From Planctomycetota bacterium (GTDB taxonomy: Bacteria > Planctomycetota > UBA1135 > GCA-002686595): 64,000 nucleotides of DNA. A program made the position numbers and the translations under genes. Where the stretch lies: positions 34,525 through 98,524 of the forward strand of contig JACRIN010000066.1 in NCBI GenBank assembly GCA_016220085.1. Reading direction: 5' to 3'. Under the pieces are notes generated by a model. It saw nothing but the letters and a program-made list of their open reading frames with translations. It did no database searches and had not been told where the DNA came from. How positions within the stretch are numbered: the stretch's first letter is position 1; the number at the start of each line of letters is the position of its first letter. Below, in pieces: positions 1-64,000 of the stretch.

Positions 1-949
1 GGCCGAGGTCCTTCAACCGCGCCGCGTGGTACACGAGATGGCGCGACGCTTCGATCTGCAGCGCCATGTCGGCGAGCTTGAACTGCACCGCTTGCAAGTC
101 GGCGAGCGTGCCGCCGAACGCTTCGCGCTCCTTCGCGTACCTCAGAGCGCATTCGTACGCGCCTTCCGCGATGCCGAGGCTCAACGCGCCGATGGAGATG
201 CGCCCGCCGTCGAGCGTCATCATGAAGGTCTTGAAGCCTTGCCCCGGCGGCCCGAGCAGGTGGTCCTTCGGGATCTTCGCGTCCTCGAAGACGAGGCTCG
301 CCCAATCGGAACCGCGCATGCCGAGCTTGTGCTCGCCCTTCTCGATGACGAAGCCCGGCGTGTCGCGCGGGACGACGAAGGCGCTGATCCCCTTCGGGCC
401 GAGCGACTTGTCGGTGACCGCGGTGACGATGTACGTGCCGGCGTAGTTCGCGTTCGTGCAGAAGCACTTGCGGCCGTTGAGCACCCAGTGCGAGCCCGCG
501 TCGACCGCCGTCGTCCGCGTCGAGCCCGAGTCCGAGCCCGCGCCCGGCTCGGTCAAGCCGTACGCGCCCATGTGCTTGCCCGCGATCAGGTCGGGCACGT
601 ACTTGGTCTTGAGGTGATCGCCCCACGCGTAGATCGGATACGTCCCGAGCGAGACGTGCGCGGCGAGCGTCAGTCCGGTCGAGCCGCAGACCTTCGAGAT
701 CTCCTCGACCGCGAGGATGTACGAGAGCGTGTCGCCACCCGCGCCGCCGACGTCCTCGGAGAACGGGATGCCGGGGAGGCCGAGCTCGACGATGCGCTTC
801 CACGTGTCGTGCGGGAAGACGTGTTGCTCGTCGATCTCGTGCGCCTTGGGCTCGACTTCGGTGCGCGCGAAGTCGCGCACCATGTCGCGAATCATCGTCT
901 GGCTCTCGGTGAGGTCCAGACCGTGCTTGATCTCGGGGACGGTGATCAT
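1..949 (-). CDS. Acyl-CoA dehydrogenase, partial (C-terminus lies beyond the window start)
   Basis: Absent from the ORF track because no stop lies inside the window. Own translation of the minus strand from ATG 949..947 gives MITVPEIKHGLDLTESQTMIRDMVRDFARTEVEPKAHEIDEQ...GAYGLTEPGAGSDSGS...GFVIEKGEHKLGMRGS...RYAKEREAFG, the usual ACAD domain layout. GC-rich third codon positions. Confidence 0.85.
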   Translation of the reverse strand, partial: MITVPEIKHGLDLTESQTMIRDMVRDFARTEVEPKAHEIDEQHVFPHDTWKRIVELGLPGIPFSEDVGGAGGDTLSYILAVEEISKVCGSTGLTLAAHVSLGTYPIYAWGDHLKTKYVPDLIAGKHMGAYGLTEPGAGSDSGSTRTTAVDAGSHWVLNGRKCFCTNANYAGTYIVTAVTDKSLGPKGISAFVVPRDTPGFVIEKGEHKLGMRGSDWASLVFEDAKIPKDHLLGPPGQGFKTFMMTLDGGRISIGALSLGIAEGAYECALRYAKEREAFGGTLADLQAVQFKLADMALQIEASRHLVYHAARLKDLG

Positions 950-986
950 GGGGTGCTCTTCTCGTGTGTGCGTGGGTGGCCGGCGC

Positions 987-1259
987 TCAATCGAATTCGA
1001 TGCGCCAGCCGGCGGTGCGACGCGCTTTGTCGCCGCGTGCCGTGCCGTTCTTGGTGGATGTCGTCTCGCGGTAGAACTCGGCGCTGCGTCCGGCAGCCAC
1101 CCAGTCGATCAAGGCCTGACGCGAGAACTTCCATTCGCGCCCGATCTTGCGCGCGGGCAGGTTCTCGGTGTGCAGCACCTTGTTGAATGTCTTGACCGAG
1201 ACGCCGAGCAATTCGGCCGCTTCCTCGATCGTCAGGACGTCTTTGTTGGTCTCGACCAT
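987..1259 (-). CDS. Helix-turn-helix DNA-binding protein (excisionase/MerR-like HTH family)
   Basis: 90-aa ORF. LTIEEAAELLGVSVKTFNKVLHTENLPARKIGREWKFSRQALIDWV matches the excisionase-type HTH pattern. It lies 13 nt downstream of the B12-subunit gene and 37 nt upstream of the ACAD gene on the same strand. Confidence 0.65.
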   Translation of the reverse strand: MVETNKDVLTIEEAAELLGVSVKTFNKVLHTENLPARKIGREWKFSRQALIDWVAAGRSAEFYRETTSTKNGTARGDKARRTAGWRIEFD

Positions 1260-1272
1260 CGCGTTCTCCCTC

Positions 1273-1695
1273 TTAGCCCTTGGCTTCGGCGGCGAAGCGA
1301 CGGGTCATCTCGGTCTGGATCCACTTCGCGATCTCCTCGGTGTGCGTGCCGGGGCCGAAGAGCTTCGCGTAGCCCTTCTTCTCGAGCTCGAGCATGTCGT
1401 CCGACGGGATGATGCCGCCGCCGGTGAGCACGACGTGGCCCATGTCGCGTTTGACGAGCTCCTCGCGCACGCGAGGGAAGAGCGTCATGTGCGCGCCGGA
1501 GAGGATCGAGAGCCCGACGACGTCGACGTCCTCCTGCGCGGCGATCTCGGCGATCGCTTCCGGCGTCTGATGGAGACCGGTGTAGATCACCTCCATGCCG
1601 TAGTCGCGCAGCGCACTCGCGACGGTCTTCGCGCCGCGATCGTGCCCATCGAGCCCGGGCTTGCCCACCAACACTCGGATCTTGCGGTCGGTCAT
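1273..1695 (-). CDS. icmB: B12-binding small subunit of a split acyl-CoA mutase (IcmB-like)
   Basis: 140 aa. DxHxxG cobalamin-ligand motif in [12 protein letters not shown], followed by GLSILSGAH and LTGGGIIP, as in the C-terminal B12 domain of methylmalonyl-CoA mutase. Confidence 0.85.
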
Positions 1696-1699
1696 GGCG

Positions 1700-2008
1700 T
1701 CAATCCTTCCTTGATTGGCCCGAGAATGCTGCGTTCCGGATCGCGGCGAGCGGCTCGCGGTCCGCAGCGTGGTCGGCGTCCGCGATGCGCCGATGGATTC
1801 GTATGGCGGACCACAACGCGAAACCGGCGGTGACGAGCGTCGAAATCCCCGAGAGCGCGCTCAACGCCGGGGACTCACCGCGCAAGGGCAGGGTCTCGTC
1901 GCCGAAGGCAGCGAGCACGAGCATCGCGCCGCAACCAAGCGCCCACGCGCCAGCGGCGGCGAGCCCGAAGGCTCCAACGCGCGTCACGAGTCTCGTCGAA
2001 CGACTCAT
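1700..2008 (-). CDS. Small membrane protein, unknown function (102 aa, about 2 TM)
   Basis: AAGGAGA Shine-Dalgarno about 10 nt upstream of ATG 2008. Hydrophobic stretches [22 protein letters not shown] and [15 protein letters not shown]. The stop lies 4 nt before the icmB start. Confidence 0.55.
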
Positions 2009-2134
2009 CGGATCCTCGTCTCCTTGTAGCAGCCAAACTCGGTACGCACCGAAGCCGCGCGCGCGGCGACGGTCGGACCGATTGGCAAACCCAGCTCGGT
2101 CCCGAAGCGAGCCGCGAGCGGTCGATGGTCGCGG

Positions 2135-2542
2135 TCACGCATGAACGAGCCTCCGTCGTTGCATCCGTTCGACATGGAGGACCAGGATCCAGATCCCCAC
2201 CGGCTGCGCGGCCACGTTCACGAGCAGTGACCCAAGCTCGCGGCTGTTGCCGAAGACTCCCCACGTCGAAAGCGCGGCCACGAAGAAGAGGGTTCCGATG
2301 ACGACCCCGAGCGCGGTGCGGAAGCGACCGACTGGAAGCGGAGCGCGTCCACCCCCGCGGGCCAACAACCCGACGACGATGCCGGACGCGAAGACCACGA
2401 TGTTCGCGATGGCGACCAACGACGTGATCCGAGGCAAATCCCACGCGCCGGAGTCGCCGCGCCCGACCCAGCTCCACGCGACGAACGCCACCAGCAGGGC
2501 GACGGTCCACGCTGCCACGACGATGCCGACGACGAGCTTCAC
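2135..2542 (-). CDS. Small membrane protein, unknown function (135 aa, about 4 TM)
   Basis: GTG at 2542 is preceded by GAGGAGG 5 nt upstream and overlaps the stop of the upstream gene (GTGA). Sequence VKLVVGIVVAAWTVALLVAFVAW... The 217-aa track ORF is treated as over-extended at its N-terminus. Confidence 0.6.
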   Translation of the reverse strand: MKLVVGIVVAAWTVALLVAFVAWSWVGRGDSGAWDLPRITSLVAIANIVVFASGIVVGLLARGGGRAPLPVGRFRTALGVVIGTLFFVAALSTWGVFGNSRELGSLLVNVAAQPVGIWILVLHVERMQRRRLVHA

Positions 2543-2760
2543 GCGGACCTCCTCGACGTAGCGACCCCGCGCGGTCGTTGGCCCGCGAGAGCGATCCAGC
2601 AGAGATTCACGGTGAACGCCAGCACCAGGACCGCAGCCCCCCACCCTCGGCTCGCTCCGTCCATCAGCAGGAAACCGGCGTTCAGCAAGATCATCGCGCC
2701 GGACAGGTAGATCGAAGCTGCACGCCAGACTCGCCTCAGATTGTCGAGCGACCCGTTCAT
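2539..2760 (-). CDS. Small membrane protein, unknown function (73 aa, 2 TM)
   Basis: ATG at 2760 overlaps the stop of the upstream gene (ATGA). Sequence [33 protein letters not shown]...AAVLVLAFTVNLCWIALAG. Confidence 0.55.
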   Translation of the reverse strand: MNGSLDNLRRVWRAASIYLSGAMILLNAGFLLMDGASRGWGAAVLVLAFTVNLCWIALAGQRPRGVATSRRSA

Positions 2761-2956
2761 CGCGTTCCGTCCCTCGGCCCTGCGACATTCCGTCTCAGCG
2801 CGATGTAGACCAACGCCAATCCGGAACCGCACAACGCGGCAGCGACGACCCACATCGCCCTCGGTGCGCTTCCCGACGCCGCCCACGCGCCGAAGCAGAC
2901 GCCGAGAAGGGCATCGAAGACGCCTGCGACGAGCAGCGGTTTCGCGAGCGCCGGGT

Positions 2957-2960
<4 letters not shown>
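2757..2960 (-). CDS. Small membrane protein, unknown function (67 aa, 2 TM)
   Basis: GTG at 2960 overlaps the icmA stop (GTGA). Sequence [26 protein letters not shown]...[20 protein letters not shown], read from the tail of track ORF 2757..5051. Confidence 0.5.
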
Positions 2961-4656
<1,696 letters not shown>

Positions 4657-4660
<4 letters not shown>

Positions 4661-5634
4661 GACTTGGCCACTCCGCGTTCGGTGCGAGCGCCGATGAGAC
4701 CCGCGGAGAGTTCCGCGAGCACGCCGGCGGCGACTTCGTAGGGCGAGATCGAGCGCGCGAGCTCGCGCTCGACGTGCGCACGCCAGCCGTGGTCGCGCCA
4801 GATCGCGAGCCGCAGGCGTTCGTTGACGACGTTCTCGACGTGCTGCACGCGCTTTTCGCGGCGCGCGTCGACGAGATTCGAGCTCGCGAGGTGCGTGAAG
4901 TGCTTCTCGATCTCTTGGAGCAGCTCGACGATGCCGAACTCGGTCGACGCGCTGACCGCGACGATCGGCGGCGTCCACGCGCGCTTGGTGAAACGCACGT
5001 GCACCGCCTCGCTGAGGTCGTTCTGCAGGCGATCGGCGCCGGGGAGGTCACACTTGTTCACGACGAGGAAGTCCGCGACTTCGAGCAGGCCGGCCTTCAT
5101 CGCCTGGATGCCGTCGCCCGCGCCCGGGCAAAGCACCACGAGGACCGAATCGGCCGCGCCGACGACATCGTACTCGGCTTGGCCGACACCGACGGTCTCG
5201 AGCAGGATCACGTCGAAGCCGAACGCGTCCATCGCGTCGCAGGCGTCGACCGCGGCGCGCGCGAGGCCGCCGTGGCTGTCGCGGCTCGCCATCGAGCGGA
5301 TGAACACGCCGGGATCGAGCGTGCGTCCTTCCATCCGGATGCGATCGCCGAGCAGCGCGCCGCCCGAAATCGGGCTCGTCGGATCGACCGCGAGGATGCC
5401 GACGGTCTTCTTCTGCTCGCGCAACACGCGCGCGAGCTCGTTGACCAACGTCGACTTGCCGGCGCCCGGCGGACCGGTGACGCCGATGCGCCGCGCGCGC
5501 CCGACCCGCGGGTAGAAGACGGCGTGCTCCGCGCGAAAACGCGGATCGCCGTTCTCGGCCCACGAGATCAACCGCGCGAGCGCCGTACGGTCGCCCGCGA
5601 GCAGTCGATCGGCGATCGAGGGAGTCGTTGCCAT
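4657..5634 (-). CDS. meaB: MeaB/ArgK-type G-protein chaperone for B12 mutases (325 aa)
   Basis: Start ATG 5634 ([15 protein letters not shown]...). Walker [38 protein letters not shown] and the NKxD motif VVNKCD. Confidence 0.85.
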
Positions 5635-5645
5635 TCCGCGTCGGC

Positions 5646-6203
5646 TCAGTCCGCGTCCAGGCGACGGTAACGCAGCGACGTTCGGTCGGGATAGGTCACG
5701 AAGAGCACGTCGCGCGACGGCATGCGCAGGTAGGGACCGGACATCGCCACCGCGTCGAGCCACAGGCCGAACTCAGCGCCGTCGGCCATGCGCGCTTTGA
5801 CGGCCACGTTCTCGTCGAACTCGCACGCTCGCTCGACGCCTTCGGCCCGCACCGTGCCGCGCGCGATCACTCCGCGGCCGCACGCGAACATGCGGGGCGG
5901 CTGCTCCCACGCTTCGAGCGCGACGTCTTCGGTGATCGCGAGCACGACCTCGCGGCGCGTTTCTGGAACAGCGTTCGGGCCCTGCGCCTCGTCCACCACC
6001 GCCTGCCAGCGACCGGCGAAGCCGCCGGTCCGCAAGAGCCACGGAGAGCTGTTGACCTCGATGGTGCCGAGCCAAACCAACGCCGGCAACCCGAGCGCGC
6101 AGGCCGCGGTCGCGAACCAACACAGCACGTCACCCCAAGTCACGGCGGGGCGCGCGCGCGGGGCGCACGGCGAACCGTCGGCGATGAGCAACGCGGCGCC
6201 CAC
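5646..6203 (-). CDS. Hypothetical protein, one N-terminal hydrophobic segment (185 aa)
   Basis: GC3-rich ORF packed between the ACAD gene (7-nt gap) and meaB (11-nt gap). CWFATAACALGLPALVWLG is a likely TM or signal anchor. No recognisable motif. Confidence 0.5.
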   Translation of the reverse strand: MGAALLIADGSPCAPRARPAVTWGDVLCWFATAACALGLPALVWLGTIEVNSSPWLLRTGGFAGRWQAVVDEAQGPNAVPETRREVVLAITEDVALEAWEQPPRMFACGRGVIARGTVRAEGVERACEFDENVAVKARMADGAEFGLWLDAVAMSGPYLRMPSRDVLFVTYPDRTSLRYRRLDAD

Positions 6204-6210
6204 GTCGTGC

Positions 6211-7362
6211 CTAGGCTCCGGTGGTCAGGAGGCTGCGCGCGATCACCAGGCGCTGGATGTCGGTCGCGCCTTCGTAGATCTCGGTGATGCGCGCGTCGCG
6301 GAAGAGCCGCTCGACCGTGAAGTGGTCGGTGTAGCCGGCTCCGCCGTGGATCTGGAGGCACTCGTCGGCGGCGTAGTTGCACGCTTGGCTCGCGAGTAGC
6401 TTGGCCATCGCGGCCTCGCGGCCGCACGGACGACCGTGGTCGCGCAACCACGCCGCGCGGTGCACGAGCAGGCGCGCGGCGTCGAGCTTCGCCGCCATGT
6501 CGGCGAGCTTCCATTGCACCGCCTGGAACTCGGCGATCGGCTTCTTGAACTGCTCGCGCTCCTTCGAGTACTTGATCGAAGCCTCGAGGCACGCGCGGCC
6601 GATGCCGATCGCTTGGCTCGCGATGCCGATGCGGCCGCCGTCGAGCGTGTCGAGCGCGATCGGGAAGCCGCGGTGCACTTCGGCGAGCGCGGCGTCGGCG
6701 CCGAGCTCGACGTTTTCGAAGATGATTTCGACCGCGGGCGAGCCGCGGATGCCGCACTTCAGCTCCTTCTTGCCGATCGTCACGCCCGGCGTGCTCGTCG
6801 GCACGATGAAGGCGGTGATGCCCTTCGCCTTGTGCACGGTCGGGTCGGTGCGCGCGTAGACGATCAACACGCTTGCGAGCGAACCGGTCGTCACCCACAC
6901 CTTCGTCCCGTTGAGCACCCACCCGTCGCCGGCCTTCTCCGCGCGCGTCTTCAGCGCCGCCGCGTCGGAACCCGAATTCGGCTCGGTCAGGCAATACGCG
7001 CCGAGGATCTCGCCCGTGGCGAGCGTCGGCAGCCAGCGCTTCTTCTGCTCCGCCGTCCCGTACTTCGTGATCGGCGAGCACACGAGCGAGTTGTGCACCG
7101 ACACCGTCACGCCGGTCGCCGCGCAACCCCAATTGAGCTCCTCGAGCACGATCGACAACGCGAGGTTGCCGAGCGCCGCGCCGCCGTACTCCTCGGGCAC
7201 CGTCAGGCCCCAGAAACCGAGTTCCGCGAGCTTCTGGAACACCGCGGGCTCGATGTGCGCGTCGCGGTCGTGTTGCGTCGCGCGCGGCACGAGCTCGTGC
7301 TCGGCGAACTCGTGCGCGGTCGCCTTCACGGCTTCCAGTTCTTCGGTCAGGGCGAAATCCAT
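6211..7362 (-). CDS. Acyl-CoA dehydrogenase, short-chain/butyryl-CoA type (383 aa)
   Basis: Full-length ACAD with YCLTEPNSGSDAAAL, GGRIGIASQAIGI, FQAVQWKLADMA and IYEGATDIQRLVIAR. Confidence 0.85.
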   Translation of the reverse strand: MDFALTEELEAVKATAHEFAEHELVPRATQHDRDAHIEPAVFQKLAELGFWGLTVPEEYGGAALGNLALSIVLEELNWGCAATGVTVSVHNSLVCSPITKYGTAEQKKRWLPTLATGEILGAYCLTEPNSGSDAAALKTRAEKAGDGWVLNGTKVWVTTGSLASVLIVYARTDPTVHKAKGITAFIVPTSTPGVTIGKKELKCGIRGSPAVEIIFENVELGADAALAEVHRGFPIALDTLDGGRIGIASQAIGIGRACLEASIKYSKEREQFKKPIAEFQAVQWKLADMAAKLDAARLLVHRAAWLRDHGRPCGREAAMAKLLASQACNYAADECLQIHGGAGYTDHFTVERLFRDARITEIYEGATDIQRLVIARSLLTTGA

Positions 7363-7422
7363 CGAACTACCTCGAGTGCTTTCGGGGTTCTCTGCGGGGG
7401 ACGGACGAGCGGGAGCGTGGGA

Positions 7423-8280
7423 TCAGGCGTAGTCGTAGAAGCCCTTGCCGACCTTACGGCCGAGGCGTCCGGCGGCGACGTAGCGCTTGAGCAGCGGGCA
7501 CGGACGGTACTTCGGATCGCCGAGGCCGTCGTGCAGCACGTTCAGGATGTCGAGGCAGACGTCGAGGCCGATCAAGTCGGCGAGCGCGAGCGGCCCCATC
7601 GGATGGTTCATGCCGAGCTTCATCACCGTGTCGATGCCTTCGCGGGTGCTGACGCCTTCCATCAGGCAGAACACCGCTTCGTTGATCATCGGCATCAACA
7701 CGCGGTTCGACACGAAGCCCGGGTAGTCGTTCGCTTCGACCGGCACCTTGCCGAGCGCTTCGGTGCACGCGGTGATCTTCGCGCACGTCTCGCTGGACGT
7801 TTCCTGTCCGCGGATGATCTCGACGAGCTTCATCAGCGGCACGGGATTCATGAAGTGCATGCCGATCACTTTGTCGGCGCGCTTCGTCGACGCGGCGATC
7901 TGCGTGATCGAGATCGAGGACGTGTTGGTCGCGAGGATCGTCGTCGGCGCGCACAGCTTGTCGAGCTCGCCGAAGATCTTCGCCTTGACGTCCGCGCGCT
8001 CGACCGCCGCTTCGACGACGAGCTCGCAATCCTTGGCGCGCGCGAGCTCGCCGGAGCCCGCGATGCGCTTGCGAGTCGCGTCGGCGGCCGCTTGGTCGAG
8101 CCCGCCCTTCTTGACGATGCGTGCGAGCGAGCCCTCGATGTTCGCGAGGCCCTTCTCGAGCGCCGGGGCGCTGACGTCGATCAGCTCGACTTGACTGCCC
8201 GCACCCGCGAACACCTGGGCGATGCCGTTGCCCATCGTGCCCGCGCCGATCACCGCGACGCGCTGGAAGAGGCCGGCCAT
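7423..8280 (-). CDS. hbd: 3-hydroxybutyryl-CoA dehydrogenase (285 aa)
   Basis: Start ATG 8280 ([25 protein letters not shown] is a Rossmann GxGxxG motif). Also [21 protein letters not shown] and GFVSNRVL. The 397-aa track ORF is over-extended. Confidence 0.85.
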
Positions 8281-8282
8281 GG

Positions 8283-9464
8283 TCAGAGCGCCTCCACCGC
8301 GAGCGACACGGCGTTGCCGCCGCCGAGGCACAACGACGCCATGCCGGTCTTCGCCTTGCGCTGTTGCATCGCATGGAGCAGCGTCGTGAAGATCCGCGCG
8401 CCGCTCGCGCCGATCGGGTGACCGATCGCGACCGCGCCGCCGTTGACGTTGATCTTGTTCGCGTCGAGCTCGAGCACGCGCGTCAGCGCCACCGCCGCGA
8501 CCGAGAACGCTTCGTTGATCTCGTGCAGGTCGAAATCGGTCGGCTTCTTGCCGGCCTTCGCCGCGCACGCCTTGATCGAGCCCTCCGGCGCCATCATCAC
8601 CCACTCGGGCGCGCAACCGGCGGTCGCGTAGGCGAGCACGCGAGCGAGCGGCTTGACGCCGAGCGCCTTCGCCTTCTCCGCGCTCATCACGACGACCGCC
8701 GAAGCGCCGTCATTGATCGAGGACGCGTTGGCCGCGGTCACCGAGCCGGTGGGATCGAACGCGGGCTTCATCTTCGCGATGCCGTCCGCCGTCGTGTCGG
8801 CGCGGATGCTCTCGTCGGTCTTGAACGCGATCGGATCGCCCTTCTTCTGCGGCAGCATCACCGCGAACTTCTCGGCGTCGAGGCGGCCCGCGGCGGTCGC
8901 TTCGGCGGCCTTCTTGTGGCTGTTGGCGGCGAACTCGTCCTGGGCGCGGCGCGAGATCTCGTACTTCTTCGCGACCATCTCGGCGGTCATGCCCATGTGG
9001 AAGTTGTTGTAGATGTCCCAGAGGCCGTCCCAGACCATCGAGTCGAGCATCTGCACGTGGCCGAGGCGCGCGCCCGCCCGAGCATCGGGCAGCAGGTACG
9101 GCGAGTTGGTCATCGACTCCATGCCGCCCGCGACGATCACGTCGGCGTCGCCGGCGCGGATCGCTTGCGCGGCGAGCATGATCGACTTCAGGCCCGAGCC
9201 GCAGACCTTGTTGACCGTGAAGGCGCCGACCGTGTTCGGCACGCCCGCGCCGAGCGCCGCCTGACGCGCCGGGTTCTGCCCGAGGCCCGCGGCGAGCACG
9301 CATCCCATGATGACCTCCTCGACCTGGCTCGGTTGCAGGTTCGCGCGCTTGAGCGCCTCGGCGATGGCGAGCGCGCCGAGCTGCGGCGCCTTAAAGGAGG
9401 AAAGGCTGCCCTGGAACTTGCCCACCGGCGTGCGGCAGGCGCTGGCGATCACGACTTCCTTCAT
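8283..9464 (-). CDS. Acetyl-CoA C-acetyltransferase (thiolase II, 393 aa)
   Basis: Start ATG 9464 ([17 protein letters not shown]). Active-site contexts [27 protein letters not shown] and [13 protein letters not shown]. Confidence 0.9.
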
Positions 9465-9793
9465 GGTGCACCCAGGTCTCTTGGAGGACGCGGTCACGCG
9501 GGCCTCGGCCCACGTTCGGCACGCCGGACGCCGTCGACCCGCGGAGGGGCCTCGCGACGATCCGCACGCGCCGTGGAAAAGGCGCCCAGCTTAGCCCGCG
9601 CCCGCCGATCGGGCCACCCCGCTCGGCACCCTGATGCAGCCCAACTTCCCCCCATCCGACCTCGGCTCGGCGGAACTGCGAACCTCGGCGGACGGCGGAA
9701 CTCGCTCCTATTCGAACCGTTTCGGCCGCCGGCGGCGATCTAGAACGGAGGTCCAAGACGGAACCCCTCGACGCGACACACCGGGAGAATTCC

Positions 9794-10960
9794 ATGCAGG
9801 CATCGAAACTCTTGCTCGCCATCGCCTCGCTCGCCTCTGTCACGACCGCGGGAACGTACGTCGTCGACGCTGCGGGCGGCGGTGACTTCACCGACCTGGC
9901 ACCGGCGATCGCCTTCGCGTCGCCGGGCGACGTGCTCTTGATCCAGCCCGGCAACTACGGCGGTTTCACGCTCGACAAGCGACTGACGCTCGTCGGCCAG
10001 GGCGCGGGCGTGATCGTCAACGGTCCGGCGACGATCCGAGACATCGTCGCAGGGAACGCGACCTCGATCGTCGGCGTGCGCTTCTCGAACTCGCTCGAGG
10101 TCACCCAGTGCACGCGGCCCGTCGTGTTCGACGATGTGACGTCGTCGAGCCGCGGACTCATCGTCGACGGCTCGAGTGACGTGCGCGTCTCGCGTTCGTA
10201 CCTCGATGGTTGGGACCAGTACGCGGGTTTGACGGGTACGTGCCTGGTAGTCGATTCCCGAGTGGAACTCGCGAGCTCGGTCGTGCTCGGCGAACCGGGA
10301 AGCGACGGGGCCTTCACGGTCCCTGGCGACGGCCTCGAAGCGCTGATCGGAAGTGGTGCCGTCGTCGGCGTCCACCTCTACCGCTCCACGCTGATCGGCG
10401 GCGATGGAGGCCACGACTTGGGAGGCTTCTTCCCCAGCGGGCAGGGCGCGGCCGCCGTTCGGCTCGACGACGCAGGCACGGTCCTGGCCGCAGGCACGGC
10501 CCAGGACATGCTGCTCGGCGGGTCGGACGACAACGGCCAGGCTGCGGGAGTCCGCGCATGGTCGGGTTCCGTCCGCCATTCGTCCGTCGTGACGAGCGGC
10601 GTATACGCCGCGTACGTCGAGACGCCTCCGATTCCGGACCCGAGCCTCTACTTCGTCGGCACGCCGACGCCGGGCTCCGTGACGACTTTCCGGATCGCCG
10701 CACCGGTGGGCTCCACGGTCGACCTGCGCATGGGGCGGTTCCCGACGATCGTGGACGTGCCCGGGCTCGCCGAAGACGTGCTCGTGACGCCCCAACGCAC
10801 TTTCCACCTGGGCGCGGTCGGCGCGAGCGGTGTCATCGGTTTCAACTTCCCGATGCCCGGATCGTTCCCGAAGGGCTTCACGTTCTTCGCGCAAGCCAAG
10901 GTGACGATCGCCCCAGGCGACGAGCGCTACACGAACTCGGTGCCGATCGTCCTGCGTTGA
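9794..10960 (+). CDS. Secreted right-handed beta-helix-like protein (388 aa)
   Basis: Signal peptide MQASKLLLAIASLASVTTA. YVVDAAGGGDFTDLAPAIAFASPGDVLLIQPGNYGGFTL is the typical opening of pectin-lyase-fold proteins. GGGAGA lies upstream of the ATG. Confidence 0.6.
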   Translation: MQASKLLLAIASLASVTTAGTYVVDAAGGGDFTDLAPAIAFASPGDVLLIQPGNYGGFTLDKRLTLVGQGAGVIVNGPATIRDIVAGNATSIVGVRFSNSLEVTQCTRPVVFDDVTSSSRGLIVDGSSDVRVSRSYLDGWDQYAGLTGTCLVVDSRVELASSVVLGEPGSDGAFTVPGDGLEALIGSGAVVGVHLYRSTLIGGDGGHDLGGFFPSGQGAAAVRLDDAGTVLAAGTAQDMLLGGSDDNGQAAGVRAWSGSVRHSSVVTSGVYAAYVETPPIPDPSLYFVGTPTPGSVTTFRIAAPVGSTVDLRMGRFPTIVDVPGLAEDVLVTPQRTFHLGAVGASGVIGFNFPMPGSFPKGFTFFAQAKVTIAPGDERYTNSVPIVLR

Positions 10961-11038
10961 GCCGGCCGGCCGGATCCGGTGCACAATGAGGAGTCGCGAG
11001 CTCCCGCATTGCAAGACCCCGCCCGACTTCGTATCAGG

Positions 11039-11674
11039 ATGCCCGAAGTGCCGGGTGACCAAGCTGATTCCGCGCCGCCCAACTTGACGACCAGCGCGGA
11101 GGACGAGGAGCTCGTCCGAGGCCTGCTCGCGGGCGACGGACAGGCCGTCGAGCGCTTCATCGCGCGCTATCGGCCGTTGTTCCAACACTGCCTCGCGCAC
11201 TTCGAGTCCGATCCGATCGCGCGCGAGGATCTCTACCAGATGCTGCTCTGGCACGCGCTCGAGCGCCTGCGTCAGGGCGCTTTCGACGGCACCAAGGGCG
11301 CGTTCGGCACGTGGCTGTATCGCGTCGCCTGGTGCCGTTGCGTCGATTTGAAGCGCAAGGACAACGCGCGCCGCCGCGTGCCGGTCCGCCTGGCGGACGA
11401 CGAGCTTCCCGACGGACCGGATCCGAGCCCTGGCCCGGAAGAACTGGTCGGCGACGAGGAAGTCGGTGCGCTGGTGCGCGCGGCGCTCGCGGAAATCGCG
11501 CCCGAAGAGCGCGACCTGCTCGTGCTGCGCTTCGTCGACGGCCTGACGTTGACCGACGTCGCCGCGCAACTCCAGCTCTCGGTCGAGCAGACCAAGTACC
11601 GACTGAAGCGCGCCAGCTCGGCGCTGCGCAAGGCGTTGATCACCCGACTTCCTCGGGCGGAGGCGGTGGAATGA
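11039..11674 (+). CDS. ECF (group IV) RNA polymerase sigma factor
   Basis: Sigma-2 region ERFIARYRPLFQHCLAHF...DLYQMLLWHALERL, and sigma-4 HTH LVLRFVDGLTLTDVAAQLQLSVEQTKYRLKRA. An alternative GTG start lies at 10979. Confidence 0.85.
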   Translation: MPEVPGDQADSAPPNLTTSAEDEELVRGLLAGDGQAVERFIARYRPLFQHCLAHFESDPIAREDLYQMLLWHALERLRQGAFDGTKGAFGTWLYRVAWCRCVDLKRKDNARRRVPVRLADDELPDGPDPSPGPEELVGDEEVGALVRAALAEIAPEERDLLVLRFVDGLTLTDVAAQLQLSVEQTKYRLKRASSALRKALITRLPRAEAVE

Positions 11675-11732
11675 GCGTTTCCCGAGCGGATTTTGCGCCC
11701 GAAACCGCGGCGATTTGCGGAGTCACGGCCGG

Positions 11733-12851
11733 ATGAACCCTGTCCCCAAGCATCCTGAACACGCCTCGGAATGCGTGCGCGCGGATCTGGCGGGTGATCT
11801 GATCCGCTGGGACGAGCTCGATTTCCGTCGCCGTGTCGAACTCGAGACCCACGCGACGACCTGCCCGACGTGCGGGCCCGCGCTCGCGCTGCTGCGCCGC
11901 GCCGATGCGTGGCTGAACGGCCAAGGACGGCACGTCCAAGCCGCGCACTTCGAGGCGGGCGCCTGCCCCGACGCCGAGGTGCTCTACGACTACGGCCAGG
12001 GCCCGGGCGCGAATCCGCTCCCCGAGCACCGCCGCAAGTCGGTCGACGCCCACCTGCTGGTCTGCGCGGAGTGCCGCGAGCTGGTGACGACGCTGGCGAG
12101 CCGCCCGCCGTCGCCGCTCTTGCTCGACGCGCCCGCGGAGCCCGGGTTCGACCGCCAGGCCGAACTCGACCGCCCGAGCGAGCCCGTCCCGACTCCGGTG
12201 CGCCGGCAAGACCGTCGCCCCGCTCCGGCGCGGCGCTGGCTCTGGATCCCGGCCGCCGCCGCGGCGCTGGTGCTCGTCGCGCTCGGCCTGTGGTGGCGCA
12301 GCGTCTCCGCCAACGACGGCGATCGACTGGTCGCCCAGGGCATCTTCCCGGCCGAGGAGGTGCTGCGCGGCGGGGACGGCGCCGAGCTCTACTACCCGCG
12401 CGGCGCGGTGCTCGCGCTCGACGGCCGGCCGTGGCACGCGACGACGTTCGAGGTCGCGCCGCGCGCCGACGCGCAGGGCTATCGTTGGGTGCTCTTCGCG
12501 CGCGACGGCGCCGCGCTCGGCGCGAGCCGCGAAATCGCGCGCTGGAAGACCGCCGAACCGAACACCACGTTCACCGGCGCCGAGCTCGGGCTCGGTCGCT
12601 TCACGTGGGAAGCGTGGGCGCTGGTCGGAGGCCTCGAGGTCCACCTCGGGCGCGCCGACTTCCACGTCAGAGCCGACGCGGCCGCCGACGGCCTGCTCGC
12701 GGCTCTCGAGCTCTCGGGCGACGAACGCGCGAGAGCCGTGCTCGTTTGGCTGCACGACCGTGGCTACCTCGGCGACGCCCGCGCGTTCGCGCGCACGCTG
12801 CCGCCGACTCCCGAGCGCGATGCGTACCTCGCACGCAAGCCCGGCCGCTGA
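11733..12851 (+). CDS. Membrane anti-sigma factor with two zinc-binding (HxxxCxxC) motifs (372 aa)
   Basis: Motifs H40-ATT-C-PT-C47 and H107-LLV-C-AE-C114, one TM (RRWLWIPAAAAALVLVALGLWW) and a ~185-aa C-terminal outside domain. It lies directly downstream of the ECF sigma gene. The track's TTG start at 11715 is an alternative. Confidence 0.7.
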   Translation: MNPVPKHPEHASECVRADLAGDLIRWDELDFRRRVELETHATTCPTCGPALALLRRADAWLNGQGRHVQAAHFEAGACPDAEVLYDYGQGPGANPLPEHRRKSVDAHLLVCAECRELVTTLASRPPSPLLLDAPAEPGFDRQAELDRPSEPVPTPVRRQDRRPAPARRWLWIPAAAAALVLVALGLWWRSVSANDGDRLVAQGIFPAEEVLRGGDGAELYYPRGAVLALDGRPWHATTFEVAPRADAQGYRWVLFARDGAALGASREIARWKTAEPNTTFTGAELGLGRFTWEAWALVGGLEVHLGRADFHVRADAAADGLLAALELSGDERARAVLVWLHDRGYLGDARAFARTLPPTPERDAYLARKPGR

Positions 12852-12888
12852 GCTGTCAGGTTCCCTCGGGCTCGCTTAGCCTGAAGCC

Positions 12889-15351
12889 GTGCTCCTCGCG
12901 CTCCTCTTGACGGTGTGGCAGGGCGGTTCGCCGACCGGCGAGCCCTGCGACTCGCAGCTCACCACGTTCCGCGAAGCGCTGACGCCGATGCGGATGGGCG
13001 ACGCGGAGGCCCGGCGGCGCACGCTCGAGAGCGCGGAGTTCCTCGCCGTCGCCTGCGGACGCCCGGAGTGCCTCGCCGTCGCGAAGTACTACGCCGCGCT
13101 CGACGCGGACGCGCTCGCCGACGGGCTCGCTCTCGAGCAACGCGTGCAAACGGTGCGCGGCGAATTCAACGCGGCGTACGACCGCGGGATCGACCTCGCC
13201 GAATGGCGCGCGGCGCTGCCGACCTGGATCGCCGAGCTCGACGCACTCGCCGATTCCGGAGAGCGGCAACCGGATTGGACGGCCGGCTTGCGCGCGCGAA
13301 GCACCGCGGCGCGGCTGCGCATCGCGCTGGTGAAGCTCGACCTCGAGCTCGCCCCCGAGGCGCGCAACGCGCTGGTCGTCCGCGCGGGCCGAGACCTCGA
13401 CCAGGCGCTCGCGGGTTTCGAGCGCGCGGGCCAGCTCGGCTCGACGCTGGAACCGCGGTGGCTCTCCGCGCGGCTCGCGCAGATGGCGGGCGCTCGTTCA
13501 GACGCGCGCGAGAGCTTCGAACGCTGCGCCACCGACGCGTTGCACCTCGGCGTTCCGGCGTACGCGATCTACGCGCAAGAGGGCCTGCTCGGCGTCGCGC
13601 GCGACGGCGGCGACCTCGGCGCCGAGGAGCGCGCCCTCGCGGCGCTCGCGCGGCTCACCCCCGGCGAGCAGACGTGGTCCGTCACGCGCGAGTGGGCGAC
13701 CTTGCTGCTCTCGGCGGACCACACGCGCGAGGCGTGGGACTATCTCGAGCGCCACGCGCCGAGCGAAGACGCCGTCGCCGATCGCGCCGACTGGCACTTC
13801 GTCGCCGGCGCGGCCGCGTTGCGAGCGCGTCGGCTCGACGCGGCGCGCACCCACCTCGCGGCGGCGACCGCGGGGCGCGCGGACGCGGGCGCGGTGCTGA
13901 TGCTCGCAAGGCTCGAGCTCGTCTCCGGCCGTCCCGAAGCCGCCGAGGAACTGATCGAGAGCTCGCTCGCGTCGATCGACCTCGATTTCTCGGCGGAAGC
14001 CCAACGCCACGCGTTGCTCGGCGAGGCCGCGTTCGTGCAAGGCCGGCTGCCGCGCGCGCGCGACGAGCTCACGCAGGCGCTCGCGGTCGCGCGCAGCTGG
14101 GAGGCGTTCATCGAGCGTTCCCCGCTCTCGCCTGCGGATCCGCGCGCGGCGACCAACGTGATCGGCGAGTGGCTCGGCGTGCACAGCGTCGCGTTGCTCG
14201 CGTCGACCCACGCGCGCGCCGGCGATCCGCTCGAAGCGGCGCGCGTGATCGAGGAGCTGCAATCGCGCGGCTTGCGCCGCAGCGGCACGCCGGGCGCCGA
14301 ATTGCGCTCGCTCGCCGGCCTGGCGTCCGCGGAACTCACGACCGACGACCTGCGCGCGTGGGCGGCGAGCCACGAGGCCGGGTTGGTCACCTGGGTGCTC
14401 GGTGCCGACTTCGGCGTCGTCGTGCACGTCTCCTCGGCCGGACGCGCGACCGCGGCGCGGGTCGAGCTCGGGCGCGCGGAGCTCGCCGACCTCGCGCGGC
14501 GCTTCGAGGAAGCGCTGCTCGACACCGACGAGGAATGGCGCGGGACGTTGGCGCGCGAGCTCGCTCGGTTGCTCTTCCCCGAGCCCGTCGCGAACGCGCT
14601 CGCCGCGGAACGCGACGACGCCGCGTTGCTCTGCTTGCCGCACGGCGTGATCGAAGGACTCGCGCTCGAACGCGTCGAGCTCGCCAGTCGCGCGCTCGAG
14701 GATCGCTTCGTGCTCTCGGTGCTGCCGGGCCTGGTCGCACCGCGTCCGCGCGCGGCGCGTCCGATCGCACGCTGGAGCTTCCTCGGCGCGCCGAGCGGAA
14801 GCCGCGCTCGCGAACTTCCGTCGGCGCGCGCGGAGCTCGAGCGGCTCGCCGCGAACGCCGCCGGCTCGCGGCTCGCGCTCGGCGACGCGTGCACGCGCGA
14901 AGCGTTGCTCGCCGCGCTCACCGACGGCGGTGCGCTGCACATCGCGACGCACGCGCTGCGCACGGGTCTGGACGCGGGCGGACGCTACGCGCCGATCGGA
15001 CTAGAGGTCGCGGGCGGCGACATCGTCGGCGCGGACGAGCTGCGTCGACGCGCGGGCGCGCTCGAGCTCGTCGTGCTCTCGTCCTGCGCGAGCGCGCACG
15101 GACGCATGCTCGACTCGGAAGGCCTCCATGGGATCGCGCGCGCCTTCCTCGAAGCCGGCGCGCGCGACGTCGTCGCGACGTTACGGCCGGTCGGCGACCG
15201 CGCGGCGCACGATTTCGCGCTCGCGTTCCAGCGCCGGCTCGCCGACGGCGACTCGCGCGCGATCGCGGTGCGCGGCGCGCGGCGCGAGCTCGCGGCGGGC
15301 GGCCATCGGGCGGCCGATTGGACGGCGTTCCGGTTGCTCGGGCAGGACTAA
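12889..15351 (+). CDS. CHAT-domain (caspase-fold) protease with a long helical, TPR-like N-terminal region (820 aa)
   Basis: The C-terminal ~250 aa carry CHAT hallmarks: GALHIATHA (His), ELVVLSSCASAHG (Cys), GIARAFLEAGARDVVATL and WTAFRLLG. The N-terminal 550 aa are Ala/Leu/Arg-rich and helical. The TPR-like call rests on composition only. GTG start. Confidence 0.75.
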   Translation: MLLALLLTVWQGGSPTGEPCDSQLTTFREALTPMRMGDAEARRRTLESAEFLAVACGRPECLAVAKYYAALDADALADGLALEQRVQTVRGEFNAAYDRGIDLAEWRAALPTWIAELDALADSGERQPDWTAGLRARSTAARLRIALVKLDLELAPEARNALVVRAGRDLDQALAGFERAGQLGSTLEPRWLSARLAQMAGARSDARESFERCATDALHLGVPAYAIYAQEGLLGVARDGGDLGAEERALAALARLTPGEQTWSVTREWATLLLSADHTREAWDYLERHAPSEDAVADRADWHFVAGAAALRARRLDAARTHLAAATAGRADAGAVLMLARLELVSGRPEAAEELIESSLASIDLDFSAEAQRHALLGEAAFVQGRLPRARDELTQALAVARSWEAFIERSPLSPADPRAATNVIGEWLGVHSVALLASTHARAGDPLEAARVIEELQSRGLRRSGTPGAELRSLAGLASAELTTDDLRAWAASHEAGLVTWVLGADFGVVVHVSSAGRATAARVELGRAELADLARRFEEALLDTDEEWRGTLARELARLLFPEPVANALAAERDDAALLCLPHGVIEGLALERVELASRALEDRFVLSVLPGLVAPRPRAARPIARWSFLGAPSGSRARELPSARAELERLAANAAGSRLALGDACTREALLAALTDGGALHIATHALRTGLDAGGRYAPIGLEVAGGDIVGADELRRRAGALELVVLSSCASAHGRMLDSEGLHGIARAFLEAGARDVVATLRPVGDRAAHDFALAFQRRLADGDSRAIAVRGARRELAAGGHRAADWTAFRLLGQD

Positions 15352-15413
15352 GAGCGCGAACTTCGGAGCTCGGTGAGCGCGAGCACGCGGACCGGTGTCC
15401 CGCGCGAGGCCCA

Positions 15414-15501
15414 GTCGCGTGTGACGCTCGGCCGCGTGTGAAGCCCGGCCGCGTGCGACGCTCGACCGCGCGTGTCACTCGCGGGTCGCGTGGGACCGAT
15501 C
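15414..15501. repeat. Five degenerate tandem copies of a ~17-bp unit (consensus about CCGCGTGTGACGCTCGG)
   Basis: Read directly: gtcgcgtgtgacgctcgg / ccgcgtgtgaagcccgg / ccgcgtgcgacgctcga / ccgcgcgtgtcactcgcggg / tcgcgtgggaccgatcc. Located in the 308-bp spacer between the CHAT gene and the next gene. Confidence 0.7.
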
Positions 15502-15659
15502 CGAGGGATGGGTCTCGCCCCGACGAGAGCACCTGCAAGTTGCTCCAGGAGCGGGAAGGTCCTTCGCAACGCGGTCTTCGAAGCTCAAGCGGACTCCGGG
15601 GCGATCCGAAGAAACGGGCGCCGATACGTCTCCCCACCGAACCGGCAAGGACGACCCCC

Positions 15660-16205
15660 ATGCAGATCCGCCATCTCATCCCCGTCGCGGTGATCGCTTG
15701 CTCGGCCGAACTCGCGGCGAGCGACATCGGCGACTTCCAAGCCCAAGGCATCGAACTCCTCGCGCGGGTCTCGCCGACCGTGTTCGAAGCGCTCAATCCG
15801 ACGACGCAGCCCGTCATGCTGTGTTTCACGGCGCCGGACACCGGCGCGACCGCGACGGCGATCGTGCCCGGACTCGCCGAAGTCCAATTCCAGTTCCCCG
15901 CCGGTAGCGCGACCAACCTGCTGCTCGAAGTCACGTCCGTCGTCGACGGCGTGGCGACGACCACGGCCGCGGTCCCGCTCGGAATGCTGGAGGACCCGAC
16001 CGTCGACGCGATGTGGGTGCAGCGACTCGACACCGACCTGCACAGCTTCGCGCAACTCGGCGAGAGCTTCCAATCGATCGACCCGACGACCACCGGCGGC
16101 ACCGAGTGCTCGAGCAGCGGCTCGCACGTGCCCGAGGTCTCGCCGATCCTGCTCCCGACGCCCGAGCTACCGAAGAAGATCGAACCGTGGGTTCCGCCGG
16201 CGTGA
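15660..16205 (+). CDS. Secreted hypothetical protein (181 aa)
   Basis: ATG 15660 (MQIRHLIPVAVIACSAELAAS signal peptide), taken from the tail of the spurious 1096-aa track ORF. Thr/Pro-rich C-terminus. Confidence 0.55.
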   Translation: MQIRHLIPVAVIACSAELAASDIGDFQAQGIELLARVSPTVFEALNPTTQPVMLCFTAPDTGATATAIVPGLAEVQFQFPAGSATNLLLEVTSVVDGVATTTAAVPLGMLEDPTVDAMWVQRLDTDLHSFAQLGESFQSIDPTTTGGTECSSSGSHVPEVSPILLPTPELPKKIEPWVPPA

Positions 16206-16414
16206 GCCGATCACGCGCCGGGACGTTTGGGGCGCGCCCCTCCGACGCGACGCAGTCCGTCGCACCCGGCCGTTAGCACAGGTTTCCTGAGAGACGCCTG
16301 AGAGAGAAGGACGAACGGCGACGAGCTCTCGAGGCTCGCCGCCGCTCTCCTTTTGATGCGCGTCGTCGACGCGGGCTCGATGCGAGTCGTCGGCTGCGCT
16401 ACCATCCGCGCAAC

Positions 16415-17218
16415 ATGCCCAGCTACATCGACACCGCGATCGAACGTGCTTGGAGCTTGCTCGATCGCGGCGAGCCCCAGAAGGCGCTCGACCTGATGGC
16501 GGGCGTCGACTCCAACGCCGCGCGGCGCTGGGTGGTCGAATCGTCCGCGTACCTCGAGCTCGACGACCTCGCGAAGGCGCGCGCGTCGATCGACCGGGCG
16601 AGCGCGCTGCCGGGCATCGACGGCGACTTGAACTACCAGTGGACGAAGGCGGAGATCTGCCTGCGCGAGTGGAAGCTCGCCGAGGCCGACGAGCTCTACC
16701 AAAAGGTCGCCGCCGCCGAGCGGACGTCCGCGGTGCTCGAACGGTTGTCGCTGCTCTCCGATCTGCGCCACGACCAGGCGGGCGCCGATCGGCTGCTCGC
16801 CGAGGCCGAGGAAATCGACGCCGACGAAGCCCCGCACCCGCCGCGGCTCTCGCCTCAGCAGTTCGAGCACGTGCTCGACGAAGCGATCGAGCTCCTGCCC
16901 GAGGAATTCCGCGCCGCGCTCGACGCGGTGCGCGTCGTGATCGAAGCGGTGCCGACCGAGTCGATGATCGACAAGTCCGACTGCGCCGAGACGCCGCCCG
17001 ACATGCTCGGCCTGTTCGTCGGCTCGTCGAAGCTCGACCAGAGCGCCGAGGACTCCGCGGTGCTGCCGCCGCAGATCTTCCTCTTCCAGCGCAACCTGGA
17101 GCGCGCGTCGATCGATCGCGACGAGCTCCTGCACGAGATTCGCATCACGCTCTATCACGAACTCGGCCACTACCTAGGTTTCGACGAGGAAGGCGTGGCC
17201 GGCATGGGCCTCGAGTAG
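16415..17218 (+). CDS. TPR-like N-terminal region fused to a zincin-like metallopeptidase domain (DUF1025-type), 267 aa
   Basis: C-terminal LFQRNLERAS...EIRITLYHELGHYLGFDEE contains an HExxH motif in the context typical of the small 'possible zinc metallopeptidase' family. Confidence 0.6.
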   Translation: MPSYIDTAIERAWSLLDRGEPQKALDLMAGVDSNAARRWVVESSAYLELDDLAKARASIDRASALPGIDGDLNYQWTKAEICLREWKLAEADELYQKVAAAERTSAVLERLSLLSDLRHDQAGADRLLAEAEEIDADEAPHPPRLSPQQFEHVLDEAIELLPEEFRAALDAVRVVIEAVPTESMIDKSDCAETPPDMLGLFVGSSKLDQSAEDSAVLPPQIFLFQRNLERASIDRDELLHEIRITLYHELGHYLGFDEEGVAGMGLE

Positions 17219-17238
17219 CGTCGCATCGCGATGCGACG
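17219..17238 (+). terminator. Perfect 20-bp palindrome (cgtcgcatcg|cgatgcgacg) immediately after the stop codon; candidate terminator stem without a U-tract
   Basis: Read directly. It starts 1 nt after TAG 17216..17218. Confidence 0.4.
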
Positions 17239-17341
17239 ATGCCTCGCCGCGCGCCCTACGCACGTCGACGAAGCGCTCCGGCGCGTGCAGAGTCCAGACT
17301 AGTGCTCTGGCTTCGACTCGTCCGCGCGCCCGGAGGCAATC

Positions 17342-18673
17342 ATGGCTAATCGATCGAACTACAAGGTCACGACCCGACTCGTCCACGGCCCGCAGCACTC
17401 GGCGAAGTGGGACTTCAGTCACCACGTCACGCCCCCGCTGTCGTCGTCGACGACGTACCGCCTGGATTCCGCCAAGCGCGGCGCGCGCGGCTTCACCGAG
17501 TTCGGTCGGCTCGTGCGCGACGTCGGCGAGCCGCCGGTCTACATCTACGACCGCCTCGACGAGCCGACGCGCTCGATCCTCGAGGGCGAGCTGGCGGACG
17601 TCGAAGGCGGCGAAGCGTGCGTTACGTTCGCGAGCGGCATGGCGGCGATCTCGGGTGCGCTCGGCAGCGTGCTCGTCCAAGGCGACGAAGTGATCGCACA
17701 CCCGACGCTGTACGGCTGCACGCACTCGCTGTTCGAGAACTGGTATCCGAAGCTCGGCTTCGGCGTGAAGCGCGTGCAGTTGAACGATCTCCAAGCGGTG
17801 CGCGCCGCGATCACGGAGAAGACCCGCGCGATCTACTTCGAGTCGCCGGTGAATCCGACGCTCGAGCTGATCGACATCGGAGCGCTGCGCAAGCTCGCCG
17901 ACGAAGTCAACGCGAAGCGCAAGGCCGAGCGCAAGGTCCTGATCTTCATCGACAACACGTTCGCGACTCCGTTCGGCCAACGCGCGCTGTCGCTCGGCGC
18001 CGACGTCGTGCTGCACTCGCTGACCAAGAACCTCGGCGGCTTCGGCACCGAGGTCGGAGGCGCGGTGATCTGCCCGCGCTGGATGCTCGCGTCGTTGTTG
18101 CTCTATCGGAAGGACTTCGGCGCGATCCTGTCCTCGAAGTCGGCGTGGGCGATCCTCGTGTACGGCCTGCCGACGCTCGCGCTGCGGCTGAAACGACAAC
18201 AGCACACGGCGAAGAAGGTCGCGACGTGGCTCGAGAAGCAGGAATGCGTGCAGCGCGTCGTCTATCCGGGACTGCCGAGCTTCCCGCAAAAGGAGCTCGC
18301 CGAGAAGCAGCTCATCGACTGGGACGGTGATCTCGCGCCGGGCTCGATGATCTTCTTCGAGCTCAACAGCGCGAAGATCGACGCCGAGCAGTTCGTCGAC
18401 GAGATCGCGCGCTCGGCGTACTCGGTGACGCTCGCGGTCAGCCTCGGGCACACCAAGACGTTGATCGAGCTGCCGTCGAGCATGACGCACAGTTCCTACG
18501 GCAAGCCCGGCGGCATGGCGGTGCGCCTGTCGATCGGCCTCGAGAGCCCGACCGACATCATCGAGGACCTGAAGAGCGCGATGAACACGGTCACCAAGAC
18601 CTCCACGAAGAACGGCGCGCGAAAAAACGGCGCCACGAAGACCGTCAAGCCGCCGAAACCGGCGAAGGCCTGA
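17342..18673 (+). CDS. Cys/Met-metabolism PLP-dependent enzyme (methionine gamma-lyase / cystathionine gamma-synthase family) with a K/T-rich C-terminal tail (443 aa)
   Basis: GGAGG lies 6 nt upstream of the ATG. Motifs FASGMAAISGAL, DNTFATP, the PLP-lysine context HSLTKNLGG, and RLSIGLESPTDIIEDLKSAM, followed by a ~30-aa tail NTVTKTSTKNGARKNGATKTVKPPKPAKA. Confidence 0.8.
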   Translation: MANRSNYKVTTRLVHGPQHSAKWDFSHHVTPPLSSSTTYRLDSAKRGARGFTEFGRLVRDVGEPPVYIYDRLDEPTRSILEGELADVEGGEACVTFASGMAAISGALGSVLVQGDEVIAHPTLYGCTHSLFENWYPKLGFGVKRVQLNDLQAVRAAITEKTRAIYFESPVNPTLELIDIGALRKLADEVNAKRKAERKVLIFIDNTFATPFGQRALSLGADVVLHSLTKNLGGFGTEVGGAVICPRWMLASLLLYRKDFGAILSSKSAWAILVYGLPTLALRLKRQQHTAKKVATWLEKQECVQRVVYPGLPSFPQKELAEKQLIDWDGDLAPGSMIFFELNSAKIDAEQFVDEIARSAYSVTLAVSLGHTKTLIELPSSMTHSSYGKPGGMAVRLSIGLESPTDIIEDLKSAMNTVTKTSTKNGARKNGATKTVKPPKPAKA

Positions 18674-18676
18674 GCG
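18501..18676 (+). repeat. Left direct repeat (DR-L): last ~57 codons plus stop of the PLP gene, repeated at 28505..28665
   Basis: Aligned by eye to 28505..28665: 13 mismatches plus one 15-bp indel (gcgaaaaaacggcgc is present only here). Confidence 0.85.
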
Positions 18677-18685
18677 CGCAGGCCG

Positions 18686-19200
18686 TCAAGGTCGGTCTTC
18701 CCGTCGGCGTGCCGGCCCGAGCGAATCGAGCGGGCGGCCCAGCGCGCGCTCGAGCTCGATCACGGCGCGCGCGAAGTCCCAGCGCGCTTCGACCGCTGCG
18801 CGCCGAGCCTCGCTCGCGCGGCGGCGGCATTCGAGCCACACGAGCACGGTCGTATCGCCGAGCTCGTACGCGCGGCGCGCGAACTCGACGTTGCGCAGCG
18901 ACTGCTGCAGGACCTCACCTTCGAGCTCCCCTGCGATCGTGGCGGCGCGTGCGACGCGCTCGTGCGCCACGCGCGCCGAAGCCAGTGTTTCGGCCTGCAG
19001 TGCTTCGAGTTCCTTCGCGAGTGCGTCGCGCCGGTACTGCACGCGTCGTAGCCGCGCGTGACGGAGGTCGAGGATCGGCGGTTCGATCGAAGAGGACTGG
19101 TCGAGAGTCGCGGACGGCGAGTCGAGCAGACCCGCGGCGATGACCTGGATGCCGCCCTCGAAGCGCGCGCCGCCGAGGATGTCGGCGAACGGATCGGTTC
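18686..19200 (-). pseudogene. 3' remnant of an outer-membrane efflux factor (TolC/CzcC family) gene
   Basis: The reading frame ...ILDLRHARLRRVQYRRDALAKELEALQAE...RRAYELGDTTVLVWLECRRRASEARRAAVEARWDFARAVIELERALG matches only the last ~150 aa of OMFs (compare AYELGDTTVLTLLQAQ in the intact OMF at 21525..22910). Upstream the frame runs into the EamA gene, so there is no N-terminal half. Confidence 0.6.
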
Positions 19201-19203
19201 CGT

Positions 19204-20253
19204 CTAGTGCGGGTGCCTGTGGTGGAGATCCGAAAGATGGCGATGGCCGTGCGTCACACCCACGTGCCGGTGCGCGTGGGTGTGACGCGTCGACGGAGGA
19301 AGACCGGGGTGTGCGTGGTCGTGGTGGCCGTCGTCGTGGGTGTGGTCGTGCACGTGCTCCAGCGCTTCGTGGGTGTGCTCGTGCTCATGGCGATCGAAAA
19401 AGAGAATCGCGATGCCGACGAGCAGGAGCGGCGCGGCTGCGACATGTCGCCAGAGAAGGGGCTCTCCGAGAAGAACGAACGAGAGCGCCGCGCCGAGGAA
19501 CGGTGCGCTGGAAAAAGCAACTTGGGCCCGCGTGGCCCCCAGTTGCTGAGCGGAGAGCACGTAGAGCACGATGCTCGCGCCGTAGGAGAGCGCCCCGAGG
19601 CCGAGCGCAAGGAGAACGTGAAGTTCGCTCCCCCCGAGGGGTTCCAGCGCGAGTCCGATCGTGACGTTCGTTGCCCCTGCGACGAGCCCCTTCCACGCGG
19701 TGGCCTCCGCGGGGATCAACCCGTCGATGAGCGCGGTCAGGTGGTTGTCGATTCCCCACGCTGCGCACGCTGCCGCGACGAGGACGCCAGCCCACATCCC
19801 GGTAACTCCGCCGGCGGAGGAGAGCAGCACGCCAGCGAGGAACCCGATCGCGATGCCAGCCCAACCCCAGCGGCCGATGTGCTCCCGGAAGAAGAGGACA
19901 CCGAGAACCGCGGTCGCGGCGATCTCGAGGTTCAGGAGAAGCGCGATCGACGCGCTCGTCGACGAGCGGAGCGCAAGCAACACGAGAACTGGCCCGACGA
20001 CCCCACCGAAGAAAACTGCTCCAGCGAGGCGCCACCGACTCTTGCTGTCGATGCGACTCCCTCGTTTCGCGCGCCGGACCTTCCATGCGGACGGAGCCGT
20101 ACCGAGTGCGGCGCCGAGGTAGAGCAGGCCGGCGAGCTGGAACGGCGAGAGCTCTCCGAGAAGGACCTTGCTCGCCGGCGTCGAGGCTCCGAAGAGGAGC
20201 GCTGCGAGCAGCGCGAGCATCAGAGGTCGCATGTCAGGGACTCCACTCCGCAT
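19204..20253 (-). CDS. EamA/DMT-family permease with a His-rich C-terminal tail
   Basis: About 10 TM segments in two EamA-like halves. The last 62 residues contain 23 His (RHEHEHTHEALEHVHDHTHDDGHHDHAH...HRHLSDLHHRHPH). The start may be ATG 20232 (MRPLMLALL). Confidence 0.7.
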   Translation of the reverse strand: MRSGVPDMRPLMLALLAALLFGASTPASKVLLGELSPFQLAGLLYLGAALGTAPSAWKVRRAKRGSRIDSKSRWRLAGAVFFGGVVGPVLVLLALRSSTSASIALLLNLEIAATAVLGVLFFREHIGRWGWAGIAIGFLAGVLLSSAGGVTGMWAGVLVAAACAAWGIDNHLTALIDGLIPAEATAWKGLVAGATNVTIGLALEPLGGSELHVLLALGLGALSYGASIVLYVLSAQQLGATRAQVAFSSAPFLGAALSFVLLGEPLLWRHVAAAPLLLVGIAILFFDRHEHEHTHEALEHVHDHTHDDGHHDHAHPGLPPSTRHTHAHRHVGVTHGHRHLSDLHHRHPH

Positions 20254-20279
20254 CGTGACTGGCGCTGAGAGTGGGGAGA

Positions 20280-20828
20280 CTACTTGAGCCCGAGCACGTC
20301 GTACGTCCCCGAGGTGACCAGCGTGATCTTGACCGACTCGGTGCCACGGTTTTTCCAGTACCAGCCGTGAGTCCCCTCGAACGGCGCCGTCAGCTTGCCC
20401 TTGACGCCGGACGCGTTGCCCGAGGCGAAGCTCTCGAAGACATCCGCGGCAGCGCCCTTGGGCTCTCCGTGGAAGTCATAGAACACTTCGCCCGTGTCGA
20501 GCTCCCACTCGTACTCCAGCTTCGCTCCCGCGCGGATGTAGAACTTGTACTCCAGGCCCTTGCCCGGCGGGACGTCGACGACCGTCCGGTCATTCGTTGG
20601 AGCTCCCCCCGCGCCCGGTTCCATCGTCGGGGTCTGCGTCGAGCCGGCGGACAGAGGCGCCGAGAGCGCGGTCAGTCCGATCGCGTTCCCGAAGCCCGTG
20701 ATGTCGATGTTCCTCTCGGCGGGCAAGACCACCAGCACGGCGAGTGCGACTGCAATCGCACTTGCGATGGCCAGTGCCTTGACGAGGCTGGCGAGGGACG
20801 GTTGGGCGGACACGGGGAGGTTGGTCAT
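20280..20828 (-). CDS. Membrane-anchored periplasmic protein, unknown function (182 aa)
   Basis: N-terminal anchor LVKALAIASAIAVALAVLVVL followed by a beta-rich domain (GLEYKFYIRAGAKLEYEWELDTGEVFYDFHGEP...THGWYWKN). Only 1 nt separates it from the hupE-like stop. Confidence 0.55.
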   Translation of the reverse strand: MTNLPVSAQPSLASLVKALAIASAIAVALAVLVVLPAERNIDITGFGNAIGLTALSAPLSAGSTQTPTMEPGAGGAPTNDRTVVDVPPGKGLEYKFYIRAGAKLEYEWELDTGEVFYDFHGEPKGAAADVFESFASGNASGVKGKLTAPFEGTHGWYWKNRGTESVKITLVTSGTYDVLGLK

Positions 20829-20829
20829 G

Positions 20830-21528
20830 TCAAGCCATCGAGACGTAGTAGCCGGATAGTTGATAGCCGACGAGCAGCAGCCCGCCGCTCATCAGAAGTA
20901 CGTTGGCCGTCCAGGCGTGACGGAGGAAGCTCGGGTGGCGCCGCCAGTACACGATGGCGAGGAGCACAAAGGTCAGCGCGGCGAACTGCCCCAGTTCGAC
21001 GCCGACGTTGAACGCCACCAGATTCGCGACCAGCCCATGCTGCGGCAGCGCAAACCCCTGGAGCTTCGTCGCGAGCCCGAATCCGTGGAACAGGCCGAAG
21101 ACGAGAACCGCAGCTTTGGCGGCGGGTTGGAAGCCAAGCACCCGCTTCAGCCCGCCAAGGTTGTCGAATCCTTTGTAGACGATCGAAAAGCCGATGATGG
21201 CGTCGATCAAGTATGCATCGACGTCGATGCCCGCGAGGACTCCACTCATCAGCGTCACGCTGTGTCCGATAGTGAAGCAGCTGACGTAGATGAGGACTTC
21301 CTTGGTCGAATGGAGAAAGAAGATGACGCCGACGAGGAAGAGCAAGTGGTCGTAGCCTGTCACCATGTGCTTCGCGCCGAGATAGAGGAAAGGCACGATG
21401 GCGGGTCCGGTCAACTGATCGAGAAAGCGCCGCGTCAGGTCGTCCACGCCGTGCGCCTTCGCGACCGGCGCTGCGGCGACGAGGACGAGCAGGATCAGCA
21501 GATATCTCCAGGGGAGGCTGAAGCTCAT
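20830..21528 (-). CDS. HupE/UreJ-family Ni/Co transporter-like membrane protein
   Basis: ATG 21528 overlaps the OMF stop (ATGA). Signal peptide, then HGV..., GAKHMVTGYDHLLFL, and TIGHSVTL, all typical HupE/UreJ motifs. Confidence 0.7.
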   Translation of the reverse strand: MSFSLPWRYLLILLVLVAAAPVAKAHGVDDLTRRFLDQLTGPAIVPFLYLGAKHMVTGYDHLLFLVGVIFFLHSTKEVLIYVSCFTIGHSVTLMSGVLAGIDVDAYLIDAIIGFSIVYKGFDNLGGLKRVLGFQPAAKAAVLVFGLFHGFGLATKLQGFALPQHGLVANLVAFNVGVELGQFAALTFVLLAIVYWRRHPSFLRHAWTANVLLMSGGLLLVGYQLSGYYVSMA

Positions 21529-22910
21529 CGGTTTGCATCCGCATCCGGCCATGCGCGCAACGGAGCCCCGGCCGTTCGCTCTACCTCGATCCGCGAGAGT
21601 GCCGCCTCGAGCAGCGCATCAATCACCGTGCGTCGCGCCTCGAGAGCTGCTTTCTGCGCCTGAAGTAGCGTCAAGACCGTCGTGTCGCCGAGCTCATACG
21701 CCTTCTCGGCCAGGGTCGCGCCTCGCTCGGCCTGCGGGACGAACTCGTTCCGGGCGAAGGCCGCGGTTCGCGAAGCGACCTCGGCCTTGTCGAGCGCGGC
21801 TCGCAGCTCCTGCTTTGCCTCGGCGACAAGCGCCTCGTGCGCCTTCCTCCTCTGCGCGAGCTCGAACTCGGCACGGCTCACCTGCGCCTGGTTCTGGTCG
21901 AAGAGCGGGAGCTCGAGCACAGCGGCCGGCCCGATGAAGAAGTCATCCGAGCTCCCGCCCTCGGGGCGCTCGGCGGAGAGTCCGGCGCTGACCCCCGGGA
22001 ATCGTCGCTTGCGCTCCAGGACGACCCGATCCTCGGCCACGGCGACGGCTCGCGCCGCGGCACGCACATCCGGCCGGACATTCAGACTGGCTTCGACCAG
22101 CTCCTCGCGCGCGACCGTCTGCCACTCCGGCTCGGGGAGCGGATCCGCTAGCGCTACCGCGAACAGGTCTTCTTCGATCGAGAGGAGGGCGGCGAGCTTC
22201 CGCGTTGCTGCGACGCCCTCGCGTTCCGTGCGCTGGAACGAGAGCTCGGCCCCGAGGGCGAGGCTCTCGGCCAAGAGTTCGTCGGTCTTCGACGCGACTC
22301 CCTCCGCGACCTGTCGGCGAACGCCTCCGAGCGAACGACGGGTGAGTTCGAGATTCGCACGACCCACTTCCCTCGCCTCGCGCGCGGCGACGCCCTCGAA
22401 ATAGGCCGTTTTCGTCGCCGCGACCAGCTCGCCGGCGAAGCGCGAGAGCTCCAGGATGCGCTGCTCGATCCCAGCTTGCGCGAGTGCCTGGCGTGAAGGA
22501 ATCTGCCAGATCTCCGTCACGCTCCCCACGAGGTCGGCGGTCCAGCGCACTCGCCCCCCGGTCTCGGGGAAGAGGAACGCGAGGCTGAGGCTCGGGTTCT
22601 CGAATAGGCCAGCCTGGATGTAGTCGGCGCGTGCCACTCCGAGTGCCAGGAATCCGGCCTGGAGGCGGCGGTTGTTGAGCAGCGCGAGTCGCGTAGCTTC
22701 GTCGAGCCCCAACCCATCGGCGATCATCGTCTCGATCTCCGCGCCGGTGAGCGCGGGCTCGTCAGGGTCGTGGACCTCTTTCGCTCCGGTCGTCGCGCGG
22801 ATCTCTTGCTGGGCCTGCTCGTAGTCCGGCCTCGGATCGACGGCCGCGCAGCCGGCGACCGAGAGCGCGACGCCAGCACTGAAGACACGCAGACGGTTGG
22901 ACCTAAGCAT
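21525..22910 (-). CDS. Outer-membrane efflux factor (TolC/CzcC family lipoprotein, 461 aa)
   Basis: Lipobox LSVAGC, two OEP-type repeats and the C-terminal AYELGDTTVLTLLQAQKAALEAR. Its start overlaps the RND gene stop by 8 nt. Confidence 0.8.
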   Translation of the reverse strand: MLRSNRLRVFSAGVALSVAGCAAVDPRPDYEQAQQEIRATTGAKEVHDPDEPALTGAEIETMIADGLGLDEATRLALLNNRRLQAGFLALGVARADYIQAGLFENPSLSLAFLFPETGGRVRWTADLVGSVTEIWQIPSRQALAQAGIEQRILELSRFAGELVAATKTAYFEGVAAREAREVGRANLELTRRSLGGVRRQVAEGVASKTDELLAESLALGAELSFQRTEREGVAATRKLAALLSIEEDLFAVALADPLPEPEWQTVAREELVEASLNVRPDVRAAARAVAVAEDRVVLERKRRFPGVSAGLSAERPEGGSSDDFFIGPAAVLELPLFDQNQAQVSRAEFELAQRRKAHEALVAEAKQELRAALDKAEVASRTAAFARNEFVPQAERGATLAEKAYELGDTTVLTLLQAQKAALEARRTVIDALLEAALSRIEVERTAGAPLRAWPDADANR

Positions 22911-25900
22911 GTTGCGCCTCCATCCGGAGTTCGGTGACTTCGGCGCTCGCGACAGGTTCCCCGAATCGGAGGAAGAGCGCCGGTACGACGAGCATGTTGA
23001 GCAGGGTCGAGGAGAGCAGCCCGAACAGGATCACGATCGCCATCGGCGTCAGGATCTCGTTGCCCGGTGCATCGCCGCGAAGCGCCAGTGGAACCAGCGC
23101 CAACCCGGCGGCGAGCGCCGTCATGAGAATCGGGGACAGGCGCTCGATCGCGCCGCGTCGAACGGCTTCGTAGAATTCGCCGACACCCTCGACGCGTTGC
23201 AAGTGTCGGATGTGCGACACCATCATGATCCCGTTTCGTGCTGCGATCCCGAACACCGTGATGAAGCCGATGATCGAAGCGACCGAGAGCGTGCCGCCCG
23301 AAAGATAGACGCCGAAGATCCCGCCGATCAGAGCCAGCGGTAGGTTCAGCATGATGAGCATGACATCGCGGGCCGAGCGGAACATGAAGTAGAGCAGGCA
23401 AGCGATGCCGAGGACGATGACGCCCCCAAGCATGGCGAGCAGTCGTCCCGTCGAAGCCGCGCTCTCGAACTGGCCTCCATACTCGACGTAGTAACCCGGA
23501 GGGAGGCTGACTTCCGCCTGGACTCGCGCGCGTATGTCCTCGACGACTCCACGCAAGTCTCGACCGGAGACGTTGCACATCACGACGATCTTGCGCTGTA
23601 CGTTCTCGCGACTGATGAAGTTCGGGGAACGGTCTTCTCGGATCAACGCGAGCGCAGAGAGCGGGATCTTCGCACCGCTGGGCGTCCCCACGAGGATCGT
23701 CGAGAGCAGCTCGGGCGTCAGCGCACCGGGCTCGCCGACGCGGACCACCATGTCGAACGCGTTCATGCCCTCCAGGACCTGCCCGGCGATTCGGCCGCGC
23801 GTGGCTAGCTCGAGGGCGTCGGCGACTTCGCCCACCAACAAGTCATGCCTCGCGATCGCGTCGCGATCGAACTCGACGCGGGCGGTGGGCACCTGGGCTT
23901 GCTGCTCGATGGAGAGGTCCACGACGCCGGGGATGTCCTTCATCATCGCTTCGACCTGAGCCGCCGTGACTTTCAGGCGACCGAGGTCGTCGCCGAAGAC
24001 CTTGACCGCGACATTCGCGCGGGTTCCCGAGAGCATGTGGTCGATCCTGTGGCCGATCGGCTGTCCGAACGTGGCCTGGACGCCGGGGATTCCAGCGAGC
24101 TCTGCGCGCAGTGCGTCGAGTAGGTCGTCCTTGGAACGTCGCTCCTTGCCCAGCCGAAGGGGTGCGTCCATGTCGAGCGTGAGGTCGATTTCGCTGGCCT
24201 CGACTCCCTGGACGTGTTCGTCCTCTTCCGCACGGCCGGTGCGCCGCCCGATCGCGACGATCTCAGGGTGCTTCATCAACGACTCCTCGACGAGGTGCGC
24301 AAGGTCATCGCTCTCCGCCAGCGACGTGCCTGGCACGGTCACGACGCCGACGACCAAGGCTCCCTCGTTGAACTCCGGCAGGAAGCTGCGTCCCATCGAA
24401 AACCCAGCGGCACCGGCGACGGCGAGCATTGCCACGCTGGGAACCGCGACCATCCACGGATGACGTAGAGCCCACGCCAGGGGCTTGTCGTACGCCGCGT
24501 GCAAGAGCCGGACGAGAAGCGGTTCACGTGCCTTTCGCACCGTGGTGCTCGACGGGAGGAGCAGCAAGCAGAGTGCGGGCGTGAGCGTGAGCGCAGTGAG
24601 CAGCGACGCCGCGAGGGAGACGGTGAACGCGAGCCCCAGTGGTTGCAGGAGTCTTCCCTCGACACCGGACAGGAAGAACAACGGCATGAATACGAGCAGG
24701 ATGATGAACGTCGCGAGCACGATCGATCCGCGCACTTCGACGCTCGCTGCGTAGACGACCGTGAGCGGTGAGCGTCGATCCGGCGCAGGAAGCACTGCGT
24801 TCTCTCGGAGGCGTCGCACGACGTTCTCCACGTCGATGATCGCATCGTCCACGAGCGCGCCGATCGCGATCGCCATGCCGCCGAGCGTCATCGTGTTGAT
24901 GCTCGCCCCAAGCAGTTCCAACGCGAGCACCGACGTGAGGAGGGAAAGCGGAAGCGCCAGCAGAGTGATCACGCTGGCGCGCGCGCTGGCAAGGAAGGCG
25001 AGGACGACGAGGACGACCATGAGCGCGCCCTCGATCAGCGCAGTCGTCGTGTTGGCGATCGAATGCGTGATGAACGAAGCCTGCCGGAACAGGTTCTTGT
25101 TGATGAGCATGCCCTCAGGCAGGCTCGCCTGAATCTCCGTCAGCGTGACATCCAAGCGCTCGGTCAACTCCAACGTGTTGGCACCGGGCTGCTTCTGGAT
25201 CGCCAGGATCACGCCGGGCTCGATGATCGGCTCCCAGTTTGGCCCGCGCCGGGATGCCGACCCGGTTCCGCGCTTGATCGCCGCTCCGATGGTGACCACT
25301 CCGAGGTCGGACACGGTGATCGGAACTCCGTCGCGGGTCGCGACCTTCGTGCGCGCGATGTCGTCGAGCGACTGGACGCGTCCGAGCCCTTCGACGAGCA
25401 CCTCTTGTGCGCCGGTCGTGAGCACTCCGGCCGACACGTTTTCATTGGTCCGTTCGAGGGCCCGCAACACGTCCGAAGCCGCCAAGCCGTAGCCTCGGAG
25501 CAACTCGGGCGAGAGCACGACCTGGTACTGCTTCGTGTCCCCACCGATCGGGGTCACTTGCGAGACCCCGGCAACGGATAGAAGTCTCCGGCGGATCTGC
25601 GTGGTCGCCGTCGTTCGCAGATCGAGTTGGCTGTGGTGGTCGGAAGTGAGCGACACGAACAGGATCTCGCCCATGATCGAAGACACCGGCGCGAGCTTGG
25701 GCGGCTCGACCTGCGAAGGCAGCGACCCGGTGATCGCGCCGAGGCGCTCTGTCACCGTCTGGCGCGCACGGTAGATGTCCGTTCCCCACTCGAATTCGAC
25801 CCAGACGACTGCGATGCCGACAGCGGTCCCCGACCGCACCCGGCGCACGCCCGCCGCGCCGTTCATCGCGGTCTCGATCGGAAACGTCACCTGCGTTTCC

Positions 25901-26082
25901 ATCTCTTGCGGCGCAAGCCCGTGCCCCTCGACGAGCACCGTGACAGTTGGCGCCGTGAGGTCAGGGAACACGTCGACGGGCATTCGGACGGTGACGAACG
26001 CGCCAACGGCCATCACGAGGATCGAGAGAATGACGATCGTCAGCCGATTGGCGAGCGACCATCGAATCAGGAGGTTGATCAT
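22903..26082 (-). CDS. Heavy-metal-efflux RND transporter (CusA/CzcA superfamily, 1059 aa)
   Basis: MINLLIRWSLANRLTIVILSILV..., 12-TM RND layout. The TM4 motif is GGMAIAIGALVDDAIIDVEN. Confidence 0.9.
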   Translation of the reverse strand: MINLLIRWSLANRLTIVILSILVMAVGAFVTVRMPVDVFPDLTAPTVTVLVEGHGLAPQEMETQVTFPIETAMNGAAGVRRVRSGTAVGIAVVWVEFEWGTDIYRARQTVTERLGAITGSLPSQVEPPKLAPVSSIMGEILFVSLTSDHHSQLDLRTTATTQIRRRLLSVAGVSQVTPIGGDTKQYQVVLSPELLRGYGLAASDVLRALERTNENVSAGVLTTGAQEVLVEGLGRVQSLDDIARTKVATRDGVPITVSDLGVVTIGAAIKRGTGSASRRGPNWEPIIEPGVILAIQKQPGANTLELTERLDVTLTEIQASLPEGMLINKNLFRQASFITHSIANTTTALIEGALMVVLVVLAFLASARASVITLLALPLSLLTSVLALELLGASINTMTLGGMAIAIGALVDDAIIDVENVVRRLRENAVLPAPDRRSPLTVVYAASVEVRGSIVLATFIILLVFMPLFFLSGVEGRLLQPLGLAFTVSLAASLLTALTLTPALCLLLLPSSTTVRKAREPLLVRLLHAAYDKPLAWALRHPWMVAVPSVAMLAVAGAAGFSMGRSFLPEFNEGALVVGVVTVPGTSLAESDDLAHLVEESLMKHPEIVAIGRRTGRAEEDEHVQGVEASEIDLTLDMDAPLRLGKERRSKDDLLDALRAELAGIPGVQATFGQPIGHRIDHMLSGTRANVAVKVFGDDLGRLKVTAAQVEAMMKDIPGVVDLSIEQQAQVPTARVEFDRDAIARHDLLVGEVADALELATRGRIAGQVLEGMNAFDMVVRVGEPGALTPELLSTILVGTPSGAKIPLSALALIREDRSPNFISRENVQRKIVVMCNVSGRDLRGVVEDIRARVQAEVSLPPGYYVEYGGQFESAASTGRLLAMLGGVIVLGIACLLYFMFRSARDVMLIMLNLPLALIGGIFGVYLSGGTLSVASIIGFITVFGIAARNGIMMVSHIRHLQRVEGVGEFYEAVRRGAIERLSPILMTALAAGLALVPLALRGDAPGNEILTPMAIVILFGLLSSTLLNMLVVPALFLRFGEPVASAEVTELRMEAQHA

Positions 26083-26097
26083 GTGTCGGCTCCCGAA

Positions 26098-27729
26098 TCA
26101 GTGCGCGTGACCCGCGCCGAAGGACGCGGGCGAGAGCGCGGCGAGCTTGATCAAGTACGAGCCTCGCGTGGCGACGCGTTCACCCGCGGAGATCCCTCGC
26201 CGGACTTCGACCTGCGCGCCGTCGCGCAGGCCGAGTTCCAAGTCCCGCCTCTCGAACGTCTCACCAGACAGCATGACGTAGGCGGTCGGAAGCCCCTGCT
26301 CCATGATCACGGCATCCGCAGGTATCACGACTACCGCTGCCACCTCTTCGGTCGCCAGCGCGAGCTGGGCTAGCATCCCGCTCTTGAGTTCGCCCCCTGG
26401 GTTCGGGACCTCGTAGCGAATCGAGAACGTGCGTGATGCCGCTTCGATCGTTGGGGCGATGTACGCACTCGACACCGCCGCCTCGGACAGCTCGATGCGG
26501 AGTCCGGGCATCGCGGGGAACGACACCTCTGCGGTTGGCGTCTTTCGCACCTGCGGCAGGTCGAATTCGGAAGCGCGCCCCTCGATCCAGAGTCGCGACG
26601 AATCGAGGATGCGAAACAGGGTGGCGTCCTGAGTGACGGACTCGCCTTCGACGTGTCCCGTGGCGACGATCGTTCCCGCGATGGGCGCGCGCAATGGCAG
26701 ACGCACCGTGGCAGGGGCCGCGCCTTGGTCGCGGGCGGCGCGGTCCGCAATCAGGCGATCCAAGGACTCCTTCATGGCGCGCGCGGCCTCGCCGTCGCTG
26801 AGCGCGACGGTGAGATTCTGCTCGGCTTGCTCGAGCTGAGGCTTGGTGCTCAGTCCCTCCTCGCGCAGGTGGGCAAGTCGCCCGCGCTCTCGCTCCGCGA
26901 AGCGAACTCGCACTTCGGCCTCGCTCACTGCGCGCGCCGTGTCCAAGACCTTGAGGTCGAGGTCGAGGCTCAGGGCCTGGAGCTGGGCCAGATCCGACGC
27001 CGTCAGCGGCGGCTCGATCATGCCGAGCAGCTGGCCTTGCTCGACTCGTTCGCCCGTCCTCGGAAGCCGGCCCGAGATCGGCCCATGCAAGCGACCCGAG
27101 GTCGGCGGCGAGACGATCGCCGCGGCCCCCTCCGGCAGCATCGCGACGGCCGGGATCGTCAGGCGCTTCGACAGCACCTGCGCCGATGCCTGAGCAAGGA
27201 GGAGCTTCACTCTCCACTGCTGTTCCATCAAGAAAGGCACTTCGTTGGGGCGCGCCTCCTCCGCGGCGCCAATCGCTGCTCGCCGGGCCGTCTGTTCATC
27301 CGGGTAGACGTGGACCTCTCCCAGGTCGAGTGTCTCTTCGACCTGCTCGCTGACGACGCTCAGGCGCGCGCGATGGGTCCCAGGCTCCGTGAACACGCCC
27401 TCGGGCACGAAGAGCCCGTCCCGCTTCGGAACGTCTGCGACGAGCACCGTCGAACCGACCTCCAGGCGGACTTTTCCCGCGCGGACCGGTTCCCCTGTGG
27501 CGCACACCGTCAGGTGGGCGAGGAACCGGACTCGAGATCCCCGCACCAGCGGCGGGTTCTCCATGAAGAGCAGCGTTCGCTCGCCGAAGACGGTCTTCGT
27601 CTCGGGTTCGAGTTCGGCCGCCATGCTCGGCGACTGCTCGTGCGGGTGGGAATCGGACGGCTTGCAGCCGGAGACGATCGACAGACACGCGAGAAACGAA
27701 AGGACGGAATCGAGAGAACGATGCTTCAC
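26098..27729 (-). CDS. Membrane-fusion (periplasmic adaptor) lipoprotein with an extra ~150-aa N-terminal domain (543 aa)
   Basis: GTG 27729 is preceded by AAGGAG 5 nt upstream. Lipobox LSIVSGC. HlyD/CzcB-like core (LRAPIAGTIV..., coiled coil, beta-barrel). Ends ...GAGHAH. Confidence 0.8.
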   Translation of the reverse strand: MKHRSLDSVLSFLACLSIVSGCKPSDSHPHEQSPSMAAELEPETKTVFGERTLLFMENPPLVRGSRVRFLAHLTVCATGEPVRAGKVRLEVGSTVLVADVPKRDGLFVPEGVFTEPGTHRARLSVVSEQVEETLDLGEVHVYPDEQTARRAAIGAAEEARPNEVPFLMEQQWRVKLLLAQASAQVLSKRLTIPAVAMLPEGAAAIVSPPTSGRLHGPISGRLPRTGERVEQGQLLGMIEPPLTASDLAQLQALSLDLDLKVLDTARAVSEAEVRVRFAERERGRLAHLREEGLSTKPQLEQAEQNLTVALSDGEAARAMKESLDRLIADRAARDQGAAPATVRLPLRAPIAGTIVATGHVEGESVTQDATLFRILDSSRLWIEGRASEFDLPQVRKTPTAEVSFPAMPGLRIELSEAAVSSAYIAPTIEAASRTFSIRYEVPNPGGELKSGMLAQLALATEEVAAVVVIPADAVIMEQGLPTAYVMLSGETFERRDLELGLRDGAQVEVRRGISAGERVATRGSYLIKLAALSPASFGAGHAH

Positions 27730-27825
27730 GAGGGCTCCTTGAACGCTGAAATCGACGCGAAAGCGCGATCGCAGACGACGACCGCGCACCTCCCAACTCC
27801 CCGCGTGGAAGCGGGGCGAGGCGCG

Positions 27826-28329
27826 CTAGATCAGGAGCGCTCGACTGGAGCCAAGCAGGATCGCGGTTCCCGATCGCTGGCGTCGAACCTGGGGCCGTTC
27901 CGATCGAACGACCGGCGGCAGCGGCGGTGGGCGAAGCAGTACGCCGCTACTCATCACGGCGACGTGAAGCGCCAGCAGCCGGGCGGTCGTTGCCGCGCCC
28001 GTGAGGTTCGCGCGCGGTCCCGTCACGAGCACGGGAGGCAACTCGATGAGAACGCCCCCGTGCTCTTCCGCGGGGACCTCCGTCATCGGATGTCGATGCT
28101 CGTCCCCCTCGTGTTGCGAGTGGTGCCACGTCGCCGTCACCCGCGACGAGGACTCGGCGGGACGCGAGTCGATCACATGAAGGTGCCGTCCGACTTCATC
28201 GTGCGCATGAAGCAACGCTGCGCGCCCGCCGAGCACCTGCGAGAAGAGCAACACCACGATCAAGCCCCACAGCAACCGCGCGCGCGAGCGTGTCGGTGAC
28301 CTGCTGGCTCGGAGACGATCGTTGCCCAT
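27826..28329 (-). CDS. Small His-rich membrane-anchored/exported protein, unknown function (167 aa)
   Basis: ATG 28329 (MGNDRLRASRSPTRSRARLLWGLIVVLLFSQVLGG), then 10 His in ~50 aa (LLHAHDEVGRHLHVID...WHHSQHEGDEHRHPM...EEH). It is the first gene of the island operon. Confidence 0.5.
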   Translation of the reverse strand: MGNDRLRASRSPTRSRARLLWGLIVVLLFSQVLGGRAALLHAHDEVGRHLHVIDSRPAESSSRVTATWHHSQHEGDEHRHPMTEVPAEEHGGVLIELPPVLVTGPRANLTGAATTARLLALHVAVMSSGVLLRPPPLPPVVRSERPQVRRQRSGTAILLGSSRALLI

Positions 28330-28504
28330 GTGGAATAAGGCGTAGCACGGCGGAGGGGCCTTCCGCAAGACCGGTGCAGCCGGGCGTGAGGGAAACACTC
28401 TTGTCCGGGCACAAGGGTGGGCGCTCGTCCGGCGTGCTCGGGGGGGGGCAAGGCGGTGCGCGAGCGCCCGAGCAGGGCGCCGCGTCTACCCCACATGCAC
28501 GCGC

Positions 28505-28665
28505 GCAAGCCCGGCGGGATGGCGGTGCGTTTGTCGATCGGTCTCGGGGGCCCGACCGACATTATCGAGGACCTGAAGAGCGCGATGCACGCGGTCACCA
28601 AGACCTCCTCGAAGAACGGCGCCACGAAGACCGTCGAGCCGCCGAAGGCGGCGAAGGCCTGAGCG
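28505..28665 (+). pseudogene. Right direct repeat (DR-R): orphan copy of the 3' end of the PLP-enzyme gene
   Basis: Encodes ...KPGGMAVRLSIGLGGPTDIIEDLKSAMHAVTKTSSKNGATKTVEPPKAAKA*, compared with ...KPGGMAVRLSIGLESPTDIIEDLKSAMNTVTKTSTKNGARKNGATKTVKPPKPAKA* at 18501..18673. There is no upstream enzyme body. Confidence 0.85.
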
Positions 28666-29643
28666 TCAGCGCTCGTCCGAGGGGATGACGGGCACGGGGC
28701 CGTCGGCGCACGGATCGCGAACGATCGCCAGGATGTGAGCGTCCGCGCCCGAGAGCGCGAAGGCGCGCGCGTAGAGTGGCCCTGGTTCGGGTGCAGCCAC
28801 CAAGACGTCGCGCGTGCCGTCGCCGTCCATGTCGTCGAGCGGTGTGAGCGCTCTCCCAACGCCACGAGGCAGACACAGGCCGCTCGTTCGACACAAGCAA
28901 TGCTCGGGCCCGAAACGCACCCGCAGCCGACGGGAAAAGCTCGGAAGCTCGAACACGTCGACCCCGCCGAAGGCGTCGCCTCCGTGCGTCGAGTACGCGC
29001 CCGGCACACCGACGTAGAGCCGATGCGCGAGTCCGTCGAAGGCCAGAGTCGCACCGAACTCGTACTCGCGCGGCCAACCGGTCGAGACGAACCCGAGCCG
29101 CGCGCCGCAGGCGGCGGAGAGCAGCACGACGTCTCCCGCACGCTCACCAAGCGACGCGGTCGCCGGAGCGCCGACCGCGAGGTCGCGCACTCGATCGCCA
29201 TCGAGGTCGTCGATCACGACGAGCGCGCGACCGAACTCGTCAGCGGGCGCCGCACCCTCGACGCGCCACAGGGCTCGACCGCTCGCGCCGTCGAGAACCT
29301 CGACGGCGCCTTGCCTGTAACCATCGAACGGCCGCCCCACCGCGATTTCGAGCACGCCGTCGCCGTTCAGGTCGACGACGGCGACCGTCGGCGGCGCGAC
29401 GGGTGAGCGTGAGCTCTCGAGCAGCGCTTGCGCACGGACTTCGAGGGTGTCGACGAGCGGCTTCGCGCCGGCGACTTGCTCGGCGACGACCGTCGGCGTG
29501 CCGCGGCGCTCGACGTCCGGCGACGTGCACGCGAGCGACGACAGCCCGACCAGCGCCACCCAATGCGCCCGATCCGACGCGCGCCGCGGGGCGGACGAAC
29601 GACGGACCGAGTGCGGACCCCAGGAGCGATCGTCGGTTTCCAT
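28666..29643 (-). CDS. FG-GAP (integrin-alpha-like) repeat lipoprotein (325 aa)
   Basis: Lipobox LSSLAC. Repeated Ca-loop motifs VDLNGDGVLEIAVG, IDDLDGDRVRDLAVGAP and LDDMDGDGTRDVLVAAP. Start chosen at ATG 29643. Confidence 0.7.
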   Translation of the reverse strand: METDDRSWGPHSVRRSSAPRRASDRAHWVALVGLSSLACTSPDVERRGTPTVVAEQVAGAKPLVDTLEVRAQALLESSRSPVAPPTVAVVDLNGDGVLEIAVGRPFDGYRQGAVEVLDGASGRALWRVEGAAPADEFGRALVVIDDLDGDRVRDLAVGAPATASLGERAGDVVLLSAACGARLGFVSTGWPREYEFGATLAFDGLAHRLYVGVPGAYSTHGGDAFGGVDVFELPSFSRRLRVRFGPEHCLCRTSGLCLPRGVGRALTPLDDMDGDGTRDVLVAAPEPGPLYARAFALSGADAHILAIVRDPCADGPVPVIPSDER

Positions 29644-29897
29644 GCGAAGCCCTGACCACGAACATGCTCCGCGCCACGCGCCGACGCGGAAATCGCGCCG
29701 GAGCGTCACCCCGAATGGGATCGTGCAGCGCATGGAGCAACGAAGCGGGTCGATGCTCCCGTCACCCCAACCGCCCGGAACGCGACGCTCCAGGCACGCG
29801 GTCGCGGCTCCGGCGTCGCCCCGGCCGCGAAGGTCGAGCAGATTCTCACTTCAGTGGATTGGATGCGTAGGCCGATCGCCGTAGGCTCCCCACACCG

Positions 29898-30332
29898 ATG
29901 CACCCGCTCGTCCGAAGGATCTTCGCCAGCCTCTGCCTCGCGCTCGCGCTACTGCTTGCGGCGACACCCGCCTGGGGGTTGACGCTCTGCATCGAAGAGG
30001 ACGGCTGCATCACGGTTGCGTTGTCGGCGTCCGAAGACCACTGCGGCGGCTGTGATCCGCACGCGACCGAAGGACGCGCGAGCTCGGCGTTCGACTTGGA
30101 CGCGGTGCCGCAAGACTGCCCGTGCGCGGACCTGACCGTGATTCGTTCCGGCGACGGCCGTTGGCGTCAGCCGCGAGCCGCCGACCTGCCGCAACCGGAG
30201 TCGTTCGCGATCCTGCACGAGTCCGTCGAGCAGCCGATCGAGCGCGCGCTCCCCGCGCGTTGCGCGCGACCGCCGGCCGTGCTCGCAGGCGAGCATTCGC
30301 TCGCGAATCGAAGCGTCGTCCTCCTCGTGTAG
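29898..30332 (+). CDS. Small exported Cys/His-rich protein, unknown function (144 aa)
   Basis: Signal peptide MHPLVRRIFASLCLALALLLAATPAWG, then LCIEEDGC, EDHCGGCDPH and DCPC. It lies directly upstream of the czcCBA-type operon. Confidence 0.55.
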   Translation: MHPLVRRIFASLCLALALLLAATPAWGLTLCIEEDGCITVALSASEDHCGGCDPHATEGRASSAFDLDAVPQDCPCADLTVIRSGDGRWRQPRAADLPQPESFAILHESVEQPIERALPARCARPPAVLAGEHSLANRSVVLLV

Positions 30333-30351
30333 GCGGACCAGGACCGTCGTT

Positions 30352-30377
30352 CGTCTTCGCGTCGCCCCGCGAAGACG
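30352..30377 (+). terminator. 10-bp perfect stem / 6-nt loop hairpin (cgtcttcgcg-tcgccc-cgcgaagacg) 20 nt after the small gene; terminator- or attenuator-like
   Basis: Read directly. No U-tract follows. Confidence 0.4.
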
Positions 30378-30446
30378 CGCTGCACGCTGCGCCGGAATTC
30401 GGCGAGCCGTGCGCCCCTGGTTCCGCGTCCTGCATGGAGAACGCTT

Positions 30447-31961
30447 TTGGTCACCGCTGCGCTCGTTCGTCTCACACGTCCACGATTCTCACCGCGCGCC
30501 ACCGAGGCGCTAGATCCGGCGGCGCCCGTCGCGGCGACGCTCGTCGCCAGAGCGCTCGTCGCCAGAGCGCTCGTCTCGCGGGCACTCGTCGCGACGGCGC
30601 TCCTCGCTGCGTGTCAATCGTCCGCGCCGCGGCCCGACACCGAAGCCGCGATCCACGCCGCCGTCGGCGTCGCCGGCTCGCTCTCGCTGAGGCTCGAAGG
30701 CGGTCCGCTCGATGAGCCCCAAGTTCCGGGCGAGCTCGCGACGACGCTGCCGCTCGGCGCGGCGCTCGTCCGCGCGCTCGAGTCGAGTCCCGAGCTCCAA
30801 GCTGCTCTCGCGCGCGTTCGCGGCGCGCTCGCCGACGCCGACCAAGCACGCTTGCTCGCGAATCCGCTGCTCGATGTCGCGCTGCGCTTCCCGTCCGGCG
30901 GCGGCAAGGTCGTCGTCGACGCGGGAGCATCGTGGAACCTGCTGTCGCTGCTGCAGCGGCCGCAACGCCGCGACGCCGCGGACGAACGCCTGCGCGCGGC
31001 GGTCGCCGACGCCGTGCGCGCGAGCCTCGACATCGCCGCGGACGCGCAAGAGCGCTACGCCGCCGTGCAGTCGCTCGACGAGTGGACCGCGCTGCTGCGC
31101 GAACGGCGCGCATTGCTCGACCGTTTGCTCGAGCTCGCGCGCGCGCGGCTCGCGTTCGGCGAAGCGTCGAAGCTCGACGTGACGACGCTCGAGGCGCAGG
31201 CGGTCGAGCTCGAGCTCGAGATCAGCGAGCGCGACGCCGAGCGCCGCGAAGAGCGGCTCGCGCTCGCGCGACGCCTCGGTCGGCCCTCGGATCCCGCGGA
31301 TTGGACGTTGGACGCGTGGCCCGAATTACCCGAGATCGCCGGCGCGGAATCCGCGTGGATCGAGACGGCGCTCGAACGCCGGCCCGAGATCCAAGCGCGC
31401 CGCTGGGAGCTCGCCGCGCTCGGCGACGAAGCGGCGCTCGCGGGCTCGTCGGTCTGGGACGGGACGGCGGTCGGCGTCAGCGCCGAGCGCGACGGCGACT
31501 GGGCTGTCGGACCCGTGCTCTCCGCGCCGTTGCCGCTCTTCGACACGGGCTCGGTGCGCCGCGAGCGCGCGCTCGCCGAGGTCGTCGAAGCGCGTCACGA
31601 GCTCGTCCAAGCGCGCCGCGCCGTTGTCGAGGAGGTCCGGCGCGCATTCGCGTCGTACACGTCGGCGAAAGCGAACCTCGAACGCGTGCGCGCCGAGCTC
31701 ATCCCGCTCCAACGCGAGCGGCGCGAGCAAGTCGAAGCGATCTACCTCGCCGGCCAGGCGGACCTGACGGTGGTGTTGCTCGCCGAGCAGGACCTGCAGG
31801 CCGCGCAGGTGCGGCTCGTGGAGCTCGAAAGGAAGGCAGCGGTGCTGCTCGTGCGCCTCGAGCGCGCGGTCGGCGGCTCGGGCGTCGCGCGCGCGCTCGC
31901 CGAGCACGCGAGGGAGCTGGAGCGCGATCACGACATCGAAGTTCAGGGCGGTGACCAATGA
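30447..31961 (+). CDS. czcC: Outer-membrane efflux factor (CzcC/TolC family lipoprotein)
   Basis: Lipobox ALLAAC. OEP repeats. The stop overlaps the MFP start (ATGA). The only in-frame start upstream of the lipobox is TTG 30447, so the start is uncertain. Confidence 0.75.
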   Translation: MVTAALVRLTRPRFSPRATEALDPAAPVAATLVARALVARALVSRALVATALLAACQSSAPRPDTEAAIHAAVGVAGSLSLRLEGGPLDEPQVPGELATTLPLGAALVRALESSPELQAALARVRGALADADQARLLANPLLDVALRFPSGGGKVVVDAGASWNLLSLLQRPQRRDAADERLRAAVADAVRASLDIAADAQERYAAVQSLDEWTALLRERRALLDRLLELARARLAFGEASKLDVTTLEAQAVELELEISERDAERREERLALARRLGRPSDPADWTLDAWPELPEIAGAESAWIETALERRPEIQARRWELAALGDEAALAGSSVWDGTAVGVSAERDGDWAVGPVLSAPLPLFDTGSVRRERALAEVVEARHELVQARRAVVEEVRRAFASYTSAKANLERVRAELIPLQRERREQVEAIYLAGQADLTVVLLAEQDLQAAQVRLVELERKAAVLLVRLERAVGGSGVARALAEHARELERDHDIEVQGGDQ

Positions 31962-33319
31962 AGTGGCGGCAAATGATCCATCGAGCGTTCGCGGACGAGT
32001 CGTTCCCGTTCTCGCGGCACGGTCGCAGCCTGTGCGCATGGCTCGCTCTCGCTCTCGCCCTCGGCGCGCCGGCGTGCAGCGACGGCGGGAAGCCGGACGA
32101 GCACGCGCACGCCGAGGGAGACGCGCACGACCGTGACGCGGCCGAGCCCGCCGGCGGCGAACACGGCGCCGCCGAGCACGCCGACGACGTGACGCTCACG
32201 CCCGAAGCGCTCGCGGCGAACGGCGTGCGCATCGAGCTCGCCGAAGCGCGCTTGCTCCGCCCGACCTTCCGCGTGCCGGCGCAGATCGCGTTCAACCGCG
32301 ACGGCATGGCGCACGTCGGCAGTCCCGTGAAAGGCCGCGTCTCCGAGCTCTTCGTCAAGCTCGGCGACGAGGTCCTGAAGGGCGCGCCGCTGCTCTCGAT
32401 CGAAAGCTCGGAGCTCGGCGAAGCGCAGAGCGACCTGCTGCAGAAACGCAGCGCCGCTCGGACGACGCGCCCCGCCGTCGAGCTCGCGAAAAACGCCTAC
32501 GAGCGCGCCAAAGGGCTCTACGAGCAGACGCAAGGCCTGCCGCTGACCGAAGTGCAGAAGCGCGAAGGCGAGTTCCGCGCGGCCGAGGCGGCGCGCGAAG
32601 CGGCCGACACCGCGGAGCAAGCCGCCGAGAACAAGCTCCATCTGCTCGGCATGAGCCAAGCCGAGGTCGACCACCTGACGACCACCGGCGAGATCGATCC
32701 GCGCTTCGCCGTGCGCGCGCCGATCGCGGGGCAAGTGATCGAACGCGAGGTCACGCTCGGCGAGCTCGTCGGCCCCGATCGTGACACGCTGCTGGTGCTC
32801 GCGGACATCAGCAAGCTCTGGATCCTCGCCGATGTGCCCGAAGCGAAGCTGCACACGACCGCGGTCGGCGCGCGCGCGCTCGTGCTGCTCGGCGCGGAGC
32901 AGGATCCCAAGCAAAGTCATTGGTGCGAGGGACGCGTCACCTTCATCTCCCCCGCGCTCGATCCGGGCACGCGCTCGGTCCGCGTGCGCATCGAAGCGCT
33001 CGATCGCCACCCCGAGCTGCGGCCCGGCGTGTTCGCGCAAGCGGAGATCACCGCGCACGTCGAAGGGTCCGAGCCCGCGAAGCCGGTGCTCGCCGTGCCC
33101 GATGCCGCCGTGCAGACGGTCGAAGGCGAGACAGCGGTGTTCGTGCCGGTGCCGGGCGAGCCGGGCACGTTCGCGAAGCGCGTCGTGCGCGTCGGTGCGT
33201 CGGTCGGCGGAATGCTCCCGGTGTTCGCGGGGCTCGCCTGGGGCGAGGCCTACGTCGCGGAGGGCAGCTTCATCCTCAAGGCGGAGCTCGGCAAAGCCGG
33301 CGCAGAGCACCGGCACTGA
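31958..33319 (+). CDS. czcB: Heavy-metal RND membrane-fusion lipoprotein (453 aa)
   Basis: Lipobox LGAPAC. His/Asp/Glu-rich N-terminus DEHAHAEGDAHDRDAAEPAGGEHGAAEHADD, then an HlyD-like core (VRAPIAGQVIEREV...). Confidence 0.85.
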   Translation: MKWRQMIHRAFADESFPFSRHGRSLCAWLALALALGAPACSDGGKPDEHAHAEGDAHDRDAAEPAGGEHGAAEHADDVTLTPEALAANGVRIELAEARLLRPTFRVPAQIAFNRDGMAHVGSPVKGRVSELFVKLGDEVLKGAPLLSIESSELGEAQSDLLQKRSAARTTRPAVELAKNAYERAKGLYEQTQGLPLTEVQKREGEFRAAEAAREAADTAEQAAENKLHLLGMSQAEVDHLTTTGEIDPRFAVRAPIAGQVIEREVTLGELVGPDRDTLLVLADISKLWILADVPEAKLHTTAVGARALVLLGAEQDPKQSHWCEGRVTFISPALDPGTRSVRVRIEALDRHPELRPGVFAQAEITAHVEGSEPAKPVLAVPDAAVQTVEGETAVFVPVPGEPGTFAKRVVRVGASVGGMLPVFAGLAWGEAYVAEGSFILKAELGKAGAEHRH

Positions 33320-33333
33320 GGCGCGCGACTCCC

Positions 33334-36300
33334 ATGCTCCGACGCATCCTCCAATTCTCGGTACACCACCGGAAGCTCGTCGTGCTCGTCACGCTCTGCG
33401 TGGGACTGCTCGGCGCGTTCTCGCTGCGGCAGCTGCCAATCGACGCGGTGCCGGACATCACCAACAACCAAGTCCAGATCAGCACGGTGTTCGCCGCGCT
33501 CTCGCCGGTCGAAGTCGAGAAACAGGTCACGTTCCCGATCGAGACGGCGCTCGCCGGCATTCCGGGACTCGAGTACACGCGCTCGCTCTCGCGCAACGGC
33601 TTCTCGCAGGTGACCGCGGTGTTCGACGACTCGGTCGACGTCTATTTCGCGCGCACGCAAGTCAACGAGCGCCTCGGCGAAGCACGCGAGAGTCTGCCGC
33701 CGGGCGCCGAGCCGCGCATGGGCTCGATTTCGACCGGCCTCGGCGAAATCTACATGTGGACCGTCGAGTACGCAGCGCCGCACGGCGAAGGCGCGACCGT
33801 CGTCGACGGCGCGCCGGGTTGGCAGAGCGACGGTTCGTATCGGACGCCCGAAGGCGAGAGTCTGCGCACCGACGTCGAGCTCGCGTCCTACCTGCGCACC
33901 GTGCAGGACTGGATCATCCGGCCGCAGCTCAAGGGCGTCGCCGGAGTCGCAGGCGTCGAAGCGATCGGCGGCTTCGTCAAGCAGTACCACGTAGAGCCCG
34001 ATCCGATGAAGCTCGTCAGCTATGGGTTCGCGTTCGGCGACGTCGTCGACGCGCTCGAGCGCAACAACGTCAGCACCGGCGCCGGCTACGTCGAACACCA
34101 CGGCGAAGCGTACTTGGTGCGCGCCGCCGGTCGCATCGAGCATCCGAGCGAGATCAGGAGTCTGGTCGTCGGCACGCGCCGCGGCATCCCGATCTACGTG
34201 CGCGACATCGGCACCGTCGGCGTCGGCCGCGAGTTGCGCACCGGCAGCGCGACCGAGAACGGCGAGGAAGTCGTCGTCGCGACCGCACTGATGCTGATCG
34301 GCGCGAACAGTCGCACCGTCGCCGCCGCCGTCGACGCGAAGATGGTCGAGGTCAACCGCACGTTGCCGCGGGGGATCACTGCGAAGACGGTGCTCAACCG
34401 CACCAAGCTCGTCAACGCGACGATCGCGACGGTCAACAAGAACCTGACCGAGGGCGCGATCCTGGTCGTCGCGATCCTGTTCCTGCTGCTCGGGAACTTC
34501 CGCGCCGCCGCGATCACGGCGTCGGCGATCCCCCTGTCGATGCTGATCACGGCGACCGGTATGGTGCAAGCCACGGTCAGCGGCAACCTGATGAGCCTCG
34601 GCGCGATCGACTTCGGCCTGATCGTCGACGGCGCGGTGATCATCGTCGAGAACTGCCTGCGTCGGCTCGCGGAGAAGCAACGCGAGCTCGGGCGCACGCT
34701 GCAGCTCCAGGAACGCCTCGACGAAGTCGCCCACGCGGCGCGAGAGATGGTGCAGCCGTCGGTGTTCGGCCAAGCGATCATCGTCACGGTCTACTTCCCG
34801 ATCCTCGCGCTCACCGGCGTCGAGGGGAAGATGTTCCACCCGATGGCGCTGACGGTGATCTTCGCGCTGATCGCGGCGTTCGTGCTGTCGTTGACTTTCG
34901 TGCCCGCGATGGTCGCGTTGCTGATCACCGGCACCGTGAAGGAGCAGGAGAACGTCTTCGTCCGGCTCGCGAAGCGCGTCTACGCGCCGACGGTGCGCTG
35001 GGCGGTCGCGCGCCGCCGAGTCGTGGTCGTCAGCGCGATCGCGGCGTTCGCGGGCGCGTTGGTGCTCTTCGGACGCCTCGGCCAGGAGTTCGCGCCGACG
35101 CTGGACGAGAAGGACATCGCGCTGCACGCGCTGCGCATCCCGAGCACGAGCCTGACGCAGTCGACCGCGATGCAGCGCGAGCTCGAGCGCGTCGTCGCGA
35201 GCTTCCCCGAAGTCGCGTTCACGTTCTCGAAGACCGGCACGGCCGAGATGGCGTCCGATCCGATGCCGCCGAACGTCTCCGACACGTTCGTGATCCTGAA
35301 GGCGCAAGAAGAGTGGCCCGATCCGGACGAAACCAAGGCCGAGCTGATCTCGCGCCTCGAACGCGCCGTCGCAGCGCTCCCCGGCAACAACTACGAGTTC
35401 ACGCAGCCGATCCAGATGCGCTTCAACGAGCTGATCGCCGGCGTGCGCGGCGACGTCGCGGTCAAAGTCTACGGCGACGACTTCGACCGGATGCAGGCGA
35501 CCGCCGCGGAGATCGCGGACGTGTTGCGCGCGATCCCCGGCGCGGCGGACGTCAAAGTCGAGCAGACCAAGGGCCTGCCGGTGATGAACGTCGAGATCGA
35601 TCGTGCGGCGATCGCTCGCTACGGATTGAGCATGGCGGACGTGCAGGAAGTGGTCGCGGTCGCGATCGGCGGACGCGAAGCGGGCCAAGTGTTCGAGGGC
35701 GATCGTCGGTTCGACCTCGTCGTGCGACTGCCGGACGAGCTGCGGCGCGACCTCGCGGCGCTCGAGAGCCTGCCAATCCCCCTGCCGCGCTCCGACGAGC
35801 CGCTGTCCGATGTCGGCGTGTTCCGCGGCAGCCGAGCGCTGCGCTCGAGTGAGAACGGAGAGGCTCGCCCGAGCCAGAACGACGAGCTGCGCTCCAGCGA
35901 GAGCGGCTTCATCCCGCTCGGTTCCGTCGCGAAGATCGTCGTCGCCGAAGGTCCCAACCAGATCAGCCGCGAGAACGGCAAACGCCGCGTCGTCGTGCAG
36001 GCGAACGTCCGCGGCCGCGACCTGGGCTCGTTCGTCGAGGAAGCGCAGGCGAAGGTCGCCGCGGTCGACCTCGCCGCGGGCAACTGGCTCGAATGGGGCG
36101 GCCAGTTCGAGAACCTGGTCGCCGCGCGCGCGCGCCTCGGCGTGGTGGTGCCGATCTGCTTCCTGCTGATCTTCCTGTTGCTCTTCAGCACGTTCGACTC
36201 GGTGCGCTACGCGCTGCTCGTCTTCAGCGGTGTTCCGCTCGGCCTGACCGGCGGCGTGCTCGCGCTGTGGGCGCGCGACATGCCGTTCTCGATCTCGGCC

Positions 36301-36633
36301 GCGGTCGGATTCATCGCGCTGTCGGGCGTCGCGGTGCTCAACAGTCTCGTGATGGTGAGCTACATCAATCAGCTGCGGCGCGAGGGCGCCGAGCTCGACG
36401 ACGCGATCCGGCGAGGGAGCCTCACACGGCTGCGGCCGGTCTTGACGACGGCGTTGGTCGCGTCGCTCGGCTTCCTGCCGATGGCGCTCGCCGCAGGCAC
36501 CGGCGCGGAAGTCCAGAAGCCGCTGGCGACGGTGGTGATCGGCGGATTGGTGTCGAGCACGCTGTTGACGCTGCTCGTGCTGCCGGCGCTGTACCGCCTT
36601 TTCTCGGGCAAGCAGCAAGGCGCGACGGCGTGA
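33334..36633 (+). CDS. czcA: Heavy-metal-efflux RND transporter, CzcA type (1099 aa)
   Basis: ATG 33334 (MLRRILQFSVHHRKLVVLVTL...). TM4 motif GAIDFGLIVDGAVIIVEN (DFG-DGA-VEN) at 34608..34653. Confidence 0.9.
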   Translation: MLRRILQFSVHHRKLVVLVTLCVGLLGAFSLRQLPIDAVPDITNNQVQISTVFAALSPVEVEKQVTFPIETALAGIPGLEYTRSLSRNGFSQVTAVFDDSVDVYFARTQVNERLGEARESLPPGAEPRMGSISTGLGEIYMWTVEYAAPHGEGATVVDGAPGWQSDGSYRTPEGESLRTDVELASYLRTVQDWIIRPQLKGVAGVAGVEAIGGFVKQYHVEPDPMKLVSYGFAFGDVVDALERNNVSTGAGYVEHHGEAYLVRAAGRIEHPSEIRSLVVGTRRGIPIYVRDIGTVGVGRELRTGSATENGEEVVVATALMLIGANSRTVAAAVDAKMVEVNRTLPRGITAKTVLNRTKLVNATIATVNKNLTEGAILVVAILFLLLGNFRAAAITASAIPLSMLITATGMVQATVSGNLMSLGAIDFGLIVDGAVIIVENCLRRLAEKQRELGRTLQLQERLDEVAHAAREMVQPSVFGQAIIVTVYFPILALTGVEGKMFHPMALTVIFALIAAFVLSLTFVPAMVALLITGTVKEQENVFVRLAKRVYAPTVRWAVARRRVVVVSAIAAFAGALVLFGRLGQEFAPTLDEKDIALHALRIPSTSLTQSTAMQRELERVVASFPEVAFTFSKTGTAEMASDPMPPNVSDTFVILKAQEEWPDPDETKAELISRLERAVAALPGNNYEFTQPIQMRFNELIAGVRGDVAVKVYGDDFDRMQATAAEIADVLRAIPGAADVKVEQTKGLPVMNVEIDRAAIARYGLSMADVQEVVAVAIGGREAGQVFEGDRRFDLVVRLPDELRRDLAALESLPIPLPRSDEPLSDVGVFRGSRALRSSENGEARPSQNDELRSSESGFIPLGSVAKIVVAEGPNQISRENGKRRVVVQANVRGRDLGSFVEEAQAKVAAVDLAAGNWLEWGGQFENLVAARARLGVVVPICFLLIFLLLFSTFDSVRYALLVFSGVPLGLTGGVLALWARDMPFSISAAVGFIALSGVAVLNSLVMVSYINQLRREGAELDDAIRRGSLTRLRPVLTTALVASLGFLPMALAAGTGAEVQKPLATVVIGGLVSSTLLTLLVLPALYRLFSGKQQGATA

Positions 36634-36674
36634 GCGCTGGAAGCTGAACGCGCGCGGTCGTCTCTTGCGAGCGA

Positions 36675-37180
36675 TACGCTCCACGGAGCGAGCAACTTCC
36701 GTCGCTCGCCGCGCGCGCCTACGGCATCAGCACGAAGCGCAGCGCGTTGCTGAGCGAGAGGTCGTTCGGCGCCGTGAAACCCGGGTCGCGCGCGAACCAC
36801 TGGCACCAAACTGTCGTGCCGGGCACGTGCAGCGCCGGGTCGGCGTCGAAGTACCACGCGTACGTGTTGAAGTCGACGCCGAGCGAGCCGGTGCAATCGG
36901 TCGCTGGCAACGCCGAACCTCCCGCGTTGCCGAGCGGCGTGCGACCGAGCGGCGGGCGCAGGCACAACGTCCCGCCGTGGAACGGCTGCGCGATCGCGCC
37001 ACTGACGGTCCACGCCAACGCTCCGAGAGTCTGGTTGCGGATGTCGGTCGCCCACACTTGGAAGCCGCGGTCGGCCGACGCGCTCGGAATCCCGAACTCG
37101 TGGGTCTGCGGCACGCATCCGAGCGAGTTCGTCTTCGCCACGCAGTAGCGCTCGACCTCGGGCGCGGGCATGAAGGCGAG
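36675..37180. repeat. 506-bp tract ~98% identical to 40607..41112 (constant offset 3932 bp)
   Basis: Aligned by eye with about ten mismatches. Identity falls to roughly 80% immediately beyond 37180/41112. Confidence 0.85.
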
Positions 37181-37915
37181 GCCAGCGTACTGTTTTGCGA
37201 GCTTGATCTTTAGGGTCGCGGTGACGCTCGATAGGTCGATGGTGTAGAGCCCGGTCTTTCCGTTCGACGTAGCGAAGTCGTCGTACGAACCCCACAACAC
37301 GCCGTCGCTCGAAAACGCGAGGTCGTAGAACTGGCCGGCGCCCAACGAGAGATTTCCGAGCTTCGTCGCAACGCCGGTCGATAGATCCAGCGAGTAGATC
37401 CTCGGATTCTGGACACCCGTCGTGATCGCGCGACCTGCCCGGTCGATCGCGAGCGTCGTGTACGCATCGGTCACGGGTGTGATTGGCGCGATGAACGTCG
37501 TGGCCCCGGATGCAGCATCCACTTCGTAGAGTTGCCCGTCGATCAGGCCGTAGATCCGAGACGTCGTCGGATCGCGTTCGATGGACGCAATGAACTGGAT
37601 CTTGAACGCGATCTCGCCTAGCGCCTCTGATCGGGTACTTGCCGGTTGCAGCGCTACCAGGTGGTTGGGAAACACCGGGTTGGGGACCTGGTCGATGGAT
37701 AAGAATGAGCCATCGGCGTACGTCAGACCGTTGAGGCCTGCGACGTGCTGGAAGACACTTGAGGCGATCGGTGCGCCGGTACCCGGATCCAGCCGAAATA
37801 GGTCTGGATAGCCTCCAGCGTGCTCGATCGCATAGAAATGCTCCTCCTCCCCAGGCGCACCGGAAGCAAGCAGCGCAGAACAGCACACCGCGAGCAGGCT
37901 GCAAGAGCTCCGCAT
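36719..37915 (-). CDS. Secreted protein, paralog A: beta-propeller-like N-domain plus Cys-containing C-terminal module (398 aa)
   Basis: ATG 37915 (MRSSCSLLAVCCSALLASGAPG signal peptide). C-terminal module CVAKTNSLGCVP...GGTLCLRPP...DCTGS...VWCQWFARDPGFTAPNDLSLSNALRFVLMP. Confidence 0.7.
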   Translation of the reverse strand: MRSSCSLLAVCCSALLASGAPGEEEHFYAIEHAGGYPDLFRLDPGTGAPIASSVFQHVAGLNGLTYADGSFLSIDQVPNPVFPNHLVALQPASTRSEALGEIAFKIQFIASIERDPTTSRIYGLIDGQLYEVDAASGATTFIAPITPVTDAYTTLAIDRAGRAITTGVQNPRIYSLDLSTGVATKLGNLSLGAGQFYDLAFSSDGVLWGSYDDFATSNGKTGLYTIDLSSVTATLKIKLAKQYAGLAFMPAPEVERYCVAKTNSLGCVPQTHEFGIPSASADRGFQVWATDIRNQTLGALAWTVSGAIAQPFHGGTLCLRPPLGRTPLGNAGGSALPATDCTGSLGVDFNTYAWYFDADPALHVPGTTVWCQWFARDPGFTAPNDLSLSNALRFVLMP

Positions 37916-37968
37916 CGGGTCCGTCCTTGAACGACACAAGCTCCTGACGTATTCGTGACGCATGCAGT

Positions 37969-40236
37969 TCACCGGTACTCGTGCTGCAAGTTGCTCCAAC
38001 GAACGAGATTCGTGATCACGTTCGTCGCCACCATCTGCATATTGAAGTAGCGAAGGTACGGCGTCGGTTGCCCGGCAGCCTCGTCGTCATCAAGTGGTTG
38101 TGAGGAAGGCGGCACGCGCAGAAAAGTCTGGACGTAACCGGTCGCGCCGAGAAGCGGTTGGTACTGTGTCGCGAAGGTTGGCGTCGCATAGCTCCACGGC
38201 GTCGGAACCTGCTGCGCCGGCGGATTGGTCAGGTTGATGTAGCGCGTACGGAAGTCCACCGGGAGCGTCGGGTCGACGACTGGGGTCGGCAGCGCGGCGG
38301 GCGGAACTGTCCAAGCCGGAGGAGGGTTGATCACCTGAGGAAACCCGGTCGCCGAGAGCGCCGACAGGAAGCGCTGCGTGCCGTTGATCTGAACTTGGTA
38401 GGAACTGCCGCCGCTCGACACGAACAGATCTGGCAAGATGACGTAGCGTCTCGGCATGCCGACTGTGGCCGTCGGCGCGAGCGCGGTCGTGTGATTGTGG
38501 CTGATCGAGTCGTTCGACCAACTCCCCGCCATGATGAAACTCCCGACCTCGTCGAAGCCAACATCCACGCCCGGACCAAAGACCCGCGGGTTTCCCCACA
38601 CCTCCCCGTCCCAGCGAAAAATCTTCTGATCCGTGCAAAGCGAATCGATGAACTCCGCCCCGTTCTCCGCCTGGAGGTAGGCGTACGGGGGCTCGTCCGC
38701 AACGGCCGACACGCCGATGTCGGCCACGGGAGAGCCCGGCAACAGTCGCCAGTCGCGGTACGCGTAGTACGGGGTGGGCTGCGGGTTCATGACCTGGTTC
38801 AGGTATTCTCCCACGAATCCAGGGTCTATGCCGCCCGTCGCCTGGTTGTGCCCGTTCCACAGCTCTTTTCGCGGCGTCGGAAACGGGGCCGCCGCGGTTG
38901 GACCGCATGTCCCGAAAATCGCGCAGGTTCCGTCGTAAAACGGACCGCAGTGGTTCGGTCCCACAGTGCAGTCCCAGACCTCGAAGTCGTTCACGGATCC
39001 CTGGAAGATCGATACGACCGGCCGCGAGTAGAAAGTCGGGATGAAACCGGTCGCCACGCTGTTGTCTGCGCCCACCCTCTCCGGGTCGAACACGTTCGAG
39101 AGGTGCCAGGGGCCCTCCCCGCCGTAACGAACTCTGCAGTCCGCTTCGTCGACACCGAGCATGGCCATCGGCTTGGTCTGGGACGCCCACCCTCCGCCGA
39201 GCGGCATCGTTCTGAACAGGTTGTTGACTACGAGGAGATTCGATAACCCTCGGAGAGTGGTGTCCGCATCGCGCGAGGTCACCGCCGACAGGACGCAGGA
39301 AGGGTTGGTGACGTCGATCAGCGCGACAGCGTCCTCGCGGCAAGCGTTGACCCAGGTGGGGATCGACGACGCACTGGGTCGGCTGAACTCCGCCATGATG
39401 AAGGTGTTGTTCGTCACAACGAACCGCCGATCGAGATAGCCCCACGCGTGCACATTGTCGAAGAACGGCGCCACGAACATCAGACCGAAGTAGGGGCCAA
39501 CGACCGTGCTTCCTCCCTGGGTGATCCAATTGTGCCGCATGTCGAACACGCAGTTGGCAATGCGACCCGCGAACGCTCCGTCGTTGGTCTGCTGATTGGC
39601 GTCGCCGATCAACATTTGCACGTCTCCACCCTGAAGGGTGAACGCGTCGAAAGTCTCCGCTGCATCGATCGGCAGGCCAGACCACTTCGTGGCAACGTAC
39701 GGCTCGGACTGCTGCGGCAGTCCAGCCGTCTTCTGCGTCAGGATCCAGTCGACAAGGACTTCCCTCGCCCTGCGAAATCCGCCGAGCGACGCCTCTGGCC
39801 AGAAGACGGACTGCGTGGTCGACGACCCGCCGCGGATCACGCACGCCCTGGCGCTGGTGCCGCGAACGTGTACCCGATCCCGCATCACGATCGGAAGCAC
39901 GTCGCCGCTCCCGTTACTCCACGGTCCGTACAGGCCGGGAAGGGCATGAACGATGCCCATTTGCTGTGGCGCCGTGGTTCCGGGGTACGTCGCATCGAGG
40001 TGCAAGATCAACGCGTCGATGGCCGTCTGGAGCTTGCGATAGGGATGGTCCGGATCGTTGATCTGGGACGTGATCTCGCTGATCGGAGGATCGATTCCGA
40101 GGCCAGGATCGACCCAGGCGTGCGCGAAGTCGCAGCTCCATTGCGGATTGGGAGACTGGCTTCTCGCCGGCGCCGCAGTAGCGGCGAGCACGGAGACTAC
40201 CGATAAACAGAGGGCGATGCATCGAGTTGCAAGCAT
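37969..40236 (-). CDS. Secreted large hypothetical protein, probable right-handed beta-helix (755 aa)
   Basis: Signal peptide MLATRCIALCLSVVSVLAATAAPARS. YRKLQTAIDAL is a typical beta-helix opening. A 60-nt spot count gives about 62% GC. Confidence 0.65.
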   Translation of the reverse strand: MLATRCIALCLSVVSVLAATAAPARSQSPNPQWSCDFAHAWVDPGLGIDPPISEITSQINDPDHPYRKLQTAIDALILHLDATYPGTTAPQQMGIVHALPGLYGPWSNGSGDVLPIVMRDRVHVRGTSARACVIRGGSSTTQSVFWPEASLGGFRRAREVLVDWILTQKTAGLPQQSEPYVATKWSGLPIDAAETFDAFTLQGGDVQMLIGDANQQTNDGAFAGRIANCVFDMRHNWITQGGSTVVGPYFGLMFVAPFFDNVHAWGYLDRRFVVTNNTFIMAEFSRPSASSIPTWVNACREDAVALIDVTNPSCVLSAVTSRDADTTLRGLSNLLVVNNLFRTMPLGGGWASQTKPMAMLGVDEADCRVRYGGEGPWHLSNVFDPERVGADNSVATGFIPTFYSRPVVSIFQGSVNDFEVWDCTVGPNHCGPFYDGTCAIFGTCGPTAAAPFPTPRKELWNGHNQATGGIDPGFVGEYLNQVMNPQPTPYYAYRDWRLLPGSPVADIGVSAVADEPPYAYLQAENGAEFIDSLCTDQKIFRWDGEVWGNPRVFGPGVDVGFDEVGSFIMAGSWSNDSISHNHTTALAPTATVGMPRRYVILPDLFVSSGGSSYQVQINGTQRFLSALSATGFPQVINPPPAWTVPPAALPTPVVDPTLPVDFRTRYINLTNPPAQQVPTPWSYATPTFATQYQPLLGATGYVQTFLRVPPSSQPLDDDEAAGQPTPYLRYFNMQMVATNVITNLVRWSNLQHEYR

Positions 40237-40426
40237 GGCTGCGATCTCCGGGAAGGAAGTGGGCGGTGCAGGTCGCTACTCTATCAGAGTCGCATGGATC
40301 TCGCTGCGGCACGCGTCAGCTCGATGCATTCGATCAGAGCGAAGGGCGGAGGGGCGCCGGTTCACGAACCTCGCGGCCGACGACGGGCGCGAGGCCTGAC
40401 CGTCCCATCACGGGCTTCGAACTGTG

Positions 40427-40620
40427 TCACCCCGCCTCCGCGAGCAGCTCGCGCATCACGCCTTGCTCGCCGACGCGGCTGAGCAGACGCTGCCACCGCT
40501 TCGCGATTGCGTCGCGCGAGAGCGACAGTCGCGCCGCGACCTCGGCCTGCGGCATCCCCTCGAGCCCGAGATGCACGACCAGCAGTCGCTCGTCCTCCTC
40601 CGGCGACGCGCTCCACCGTG
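40427..40620 (-). pseudogene. Orphan 3' fragment (sigma-4 region only) of an ECF sigma gene, copy of 42032..42225
   Basis: Encodes ...EEDERLLVVHLGLEGMPQAEVAARLSLSRDAIAKRWQRLLSRVGEQGVMRELLAEAG*, compared with ...LEEDERLLVVHLGLEGMTQAEVAARLSLSRDAIAKRWQRLLSRVGEQGVMRELLAEAG* in the full gene. About 10 mismatches in about 187 nt. There is no sigma-2 region upstream. Confidence 0.8.
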
Positions 40621-41112
40621 CGAGCAAGTTCCGTCGCTCGCCGCGCGCGCCTACGGCATCAGCACGAAGCGCAGCGCGTTGCTGAGCGAGAGGTCGTTCG
40701 GCGCCGTGAAGCCCGGGTCGCGCGCGAACCACTGGCACCACACCGTCGTGCCGGGCACGTGCAGCGCCGGGTCGGCGTCGAAGTACCACGCGTACGTGTT
40801 GAAGTCGACGCCGAGCGAGCCGGTGCAATCGGCCGCTGGCAGCGCCGAACCTCCCGCGTTGCCGATCGGCGTGCGACCGAGCGGCGGGCGCAGGCACAAC
40901 GTCCCGCCGTGGAACGGCTGCGCGATCGCGCCGCTGACGGTCCAGGCCAACGCTCCGAGAGTCTGGTTGCGGATGTCGGTCGCCCACACTTGGAAGCCGC
41001 GGTCGGCCGACGCGCTCGGAATCCCGAACTCGTGGATCTGCGGCACGCATCCGAGCGAGTTCGTCTTCGCCACGCAGTAGCGCTCGACCTCGGGCGCGGG
41101 CATGAAGGCGAG
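40607..41112. repeat. Second copy of the 506-bp ~98% identical tract (see 36675..37180)
   Basis: Same alignment as for 36675..37180. Confidence 0.85.
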
Positions 41113-41892
41113 ACCCGAGTACTGCTGCGTCAGCTTGACCTTCATGGTCGCGGTCAACGTGGTGAGATCGATCGTGTAGAGCCCGGTCTTGCCGTTCGAC
41201 GTCGCGTAGTCGTTGTAGGAGCCCCAGAGCACGCCTTCGCTGGAGAACGCGAGGTCGTCGAACTGGCCAGCGCCGAGCGACAGATTCCCGAGCTTCGTCG
41301 CGACACCGGTCGCCAGATCGAGCGAATAGATCCGCGGGTTCTGGACTCCGGTCGTGATCGCCCGACCGTTCCGATCGATCGCGAGCGTCGTGTACGCATC
41401 GGTCGTCGGCGTAACGGGAGCGATGAGCGCCAACGCTCCAGTCGCAGGGTTCACGTGATAGAGCCTGAAGTCGATCAGCGCGTAGATCTGAGCGGTCGTC
41501 GGATCGCGCTCAACGCTGGCCGTCGTGGCCTTGAATGGCAGCTCCGCGATCGGCTGGCGGCGAGCGCTCGCTGGAACGATTTCGACGAGGTGATTCGGCA
41601 ACGGCGGCACGCTGATCTCGTCGATCGAAAGGAATACGCCGTCGGAATAGGTGAGGCCGATCAGTCCGGCCGCGTGCTCGAGTGTGTGCGAGGACTGCAC
41701 GAGGCCAGTCCGCACATCGAGCTCCAACAGGTCGGGGAACCCGCTGGGATGCTCGATCGCGAAGAACAGCTCCTGCGCGCGAGCGGGACTGTGCGCGGCG
41801 AGCAGCACGGACGCCGCGACGGCCGCGCGTCGCCATCGTTGCAGCCCGCGCGCTCCCGCAAGGCGCCAGACGTCAAACGTGTTGAGGGTCAT
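40651..41892 (-). CDS. Secreted protein, paralog B of 36719..37915 (413 aa)
   Basis: ATG 41892 (MTLNTFDVWRLAGARGLQRWRRAAVAASVLLAAHSPARA). The last ~150 aa are nearly identical to paralog A, and the N-domain is roughly 55-70% identical by eye. Confidence 0.7.
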   Translation of the reverse strand: MTLNTFDVWRLAGARGLQRWRRAAVAASVLLAAHSPARAQELFFAIEHPSGFPDLLELDVRTGLVQSSHTLEHAAGLIGLTYSDGVFLSIDEISVPPLPNHLVEIVPASARRQPIAELPFKATTASVERDPTTAQIYALIDFRLYHVNPATGALALIAPVTPTTDAYTTLAIDRNGRAITTGVQNPRIYSLDLATGVATKLGNLSLGAGQFDDLAFSSEGVLWGSYNDYATSNGKTGLYTIDLTTLTATMKVKLTQQYSGLAFMPAPEVERYCVAKTNSLGCVPQIHEFGIPSASADRGFQVWATDIRNQTLGALAWTVSGAIAQPFHGGTLCLRPPLGRTPIGNAGGSALPAADCTGSLGVDFNTYAWYFDADPALHVPGTTVWCQWFARDPGFTAPNDLSLSNALRFVLMP

Positions 41893-42031
41893 CGAAGCGT
41901 CGGTCGCCGAGCAGATCGCCGCACGGGCCACCGCCATCGTCGGCGCAAACCACGCTCGCCGTCCAGGGGGACGACCGACGAATCTCGTGCGCACACGCCC
42001 TGACCGTCCGCCCAGAGCGCGCCACCGCCGT

Positions 42032-42628
42032 TCACCCCGCCTCCGCGAGCAGCTCGCGCATCACGCCTTGCTCGCCGACGCGGCTGAGCAGGCGCTGCCA
42101 CCGCTTCGCGATCGCGTCGCGCGAGAGCGAGAGGCGCGCCGCCACCTCTGCCTGGGTCATCCCTTCGAGCCCGAGATGCACGACCAGCAGTCGCTCGTCT
42201 TCCTCCAGCGACCCGATCCACTGCGCGAACAGCTTCAACCGCTCGTCGCGCGCGAGCCGCTGACTGACCGCGGTCGCCGAGTCCGGCACGTCACGCAGCA
42301 CGAGCAGGCGCTTCGACGGATCGCCGCCCGGCACGCCGCCGTCGGGTGAGCGCAGCTCGCGGAACACCTCGAGCATCACGTTCTTCGCGACGCGGAACAG
42401 CCAGTACCGAAACGACTGGCTCGCCGGATCGAAGCCGCGGAACGCCTTCCACGCGCGGCACCACACTTCCTGCACGACGTCCTGCGGATCGACGAACGAG
42501 CGCAGCTCCGGCCGGATCCGCACCTCCGCCCACGTGTAGAGCGCGGGCGCGATGCGCTCGTAGAGCTCGGTGAAGCGCGCGCCGTCGCCCGCTTGGGCGG
42601 AAGGCGCCGGATCCGACGTGGGTTCCAT
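42032..42628 (-). CDS. ECF sigma factor (198 aa)
   Basis: ATG 42628 (MEPTSDPAPS...). Sigma-2 region DPQDVVQEVWCRAWKAFRGFDP...FRYWLFRVAKNVMLEVFR, and sigma-4 region LLVVHLGLEGMTQAEVAARLSLSRDAIAKRWQRL. The remaining ~1045 codons of track ORF 42032..45763 are an antisense artefact. Confidence 0.85.
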   Translation of the reverse strand: MEPTSDPAPSAQAGDGARFTELYERIAPALYTWAEVRIRPELRSFVDPQDVVQEVWCRAWKAFRGFDPASQSFRYWLFRVAKNVMLEVFRELRSPDGGVPGGDPSKRLLVLRDVPDSATAVSQRLARDERLKLFAQWIGSLEEDERLLVVHLGLEGMTQAEVAARLSLSRDAIAKRWQRLLSRVGEQGVMRELLAEAG

Positions 42629-42730
42629 ACGGCGTGCATTGTTACAGAGGTTGCTCGGCGCGGTAAGCTCGGGCGTGCGTTCGACGTTGCGCAACCCGCG
42701 CGGCGCCCGAGCGCGCACCTGCCGGTCCCC

Positions 42731-45700
42731 ATGTCCGACGACGCCGAGGTCTTCGACTTCCTGGACGAATACCTGCGCGATCGTTCCGCGGGAGCGACGC
42801 ACGAGCTGTCGCACTACTTGAAGCGCTTCCCGGGCTCCGAGGCGGCGGTCGCGCGCGAGTTCCTCGCGTTGCAGGAGAGCGTCAAGGGCGGAGTGACGAG
42901 CTCGCCGCGCTACGCCGAGGACCGGCGCGTCGGGCCGTATCGCCTGGTGCGCGAGATCGGGCGCGGCGGCCAAGGCGCGGTCTGGCTCGCCGAGGACACG
43001 CGCATCGCGCGGCGGGTCGCGTTGAAGCTCCTGCCGCCGAGTTTCGCCGCGTTGTCGGCGGAGCGGCGCGGACGCTTGCGGCGCGAAGCCGAGCTCGTCG
43101 CCAAGCTCGCCCACCCCGCGATCGCGACGATCTACGAAGCCCAGATCGACGGCGACACGCCGTTCATCGCGATGCGCTTCGTCGAAGGCGAGTCGCTCGC
43201 CGCGACGCTCGATCGCGCGAAGCGCGGCGAACGGAGCGAAGTCCTGCCGCTCCCGCCGCAGAACGCCGTCGAGCTCGCGAGCACGCTCGCCTTCTTCGAA
43301 CGCGCCGCGCGCGGGCTGCACGCCGCGCACGAAGCGGGCGTCGTGCACCGCGACGTCAAGCCGGGCAATCTGATGGTCGACGCGCACGGCGAGCCCGTCG
43401 TGCTCGACTTCGGCCAAGCGCGCGAGGAGGCGTCGGGCGAGCAGCCGCTGACGCTCTCCGGCGAGGTTTTCGGCACGCCGAGCTACATGTCGCCCGAGCA
43501 GGCGCGCGGCGAAGCGAAGTCGCTCGACCGTCGGACCGACGTGTGGTCGCTCGGCGCGAGCCTCTTCGAGTGCTTGACGCTCGAACGGCCGTTCCAGGGC
43601 GCGAGCTATCCGGTGCTGCTCGACGCGATCGAGCGAGCGAAGCTGCCCGATCCGCGTGCGAGGAACCCGATCGTCTCCGAAGAGCTCGCGGTCGTGCTCG
43701 AAACCGCGCTCGAGAAGGATCGCGAGCGACGTTACGCGAGCGCCCTCGAGTTCGCCGAGGACCTGCGGCGTCTGCGCGAATACGAGCCGATTCGCGCGCG
43801 AGCGCCGGGCGCCGCGTTGGTGTTCCGTCGTTGGGTCCAGCGCCATCCCGCGCTCGCGTCGGTGACGCTCGGCCTGATCTTCACGTTGTCGGTCGGGCTG
43901 GCGCAGACGCTCTACCTGCTCGCGCGCGAGGAGCACGCGTTGCGCTACGCGACCGGCCGCTACCTCGCCGAGCGCGCGGTCGACTTGATCCGCGAGGATC
44001 CGTCGGCGGCGCTGATCATCGGCCTCGACGCCGTCGAGCGCGCGCCGACGTACCAGACGCGCGCCGCGCTGTTCGCGACGCTCGACGCGTGCAGGCTCGA
44101 ACGGCCGTTGGTGACCACCGGCAAGCGCATCCTCGACATCGACGCCGCGCCGGATTCCGAGCACGCGTTGACCGCGCTCGACGACGGCACGGCGATCGTG
44201 TGGGAGCTCGCGACCGGCCGCCAGGTCTGCGCGACCGAAGCGCACCCGGGGACGGTGCGGCTCGCGCGCTACGTCGGCACGAGCGGGCTCTTCGCGACCG
44301 TGTCGACCGACGATCGCCTGCGGCTCTGGCGCGCGGACGACGGCTCGGCGGTCGGCTGGGTGTCCGCGCTCGGCGAGCTCACCGACTTCGCGGCCTCCAA
44401 CGACGGCTCGCGCTTCGCTACGTTCGATGCGAAGTCCGGGGCGGTCTCGCTGTGGAGCACGCACGAGCGGCGGCTGCTCGGCTCGGCGAGCACGACGCGC
44501 TTGCTCGCGCGCCGCTTCGCCCTCGCGCCCGACGGCGCGCGTGCGGCGGTGTGGGGTGAAGCCACGGGCGTGGAACAGCCGGGCTTCGTGCTGCTCGACC
44601 TCGACGAATTCGCGCGCGGCGCGAAGTCCTACGCCGCCGGCGACGTGCTCGACGTGCTCTTCGATGCGAGCAGTGAGCGCATGATCAGCGTCCGCGCCGA
44701 CGGCGAAGCGCGCGTGTGGAGCGCCGCCAAGCCCGAGCTCTGCGCGCCGACGATCGAGCTCCACGAACCGCTGAGCTCCGCCGCGTGGTCGCCCGACGGC
44801 GAGCACGCCGCGCTCGCCGGCGACGGACGCGTGTGGATCTGGGAGCTCGCGCGCGGACGGTGCATGCCGCTCGAGGGCGAAGCGTTCGGGCGCGTCGAGC
44901 AAGTCGAGTTCTCGCCGGACGGCTCGCTGCTCGCCGCGGTGTTGCACGGCAACGCGCTGCGCCTGTGGGACGTCGCGACCGGCGATCGCGTCGCCGAGTG
45001 CGTCAGCTATCTGCAGCCCGTGCGCCTGGTCTGGACGCCGGACGGCACGCGCGTGCTCTCGCAGAACAACGCGCACACCGCGCACGTGTGGTTCGGCGGC
45101 AACCGGCCCGACGTCTACGACCTGCGCGGGCACGTCGGCGCGCTGACGTCGGCGCATTTCGATGCGCGCGGCGAGCGCGCGCTGACGACTTCGAGCGACG
45201 GCACGGCGAGGCTCTGGTCGACGCCGACCAAGCCGTCGCTCGCCGACGCGGGCCGCTTGCTCGGCGTGCTCGACCATCGCCGCGGCGCGGTGCTCGGCGG
45301 CGAGTTCGCGCGCGACGGTTCGCGAGTGCTCACGTTCGGCGACGACGGGACCGTGCGCGTGTGGGATGCCGCGAGCCTGGCGCTCATCGGCGTGCCGATC
45401 GCGAACGACGCGGCGGTGGTCCACGCCGAGTTCGACCCAGCGATGCGTCGCGTGCTCGCGCTCGGCGCCGACGGACGCGCCTGGATCGCCGACGCGGAGC
45501 GCGAGGGCACGCGCCGCGAGCTCACGCATCCGGGCGCGCGCGCCGCACGCTTCTCGCGCGACGGGCGTTTCGTCGTCACCGGTCACGCCGACGGCACGGT
45601 CGCCGAGTGGAACGCGGCCGACGCGGGCCTGGTGTTCTCGCGCGAGGTGCGAGACGGCGACGGCGCATCGGTCGGCGTGCGCGCGCTCGCGGTCGGAGCG

Positions 45701-46240
45701 ACGAGGGATTGGCTCGCGATCGCCTGCGACGACACGCGGGCTCGCTTCTTCGAGCTCGGTCACGCCGAGGAAGCGCGCAAGGCGGTCGTGTTCTTCGCGA
45801 TGCAGTCGCTGTCGTTCGGCAACGGCGACACGCGGCTCTTCGCGACCGGTCCTGACGGTCGCGGCGCGATGAAGATGTGGGACCTAGAGCACGAGAGCGG
45901 CCAGCGGCCCGAGGTCTACCACTCCGCCGACCTGACCGGCGGCGTGTTCGACCACGGCGGGCGCTTCTTCGTCACGTTCTCGGAGGACGGCTCCGCCTAC
46001 GTGCGAGAGACGGCCGACGGCTTGCCGTTCGTGCACCTCGAGCTGCACCGCGGCGCGATCGTCGCCGCCGAGTTCAGCCCGGGCGAGCCGCTGCGCCTCT
46101 TGACCGCCTCGCGCGACGGCACCGCGCGCGTGTCGCCGGTCGATCCGTTGCCCGCGGCACTCGCGCGACTGCCGCGCGAGCTCTACGACTGGGAGCTCGC
46201 GCGCGAGCAACGGTTGGCGGCGCCGCTTTCGTTCCGCTGA
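42731..46240 (+). CDS. Membrane Ser/Thr protein kinase with a C-terminal WD40 beta-propeller region (1169 aa)
   Basis: ATG 42731. Hanks motifs GRGGQGAVWLAED, VALK, HRDVKPGNLMV, DFGQA and GTPSYMSPEQ. One TM (ALASVTLGLIFTLSVGLAQTLYLL). Many WD-like repeats follow (e.g. DGTAIVWE, DDRLRLWR, GNALRLWD, DGTARLWS, DGTVRVWD). Confidence 0.9.
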   Translation: MSDDAEVFDFLDEYLRDRSAGATHELSHYLKRFPGSEAAVAREFLALQESVKGGVTSSPRYAEDRRVGPYRLVREIGRGGQGAVWLAEDTRIARRVALKLLPPSFAALSAERRGRLRREAELVAKLAHPAIATIYEAQIDGDTPFIAMRFVEGESLAATLDRAKRGERSEVLPLPPQNAVELASTLAFFERAARGLHAAHEAGVVHRDVKPGNLMVDAHGEPVVLDFGQAREEASGEQPLTLSGEVFGTPSYMSPEQARGEAKSLDRRTDVWSLGASLFECLTLERPFQGASYPVLLDAIERAKLPDPRARNPIVSEELAVVLETALEKDRERRYASALEFAEDLRRLREYEPIRARAPGAALVFRRWVQRHPALASVTLGLIFTLSVGLAQTLYLLAREEHALRYATGRYLAERAVDLIREDPSAALIIGLDAVERAPTYQTRAALFATLDACRLERPLVTTGKRILDIDAAPDSEHALTALDDGTAIVWELATGRQVCATEAHPGTVRLARYVGTSGLFATVSTDDRLRLWRADDGSAVGWVSALGELTDFAASNDGSRFATFDAKSGAVSLWSTHERRLLGSASTTRLLARRFALAPDGARAAVWGEATGVEQPGFVLLDLDEFARGAKSYAAGDVLDVLFDASSERMISVRADGEARVWSAAKPELCAPTIELHEPLSSAAWSPDGEHAALAGDGRVWIWELARGRCMPLEGEAFGRVEQVEFSPDGSLLAAVLHGNALRLWDVATGDRVAECVSYLQPVRLVWTPDGTRVLSQNNAHTAHVWFGGNRPDVYDLRGHVGALTSAHFDARGERALTTSSDGTARLWSTPTKPSLADAGRLLGVLDHRRGAVLGGEFARDGSRVLTFGDDGTVRVWDAASLALIGVPIANDAAVVHAEFDPAMRRVLALGADGRAWIADAEREGTRRELTHPGARAARFSRDGRFVVTGHADGTVAEWNAADAGLVFSREVRDGDGASVGVRALAVGATRDWLAIACDDTRARFFELGHAEEARKAVVFFAMQSLSFGNGDTRLFATGPDGRGAMKMWDLEHESGQRPEVYHSADLTGGVFDHGGRFFVTFSEDGSAYVRETADGLPFVHLELHRGAIVAAEFSPGEPLRLLTASRDGTARVSPVDPLPAALARLPRELYDWELAREQRLAAPLSFR

Positions 46241-46595
46241 GGTCGTCGGCCACGCTGCCTCGCTTTGCTGGGCTCGCCGAGAGCGTTGAGCGCTGGACCG
46301 AGGCGGTCGCGGGAGGCTCGCGTCGCTCGGACGCGTCGGCCAGTCCGTTCGCGCCGAGCTCGTGATGAGCTCGTGATCAGCTCGCGCTGAACTTGGACCT
46401 CAGCCCGCGCCGGCGCACCGCGTCCCGAAGCGCCACGCGCGCCACCGGGGGGCGTCCTGCGCTCGCCGGTGGCACAGCGAAGCGAGGCACTGGTTCGTGG
46501 CGGGCTCACGGCGACCGATTTGCGGCGCTTTTCGGTCCCACCTCGCCGCGCGGGTTCACCTCTGCAACGGCGGCGCGTGCTGCCCCCCCAAGACC

Positions 46596-46985
46596 ATGCC
46601 CACCCCCATCCTGCGCGCGGGCTTCGTGCTCGGAGCCTGGCTCTGCGCCGCACTTCCGACGTTCGCGCTCCCGTCCGACGCGGCCGGCGAGCCCTGGAAC
46701 GACTGCAACCAGAACGGCGTCGAGGACGCGGTCGACATCGCGCTGGGCTCGTCCGCCGACGTCAATCAAAACGGCGTGCCGGACGAATGCGAGGCGCTCG
46801 AGCCGGCAGCCGAGCCCGCGCCGCGGAATCCAGGCGTTCGCCTGCAACCGGCGGAGCCCGCGTGGGTCTTTCCTTGCGTCGGGCGCGGGTGCTCGGAACG
46901 GATCGAACCTTTGACCGGGGGCGCGCGTCGAACTTCGGCGCGAGTTCGCCGCGACGGCGACGCCCGGAACGGTCTCGCCGGTTAG
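46596..46985 (+). CDS. Small secreted protein with a paired DxNxNG calcium-loop module (129 aa)
   Basis: ATG 46596 (MPTPILRAGFVLGAWLCAALPTFALP), then WNDCNQNGVEDAVDIALGSSADVNQNGVPDECE. The C-terminal half is low-complexity, so the stop and extent are less certain. Confidence 0.45.
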   Translation: MPTPILRAGFVLGAWLCAALPTFALPSDAAGEPWNDCNQNGVEDAVDIALGSSADVNQNGVPDECEALEPAAEPAPRNPGVRLQPAEPAWVFPCVGRGCSERIEPLTGGARRTSARVRRDGDARNGLAG

Positions 46986-47020
46986 CCTGGATCGAGTCCT
47001 CCTGCCGCCCGGTCCCCCCC

Positions 47021-48823
47021 ATGCACCCCGCCCGACACCCTGTGACCTTGGTCCTCTCGCTTGCGGCGTTCGCCGCGAGCGCGAGCCCTTCGCGCGCCTT
47101 TCAATCCACCGGCCAAGTCGTCTTCTCGATCGACTGGCAGGGCCCGACGATCTCGCAGCCCGACTCTGGTCTCGCGATCCCGATCACCGAGGCCGACGTG
47201 CTACTCGCGCCGGGTGGCGCGCCGGCCTACGGTCCGCTCGGCCGGCCGGCGATGCGGCTCTCCGGCGGACAGCTCGGTTTGAGCCGCTACGCGAGCTGCG
47301 TCGGCCACGTCGCCGGCGACCCGTGTCGGATCGAGCTCGACGCGCTCTCCGACGGGACCGAGCCGCTGCTGCTGCCGCCGTCTCCCGCCAACCATCAGAA
47401 GCGCCGCTTCTGGTTCTCGGTCGACGAGTACGCGGTCGGCATCGTCGGCCCGCCGCCGGTCCACGCGCAGGTCGCGACCGAATTCGTGGTCGGCGATTCG
47501 GCGAGCGACGTGTTCATGGACACCGGTCTGCCCGCGGGGCCGCTGCCGCCGGGCGTCGTCGCGCCGGACAACGTCGGCGCGATCGACGGTGACGGCGTGC
47601 CGGGCACCACCGGTTTCGTCTATCCGGGGCTCGGCGTGATCGAACCCAACCCGCCGCAGTTGCCGCAACAGCTGCCGAACCAGGGCGACAACATCGACGC
47701 GCTCGACGTCGGCAACTGGACTCCGTTCCCGGCGCTCGGCGCGTTTTTCTCGCTCGATGCGGCCTTCGTCGATCCGCTGACCGGTGCCCCGTATTCGGGC
47801 TCGGCGGTGATCGAGAGCAAGCGTCCGGGCGACATCCTGCGCGTCGCGTCGGCGGGCTCGGCGATCACGACGTACGCGGGTGCGACGCAGCTCGGCCTCG
47901 ACCTCGTCGCCGGCATCGCGAGCGACGACCTCGACGGCCTGGTCGTGCACGAGAACGGCGTGTCGGGCTTCCAGCCCTCGCAGAAGCCGTACGACTGGGT
48001 TCCGTCGGCCGACGCGCCCGGCACCGACATGGTGCTGTTCTCGGTGCGCCGCGGTTCCGCGGTGATCGGTCAGCCCGACAGCATCTTTGGCCTGCCGATC
48101 GAGCCGGGCGACATCCTGACGACGCCGCTCGACACCGCGCAAGGCGGACTGTCGCCGTTCCCCGGCATCTTCATCGCGGCCGAGAACCTCGGGCTGCGCA
48201 CACAGCGGGGCGGCGCGATGCTCGGGGACGAGCTCGATGCGCTCGAGCTGCTCGGCGACCCCTGGTACGACTGCAACAAGAACGGGATCGACGACGCGGT
48301 CGACATCGCGAATGGCACGTCGGTCGACGGCAACAACAACGGCATTCCCGACGAGTGCGAGTCGCCGACCATGCGCTTCTGCTGGTGCACCGCCGAAGCC
48401 GCGCCGTGCAGCAACATCGACATCGATTCCGGTTGCGCGAACTCGACGGGCGTCGGAGCGACGCTGGCGACGGGCGGAAGCTCGAGCGTCGGCGCCGACG
48501 ACCTGACGATCAGCGTGTCGAGCATGCCGACGAGCGTGAACGGCATCCTGTTCATGGGCGACGACTGGAACCTGCCGACGCCGTTCAAGGACGGGGCGCG
48601 CTGCGTGTACGGCTCGATCTTCCGTTACCCCGTGAAGTCGTCGGGGCCGACGGGCTCGATGACCTTCGGTCCGGGTCTCGCCGCTTTCTCGAGCGGTTGG
48701 CCGACCGGAACGATCACCCCGGGCTCGACGTGGTACTTCCAGGGCTGGTACCGCAACCAGTCCGGGCCGTGCGGCACCGGAACCAACCTCTCGAACGCGG
48801 TGCAGGTCGATTTCGTTCCGTGA
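47021..48823 (+). CDS. Secreted protein with a DxNxNG calcium-loop module and a Cys-containing C-terminal module (600 aa)
   Basis: ATG 47021 (MHPARHPVTLVLSLAAFAASASPSRA). WYDCNKNGIDDAVDIANGTSVDGNNNGIPDECE. C-terminus CWCTAEAAPCSN...GCANS...ARCVYG...WYFQGWYRNQSGPCGTGTNLSNAVQVDFVP. Confidence 0.7.
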   Translation: MHPARHPVTLVLSLAAFAASASPSRAFQSTGQVVFSIDWQGPTISQPDSGLAIPITEADVLLAPGGAPAYGPLGRPAMRLSGGQLGLSRYASCVGHVAGDPCRIELDALSDGTEPLLLPPSPANHQKRRFWFSVDEYAVGIVGPPPVHAQVATEFVVGDSASDVFMDTGLPAGPLPPGVVAPDNVGAIDGDGVPGTTGFVYPGLGVIEPNPPQLPQQLPNQGDNIDALDVGNWTPFPALGAFFSLDAAFVDPLTGAPYSGSAVIESKRPGDILRVASAGSAITTYAGATQLGLDLVAGIASDDLDGLVVHENGVSGFQPSQKPYDWVPSADAPGTDMVLFSVRRGSAVIGQPDSIFGLPIEPGDILTTPLDTAQGGLSPFPGIFIAAENLGLRTQRGGAMLGDELDALELLGDPWYDCNKNGIDDAVDIANGTSVDGNNNGIPDECESPTMRFCWCTAEAAPCSNIDIDSGCANSTGVGATLATGGSSSVGADDLTISVSSMPTSVNGILFMGDDWNLPTPFKDGARCVYGSIFRYPVKSSGPTGSMTFGPGLAAFSSGWPTGTITPGSTWYFQGWYRNQSGPCGTGTNLSNAVQVDFVP

Positions 48824-49458
48824 CGCGGCGCGCGGGCCGCACGAGTTCGTCCCGACACACGGACGGGCGAAGCGTCGCTCCCGCCGCGAACGCACGAGCA
48901 CGTTGCGAACCTGCGCCATGCGCGCGCGGCTCGCGGTGCGCGCGCAGAACCGAAGCGCACGGCCGCTCAACGGGGCTGAGAGGCTTCGCGCGGGCGAGCG
49001 GGCGGCGAAGCGCGGACTCGGTAGCGCCTGCGGTGCCTCGCGTCGCGAACCGCCGAGGCGACGCCGATCGGCTCCGACGCGCGACGATGTCGCAGCTCAG
49101 AACGAGTCGGAGCACGCGCCCGTCGCATGCAGCTCACGAAGCACCGTCGAGCGCCCCCATCAACCGTCCGATCGTCGTGGAGCAACGAGCGGCGCTCCGA
49201 GTCGGACGCAGGTTCGACGGCGATCGCTCCCCAGCGTAGCCAGGGGAAACCTCGACGCCGCAAACGGGGCTAAGTGGGTCGGACGAGTGGAGAGTCGCTA
49301 CGCGGCATGACGGCTCCGCTCGGGGTCGCTGGGCGGGGCCGTTCCCTTTCCTCGCGCGGTCGTTTACGGCGAAACAGCGCGTGGTGGAGCGCAGCGCGAC
49401 GCGCCACGCCCCACCACGCTTCACGAGGACTCCGGAGCTCGCCGTCCCTCGCGCAGGC

Positions 49459-51096
49459 TCACTGCGTGATGCGCAGCTTCTCCGGGTACGTGACCTTGAC
49501 GCCGTAGCGAAGCTCGGCCTCGCCGTCCTTCGGCACGCGAATCGCCCAAGTTACGATGCCCTGCTCTTCGCGATCCTTCTTCCAGCGCTCGCCCTTCGCC
49601 GGTTCCTGCGTGGAGTCGACGAGCTCGATCTTGATGCGCTCGTCGGTGCCGCGCGGCAACGCTTCGCGCACGAACACGAGCGCGCTGCCGTCGACCGCGG
49701 CCGCCGCCGCGCCGTGGTTCTCGAGGCGGATCGTCCACGCGTCGTGCTCGGCCGCGTCGCTGGTGAAGACGCCGGAGGTCTGGTGCTCGTCGACGCGCTG
49801 GATGCGCTCGACCGAGAGCGCCGGATCCGCGCCGAGGTGCAGCGTGAACTCCTGGCCGGGCTCGACCGCCGCGAGCGACGCCTTGCCGAGGAAGTCCGCG
49901 CCGCAGTAGACCGACGCTTCGCCGGGCAGCATCGTCCACTCGCTGGTGTTCTTCGCGCGACCGCGCAGCCAGACGTGCGCATCGAGCTCGGGCACGCAGA
50001 CATACTCGGGGCTCGACTCGATTCGCGTCTGGCCGACCAACACCAGTGTCGGCTGGTTGCGCGACTCGATCGACTCGCGGCGCGCGAGCCGGAAGCGCAC
50101 GGAGAGCCCTTGGTCGTCGACCGACGCGAACGGCCGAGGCGCCGGAGCATCGTTGTCCTTGTCCGAGTAACCCAGCGCCTGAAGCGCCTTGCGTTCGACC
50201 GCGAACGCGTCCGACCGCGGAACTGCGCCGGCCGAAGTCTCCGCGCGCGGATCGTAGAGGCTCAGCCACTTCGGCTGCGGCTCGGGTCCCTCCGCGCCCA
50301 ACATCGGCTGCGCGGTCGAGAGCAGCAGCCCGACGTCGCTCCAATCCTCGCCGGACGCTTGCCAGACCTGCGCGCGGTACGCGAGGTCGACCGAGCGCGC
50401 GTCCTTGGTCGCGCGCAGGTCGTAGAGCGGCCGCCAGCCCGCGTTGCCGACCAAGTAGTCGATCGCGACCGTCGCGCCGCCGTCGCCGGAGCCGATGACG
50501 TCGAGCAGGAGATCGCGCTGGTCGTAACCGCCGCTCGCGGTGCACGCGCCGAGCTCGCGCCGCAGGTCCTCGAGCTTGACGCCGAGCTCCTCGCGCTGCC
50601 ATTGGTTCTCGCGCTGGGCCTTGCGGTTGGTGCCGAGCTCGCGGGTCAGGAACGCGAGGTTGTCGCCCCAGGTCTGCGTCGACGACTGGCCGGACTTGAC
50701 CTGCTCGTTGTGCTGGTTCGAATCGAGGTCGAGCAGCCGCTGCAGGTGCTTCTGCACTTGCTCCAGCGTCGCGCGCTCGTCCTCGAGGCCCGCGAGCTCA
50801 CGCTCGAGCGCCTTCAGAGCCTTGCGCAGCTCCTCGACGCGGGCGCTCGGCGCGGCGTCGACGTGGCGCTCGCGCAGCTCCATGCCGACGAGGTCCGCGC
50901 CGTTGACGCGGATGCGCAAATTGTTCGGGTCGAGCGACCACGGCAGGCCGGTGATCGCGAACTCGCCGGACTTGGTCTCGAGGGCCGCGACGCGCGTGAC
51001 CAGCGCGGTGCCCGGGTAGACGGTGACCTCGTCGATCCTGGAAGGGACTTCGACGGCGGCGGCGGAAAGGACGGTGAAAGCAAGTGTGTTCAGCAT
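49459..51096 (-). CDS. DUF4140/DUF4139-family protein (MuiA-like), 545 aa
   Basis: ATG 51096 (MLNTLAFTVLSAAAVEV...). RIDEVTVYPGTALVTRVAALE...GLPWSLDPNNLRIRV, a central coiled coil, and YLVGNAGWRPLYDLRA. Confidence 0.65.
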   Translation of the reverse strand: MLNTLAFTVLSAAAVEVPSRIDEVTVYPGTALVTRVAALETKSGEFAITGLPWSLDPNNLRIRVNGADLVGMELRERHVDAAPSARVEELRKALKALERELAGLEDERATLEQVQKHLQRLLDLDSNQHNEQVKSGQSSTQTWGDNLAFLTRELGTNRKAQRENQWQREELGVKLEDLRRELGACTASGGYDQRDLLLDVIGSGDGGATVAIDYLVGNAGWRPLYDLRATKDARSVDLAYRAQVWQASGEDWSDVGLLLSTAQPMLGAEGPEPQPKWLSLYDPRAETSAGAVPRSDAFAVERKALQALGYSDKDNDAPAPRPFASVDDQGLSVRFRLARRESIESRNQPTLVLVGQTRIESSPEYVCVPELDAHVWLRGRAKNTSEWTMLPGEASVYCGADFLGKASLAAVEPGQEFTLHLGADPALSVERIQRVDEHQTSGVFTSDAAEHDAWTIRLENHGAAAAAVDGSALVFVREALPRGTDERIKIELVDSTQEPAKGERWKKDREEQGIVTWAIRVPKDGEAELRYGVKVTYPEKLRITQ

Positions 51097-51212
51097 GGTT
51101 GACCTCGTGTGCGCGCTGGAACGGCGGGGCGCGACGGGATCTTGGCGTATCGCGAGGCTCGACGCGACGATCGCACGCTGGCGGCGTCGCGGCGCTCCGA
51201 TAGAGTGGCCGC

Positions 51213-51632
51213 ATGGCGGGCTACTCCGGCACACCCCTCGCGAAGAAGCTCGGCTTCCATCCCGGCGCGCGCGCGCACCTGATCGGCGCGCCGAAGGGCT
51301 TCCGGGACGCGCTCGCGCCGCTGCCGAAGGACGTCACGTTCGCGCGCAGCCTCGCGGGCGAGCTCGACCTGATCGTGGTGTTCGCGACCGAGGAAGAAGC
51401 GCTCGCCAAGACGCTCGCCCGCGCGGTGAAGCACCTCGAGCCCGCGGCCGGCTTGTGGATCGCGTGGGCGAAGAAGAGCTCGGCGCTCGCGACCGAGCTC
51501 GACTTCGACGCCGTGCAGCGCACCGGGCTCGCGCTCGGGCTCGTCGACAACAAGGTGTGCGCGATCGACGAGGACTGGACCGGCCTACGCTTCGTGATCC
51601 GGCGCGAGAATCGGCCGCGCGCCGCGCGCTGA
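51213..51632 (+). CDS. DUF3052-like small protein (139 aa)
   Basis: The opening MAGYSGTPLAKKLGFHPGARAHLIGAP is typical of this family. Confidence 0.55.
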   Translation: MAGYSGTPLAKKLGFHPGARAHLIGAPKGFRDALAPLPKDVTFARSLAGELDLIVVFATEEEALAKTLARAVKHLEPAAGLWIAWAKKSSALATELDFDAVQRTGLALGLVDNKVCAIDEDWTGLRFVIRRENRPRAAR

Positions 51633-51641
51633 ACGAACGCC

Positions 51642-54152
51642 GTGGAGCGCCTGCCGATCGACGAGCACCTCGACCGTCTCGCGGCGCTGCTCGCGCGCGA
51701 CGGAGTGCTGGTGCTGGTCGCCGAACCGGGCGCCGGCAAGACCACGCGCGTGCCGCCGGGGCTGGTCGACCGCGGAGTCGCCGGCAACGGCCAGGTGATC
51801 GTGCTCCAACCGAGGCGCGTCGCGGCGCGCGCGGCGGCGCGGCGCGTGTCGGAAGAGCGCGGCAGCGAACTCGGCGGCTTCGCGGGCTACTCGGTGCGCT
51901 TCGAGTCGCGGCATTCGCGCTCGACGCGCGTGCGTTTCGTCACCGAGGGCATCCTCGTGCGCGAGCTGCAGGGCGATCCCGAGCTCGCGCGCGCGTCGAT
52001 CGTGATCCTCGACGAGTTCCACGAGCGTTCGATCCACGCCGACCTCGCGCTCGCGTTGTGCGCGGAGGTGCGGCGCTCGCTGCGGCCCGATCTGAAGCTC
52101 GTCGTCATGTCGGCGACGCTCGACGCCGAGCCGATCGCCGCGTTCCTCGGCGCGGAGGTCGTGCGCGTGCCGGGGCGCTTGCATCCGCTCTCGATCGAAC
52201 AGGTCGAGCGCATCGACGACGCTCCGATCGCGCTGCGCGTCGCCGACGGCGTCAAGCGCATGCTCGCGGCGACCGAAGGCGACGTGCTCGCGTTCTTGCC
52301 GGGCGTCGGCGAGATCCGGCGCGCGGAGGAGGCGCTCGCGTCGTTGCGCGACGTGCTCGTTCTGCCGCTCTTCGGCGATCAGAAGCCCGAGGAGCAGGAT
52401 CGTGTGTTCGCTCGGGCTGCGCAGGGCCCGCGGCGCAAGGTGGTGCTCGCGACCAACGTCGCCGAGACGTCGCTGACGGTGCCCGGCGTCACCGCGGTGG
52501 TCGATTCGGGGCTCGCGCGCGTGCTCGCGCACGATCCGAACGTCGGGCTCGATCGCCTAGAGCTCAAGCCGATCAGCCGCGCGTCGGCGACGCAACGCGC
52601 CGGCCGCGCGGGCCGCGTCGCGCCCGGTCGCGTCCTGCAGCTCTGGACGCGCGCCGACGCGTCGAAGATGCGCGAGCGCGAGCTGCCCGAGATCGCGCGC
52701 GTCGACCTCGCCCCCACCGTGCTCGAACTTGCGGTCTGGGGCGTGCGCGATCCACGGGCGTTCGCGTGGTTCGAGAAGCCCGACGACGCGGCGCTCGAGC
52801 GCGCGTCGCAGCTCCTCGTCCACCTCGGCGCACTCGACCCGAAGACGCGCGCGCCGACGGCGATCGCGAGGGTGATGGCGGAGCTGCCGTGCCATCCGCG
52901 CCTTGCGCGCATGTTGGTCGCGTCCGCCGAGCTCGGCGCGATCGAGGACGGCGCGCTGTTCGCCGCGCTGCTCTCCGAGCGCGACCTGTTCGCGACGCGG
53001 CGCGGCGCGCGGCATGCGAGCGTCGGCCCGAGCGACCTCTTCGCGCGACGCGACGCGCTCTTCGGCCGCGGCGGCGACGTCGATCGCAACCTCGTGCGCA
53101 CGATCGAGCGCACCGCCGACGAGCTCGCGCGCTCGACTCGAAGGCTCTTCCCGCGCTCGCCGGAGCACGCGCCGAGCGAGGACGAGCTCCTGCGCACGAT
53201 CTTCGCGGGCTACGTCGACCGCGTCGCGAAACGGCGCGTGAACAAGGCCGACGAGGCGCTGATGGTCGGCGGCCGCGGCGTCGTGCTCGGCGAGGAGAGC
53301 GTCGTGCGCGATCACGAGCTCTTCGTCGTCATCGACGCGGACCTCGGCCGTCGCGGGCAAGCGAGCGCGCGCGTGCGCCAAGCGAGCGCGATCGAACGCG
53401 CGTGGCTCGACGAAGTCGCCGGCGGCGCGCTGCACGAAGTGCGCGAGACACGCTTCGACGAGGCGAAGGGTCGCGCGTACGCGGTGCGGCGCGTGCTCTA
53501 CGAGGATCTGGCGATCGAGGAGTCCGAAACGGGCGCGCCGGAGCCCGCGGAGGCCGCGCGCAGTTTGCTCGCGTTCGCGCGCGAGCACCCCGAGCGCGCG
53601 CTCGACCTCGGCGGCGAGATCGGCGCGTTCCTCGCGCGCGTGCGTTCGTTGCGCGAGTGGTTGCCCGAGCTCGGGCTCGCGCCGCACGACGTCGCGGACC
53701 TGGTCGACGCGCTCGCGCCGTGGTGCGAGGACAAGACCAGCGTCGACGAGCTGCGCCGCGTGCCGTTGCTCGACGTGCTGCGTTCGCGGCTCTCGCGCGA
53801 GCAGGCGCGCGCGCTCGACGAGCAGGCGCCCGAAGCACTCGACCTACCGAGCGGCACGCGGCGACGATTGGACTACGAGCCCGGGAAGCCGCCGGTGCTC
53901 GCGGTGCGGCTGCAAGAGCTCTTCGGCCAGGCCGACACGCCGACGGTCGCGCGCGGCCGGGTGCGCGTGCTGCTGCACTTGCTCGCGCCCAACCAACGCG
54001 TCGTGCAGGTCACGCAGGACCTCGCGAGCTTCTGGAACACGACGTACGTGCAAGTTCGCAAGGACCTGCGCGCGCGCTACCCGAAGCATTCGTGGCCCGA
54101 GGACCCCTGGACCGCGACTCCGACCGCCCGCGCGAAGCGCCGCGGGACGTGA
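51642..54152 (+). CDS. hrpB: ATP-dependent RNA helicase HrpB (DEAH-box family, 836 aa)
   Basis: Walker A AEPGAGKTT, motif II DEFHERS, TNVAETSLTVPGV, QRAGRAGR, and the C-terminal HrpB-specific region. GTG start. Confidence 0.85.
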   Translation: MERLPIDEHLDRLAALLARDGVLVLVAEPGAGKTTRVPPGLVDRGVAGNGQVIVLQPRRVAARAAARRVSEERGSELGGFAGYSVRFESRHSRSTRVRFVTEGILVRELQGDPELARASIVILDEFHERSIHADLALALCAEVRRSLRPDLKLVVMSATLDAEPIAAFLGAEVVRVPGRLHPLSIEQVERIDDAPIALRVADGVKRMLAATEGDVLAFLPGVGEIRRAEEALASLRDVLVLPLFGDQKPEEQDRVFARAAQGPRRKVVLATNVAETSLTVPGVTAVVDSGLARVLAHDPNVGLDRLELKPISRASATQRAGRAGRVAPGRVLQLWTRADASKMRERELPEIARVDLAPTVLELAVWGVRDPRAFAWFEKPDDAALERASQLLVHLGALDPKTRAPTAIARVMAELPCHPRLARMLVASAELGAIEDGALFAALLSERDLFATRRGARHASVGPSDLFARRDALFGRGGDVDRNLVRTIERTADELARSTRRLFPRSPEHAPSEDELLRTIFAGYVDRVAKRRVNKADEALMVGGRGVVLGEESVVRDHELFVVIDADLGRRGQASARVRQASAIERAWLDEVAGGALHEVRETRFDEAKGRAYAVRRVLYEDLAIEESETGAPEPAEAARSLLAFAREHPERALDLGGEIGAFLARVRSLREWLPELGLAPHDVADLVDALAPWCEDKTSVDELRRVPLLDVLRSRLSREQARALDEQAPEALDLPSGTRRRLDYEPGKPPVLAVRLQELFGQADTPTVARGRVRVLLHLLAPNQRVVQVTQDLASFWNTTYVQVRKDLRARYPKHSWPEDPWTATPTARAKRRGT

Positions 54153-54155
54153 GGG

Positions 54156-54374
54156 TCAACGTCGCTCCCACTCGCGTCGCGTGATACCCGCTTGACGGAG
54201 GAGGATCGCGAGCAGACCGACGCTGATCTCGCTGCGATGCGGGTTCGGGATCGCGAGCACGAGTTCGCCGCGCTGCATGTACTGATGCCGGCCGCCGGAG
54301 TACGGGCCGCTGAACCCAAAGGCGCGCAAAGCGGCGATCAACTCCCGACGCCGGATCGGGCCGAAGGGCGGCAC
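54156..54374 (-). CDS. hicA: HicA-family type II toxin (72 aa)
   Basis: RRELIAALRAFGFSGPYSGGRHQYMQRGELVLAIPNPHRSEISVGLLAILLRQAGI shows the HicA/YcfA pattern (G..H...., P.H..E+..G.L..I). Confidence 0.75.
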   Translation of the reverse strand: MPPFGPIRRRELIAALRAFGFSGPYSGGRHQYMQRGELVLAIPNPHRSEISVGLLAILLRQAGITRREWERR

Positions 54375-54375
54375 G

Positions 54376-54639
54376 TCAGCTCGCGCGCTTGACCCGCACT
54401 TCGATGCCGCCGAGCTTTGGCACTCGCAATCCGCGCGCGACCCGCACCAGCACCCATTCCTCGACCACGGAGGCGAGTTCGCGCTTGCACGCGGCTTGGG
54501 TGCGGCCGACCGCGAGCACGCCGCGCAGTCCGGGCACCGTGGCGCTGAACGTGCCGTCTTCGAGCTCCGAGTAGCGAGCCCGGCCGACGGCTTGGCGGAT
54601 GTACGCGACGATCATCGAGGTGGTCTGAGTCGAAAGCAT
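54376..54639 (-). CDS. hicB: HicB-like antitoxin (87 aa, no appended DNA-binding domain)
   Basis: ATG 54639 (MLSTQTTSMIVAYIRQAVGRARYSELEDGTFSATVPGLRGVLAVGRTQAACKRELASVVEEWV...). UPF0150/HicB N-domain pattern. Its stop lies 1 nt before the hicA start. Confidence 0.65.
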   Translation of the reverse strand: MLSTQTTSMIVAYIRQAVGRARYSELEDGTFSATVPGLRGVLAVGRTQAACKRELASVVEEWVLVRVARGLRVPKLGGIEVRVKRAS

Positions 54640-54807
54640 AGCAAGAGCTCCGGTCTCTGGTCCGAGCGGGTCCGTCGGAGGGTTCGACCGCGCGGCCGCG
54701 CGCCGGTTGCGCGCGCGCACGCGATTTCCGGCACTCGGCGGGGACGCACTCGTCCGCGGCCCCTGGACCGCGAGCCCGGCTTCGCGCACAGTGCGCCGTC
54801 GAAAGCC

Positions 54808-56646
54808 ATGAGCGCGGAGCGAACGACTCGGACCGGCGCGGCAGCGTTGCTCGCCCTCGCAGTCGCGCTCGCGTACGCGGCGCTGTGGCGCAATGGCTTC
54901 GTCGCGTACGACGATCCGGACTACGTCTACGAGAACGCGCGCGTGCTCGGCGGGTTGACGCCCGACAATGTGAAGTGGGCGTTCACGCACGCGCATGCGT
55001 CGAACTGGCATCCGTTGACCTGGATCGGGCACATGCTCGCCGTCGACGCGTTCGGGCTCGAGCCGCGCGGGCACCATGCGGTCAACCTCGCGCTCCACGT
55101 CGCGAACGCGTGGCTGGTGTTCGCGTTCCTGGTGCGCGTCGGAGCCTCGCATCGCGCCGCGTGGCTCGCGACCGCCGTGTTCGCGCTGCACCCGCTGCGC
55201 GTCGAGTCGGTCGCGTGGGTTTCCGAGCTCAAGGACGTGCTCGGCGCGGCCTTCGCGCTGCTCGCGCTGCACGCGTGGATGAACTGGGTCGAGCGACGCG
55301 GAGTCGCGCGCTACCTGCTGGCGCTCGCCGCGTTCGCGTGCGGGCTGCTCGCGAAGCCGACGGCGATCACGTTGCCGTGCGCGCTGCTCGTGCTCGACGT
55401 CTGGCCGCTCGCGCCCGTGCACGCGAGCGGGCGCGTGAAGTGCTGGACGTTGCTCGTCGTCGAAAAGCTGCCGCTTTTCGCGCTCGCGATCGCCGCGAGC
55501 CTCGCCACCGTGTACGCGCAGGGCGAGGGCCGAGCGCTCGGCGCCGGCGAGGACTACCCGCTCGCCGCGCGCGTCGCGAACGCGCTGCACGCGTACCGCA
55601 CCTACCTGACGCAGACGGTGTGGCCGAAGGACTTGATCGTCTTCTATCCGTGGCAAGCGCGCGGCTTTCTGGATCCGAGCGTCGTCAAGGGCGCGCTCGC
55701 GCTCGGACTGTTCACGTTCCTCGCGTGGCGCACGCGCGCTTCGCGGCCGTGGTTCCTCACCGCGTGGTTGTGGTTCCTCGGCACGCTCGTGCCGATGATC
55801 GGGGTCGTTCAAGTCGGCGCGCAGGGCCACGCGGATCGCTACACGTACCTGCCGCACGTCGGACTCGCGCTCGCGCTCGCGTTCGCGCTGGAGGAACTCG
55901 GTGCGACGCGACGCAAGCTCGCGGAGGGTCTCGCGCTCGCCGTCGCGCTCGCGCTCGGCGTCGCGACGTTCGCGCAGGTGCGCGTGTGGCGCGACGGCGA
56001 GACGCTCTTCCGGCACGCTCTCGCGCACAGCGAGAGGAACTACCCGATGCAAAACGCGCTCGCGGACGAGCTGCTCGAGTCCGAGCGCGCGGAGGAAGCG
56101 CTCGCGGTGCTCGAAGGCGGCGCAGGCACGTACCCGGGCTTCCGCAAGGGGCAGTTCAACTACATGCGGGCGCTCGCCGACGTCGGACGCCTCGACGACG
56201 CTCGCGCGGTCTGCGAGCGGTGGCAAGCGAGCGTCGGACCCGATCCCGCGTTCGAAGCGGGCCTCGCACTCGCGTGCGTGCGCTCCGGCGAACTCGAGGA
56301 AGCCGAACGCGTCGCCGCGCGCGTGTTCGCCGTCGCGCCGAACGCGATCGAGCTGCGGCGCGAGCTCGGGCTCGCGTTGCTGCTCTTCGGACGCGCGGAA
56401 GACGGCTATCAGGCGCTGCAGTTCGCGGCGACCCTCGCGCCCGACGACGCGTCGCTCGCGCGCGAGGCAACGGGAGCGCGGGAGCTCGCGCGCACGCCCG
56501 CGGAACTCGGCGAGGCCGGCGTCGAGCTCCGTCGGGCGCTCGCGTCGCGCGCAACGGCACTCGCGACGCGTCTGGACGCGCGCGGCGAAGCCGAGGCCGC
56601 CCGCGGTGTGCGCGAACGCGCGAACGCGCTCGAAATCGCACGCTGA
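54808..56646 (+). CDS. Polytopic membrane protein with C-terminal TPR repeats (PMT/TMTC-like glycosyltransferase family), 612 aa
   Basis: ATG 54808. FVAYDDPDYVYENARV...NWHPLTWIGHMLAVDAFG...HHAVNLALH...ALHPLRVESVAWVSELKDVL is typical of DUF1736/PMT_2-type TPR proteins. TPR-like C-terminal part. Confidence 0.55.
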   Translation: MSAERTTRTGAAALLALAVALAYAALWRNGFVAYDDPDYVYENARVLGGLTPDNVKWAFTHAHASNWHPLTWIGHMLAVDAFGLEPRGHHAVNLALHVANAWLVFAFLVRVGASHRAAWLATAVFALHPLRVESVAWVSELKDVLGAAFALLALHAWMNWVERRGVARYLLALAAFACGLLAKPTAITLPCALLVLDVWPLAPVHASGRVKCWTLLVVEKLPLFALAIAASLATVYAQGEGRALGAGEDYPLAARVANALHAYRTYLTQTVWPKDLIVFYPWQARGFLDPSVVKGALALGLFTFLAWRTRASRPWFLTAWLWFLGTLVPMIGVVQVGAQGHADRYTYLPHVGLALALAFALEELGATRRKLAEGLALAVALALGVATFAQVRVWRDGETLFRHALAHSERNYPMQNALADELLESERAEEALAVLEGGAGTYPGFRKGQFNYMRALADVGRLDDARAVCERWQASVGPDPAFEAGLALACVRSGELEEAERVAARVFAVAPNAIELRRELGLALLLFGRAEDGYQALQFAATLAPDDASLAREATGARELARTPAELGEAGVELRRALASRATALATRLDARGEAEAARGVRERANALEIAR

Positions 56647-56768
56647 GCGCGCGTCACGGGCGTGTCGCCGCGCGGCAAGTCCTCTGCAAGCGCTCTCGAC
56701 GCGCAGCGAGCGCGTGACACGATGGAGACGCGGCTCGGATCGAGGTCGATCCGCCGCGAAAGGCCCCG

Positions 56769-57719
56769 ATGCAACGCTCGCTCACTCGCTCGCTCCCGTT
56801 CGCCGTCGCGCTGCTCGCCGCCGTCGCGGCATGCTCGGCTCCGCGCCGGACTTCGCTCGCCGAGGACTCCGCGCCGGCCGTCGCGCGAACGTCCGAGGCC
56901 AAGGCCGCGAAAGCGGACGACGCCGACGCGCTCTTCGCCGCCGGCAAGTGGCCCGCGGCGGAAGCGGCCTTCCGCGCGCGCGTCGACGCGAACCCGAAGG
57001 ACGCGGCGGCGTGGCACAAGCTCGGCTACGCGCTGCACGTGCAAGGCAAGCTCGAGGCGGCGATCGAAGCGCACGCGCGCGCCGCGACGTTCCCGGGACA
57101 GCGCGCGGGCTCGCTCTACAACCTCGCGTGCGCGCACGCGTTGCTCGGCAAGCCGGACCAGGCCTTCGAAGCGCTCGACGGCGCGGCGACCGCGGGCTTC
57201 CGCGACGCGAACACGCTCGCGACCGACGGCGACCTTGCGAGCCTGCGCACCGATCCGCGTTGGAGCCCGCTCGCCGCGCGCGTCGCGGGTGAAGCGGGCG
57301 GCAAGCGACGCGAACTCGACTTCTGGCTCGGCGAATGGGACGTGCTCGACCCGAGCGGCAACCGCATCGGCGGCAACGTCGTCACCCGACACGAGCGCGG
57401 CAACTTGATCCACGAGCGCTGGACCGACGCCGGCGGCGGCACCGGGCAGAGCCTCAACTTCGTCGATCCGAGCGACGGCCTCTGGAAGCAGGTGTGGGTC
57501 GACGACAAGGGCGGCGTGATCCGTTACTCGGGCTCGTTGAAGGACGGCGCGCTCTGCTTCGAAGGTCTGCACGCGGTCGGACCGAGCCAAGAGCGTCCGA
57601 CGCGCTGCACGTTCACGCCGCAGTCGGACGGCTCGGTGCTGCAGCAGATCGAAGGGCTCGACGCCGCCGGGAATTGGACGGTGACGTTCCTCGGGCGCTA
57701 CGTGCGCAAGGCGAAGTGA
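56769..57719 (+). CDS. Lipoprotein with TPR-like repeats and a C-terminal beta domain (316 aa)
   Basis: Lipobox LLAAVAAC. TPR-like AWHKLGYALHVQGKLEAAIEAH and YNLACAHALLGKPDQAFEAL. Confidence 0.55.
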   Translation: MQRSLTRSLPFAVALLAAVAACSAPRRTSLAEDSAPAVARTSEAKAAKADDADALFAAGKWPAAEAAFRARVDANPKDAAAWHKLGYALHVQGKLEAAIEAHARAATFPGQRAGSLYNLACAHALLGKPDQAFEALDGAATAGFRDANTLATDGDLASLRTDPRWSPLAARVAGEAGGKRRELDFWLGEWDVLDPSGNRIGGNVVTRHERGNLIHERWTDAGGGTGQSLNFVDPSDGLWKQVWVDDKGGVIRYSGSLKDGALCFEGLHAVGPSQERPTRCTFTPQSDGSVLQQIEGLDAAGNWTVTFLGRYVRKAK

Positions 57720-57741
57720 GCCGACGCCGCGCGCGCCGCGG

Positions 57742-59904
57742 CTACTCCTTCAGCGCGGCGACGTGCGCGGCGAACTCGCGTTCGAGCGCGGCGACGTCGA
57801 CGGGCTCGAAGGCGCGCTCGACCGACTCCTCCCAGCCGACGCCGGTGCGCGACGACGCGAGCACCGCGTCGAGGATCGCCTTGCGCGCCGGCGGGCCGGT
57901 CATCAGGAAGTGGACGAACGCCCACGCCTCCGCGTAGTGCAGCTCGGCATCGCGCATGAACTCTTCGGGGTCGTAGCGCACGAACTCGGCGAGCGGGACG
58001 AGCTTCGCGTCCTCGCCTTGCAACGACGGCAAGTGCTCGGGGTGCGTCACGATCTCGCGCGACGGCCCGCGGGTGAACTCGGCGTTCTCGTAGAACTCCG
58101 CGAGCCCTTCGTGCACCCAGCGCGGCAGCTCGCCGAAGCTCTTCGCCATGAATTGGTGCAGGCCTTCGTGTCGAACGGTGCGGAGCATCTGCGCGTGGTC
58201 GGGCAGGTTCCAGATCAAGAGCTGCTTCAGCGCGAAGTGGTACATGCCCGCGGTGTTCTCGGCGCCGCTGTCGAGCGCATCGCGCACGTACCGGCGATAA
58301 CCGGCGAAGCCGGAGAACAGGAAGACGCGGAACGGCTCGGAGCGCTCCTTCGGAAGCGCGCCGAGTCGCGCTTGGAAGCGCCCGAGCGAGTTCTCGAGCA
58401 TCTCCGCGGCCTCGACGCACGTCTTGCGGTCGATGTCGGACGCGACGACGTAGTGCGCGGTCTTCACTTCGATCGGCTTCTTCCAACCGGGGCCGTTCTT
58501 CGCGCGCGAGAAGAGCGAGTTGAGCTCGTCTAGCTCGGCCGTGAAGCGCCCGAGCTCCGCGCGCGCGCGCAAGTGCGCCATGAACTCGTCGTACCTGCCG
58601 CACGAGAACTGCAGCTCGGCGAGCTCGGCCGCGGCGCGATCGTCCTCCGGATCCGCGGCGCAGACTTCGCTCCCGACGGCGAGCGCTCGGTCGTCCTTGC
58701 CGAGCCGCAGGTAGAGCCGTGCGCGCAGGCGCTTCGCCGCGACGAAGTCGGGGAACTCGGTCGACACCTGCTCGCACGCGACCAACGCGTCCTCGAGGTG
58801 GCGTCCGCGATAGTGCAGCAACGCGGTGAGCCACGTGCGCAAGCCGTCGGGCACTTCATCGGCACCGAGCTTCTCCAGCGCCTCGAACGCCTTGCGGATC
58901 TGGCCGGGCTTGGTCTCGAGCAGCTCGGCGATCTTCTTCGGGCTGAGCTTCGCCGACGGCATCGGCAAGTCGCGCGGATCGAACTCGAGCATCTTGCCGC
59001 TGCCGGAGGGTTTCGGCGCGAGCCACTCCGGCAACGGCGATTCCCGGCGCAGCTTGGATGCATGACGCTCCCACGCGGCCTGCATGTGCTCGTCGAGCTT
59101 GCCTTGCAGCCAGCCCGGCTGCGCGCGGCCCGAGATCAGCAGCTCGCCGAACGGAGTGAACCCGGCGAAGCCGATCTGGCCGAGCACGGTGCTCTTCTTC
59201 TTGCTCGTGAACAGCGGTTTGCCGTTCGAGGTCACGGTGATGCGCGTGTCCTCGACTTTGACCTTCAAGTCGAACGGCGCGTCGCCGACGCCGGGCTCGG
59301 CTTGCTGCGAATCGTCGTCGCGCCACTCGCCGTCCTCGCGGATGCGCAGCGTCGCGGGCGCATAGAGCAGGCGGCCTTTCGAACGGAACTCCGAGAAGCC
59401 GAACGCGACCGCTTGGCCGGCGCGCTCCTCCATCCCGTAGAGCAGCATCGGAACGAGCTTGTCGTCGCCGCCGGACGGGTACGACTGGCCCTTGATCTCG
59501 AGCGTGTACGCGCCCGCGAACACCACCGGGTGCAAACGGATCGCGGCGTCGCCCTTGCCGCCGACGATCTGGAAGTCGCCGAGCGTCTTCGGCGTGTAGC
59601 GCAGCTTCAGATTCGCGCCGGACTTGCTGTACGAGATCAGCTCGCCGGAGATCAGCGTCCGAGGTTCTGGCTCGACGTACGACGCGAAGAAGCTCGCCGA
59701 TTCGAGCACGTCGACCAGCTCGGGCAAGTGGAGCCAGACGTAGGGCCGACGCTCGTGCTCCGCGAGCAACGCGCGCGCGGCGCCTTCGGCTTTTTTCCAG
59801 TCGCGCTTCTCGAACGCGACGCGAGCCTCCGCGAGACCTGCGACGAAACCGGCTTCATCCTGCGGCGCAAAAAGCGCGGCGGCCAAGAGACACGCTGCGA
59901 GCAT
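57742..59904 (-). CDS. DUF1570-domain protein with TPR region (720 aa)
   Basis: ATG 59904 (MLAACLLAAALFA). C-terminal VRHEGLHQFMAKSFGELPRWVHEGLAEFYE...YAEAWAFVHFLM matches the DUF1570 pattern. Confidence 0.6.
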   Translation of the reverse strand: MLAACLLAAALFAPQDEAGFVAGLAEARVAFEKRDWKKAEGAARALLAEHERRPYVWLHLPELVDVLESASFFASYVEPEPRTLISGELISYSKSGANLKLRYTPKTLGDFQIVGGKGDAAIRLHPVVFAGAYTLEIKGQSYPSGGDDKLVPMLLYGMEERAGQAVAFGFSEFRSKGRLLYAPATLRIREDGEWRDDDSQQAEPGVGDAPFDLKVKVEDTRITVTSNGKPLFTSKKKSTVLGQIGFAGFTPFGELLISGRAQPGWLQGKLDEHMQAAWERHASKLRRESPLPEWLAPKPSGSGKMLEFDPRDLPMPSAKLSPKKIAELLETKPGQIRKAFEALEKLGADEVPDGLRTWLTALLHYRGRHLEDALVACEQVSTEFPDFVAAKRLRARLYLRLGKDDRALAVGSEVCAADPEDDRAAAELAELQFSCGRYDEFMAHLRARAELGRFTAELDELNSLFSRAKNGPGWKKPIEVKTAHYVVASDIDRKTCVEAAEMLENSLGRFQARLGALPKERSEPFRVFLFSGFAGYRRYVRDALDSGAENTAGMYHFALKQLLIWNLPDHAQMLRTVRHEGLHQFMAKSFGELPRWVHEGLAEFYENAEFTRGPSREIVTHPEHLPSLQGEDAKLVPLAEFVRYDPEEFMRDAELHYAEAWAFVHFLMTGPPARKAILDAVLASSRTGVGWEESVERAFEPVDVAALEREFAAHVAALKE

Positions 59905-59985
59905 GGGACTCTCCTCTCGCGCGCCATTCTGCGGCGCGGAGCGGAGGGTGTCCACTTACGCAGCTCTACGGAGCCCCGACGCCGA

Positions 59986-61494
59986 TCAGAGCGTCGCGTC
60001 GGTGCCGATGTCCATGTGCGCGAGGAACGACGGCTCGGTCTTGGCGGCGGCTTGGCGGCGCTTGGTGTGCGCGAAGACGTTGCCGACGTTCTTCAGGCCG
60101 AGCACGAAGTCGTCGAGCATCCCGTAGCCCGACACGACCGCGTGTTGGTACCAGAGGAACGAGAGCTGCGTCAGATCGAACACGCGGTTGCGCGGCAGCT
60201 TGATCAGCTGGCGCACCAGCTGCTCGCCGCCCGGCATGTACACCGCGATGTTGAAGAGCTTCTGGAGGTTGACGACCTGCGCGACGTCGTCGCGCTTCAT
60301 GTGGCTGTCTTGCTGGATCGACGGACCGATGTCCTTCTCGAGGTCGACGCGGCCGAGCGCGTAGTCCTCCCGCCCGAGCACCGTCGACTTGAACGCGCGA
60401 TAGATCAGCACCGTGCAGCCGTTCGGCTTGATGCGCTTGTTGACGCGCGCGGTCTCGAACATGTCTTCGAGCGTCTCCGCGGGCGAGCCCATGATGTTGT
60501 TGGTGCGGTACGTGAGCTTGTGCTTGCGCAAGAGCGGCGGGATCCCGTACACGACCTTGTCGGTGTAGCCCTTGCGGTATACGTCGACGCGCACGCGCTC
60601 GCTGCCGGATTCGAGGCCGAACTGCACCGAGACGCAGCCCGCGCGCTTCATCGCGATGATGTCGTCTTCGTTGAGGTGGTTGATGTTGATGTTGCAGGCG
60701 AAGGGCAGTCCGACGCGCTGCGGCCACTTCTCCGCGAACTCCTGCACCCAGCCGCGCTCCATGTTCAGCGCCGCGTCGCCGAAGTTCACCATCCGGAAGC
60801 CCGGGTACCGCGCGACGATGTCGTTCATCTCCTCGCAGAGGTAGTCGACCGACTTGACGCGGTTGAACTTCTCGCCCTTCTTGCCGCTGATCCACTCCTT
60901 CTTCATCAAGCCGACCGAGCAGTACGTGCAACTGTTCTGACAACCCCGGCTCGCGTGGACCTGCATCACGCGCTTGTTGCGGAGGAACGCGTACTTGTAG
61001 AAGACGTCGACATCGGGGAACGGCAGCGAGTCGAGATCGTCGATCACCTGACGGATCGGGTTCTGCACCGCCTTGCCGTCGTCGCCGAGCCAACCGACGT
61101 TCGGGATCTCGCGGATCGAGCGGCCTGCTGCCCACGCTTCGACGAGCTCCAGGATCGCGTACTCGGCTTCGCCCTTGGTCGTCGCGTCGACGACGTCGCG
61201 CTCGTGGAGCGGCTCGAGATCGTGGCTCGGGTGCGGCCCGCCCATCACGACCTTCAGGTGCGGGAGCTCCTTCTTCCAGCGCCGAATGTACGGGTACGGC
61301 CACTTCTCCTGGCCGCTGGTCGCGTAGATGCCGACGACATCGGGCTCGAAGTCGCGGACCGCCTGGTAGTAGTCGCGTTCCTCGCTCGTGATGAAGCAGT
61401 CGGTCTGGTGGCCGTGCTTCTTCAATACGGACGAGAGCACCTTCACACCCTCGAACTCGTGACAGGTCGTGAGGACGAACGCGATGCGTGCCAA
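59986..61494 (-). CDS. B12-binding radical SAM enzyme (class B), 502 aa
   Basis: GGAGAG lies 6 nt upstream of ATG 61494. N-terminal B12-binding-like Rossmann region (IAFVLTT...VVGIYATS...VVMGGPH), and the radical SAM cluster motif SRGCQNSCTYCS (CxxxCxxC). Confidence 0.8.
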   Translation of the reverse strand: MARIAFVLTTCHEFEGVKVLSSVLKKHGHQTDCFITSEERDYYQAVRDFEPDVVGIYATSGQEKWPYPYIRRWKKELPHLKVVMGGPHPSHDLEPLHERDVVDATTKGEAEYAILELVEAWAAGRSIREIPNVGWLGDDGKAVQNPIRQVIDDLDSLPFPDVDVFYKYAFLRNKRVMQVHASRGCQNSCTYCSVGLMKKEWISGKKGEKFNRVKSVDYLCEEMNDIVARYPGFRMVNFGDAALNMERGWVQEFAEKWPQRVGLPFACNININHLNEDDIIAMKRAGCVSVQFGLESGSERVRVDVYRKGYTDKVVYGIPPLLRKHKLTYRTNNIMGSPAETLEDMFETARVNKRIKPNGCTVLIYRAFKSTVLGREDYALGRVDLEKDIGPSIQQDSHMKRDDVAQVVNLQKLFNIAVYMPGGEQLVRQLIKLPRNRVFDLTQLSFLWYQHAVVSGYGMLDDFVLGLKNVGNVFAHTKRRQAAAKTEPSFLAHMDIGTDATL

Positions 61495-61946
61495 GGCGTG
61501 ACTCTCCGAAGGAGACGGGGGACGGACGAGCGACCGGACGGCGCGCGAGCGCCGAGCCTCGGGGATCGCGGGGGACGAGCGCGAGAGGTGAGCGCAAGTC
61601 TACCTGCCGCGCCGCGGCTCGGCAGGCGCCCGGCGCACGCCTCGCCGCGAATTCCGCCGCGGGAGCTTTCGCCGCGGCGAGTCGGCCCGGCGGGACCGGT
61701 TCGGCCCGCTTCCGCGCGGAAAACTGGAAGTCGCTGCAACTCCGCGGCGACTCGCGAGGCCAAGACCTGCGAAGGAACCGAGCTCCCGCGAACCATTTCC
61801 GGGTCCGTCGGCGTGTAAGGGTCCCAACCGCGCGCCGCACCCGGCGGGCGGAGCACCAGGGGGAACTTGGGAGAGTTCCGACGCGAGCGACGCGCTCGCA
61901 GCGCATGGGCGGCCGACGGATCGCACGTCGACGCTTGGACGAGAGC

Positions 61947-61976
61947 GGGGCAGAGCAGCGAAACCTGCTCTGCCCC
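61947..61976. other. Perfect 12-bp stem / 6-nt loop hairpin (ggggcagagcag-cgaaac-ctgctctgcccc) in a gene-free region
   Basis: Read directly. No adjacent T/U tract on either strand (followed by gtgtcctt). Confidence 0.6.
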
Positions 61977-62021
61977 GTGTCCTTCGCGAGCGCGCGACCG
62001 TTCGCCGTCGATCGGCCCCTG

Positions 62022-62075
62022 TCGCCCATCGCGCCCATAGCGCCCACCGCCCCCGGCGCGCCCGTCGCCCCCCTC
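62022..62075. repeat. Six tandem 9-bp units (consensus GCGCCCNNC)
   Basis: tcgcccatc gcgcccata gcgcccacc gcccccggc gcgcccgtc gcccccctc. Confidence 0.7.
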
Positions 62076-62290
62076 GATCCGGGAGCCCTCGCTTCGCCGT
62101 GCGGATCAGTCCGCGCTCCGTCGGTCGCGCGTTCGGTCAGCCCTCGATCCGCCACGCGGTCGTTGACCGCTCGACCCGTCGTGCGGATCGGCAAGCGCTC
62201 GATCCGCGGCGCGATCGGTGAGCGCACGATCCACGCCGCTGTCGGCGAGCCCTCGATCCATCGCGCGGATCGGTGGGCTCGAAAACACGG
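62074..62290. repeat. Array of about six degenerate 27-28-bp tandem units, each with an imperfect CGATCC-N6/7-GGATCG palindrome
   Basis: Unit starts (CTCGATCC-like) at 62116, 62143, 62170, 62198, 62225 and 62252, with an outlier at 62074. The best unit is ctcgatcc-atcgcgc-ggatcg at 62252. The array ends about 30 nt before ATG 62317. Confidence 0.7.
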
Positions 62291-62316
62291 ATTGGCGCCG
62301 GCGACGAACGACTGAG

Positions 62317-63297
62317 ATGTTGGCCCCCATGAGACACTCTTGCGCACCGACGACCGCGCTCGCTCGCGCCGCGCTCGCCGGATCGTTGCTCGCGAGCTGC
62401 GGTTCCGCCCGGATGTACGCCGGCGCCGAACGCTGGAGCTCCGAGGTCGCCAGCGTGCGGATGCACAACCGCATCACGTGGAACGACAAGTCGGCGATCG
62501 ATCTCGGGATCGATTCGGTCGATGGCCAGCCGACCTCGGAGGGCCAGTCGAGGCTCGCGCGGGTCGTCACGGTCGGCGTCGACGAGGTCGAGCTCGTCCC
62601 CGGCGAACGCAGGCTCGTCGTCGGCGCGTTCGACGCCATCGAGCCGAGGCTGCGGCGCTCCCTGCGCTTCACCGTCGCGCCGGGCGCGAGCTACACCCTC
62701 GAAACCCGCGCGTCCGACCGCCAACCGCCGATCGAAGTCTTCGCGTTCCGCGACGACACCCGCGAGGAGATCGCGGTGTCGTGGATCGCACCGCCCGAGA
62801 GCGCGGCATTCGGCCTCGATCCGACGCGTTGGACGGTTGCGGACTGGCGCGTCGAGGACGCGTCGCACTGGATCCGCTTCGAGCCGGCCAACCCGGGCGG
62901 CGGCGGCAACCGCAGCGGCGCGGACAGCGGAGACAGCGCCGCTCGCGAGCGGCTGCGGCTGGAGTGGAGCGAGCTCGACCGCTTCGAGAGCGCGCCGACC
63001 GCGGCGTGGTCGCACGGCGTCGACCTGCGCCGCGAGATCGAGGCCGGCTTCAACGACTTCGAATGGACCGAGCACGCGGTCGGCGACACCACCGGCGTCT
63101 ACACGTGGTCGGGCAGGCGCGAGGGACGCACGGAGCGGCTTCACGGGCTCGTCGTGCTCCGGGTTCGCGACGGCCGAACCGCGGTGCTGCGCTACACCAA
63201 CGACTCCGCCGAGCGTTTCGCGCGCGAGCAGGCGACCTGGCGCGAGTGGGGCCTCGCCGAAGGCTGGGTCCTCGCCTGGGAGGAGGCGCTGCCGTGA
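62317..63297 (+). CDS. Lipoprotein, unknown function
   Basis: ATG 62317 (or 62329). Lipobox SLLASC. GC3-rich frame. The stop overlaps the next gene's GTG. Confidence 0.6.
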   Translation: MLAPMRHSCAPTTALARAALAGSLLASCGSARMYAGAERWSSEVASVRMHNRITWNDKSAIDLGIDSVDGQPTSEGQSRLARVVTVGVDEVELVPGERRLVVGAFDAIEPRLRRSLRFTVAPGASYTLETRASDRQPPIEVFAFRDDTREEIAVSWIAPPESAAFGLDPTRWTVADWRVEDASHWIRFEPANPGGGGNRSGADSGDSAARERLRLEWSELDRFESAPTAAWSHGVDLRREIEAGFNDFEWTEHAVGDTTGVYTWSGRREGRTERLHGLVVLRVRDGRTAVLRYTNDSAERFAREQATWREWGLAEGWVLAWEEALP

Positions 63298-63962
63298 AGC
63301 ACTTCTCGAGAGGCGTCGCTCTCGCGCTCGGCCTCGTGTTCGCGTCGTCGAGCTGTCGCTCCGCCCCGCTGGAGATTCGCCTCGCCGGCGCGTTCGACGC
63401 CGGCCACTACGCCGCGCCCGACGGCTCGTGGAGCGTCCGGGTCCCGTTCGAGCGCAACCACCCGTTGATCGACGTGAAGGACGGCGCGGACGGCGCCGGC
63501 GGCTGGTTCTTGACGTGGGCGTTCGCGTTCTGGTCGCACGCGGACGTCTGGGTCGCGCCGGCGGCGTCGATCGCGGCGCTGGGCGGCATCGAAACGCTCG
63601 CCGACAACGGCGTGGCGAGCCGCGCGAAGGAGTGCAAGGCCGCCGGCCAGTCGTTCCGGGTGCTCAGCCGAAGCGAGATCGAGGTCCAAGGCCGTCGCGG
63701 CGTGCGGCATGTGTTCGAGACCGTCGAAGAGGGCGAGCGCTCGCCGCCGTTCGGCCTGAAGACCTCGACGAAGACGAGCCTGGTGATCGAGGACCTGGTC
63801 GACTGGGACGACCGCGCGATGGTGCGGTTCTCGGGAGCGCACGTTTCGCTCGACGAAGCCGATCGACCCGACGCGCGCGGAGCCTCGGCGACCGAGCGCG
63901 CCAAGTCGGCGCTGGAGAGCCTCGAGCAGTCGTTCCGGCTGCCCGCGGAACGCGCTCGCTGA
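63294..63962 (+). CDS. Lipoprotein, unknown function (222 aa)
   Basis: GTG 63294 overlaps the upstream stop (GTGA). Sequence VKHFSRGVALALGLVFASSSC (lipobox), read from the tail of track ORF 62340..63962. Confidence 0.55.
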   Translation: MKHFSRGVALALGLVFASSSCRSAPLEIRLAGAFDAGHYAAPDGSWSVRVPFERNHPLIDVKDGADGAGGWFLTWAFAFWSHADVWVAPAASIAALGGIETLADNGVASRAKECKAAGQSFRVLSRSEIEVQGRRGVRHVFETVEEGERSPPFGLKTSTKTSLVIEDLVDWDDRAMVRFSGAHVSLDEADRPDARGASATERAKSALESLEQSFRLPAERAR

Positions 63963-64000
63963 ACGGCTCCGAGTTCGAGCGACCGCCCCGGTCCCGCCCC

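Follow-up and report, generated by a model that had tools for sequence, protein, structure and literature searches.

The window, i.e., the whole 64,000-nt stretch of Planctomycetota DNA analyzed here, carries three closely spaced genes on its forward (+) strand: an ECF-type sigma factor gene (11039..11674), a gene encoding a 372-aa anti-sigma factor (11733..12851), and a gene encoding an 820-aa TPR-CHAT protein (12889..15351). All three open reading frames are present with the gaps of 58 nt and 37 nt given in an earlier note on this DNA. That note had regarded the trio as self-contained, which did not hold, since a fourth conserved gene that it overlooked, here called fam5 (15660..16205, + strand; 181-aa product), trails the CHAT gene and has a promoter-like motif of its own. 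The genes around the module are metabolic or efflux genes, and the neighborhood is housekeeping in character.

The first gene indeed encodes an ECF sigma factor. Pfam matches to Sigma70_r2 (30.8 bits), r4 (39.5 bits), and r4_2 (34.6 bits) were all above their cut-offs, as was TIGR02937 (sigma70-ECF) with 81.4 bits against a cut-off of 42.9, and these domains place the protein in the ECF (group 4) sigma-70 family. No further domains besides the sigma-70 regions were found with Pfam and NCBIfam, and the NCBIfam equivalog and subfamily models all scored far under their cut-offs. The closest PDB sequence relatives are ECF sigma factors, and homologs with 47–59% identity occupy the same position in 25 loci. 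Upstream lies a promoter-like motif, TTGCAA-N17-TATCAG (11009..11037, + strand), with the family consensus TTGCA[A/T]-N17-TATnCC. TTGCA-containing hexamers are enriched in front of the sigma gene; CTTGCA occurs there in 13 of 23 loci versus 0.9 expected. In 18 of 26 loci the complete motif is present, its spacer being 17 nt without exception. A strict pattern, which misses the window's own TATCAG variant, matched 13 of 30 loci, once in each and always immediately 5′ of the sigma gene; a strict sigma-70 scan rejects the motif because its −10 element does not end in T. Since the conserved motif ends at 11037, ATG 11039 is probably not the true start of the sigma gene, and GTG 11048 or TTG 11084 would be likelier if the upstream promoter is real.

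The second gene product contains the two H-x3-C-x2-C motifs reported earlier (H40ATTCPTC47 and H107LLVCAEC114) and a single transmembrane (TM) segment, with 184 aa outside (given earlier as ~185 aa). Each motif has a Cys upstream, forming the zinc-type sites C14-x25-H40-x3-C44-x2-C47 and C78-x28-H107-x3-C111-x2-C114, and the [H/C]-x23-26-H-x3-C-x2-C signature of class I/ZAS anti-sigma factors was found. PF13490 (zf-HC2) detected the second motif only, at 21.0 bits, just below its gathering cut-off of 22.2. In the family-profile search, the best PDB sequence match was the anti-sigma chain of 3hug (E = 9e-4). In the AF2 model (pLDDT 79.8), each zinc-type site falls on one of two predicted three-helix bundles, which are followed by a TM helix, then a beta sandwich, and finally a helical terminus. 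Along the + strand, the coding sequence thus specifies ZAS-like unit 1 (aa 14–61, nt 11772–11915), ZAS-like unit 2 (aa 78–122, nt 11964–12098), a disordered linker, an Arg-rich stretch followed by the hydrophobic TM segment WLWIPAAAAALVLVALGLWW (aa 169–188, nt 12237–12296), a juxtamembrane F-P-x4-L-R212-G loop (nt 12363–12371), a predicted Ig-like beta sandwich (aa 219–314, nt 12387–12674), and a conserved helical C-terminus ending PGR (aa 318–372, nt 12684–12848).

We then compared this protein with its family, which comprises 170 clusters (50% identity) at E ≤ 1e-30. The tandem ZAS duplication that the earlier note singled out is real, with its two predicted bundles, but it is not family-wide: about half of the homologs lack the first zinc motif, and three lack both. 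In a 25-sequence alignment, C78, H107, C111, C114, R212, and the C-terminal R are invariant, and the C-terminal tail is near-invariant. Besides the ZAS unit, the most conserved regions are extracytoplasmic. They include the outer-part motif P-x4-[LVM]-R-G-x5-L-x-[FY]-P-R-[DG], which at least 40 of 49 homologs share and which lies in a low-confidence loop of the model (residues 211–216); the L-R-G motif could not be aligned in distant non-Planctomycete anti-sigma factors. Representatives of the best 150 of the 170 clusters span 169–565 aa, the shortest looking like fragments, and none of these 150 is long enough to hold a fused CHAT domain.

The third gene product has a helical scaffold/TPR region (aa 19–475, with weak TPR Pfam matches) and a C-terminal CHAT domain (PF12770, aa 554–818, nt 14548–15342, + strand; E = 6e-34). 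The sequence contexts ALHIATHA and LVVLSSCASA, put forward earlier as those of a His/Cys dyad, were located at H688 (nt 14950–14952) and C733 (nt 15085–15087). Both residues are invariant in an 11-sequence family alignment, and the HxxTHx and LSxC contexts also appear in distant CHAT homologs. Judged by sequence, this is a CHAT domain of the clan CD caspase fold with conserved, presumably catalytic, His and Cys, and the invariance of this dyad speaks for an active protease whose substrate is conserved. A hydrophobic, signal-peptide-like N-terminus was present in all 30 evaluable CHAT homologs, in most of them preceded by Arg/Lys. In the window, this segment (MLLALLLTVWQGG; aa 1–17, nt 12889–12939, + strand) is short and has no basic n-region, and a longer N-terminus is excluded by an in-frame TAG at 12877–12879. 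From these N-termini, the CHAT protein appears to be exported.

An AF2 model of the CHAT protein (pLDDT 84.6) was searched with Foldseek, and its top matches were, in order, DdvA, Csx29, and separase. The best match was to the periplasmic region of DdvA (8rw5/8rot_A; E ~2e-14, 18% identity, ~860–920 columns), whereas Csx29 (7y8t_B, 8eey_B) followed at E ~1e-12 with only 12% identity. DdvA of Myxococcus xanthus naturally unites ZAS, TM, and periplasmic TPR-CHAT portions in one chain (PMC11506125).

The match to Csx29 bears on the Craspase-like logic proposed in the earlier note. In type III-E CRISPR systems, the TPR-CHAT protease Csx29 cuts Csx30, a restrainer of an ECF sigma factor (PMC10028731). 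This precedent and the significant fold similarity to Csx29 favor a cytoplasmic switch in the window, in which CHAT would cut the sigma-binding cytoplasmic part of the anti-sigma factor. What stands of the proposal is a conserved sigma/anti-sigma/TPR-CHAT unit that does without CRISPR-Cas: a search of the 64-kb window for CRISPR-like repeat arrays turned up none, and no cas model, Cas7-11 included, occurs among the PADLOC matches listed for 37 window proteins (25 of 31 matched families), all of which are kinase-type and fall on one protein. No CBASS or CRISPR regulon was seen near the module either, and identity with a type III-E Craspase module was rejected on the missing array, the PADLOC matches listed, and the metabolic and efflux neighbors. 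The implied cytoplasmic protease, however, was not supported. The signal-peptide-like N-termini in 30/30 CHAT homologs, the periplasmic DdvA rather than Csx29 as the closest structure, the extracytoplasmic position of the most conserved anti-sigma regions besides the ZAS unit, and the lack of an array and of a listed Cas7-11 match all speak against it, and we regard a cytoplasmic switch as highly improbable.

To assess the linkage, we surveyed the neighborhoods of CHAT homologs, as the earlier note had suggested. Of the Planctomycetota loci, 28 were evaluable, and 27 of these have the anti-sigma gene directly 5′ of CHAT; sigma and anti-sigma genes together precede CHAT on the same strand in 26 of the 30 CHAT-seeded loci from this phylum. 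The anti-sigma gene sits at a contig edge in one more locus, and contig ends truncate three others; L011 is the only CHAT-seeded Planctomycetota locus without the pair. Three divergent anti-sigma-seeded loci (L037–L039) all read sigma/anti-sigma/CHAT/small protein, with a 4-nt overlap of the sigma and anti-sigma genes in two and a 32-nt overlap of the anti-sigma and CHAT genes in one; one of these three has an unrelated context adjoining an IS481 transposase. Among distant CHAT loci labeled as other phyla, four of six have an ECF sigma gene and a single-pass anti-sigma-like gene beside a large TPR-CHAT gene, and the three N-terminally complete CHAT proteins from these four (904–1110 aa) carry a signal peptide. 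Three more anti-sigma-seeded look-ups in other-phylum records revealed the same triad, for a total of seven loci, among which gene order varies; in some, CHAT precedes the sigma/anti-sigma pair or is oriented convergently to it. The triad is a real conserved unit that occurs without CRISPR-Cas. A single ancestral locus may have given rise to all the Planctomycete loci, several of which also have flanking thiolase synteny in common, and the conserved adjacency would then be partly inherited rather than independently selected.

ECF operons often carry target genes of their own sigma factor. Accordingly, CHAT and the fam5 product could be mere outputs of the sigma regulon that act on the envelope without controlling the anti-sigma factor, and the single conserved promoter-like motif before the sigma/anti-sigma/CHAT block, from which CHAT is probably cotranscribed with sigma, is consistent with this. 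Nevertheless, we consider such an arrangement quite unlikely, given that the triad recurs in differing gene orders in distant lineages, a persistence more typical of interacting regulatory partners, and that stop and start codons overlap in some loci; the natural DdvA fusion argues likewise (PMC11506125).

The fourth gene was discovered through clustering of ORFs across loci. A family HMM, whose seed includes the aligning ~180–190-aa genes that follow CHAT in L037–L039, picks up fam5 3′ of CHAT in 23 CHAT-seeded loci, the window included. The product is a predicted secreted protein with a signal peptide and a conserved C-terminal tail, H-V-P-V-x-x-P...P-P-x-x-E-x-x-P-L-P-P-[VI], and its gene has an AAGGA ribosome-binding site. 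Searches against Pfam and the PDB returned no family and no sequence relative, respectively, and no homology to the anti-sigma ectodomain was detectable. Upstream of fam5 (15555..15611, + strand) are an inverted repeat, GAAGG-T-CCTTC (15555–15565), and the motif CTCAAG-N16-CCGAAG (15584–15611; family consensus CTCAAG-N16-CCGATA). The CTCAAG motif precedes fam5 in 23/23 loci, mostly ~45–55 nt before the ATG (range 8–65), and its distance to CGA is fixed at 17–18 nt. It matches only once in the whole 64-kb window and is absent upstream of the sigma gene. By inspection, GGAA..TTCC-type inverted repeats also occur at variable distances upstream of fam5 in many loci. With its conserved, non-sigma-70 promoter-like motif, fam5 is the best candidate for a sigma target, though the assignment is weak because neither conserved promoter-like motif resembles the textbook ECF promoter, GGAAC...CGT.

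In another reading, CHAT does not cut the anti-sigma factor at all. TPR domains commonly bind peptide tails, and securin, a pseudosubstrate, regulates separase, which shares the fold. Since the anti-sigma factor and the fam5 product both have strongly conserved C-terminal tails, and fam5 is retained across distances of ~2.3–2.9 kb from the CHAT gene in three loci (L003, L024, and L029), the exported TPR-CHAT protein could be a noncutting sensor or partner of the anti-sigma ectodomain. It might keep another site-1 protease away from the ectodomain until a ligand appears; alternatively, it might cut the fam5 product or another envelope protein, and the signal to the anti-sigma factor would then come from the resulting fragment or from the free TPR surface. 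We find this reading unlikely. The invariant dyad points to an active protease, the CHAT domain sits on the anti-sigma factor itself in the DdvA fusion, and fam5 is not obligatory, since in four loci its place is taken by an unrelated secreted protein of ~600 aa that weakly matches FG-GAP repeats.

The explanation that we prefer, and to which we give about an even chance, is that the four genes together encode an envelope signaling system, in which a predicted secreted TPR-CHAT cysteine protease and the small secreted fam5 product accompany the ECF sigma factor and its single-pass anti-sigma factor. The secreted protease probably acts extracytoplasmically, as a site-1 protease, on the external part of the anti-sigma factor and so would release sigma. 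In this scheme, the N-terminal zinc-type domains, as expected of the class I/ZAS family and in line with the neighboring position of the sigma gene, which overlaps the anti-sigma gene in some homologous loci, would hold sigma in the cytoplasm, while the 184-aa outer part and the exported TPR-CHAT protein would meet outside the cytoplasmic membrane, as both predicted topologies suggest. An envelope signal may then lead His688/Cys733 to cut the outer part, for which the flexible, near-invariant juxtamembrane L-R212-G loop is a candidate site. By analogy with RseA and DdvA, loss of the ectodomain would expose the remainder to an RseP-type site-2 protease and subsequently to cytoplasmic proteases, and the freed sigma would drive its targets, with the adjacent fam5 as the best candidate. 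The split into two genes means that the protease and its presumed substrate could be tested separately.

Several known systems resemble this module. Like the anti-sigma factors subject to regulated intramembrane proteolysis (Escherichia coli RseA with DegS/RseP; Bacillus subtilis RsiW with PrsW/RasP), the window protein is single-pass, N-in and C-out, and loss of its extracytoplasmic domain would open the way for site-2 cleavage and release of sigma. Among the proteases of those systems, DegS belongs to the PDZ serine type and PrsW to the membrane metalloproteases, whereas the presumed site-1 protease here is a predicted operon-encoded, clan CD caspase-fold cysteine protease with a TPR sensor. 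Separase shares the helical scaffold, TPR, and CHAT fold of our model but is eukaryotic, is cytoplasmic or nuclear, and has another substrate; a securin-like role for the fam5 product is pure speculation. Craspase (Cas7-11/gRAMP, Csx29, Csx30, Csx31, and RpoE) likewise brings a TPR-CHAT protease together with an ECF sigma factor and its inhibitor. It is, however, cytoplasmic and RNA-guided, with Cas7-11 and an array, and its substrate Csx30 is soluble with neither ZAS nor TM, whereas the window anti-sigma factor is a membrane protein and the TPR-CHAT protein is predicted to be exported.

Because of this predicted export and the closest structural match, the relevant precedent, not cited in the earlier note, is DdvS-DdvA of M. 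xanthus (PDB 8rot/8rw5; PMC11506125, PMC6061681), along with regulated intramembrane proteolysis. In both systems, an ECF sigma factor is paired with an anti-sigma factor that has one TM helix and a three-helix domain of the CHCC zinc type, and a scaffold-TPR-CHAT unit of the separase/craspase type lies outside the cytoplasmic membrane (in the window, predicted from the signal-peptide-like N-termini). The candidate catalytic His and Cys are 45 residues apart in each (H688/C733 and H862/C907; PMC11506125), and for both, CHAT is proposed to be a site-1-like protease acting before RseP. DdvA without its TPR-CHAT region becomes exposed to RseP, and its autoproteolysis is a hypothesis of its authors (PMC11506125). 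HMMER similarity between the window proteins and DdvA was too low for detection. A DdvA-like single polypeptide was rejected for the window, where the genes are separate, in different frames, and with an in-frame stop between them; no fusion occurs among the best 150 anti-sigma representatives. DdvA-like fusions have been reported only in Myxococcota and one Comamonas (PMC11506125), whereas the present module is from Planctomycetota. DdvA is one polypeptide of ~1000 aa; the window TPR-CHAT protein is, by prediction, separately secreted, and the anti-sigma factor differs in having its own Ig-like and helical ectodomain and a second, N-terminal ZAS-like unit. With the signal-peptide-like N-termini in 30/30 homologs and periplasmic DdvA as the best structural match, the module thus looks like DdvA split into two polypeptides, plus the extra ectodomain and ZAS-like unit. 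More tentatively, secreted TPR-CHAT proteins with an ECF sigma and a single-pass anti-sigma factor might form a widespread, cross-phylum class of envelope signaling systems with CHAT as a dedicated signal-sensing site-1 protease and the fam5 product possibly as a feedback element (target, pseudosubstrate, or cosignal); it is conceivable, if doubtful, that the Planctomycete module, the fused DdvA, and the cytoplasmic Csx29/Csx30/RpoE are variants of one ancestral circuit in which a caspase gates a sigma factor.

Three plus-strand open reading frames lie at 11039-11674, 11733-12851 and 12889-15351, with the 58- and 37-nt gaps between them that the earlier note had stated, and the identities it gave them held up. 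The first encodes an ECF sigma factor, with Pfam Sigma70_r2, r4 and r4_2 all over cut-off and TIGR02937 at 81 bits. The second encodes a 372-aa anti-sigma protein with both of the zinc motifs described (H40ATTCPTC47 and H107LLVCAEC114), a single hydrophobic segment at aa 169-188 and 184 residues beyond it; this protein is 100% identical to the NCBI protein HZA52_14230 from a "Planctomycetes bacterium" metagenome-assembled genome (MAG). The third encodes an 820-aa protein with weak TPR matches and a CHAT domain (PF12770, E = 6e-34, aa 554-818), in which H688 and C733 sit in the sequence contexts quoted for the His/Cys dyad (ALHIATHA and LVVLSSCASA). The 64-kb window likewise holds no CRISPR-like array, and none of the PADLOC matches for 37 of its proteins was to a cas gene. 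The description of a three-gene system stood only in part: the sigma/anti-sigma/CHAT unit is conserved, but a fourth conserved gene, at 15660-16205 on the plus strand, had been overlooked.

The genes around the module are of a housekeeping kind (methylmalonyl-CoA mutase, acyl-CoA dehydrogenases, thiolase, RND efflux and a PLP enzyme). PADLOC matches named PD-T4-6/mad6/kinase, considered as a possible defence system, all trace to a single Ser/Thr-kinase-WD40 protein encoded at another place in the window and were read as generic kinase similarity. Directly 5' of the sigma gene, a plus-strand gene at 9794-10960 encodes a 388-aa secreted protein that has no Pfam family and a faint NosD-like match, and it is common to the window and its closest relative, L001, only. 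Directly 3' of the module lies a plus-strand gene with TPR and Zincin_1 (PF06262) matches, metallopeptidase-like, at 16415-17218; this adjacency is not kept in other loci.

We surveyed the linkage of CHAT homologs to sigma/anti-sigma pairs, as the earlier note had proposed. With the CHAT family as seed, a genome scan gave 30 loci with close homologs, full-length or contig-truncated, from Planctomycota MAGs or MAGs labelled simply bacteria, the exception being L018, a truncated contig labelled Candidatus Paceibacteria. When these loci were searched by tblastn with the window proteins, the pair was found upstream of the CHAT gene, in the order sigma, anti-sigma, CHAT on one strand, in 26/30. Among the remaining loci, the anti-sigma gene lies at the contig edge in one, three are cut inside the CHAT gene, and L011 alone has upstream DNA (5.6 kb) that carries no such pair; this locus (L011:5656-9042) does keep CHAT together with the fourth gene and that gene's promoter. 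In the converse test, seeded with three of the most divergent anti-sigma homologs, all three loci (L037-L039) encoded sigma, anti-sigma, CHAT and a ~180-190-aa fourth protein. Two of the three had 4-nt sigma/anti-sigma overlaps, and one adjoined an IS481 transposase in place of the usual thiolase. Many loci have the thiolase and other flanking genes in common as well, so part of the conserved adjacency is inherited synteny; the sigma/anti-sigma/CHAT unit is nevertheless kept even where the flanking genes differ. A ~660-aa protein is often encoded a few genes 3' of the module in related loci (L009:6940-8940, L011:10366-12351, L039:12448-13116). Its Pfam matches are to Methyltransf_11/25 and are APH-type kinase-like, and by eye its Cys-rich N-terminus resembles a zinc ribbon. 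Absent from the window, this protein probably reflects inherited synteny.

The CHAT reading frame opens at GTG 12889 (the protein begins MLLALLLTVWQGG); an in-frame TAG at 12877 rules out any start further 5'. In 30/30 evaluable CHAT homologs, the first conserved helix comes just after a hydrophobic segment of 10 residues (mean Kyte-Doolittle >= 2.0), mostly with Arg or Lys before this segment and Ala-rich cleavage-like sites after it. The AF2 model of the CHAT protein (pLDDT 84.6) comprises a long helical scaffold/TPR region followed by the CHAT alpha/beta domain, and its best PDB fold neighbour was the periplasmic part of the Myxococcus xanthus anti-sigma factor DdvA (8rw5, 8rot_A), with E about 2e-14 and 18% identity over about 860-920 aligned columns. 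The next neighbours were Csx29 of the type III-E CRISPR system Craspase (about 1e-12, 12% identity) and then separases. The likeness to DdvA and Csx29 was seen by fold comparison only: a PDB sequence search with the CHAT protein alone gave no match, and one with the CHAT family profile gave generic TPR matches only. The earlier note had read the module as a Craspase-like switch, in which the CHAT protease would remove or process the anti-sigma. Although Csx29 is among the fold neighbours, both the export signals of the CHAT homologs and the closer match to DdvA speak against a cytoplasmic switch of this kind, which we disfavor.

We then analyzed the anti-sigma protein, the presumed substrate. 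In its AF2 model (pLDDT 79.8), two consecutive three-helix bundles (aa 17-61 and 81-122), each with one CHCC site in canonical position, are followed by a disordered linker, a transmembrane helix, a low-confidence loop at aa 211-216, an Ig-like beta sandwich at aa 219-314 and a helical C-terminal region. An Arg-rich stretch lies ahead of the hydrophobic segment at aa 169-188, and C14 and C78 precede the two H-x3-C-x2-C motifs at the canonical distance. Pfam zf-HC2 matched the second motif only, and at 21.0 bits fell short of its gathering score of 22.2. In an alignment of 25 sequences, C78, H107, C111 and C114 are invariant, while the four ligands of the first zinc-type anti-sigma (ZAS)-like unit are kept or missing as a set and its W26, W60 and L61 are invariant. 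Among 50 distinct homologs, both motifs occur in 26, the second only in 20 and none in 4, of which one is a truncated fragment and three (L025, L027 and L028) have lost both. The tandem ZAS motif that the earlier note had singled out is therefore real, with two full zinc sites, but is a feature of roughly half the family (26/50) and not of all of it. In the anti-sigmas of L025, L027 and L028, where sequences such as FLEEHPEEARW stand in place of the zinc ligands of both units (example locus L027:4652-5764), the protein is otherwise retained, as is its CHAT neighbor.

Outside the membrane, the motif P-x4-[LVM]-R-G-x5-L-x-[FY]-P-R-[DG] is present in at least 40 of 49 anti-sigma homologs, and in the window protein L211-R212-G213 lies within the flexible loop between membrane and sandwich. 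The extreme C-terminus (LPPSPERDAYLARxPGR; ...PERDAYLARKPGR in the window protein) is also strongly conserved, and its terminal Arg is invariant. Since the cut proposed for DdvA lies in a flexible juxtamembrane loop, we infer that R212 is a reasonable candidate cut site. A rival explanation is that the CHAT protein is a non-cleaving sensor, or that it cleaves something else, for example the fourth protein. A fold search with the anti-sigma model gave weak Ig/FN3-like matches only (best E = 3e-3) and no specific ectodomain family. Among 1.84 billion representatives, the anti-sigma family accounts for 170 clusters (50% identity) at E <= 1e-30; the 150 best of these range from 169 to 565 aa, the shortest looking like fragments, and all are too short to be a fused anti-sigma-CHAT protein. 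In the family representative P0195 (565 aa), the anti-sigma profile matches residues 236-554 and an extra N-terminal region of ~235 aa precedes it; this region may come from a fusion of sigma with anti-sigma, or from a miscalled gene where stop and start codons overlap.

ORF clustering placed a gene for a ~180-190-aa protein directly 3' of CHAT in the window and 22 other CHAT-seeded loci (L002:7422-7997, for example), and the three anti-sigma-seeded loci have it too (L039:9793-10326, for example). This protein combines a signal peptide with a beta-rich core and a Pro-rich conserved C-terminal tail, HVPVxxP...PPxxExxPLPP[VI], and matched neither Pfam nor, by sequence, the PDB. Kinship with the anti-sigma ectodomain, as a soluble paralog, was rejected (hhalign probability 0.1). 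Four loci swap the fourth gene for an unrelated, secreted ~600-aa protein with weak FG-GAP repeat matches (L004:9068-14372, in three tandem copies, L008:8649-10523, L016:4925-6832 and L020:8731-10503). These substitutes end in a conserved HRRK-x-IRPI-PP tail; they are not relatives of the fourth protein, nor do they share the promoter-like motif CTCAAG...CCGATA described next.

Upstream of the fourth gene, CTCAAG-N16-CCGATA is present in 23/23 loci; in the window it lies at 15584-15611, with the variant CCGAAG, and is the single pattern match in 64 kb. Many loci have a GGAA..TTCC-type inverted repeat further upstream (GAAGGTCCTTC at 15555-15565 in the window). The sigma gene is preceded in 18/26 loci by a different motif, TTGCA[A/T]-N17-TATnCC, whose spacer is always 17 nt. 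In the window this motif lies at 11009-11037. Its -10 element ends just 2 nt ahead of ATG 11039, so that GTG 11048 or TTG 11084 is probably the real start codon of the sigma gene, whose transcript may be leaderless. Neither conserved motif is a textbook ECF motif, and neither passed a strict sigma-70 promoter scan of 10800-16500, which returned nothing. The fourth-gene motif, which ahead of the sigma gene would indicate autoregulation by the same sigma, is absent there. Of the two promoters, that of the fourth gene resembles a sigma-70 promoter less, which makes this gene the best nearby candidate target of the sigma factor. A further rival reading is that the CHAT and fourth proteins are both mere outputs of the sigma factor.

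The CHAT-seeded scan also gave six distant CHAT loci, in records labelled Phenylobacterium, Aminicenantes, Kangiellaceae, Bryobacter, Acidobacteriota and Bacteroidaceae. In 4/6, a large TPR-CHAT gene adjoins genes for an ECF-type sigma and a single-pass anti-sigma-like protein (L031:160-2740, L032:3316-7888, L033:2495-7193 and L036:4300-8487). A signal peptide was found in all three of their N-terminally complete CHAT proteins (904-1110 aa), the fourth, of L031, being cut by the contig start. The distant anti-sigmas carry H-x3-C-x2-C in some cases and not in others, and all have a small beta-rich ectodomain; the L-R-G motif did not align in these non-Planctomycete proteins, which have only a P-x-G further on in common with it. 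Three further look-ups seeded with distant anti-sigmas each gave a TPR-CHAT protein (1099-1125 aa) with sigma and anti-sigma (L040:5415-10055, L041:2015-6666 and L042:2026-6696), in the order CHAT, sigma, anti-sigma or as a sigma/anti-sigma pair convergent with CHAT. Across the seven analogous triads, the CHAT proteins are about 900-1125 aa where complete. Inheritance of a single operon does not by itself readily account for a triad that comes in at least three gene orders. Sigma/anti-sigma/secreted-CHAT triads are thus spread over several lineages and are not one MAG's curiosity.

Together, these results best support a reading of the module as a split-DdvA envelope switch. From what is known of the family, the tandem ZAS-type N-terminus of the anti-sigma would hold the sigma factor; given the predicted topology, the exported TPR-CHAT protein would meet the anti-sigma ectodomain outside the membrane. 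A signal may then activate the H688/C733 dyad, leading to removal of the ectodomain, possibly at the L-R-G loop, after which, by analogy, RseP-type and cytoplasmic proteases would release the sigma factor to switch on its targets, the fourth gene perhaps among them. If this mechanism holds, a caspase-fold site-1 protease joins the known ways of ECF sigma control, and the CHAT-sigma link of type III-E systems gains a non-CRISPR context. The tandem anti-sigma domain raises a separate structural question, namely how one anti-sigma grips sigma-2 and sigma-4.

DdvA combines a ZAS domain, a transmembrane helix and a periplasmic scaffold-TPR-CHAT region in one chain; such fusions have been reported only from Myxococcota and one Comamonas, and removal of TPR-CHAT exposes DdvA to RseP (PMC11506125). 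Its authors proposed CHAT self-cleavage as the site-1 step, which could not be shown, and there the idea still stands as a hypothesis, given that a single protein is both enzyme and substrate and that its trigger is unknown (PMC11506125). Beyond that paper, our literature search found no report tying TPR-CHAT to a periplasmic anti-sigma; the main text of an ECF classification paper (PMC7826278) contains no "caspase", "peptidase" or "CHAT", and a CHAT-linked ECF group may already be annotated. The module offers a trans-acting enzyme/substrate pair on which cleavage of an anti-sigma by a CHAT domain, an idea still unproven, can be tested: with protease and presumed substrate on separate polypeptides, cleavage assays, site mapping and dyad mutants become straightforward experiments. 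Its logic is like that of DdvA, whereas DdvA's defining single-polypeptide architecture is not that of the module. With Craspase it has the three-part logic in common, but it lacks the defining Cas components and would act in another cellular compartment. Regulated intramembrane proteolysis of the RseA/DegS type is also alike, but the protease of the module is caspase-fold and encoded in the operon.
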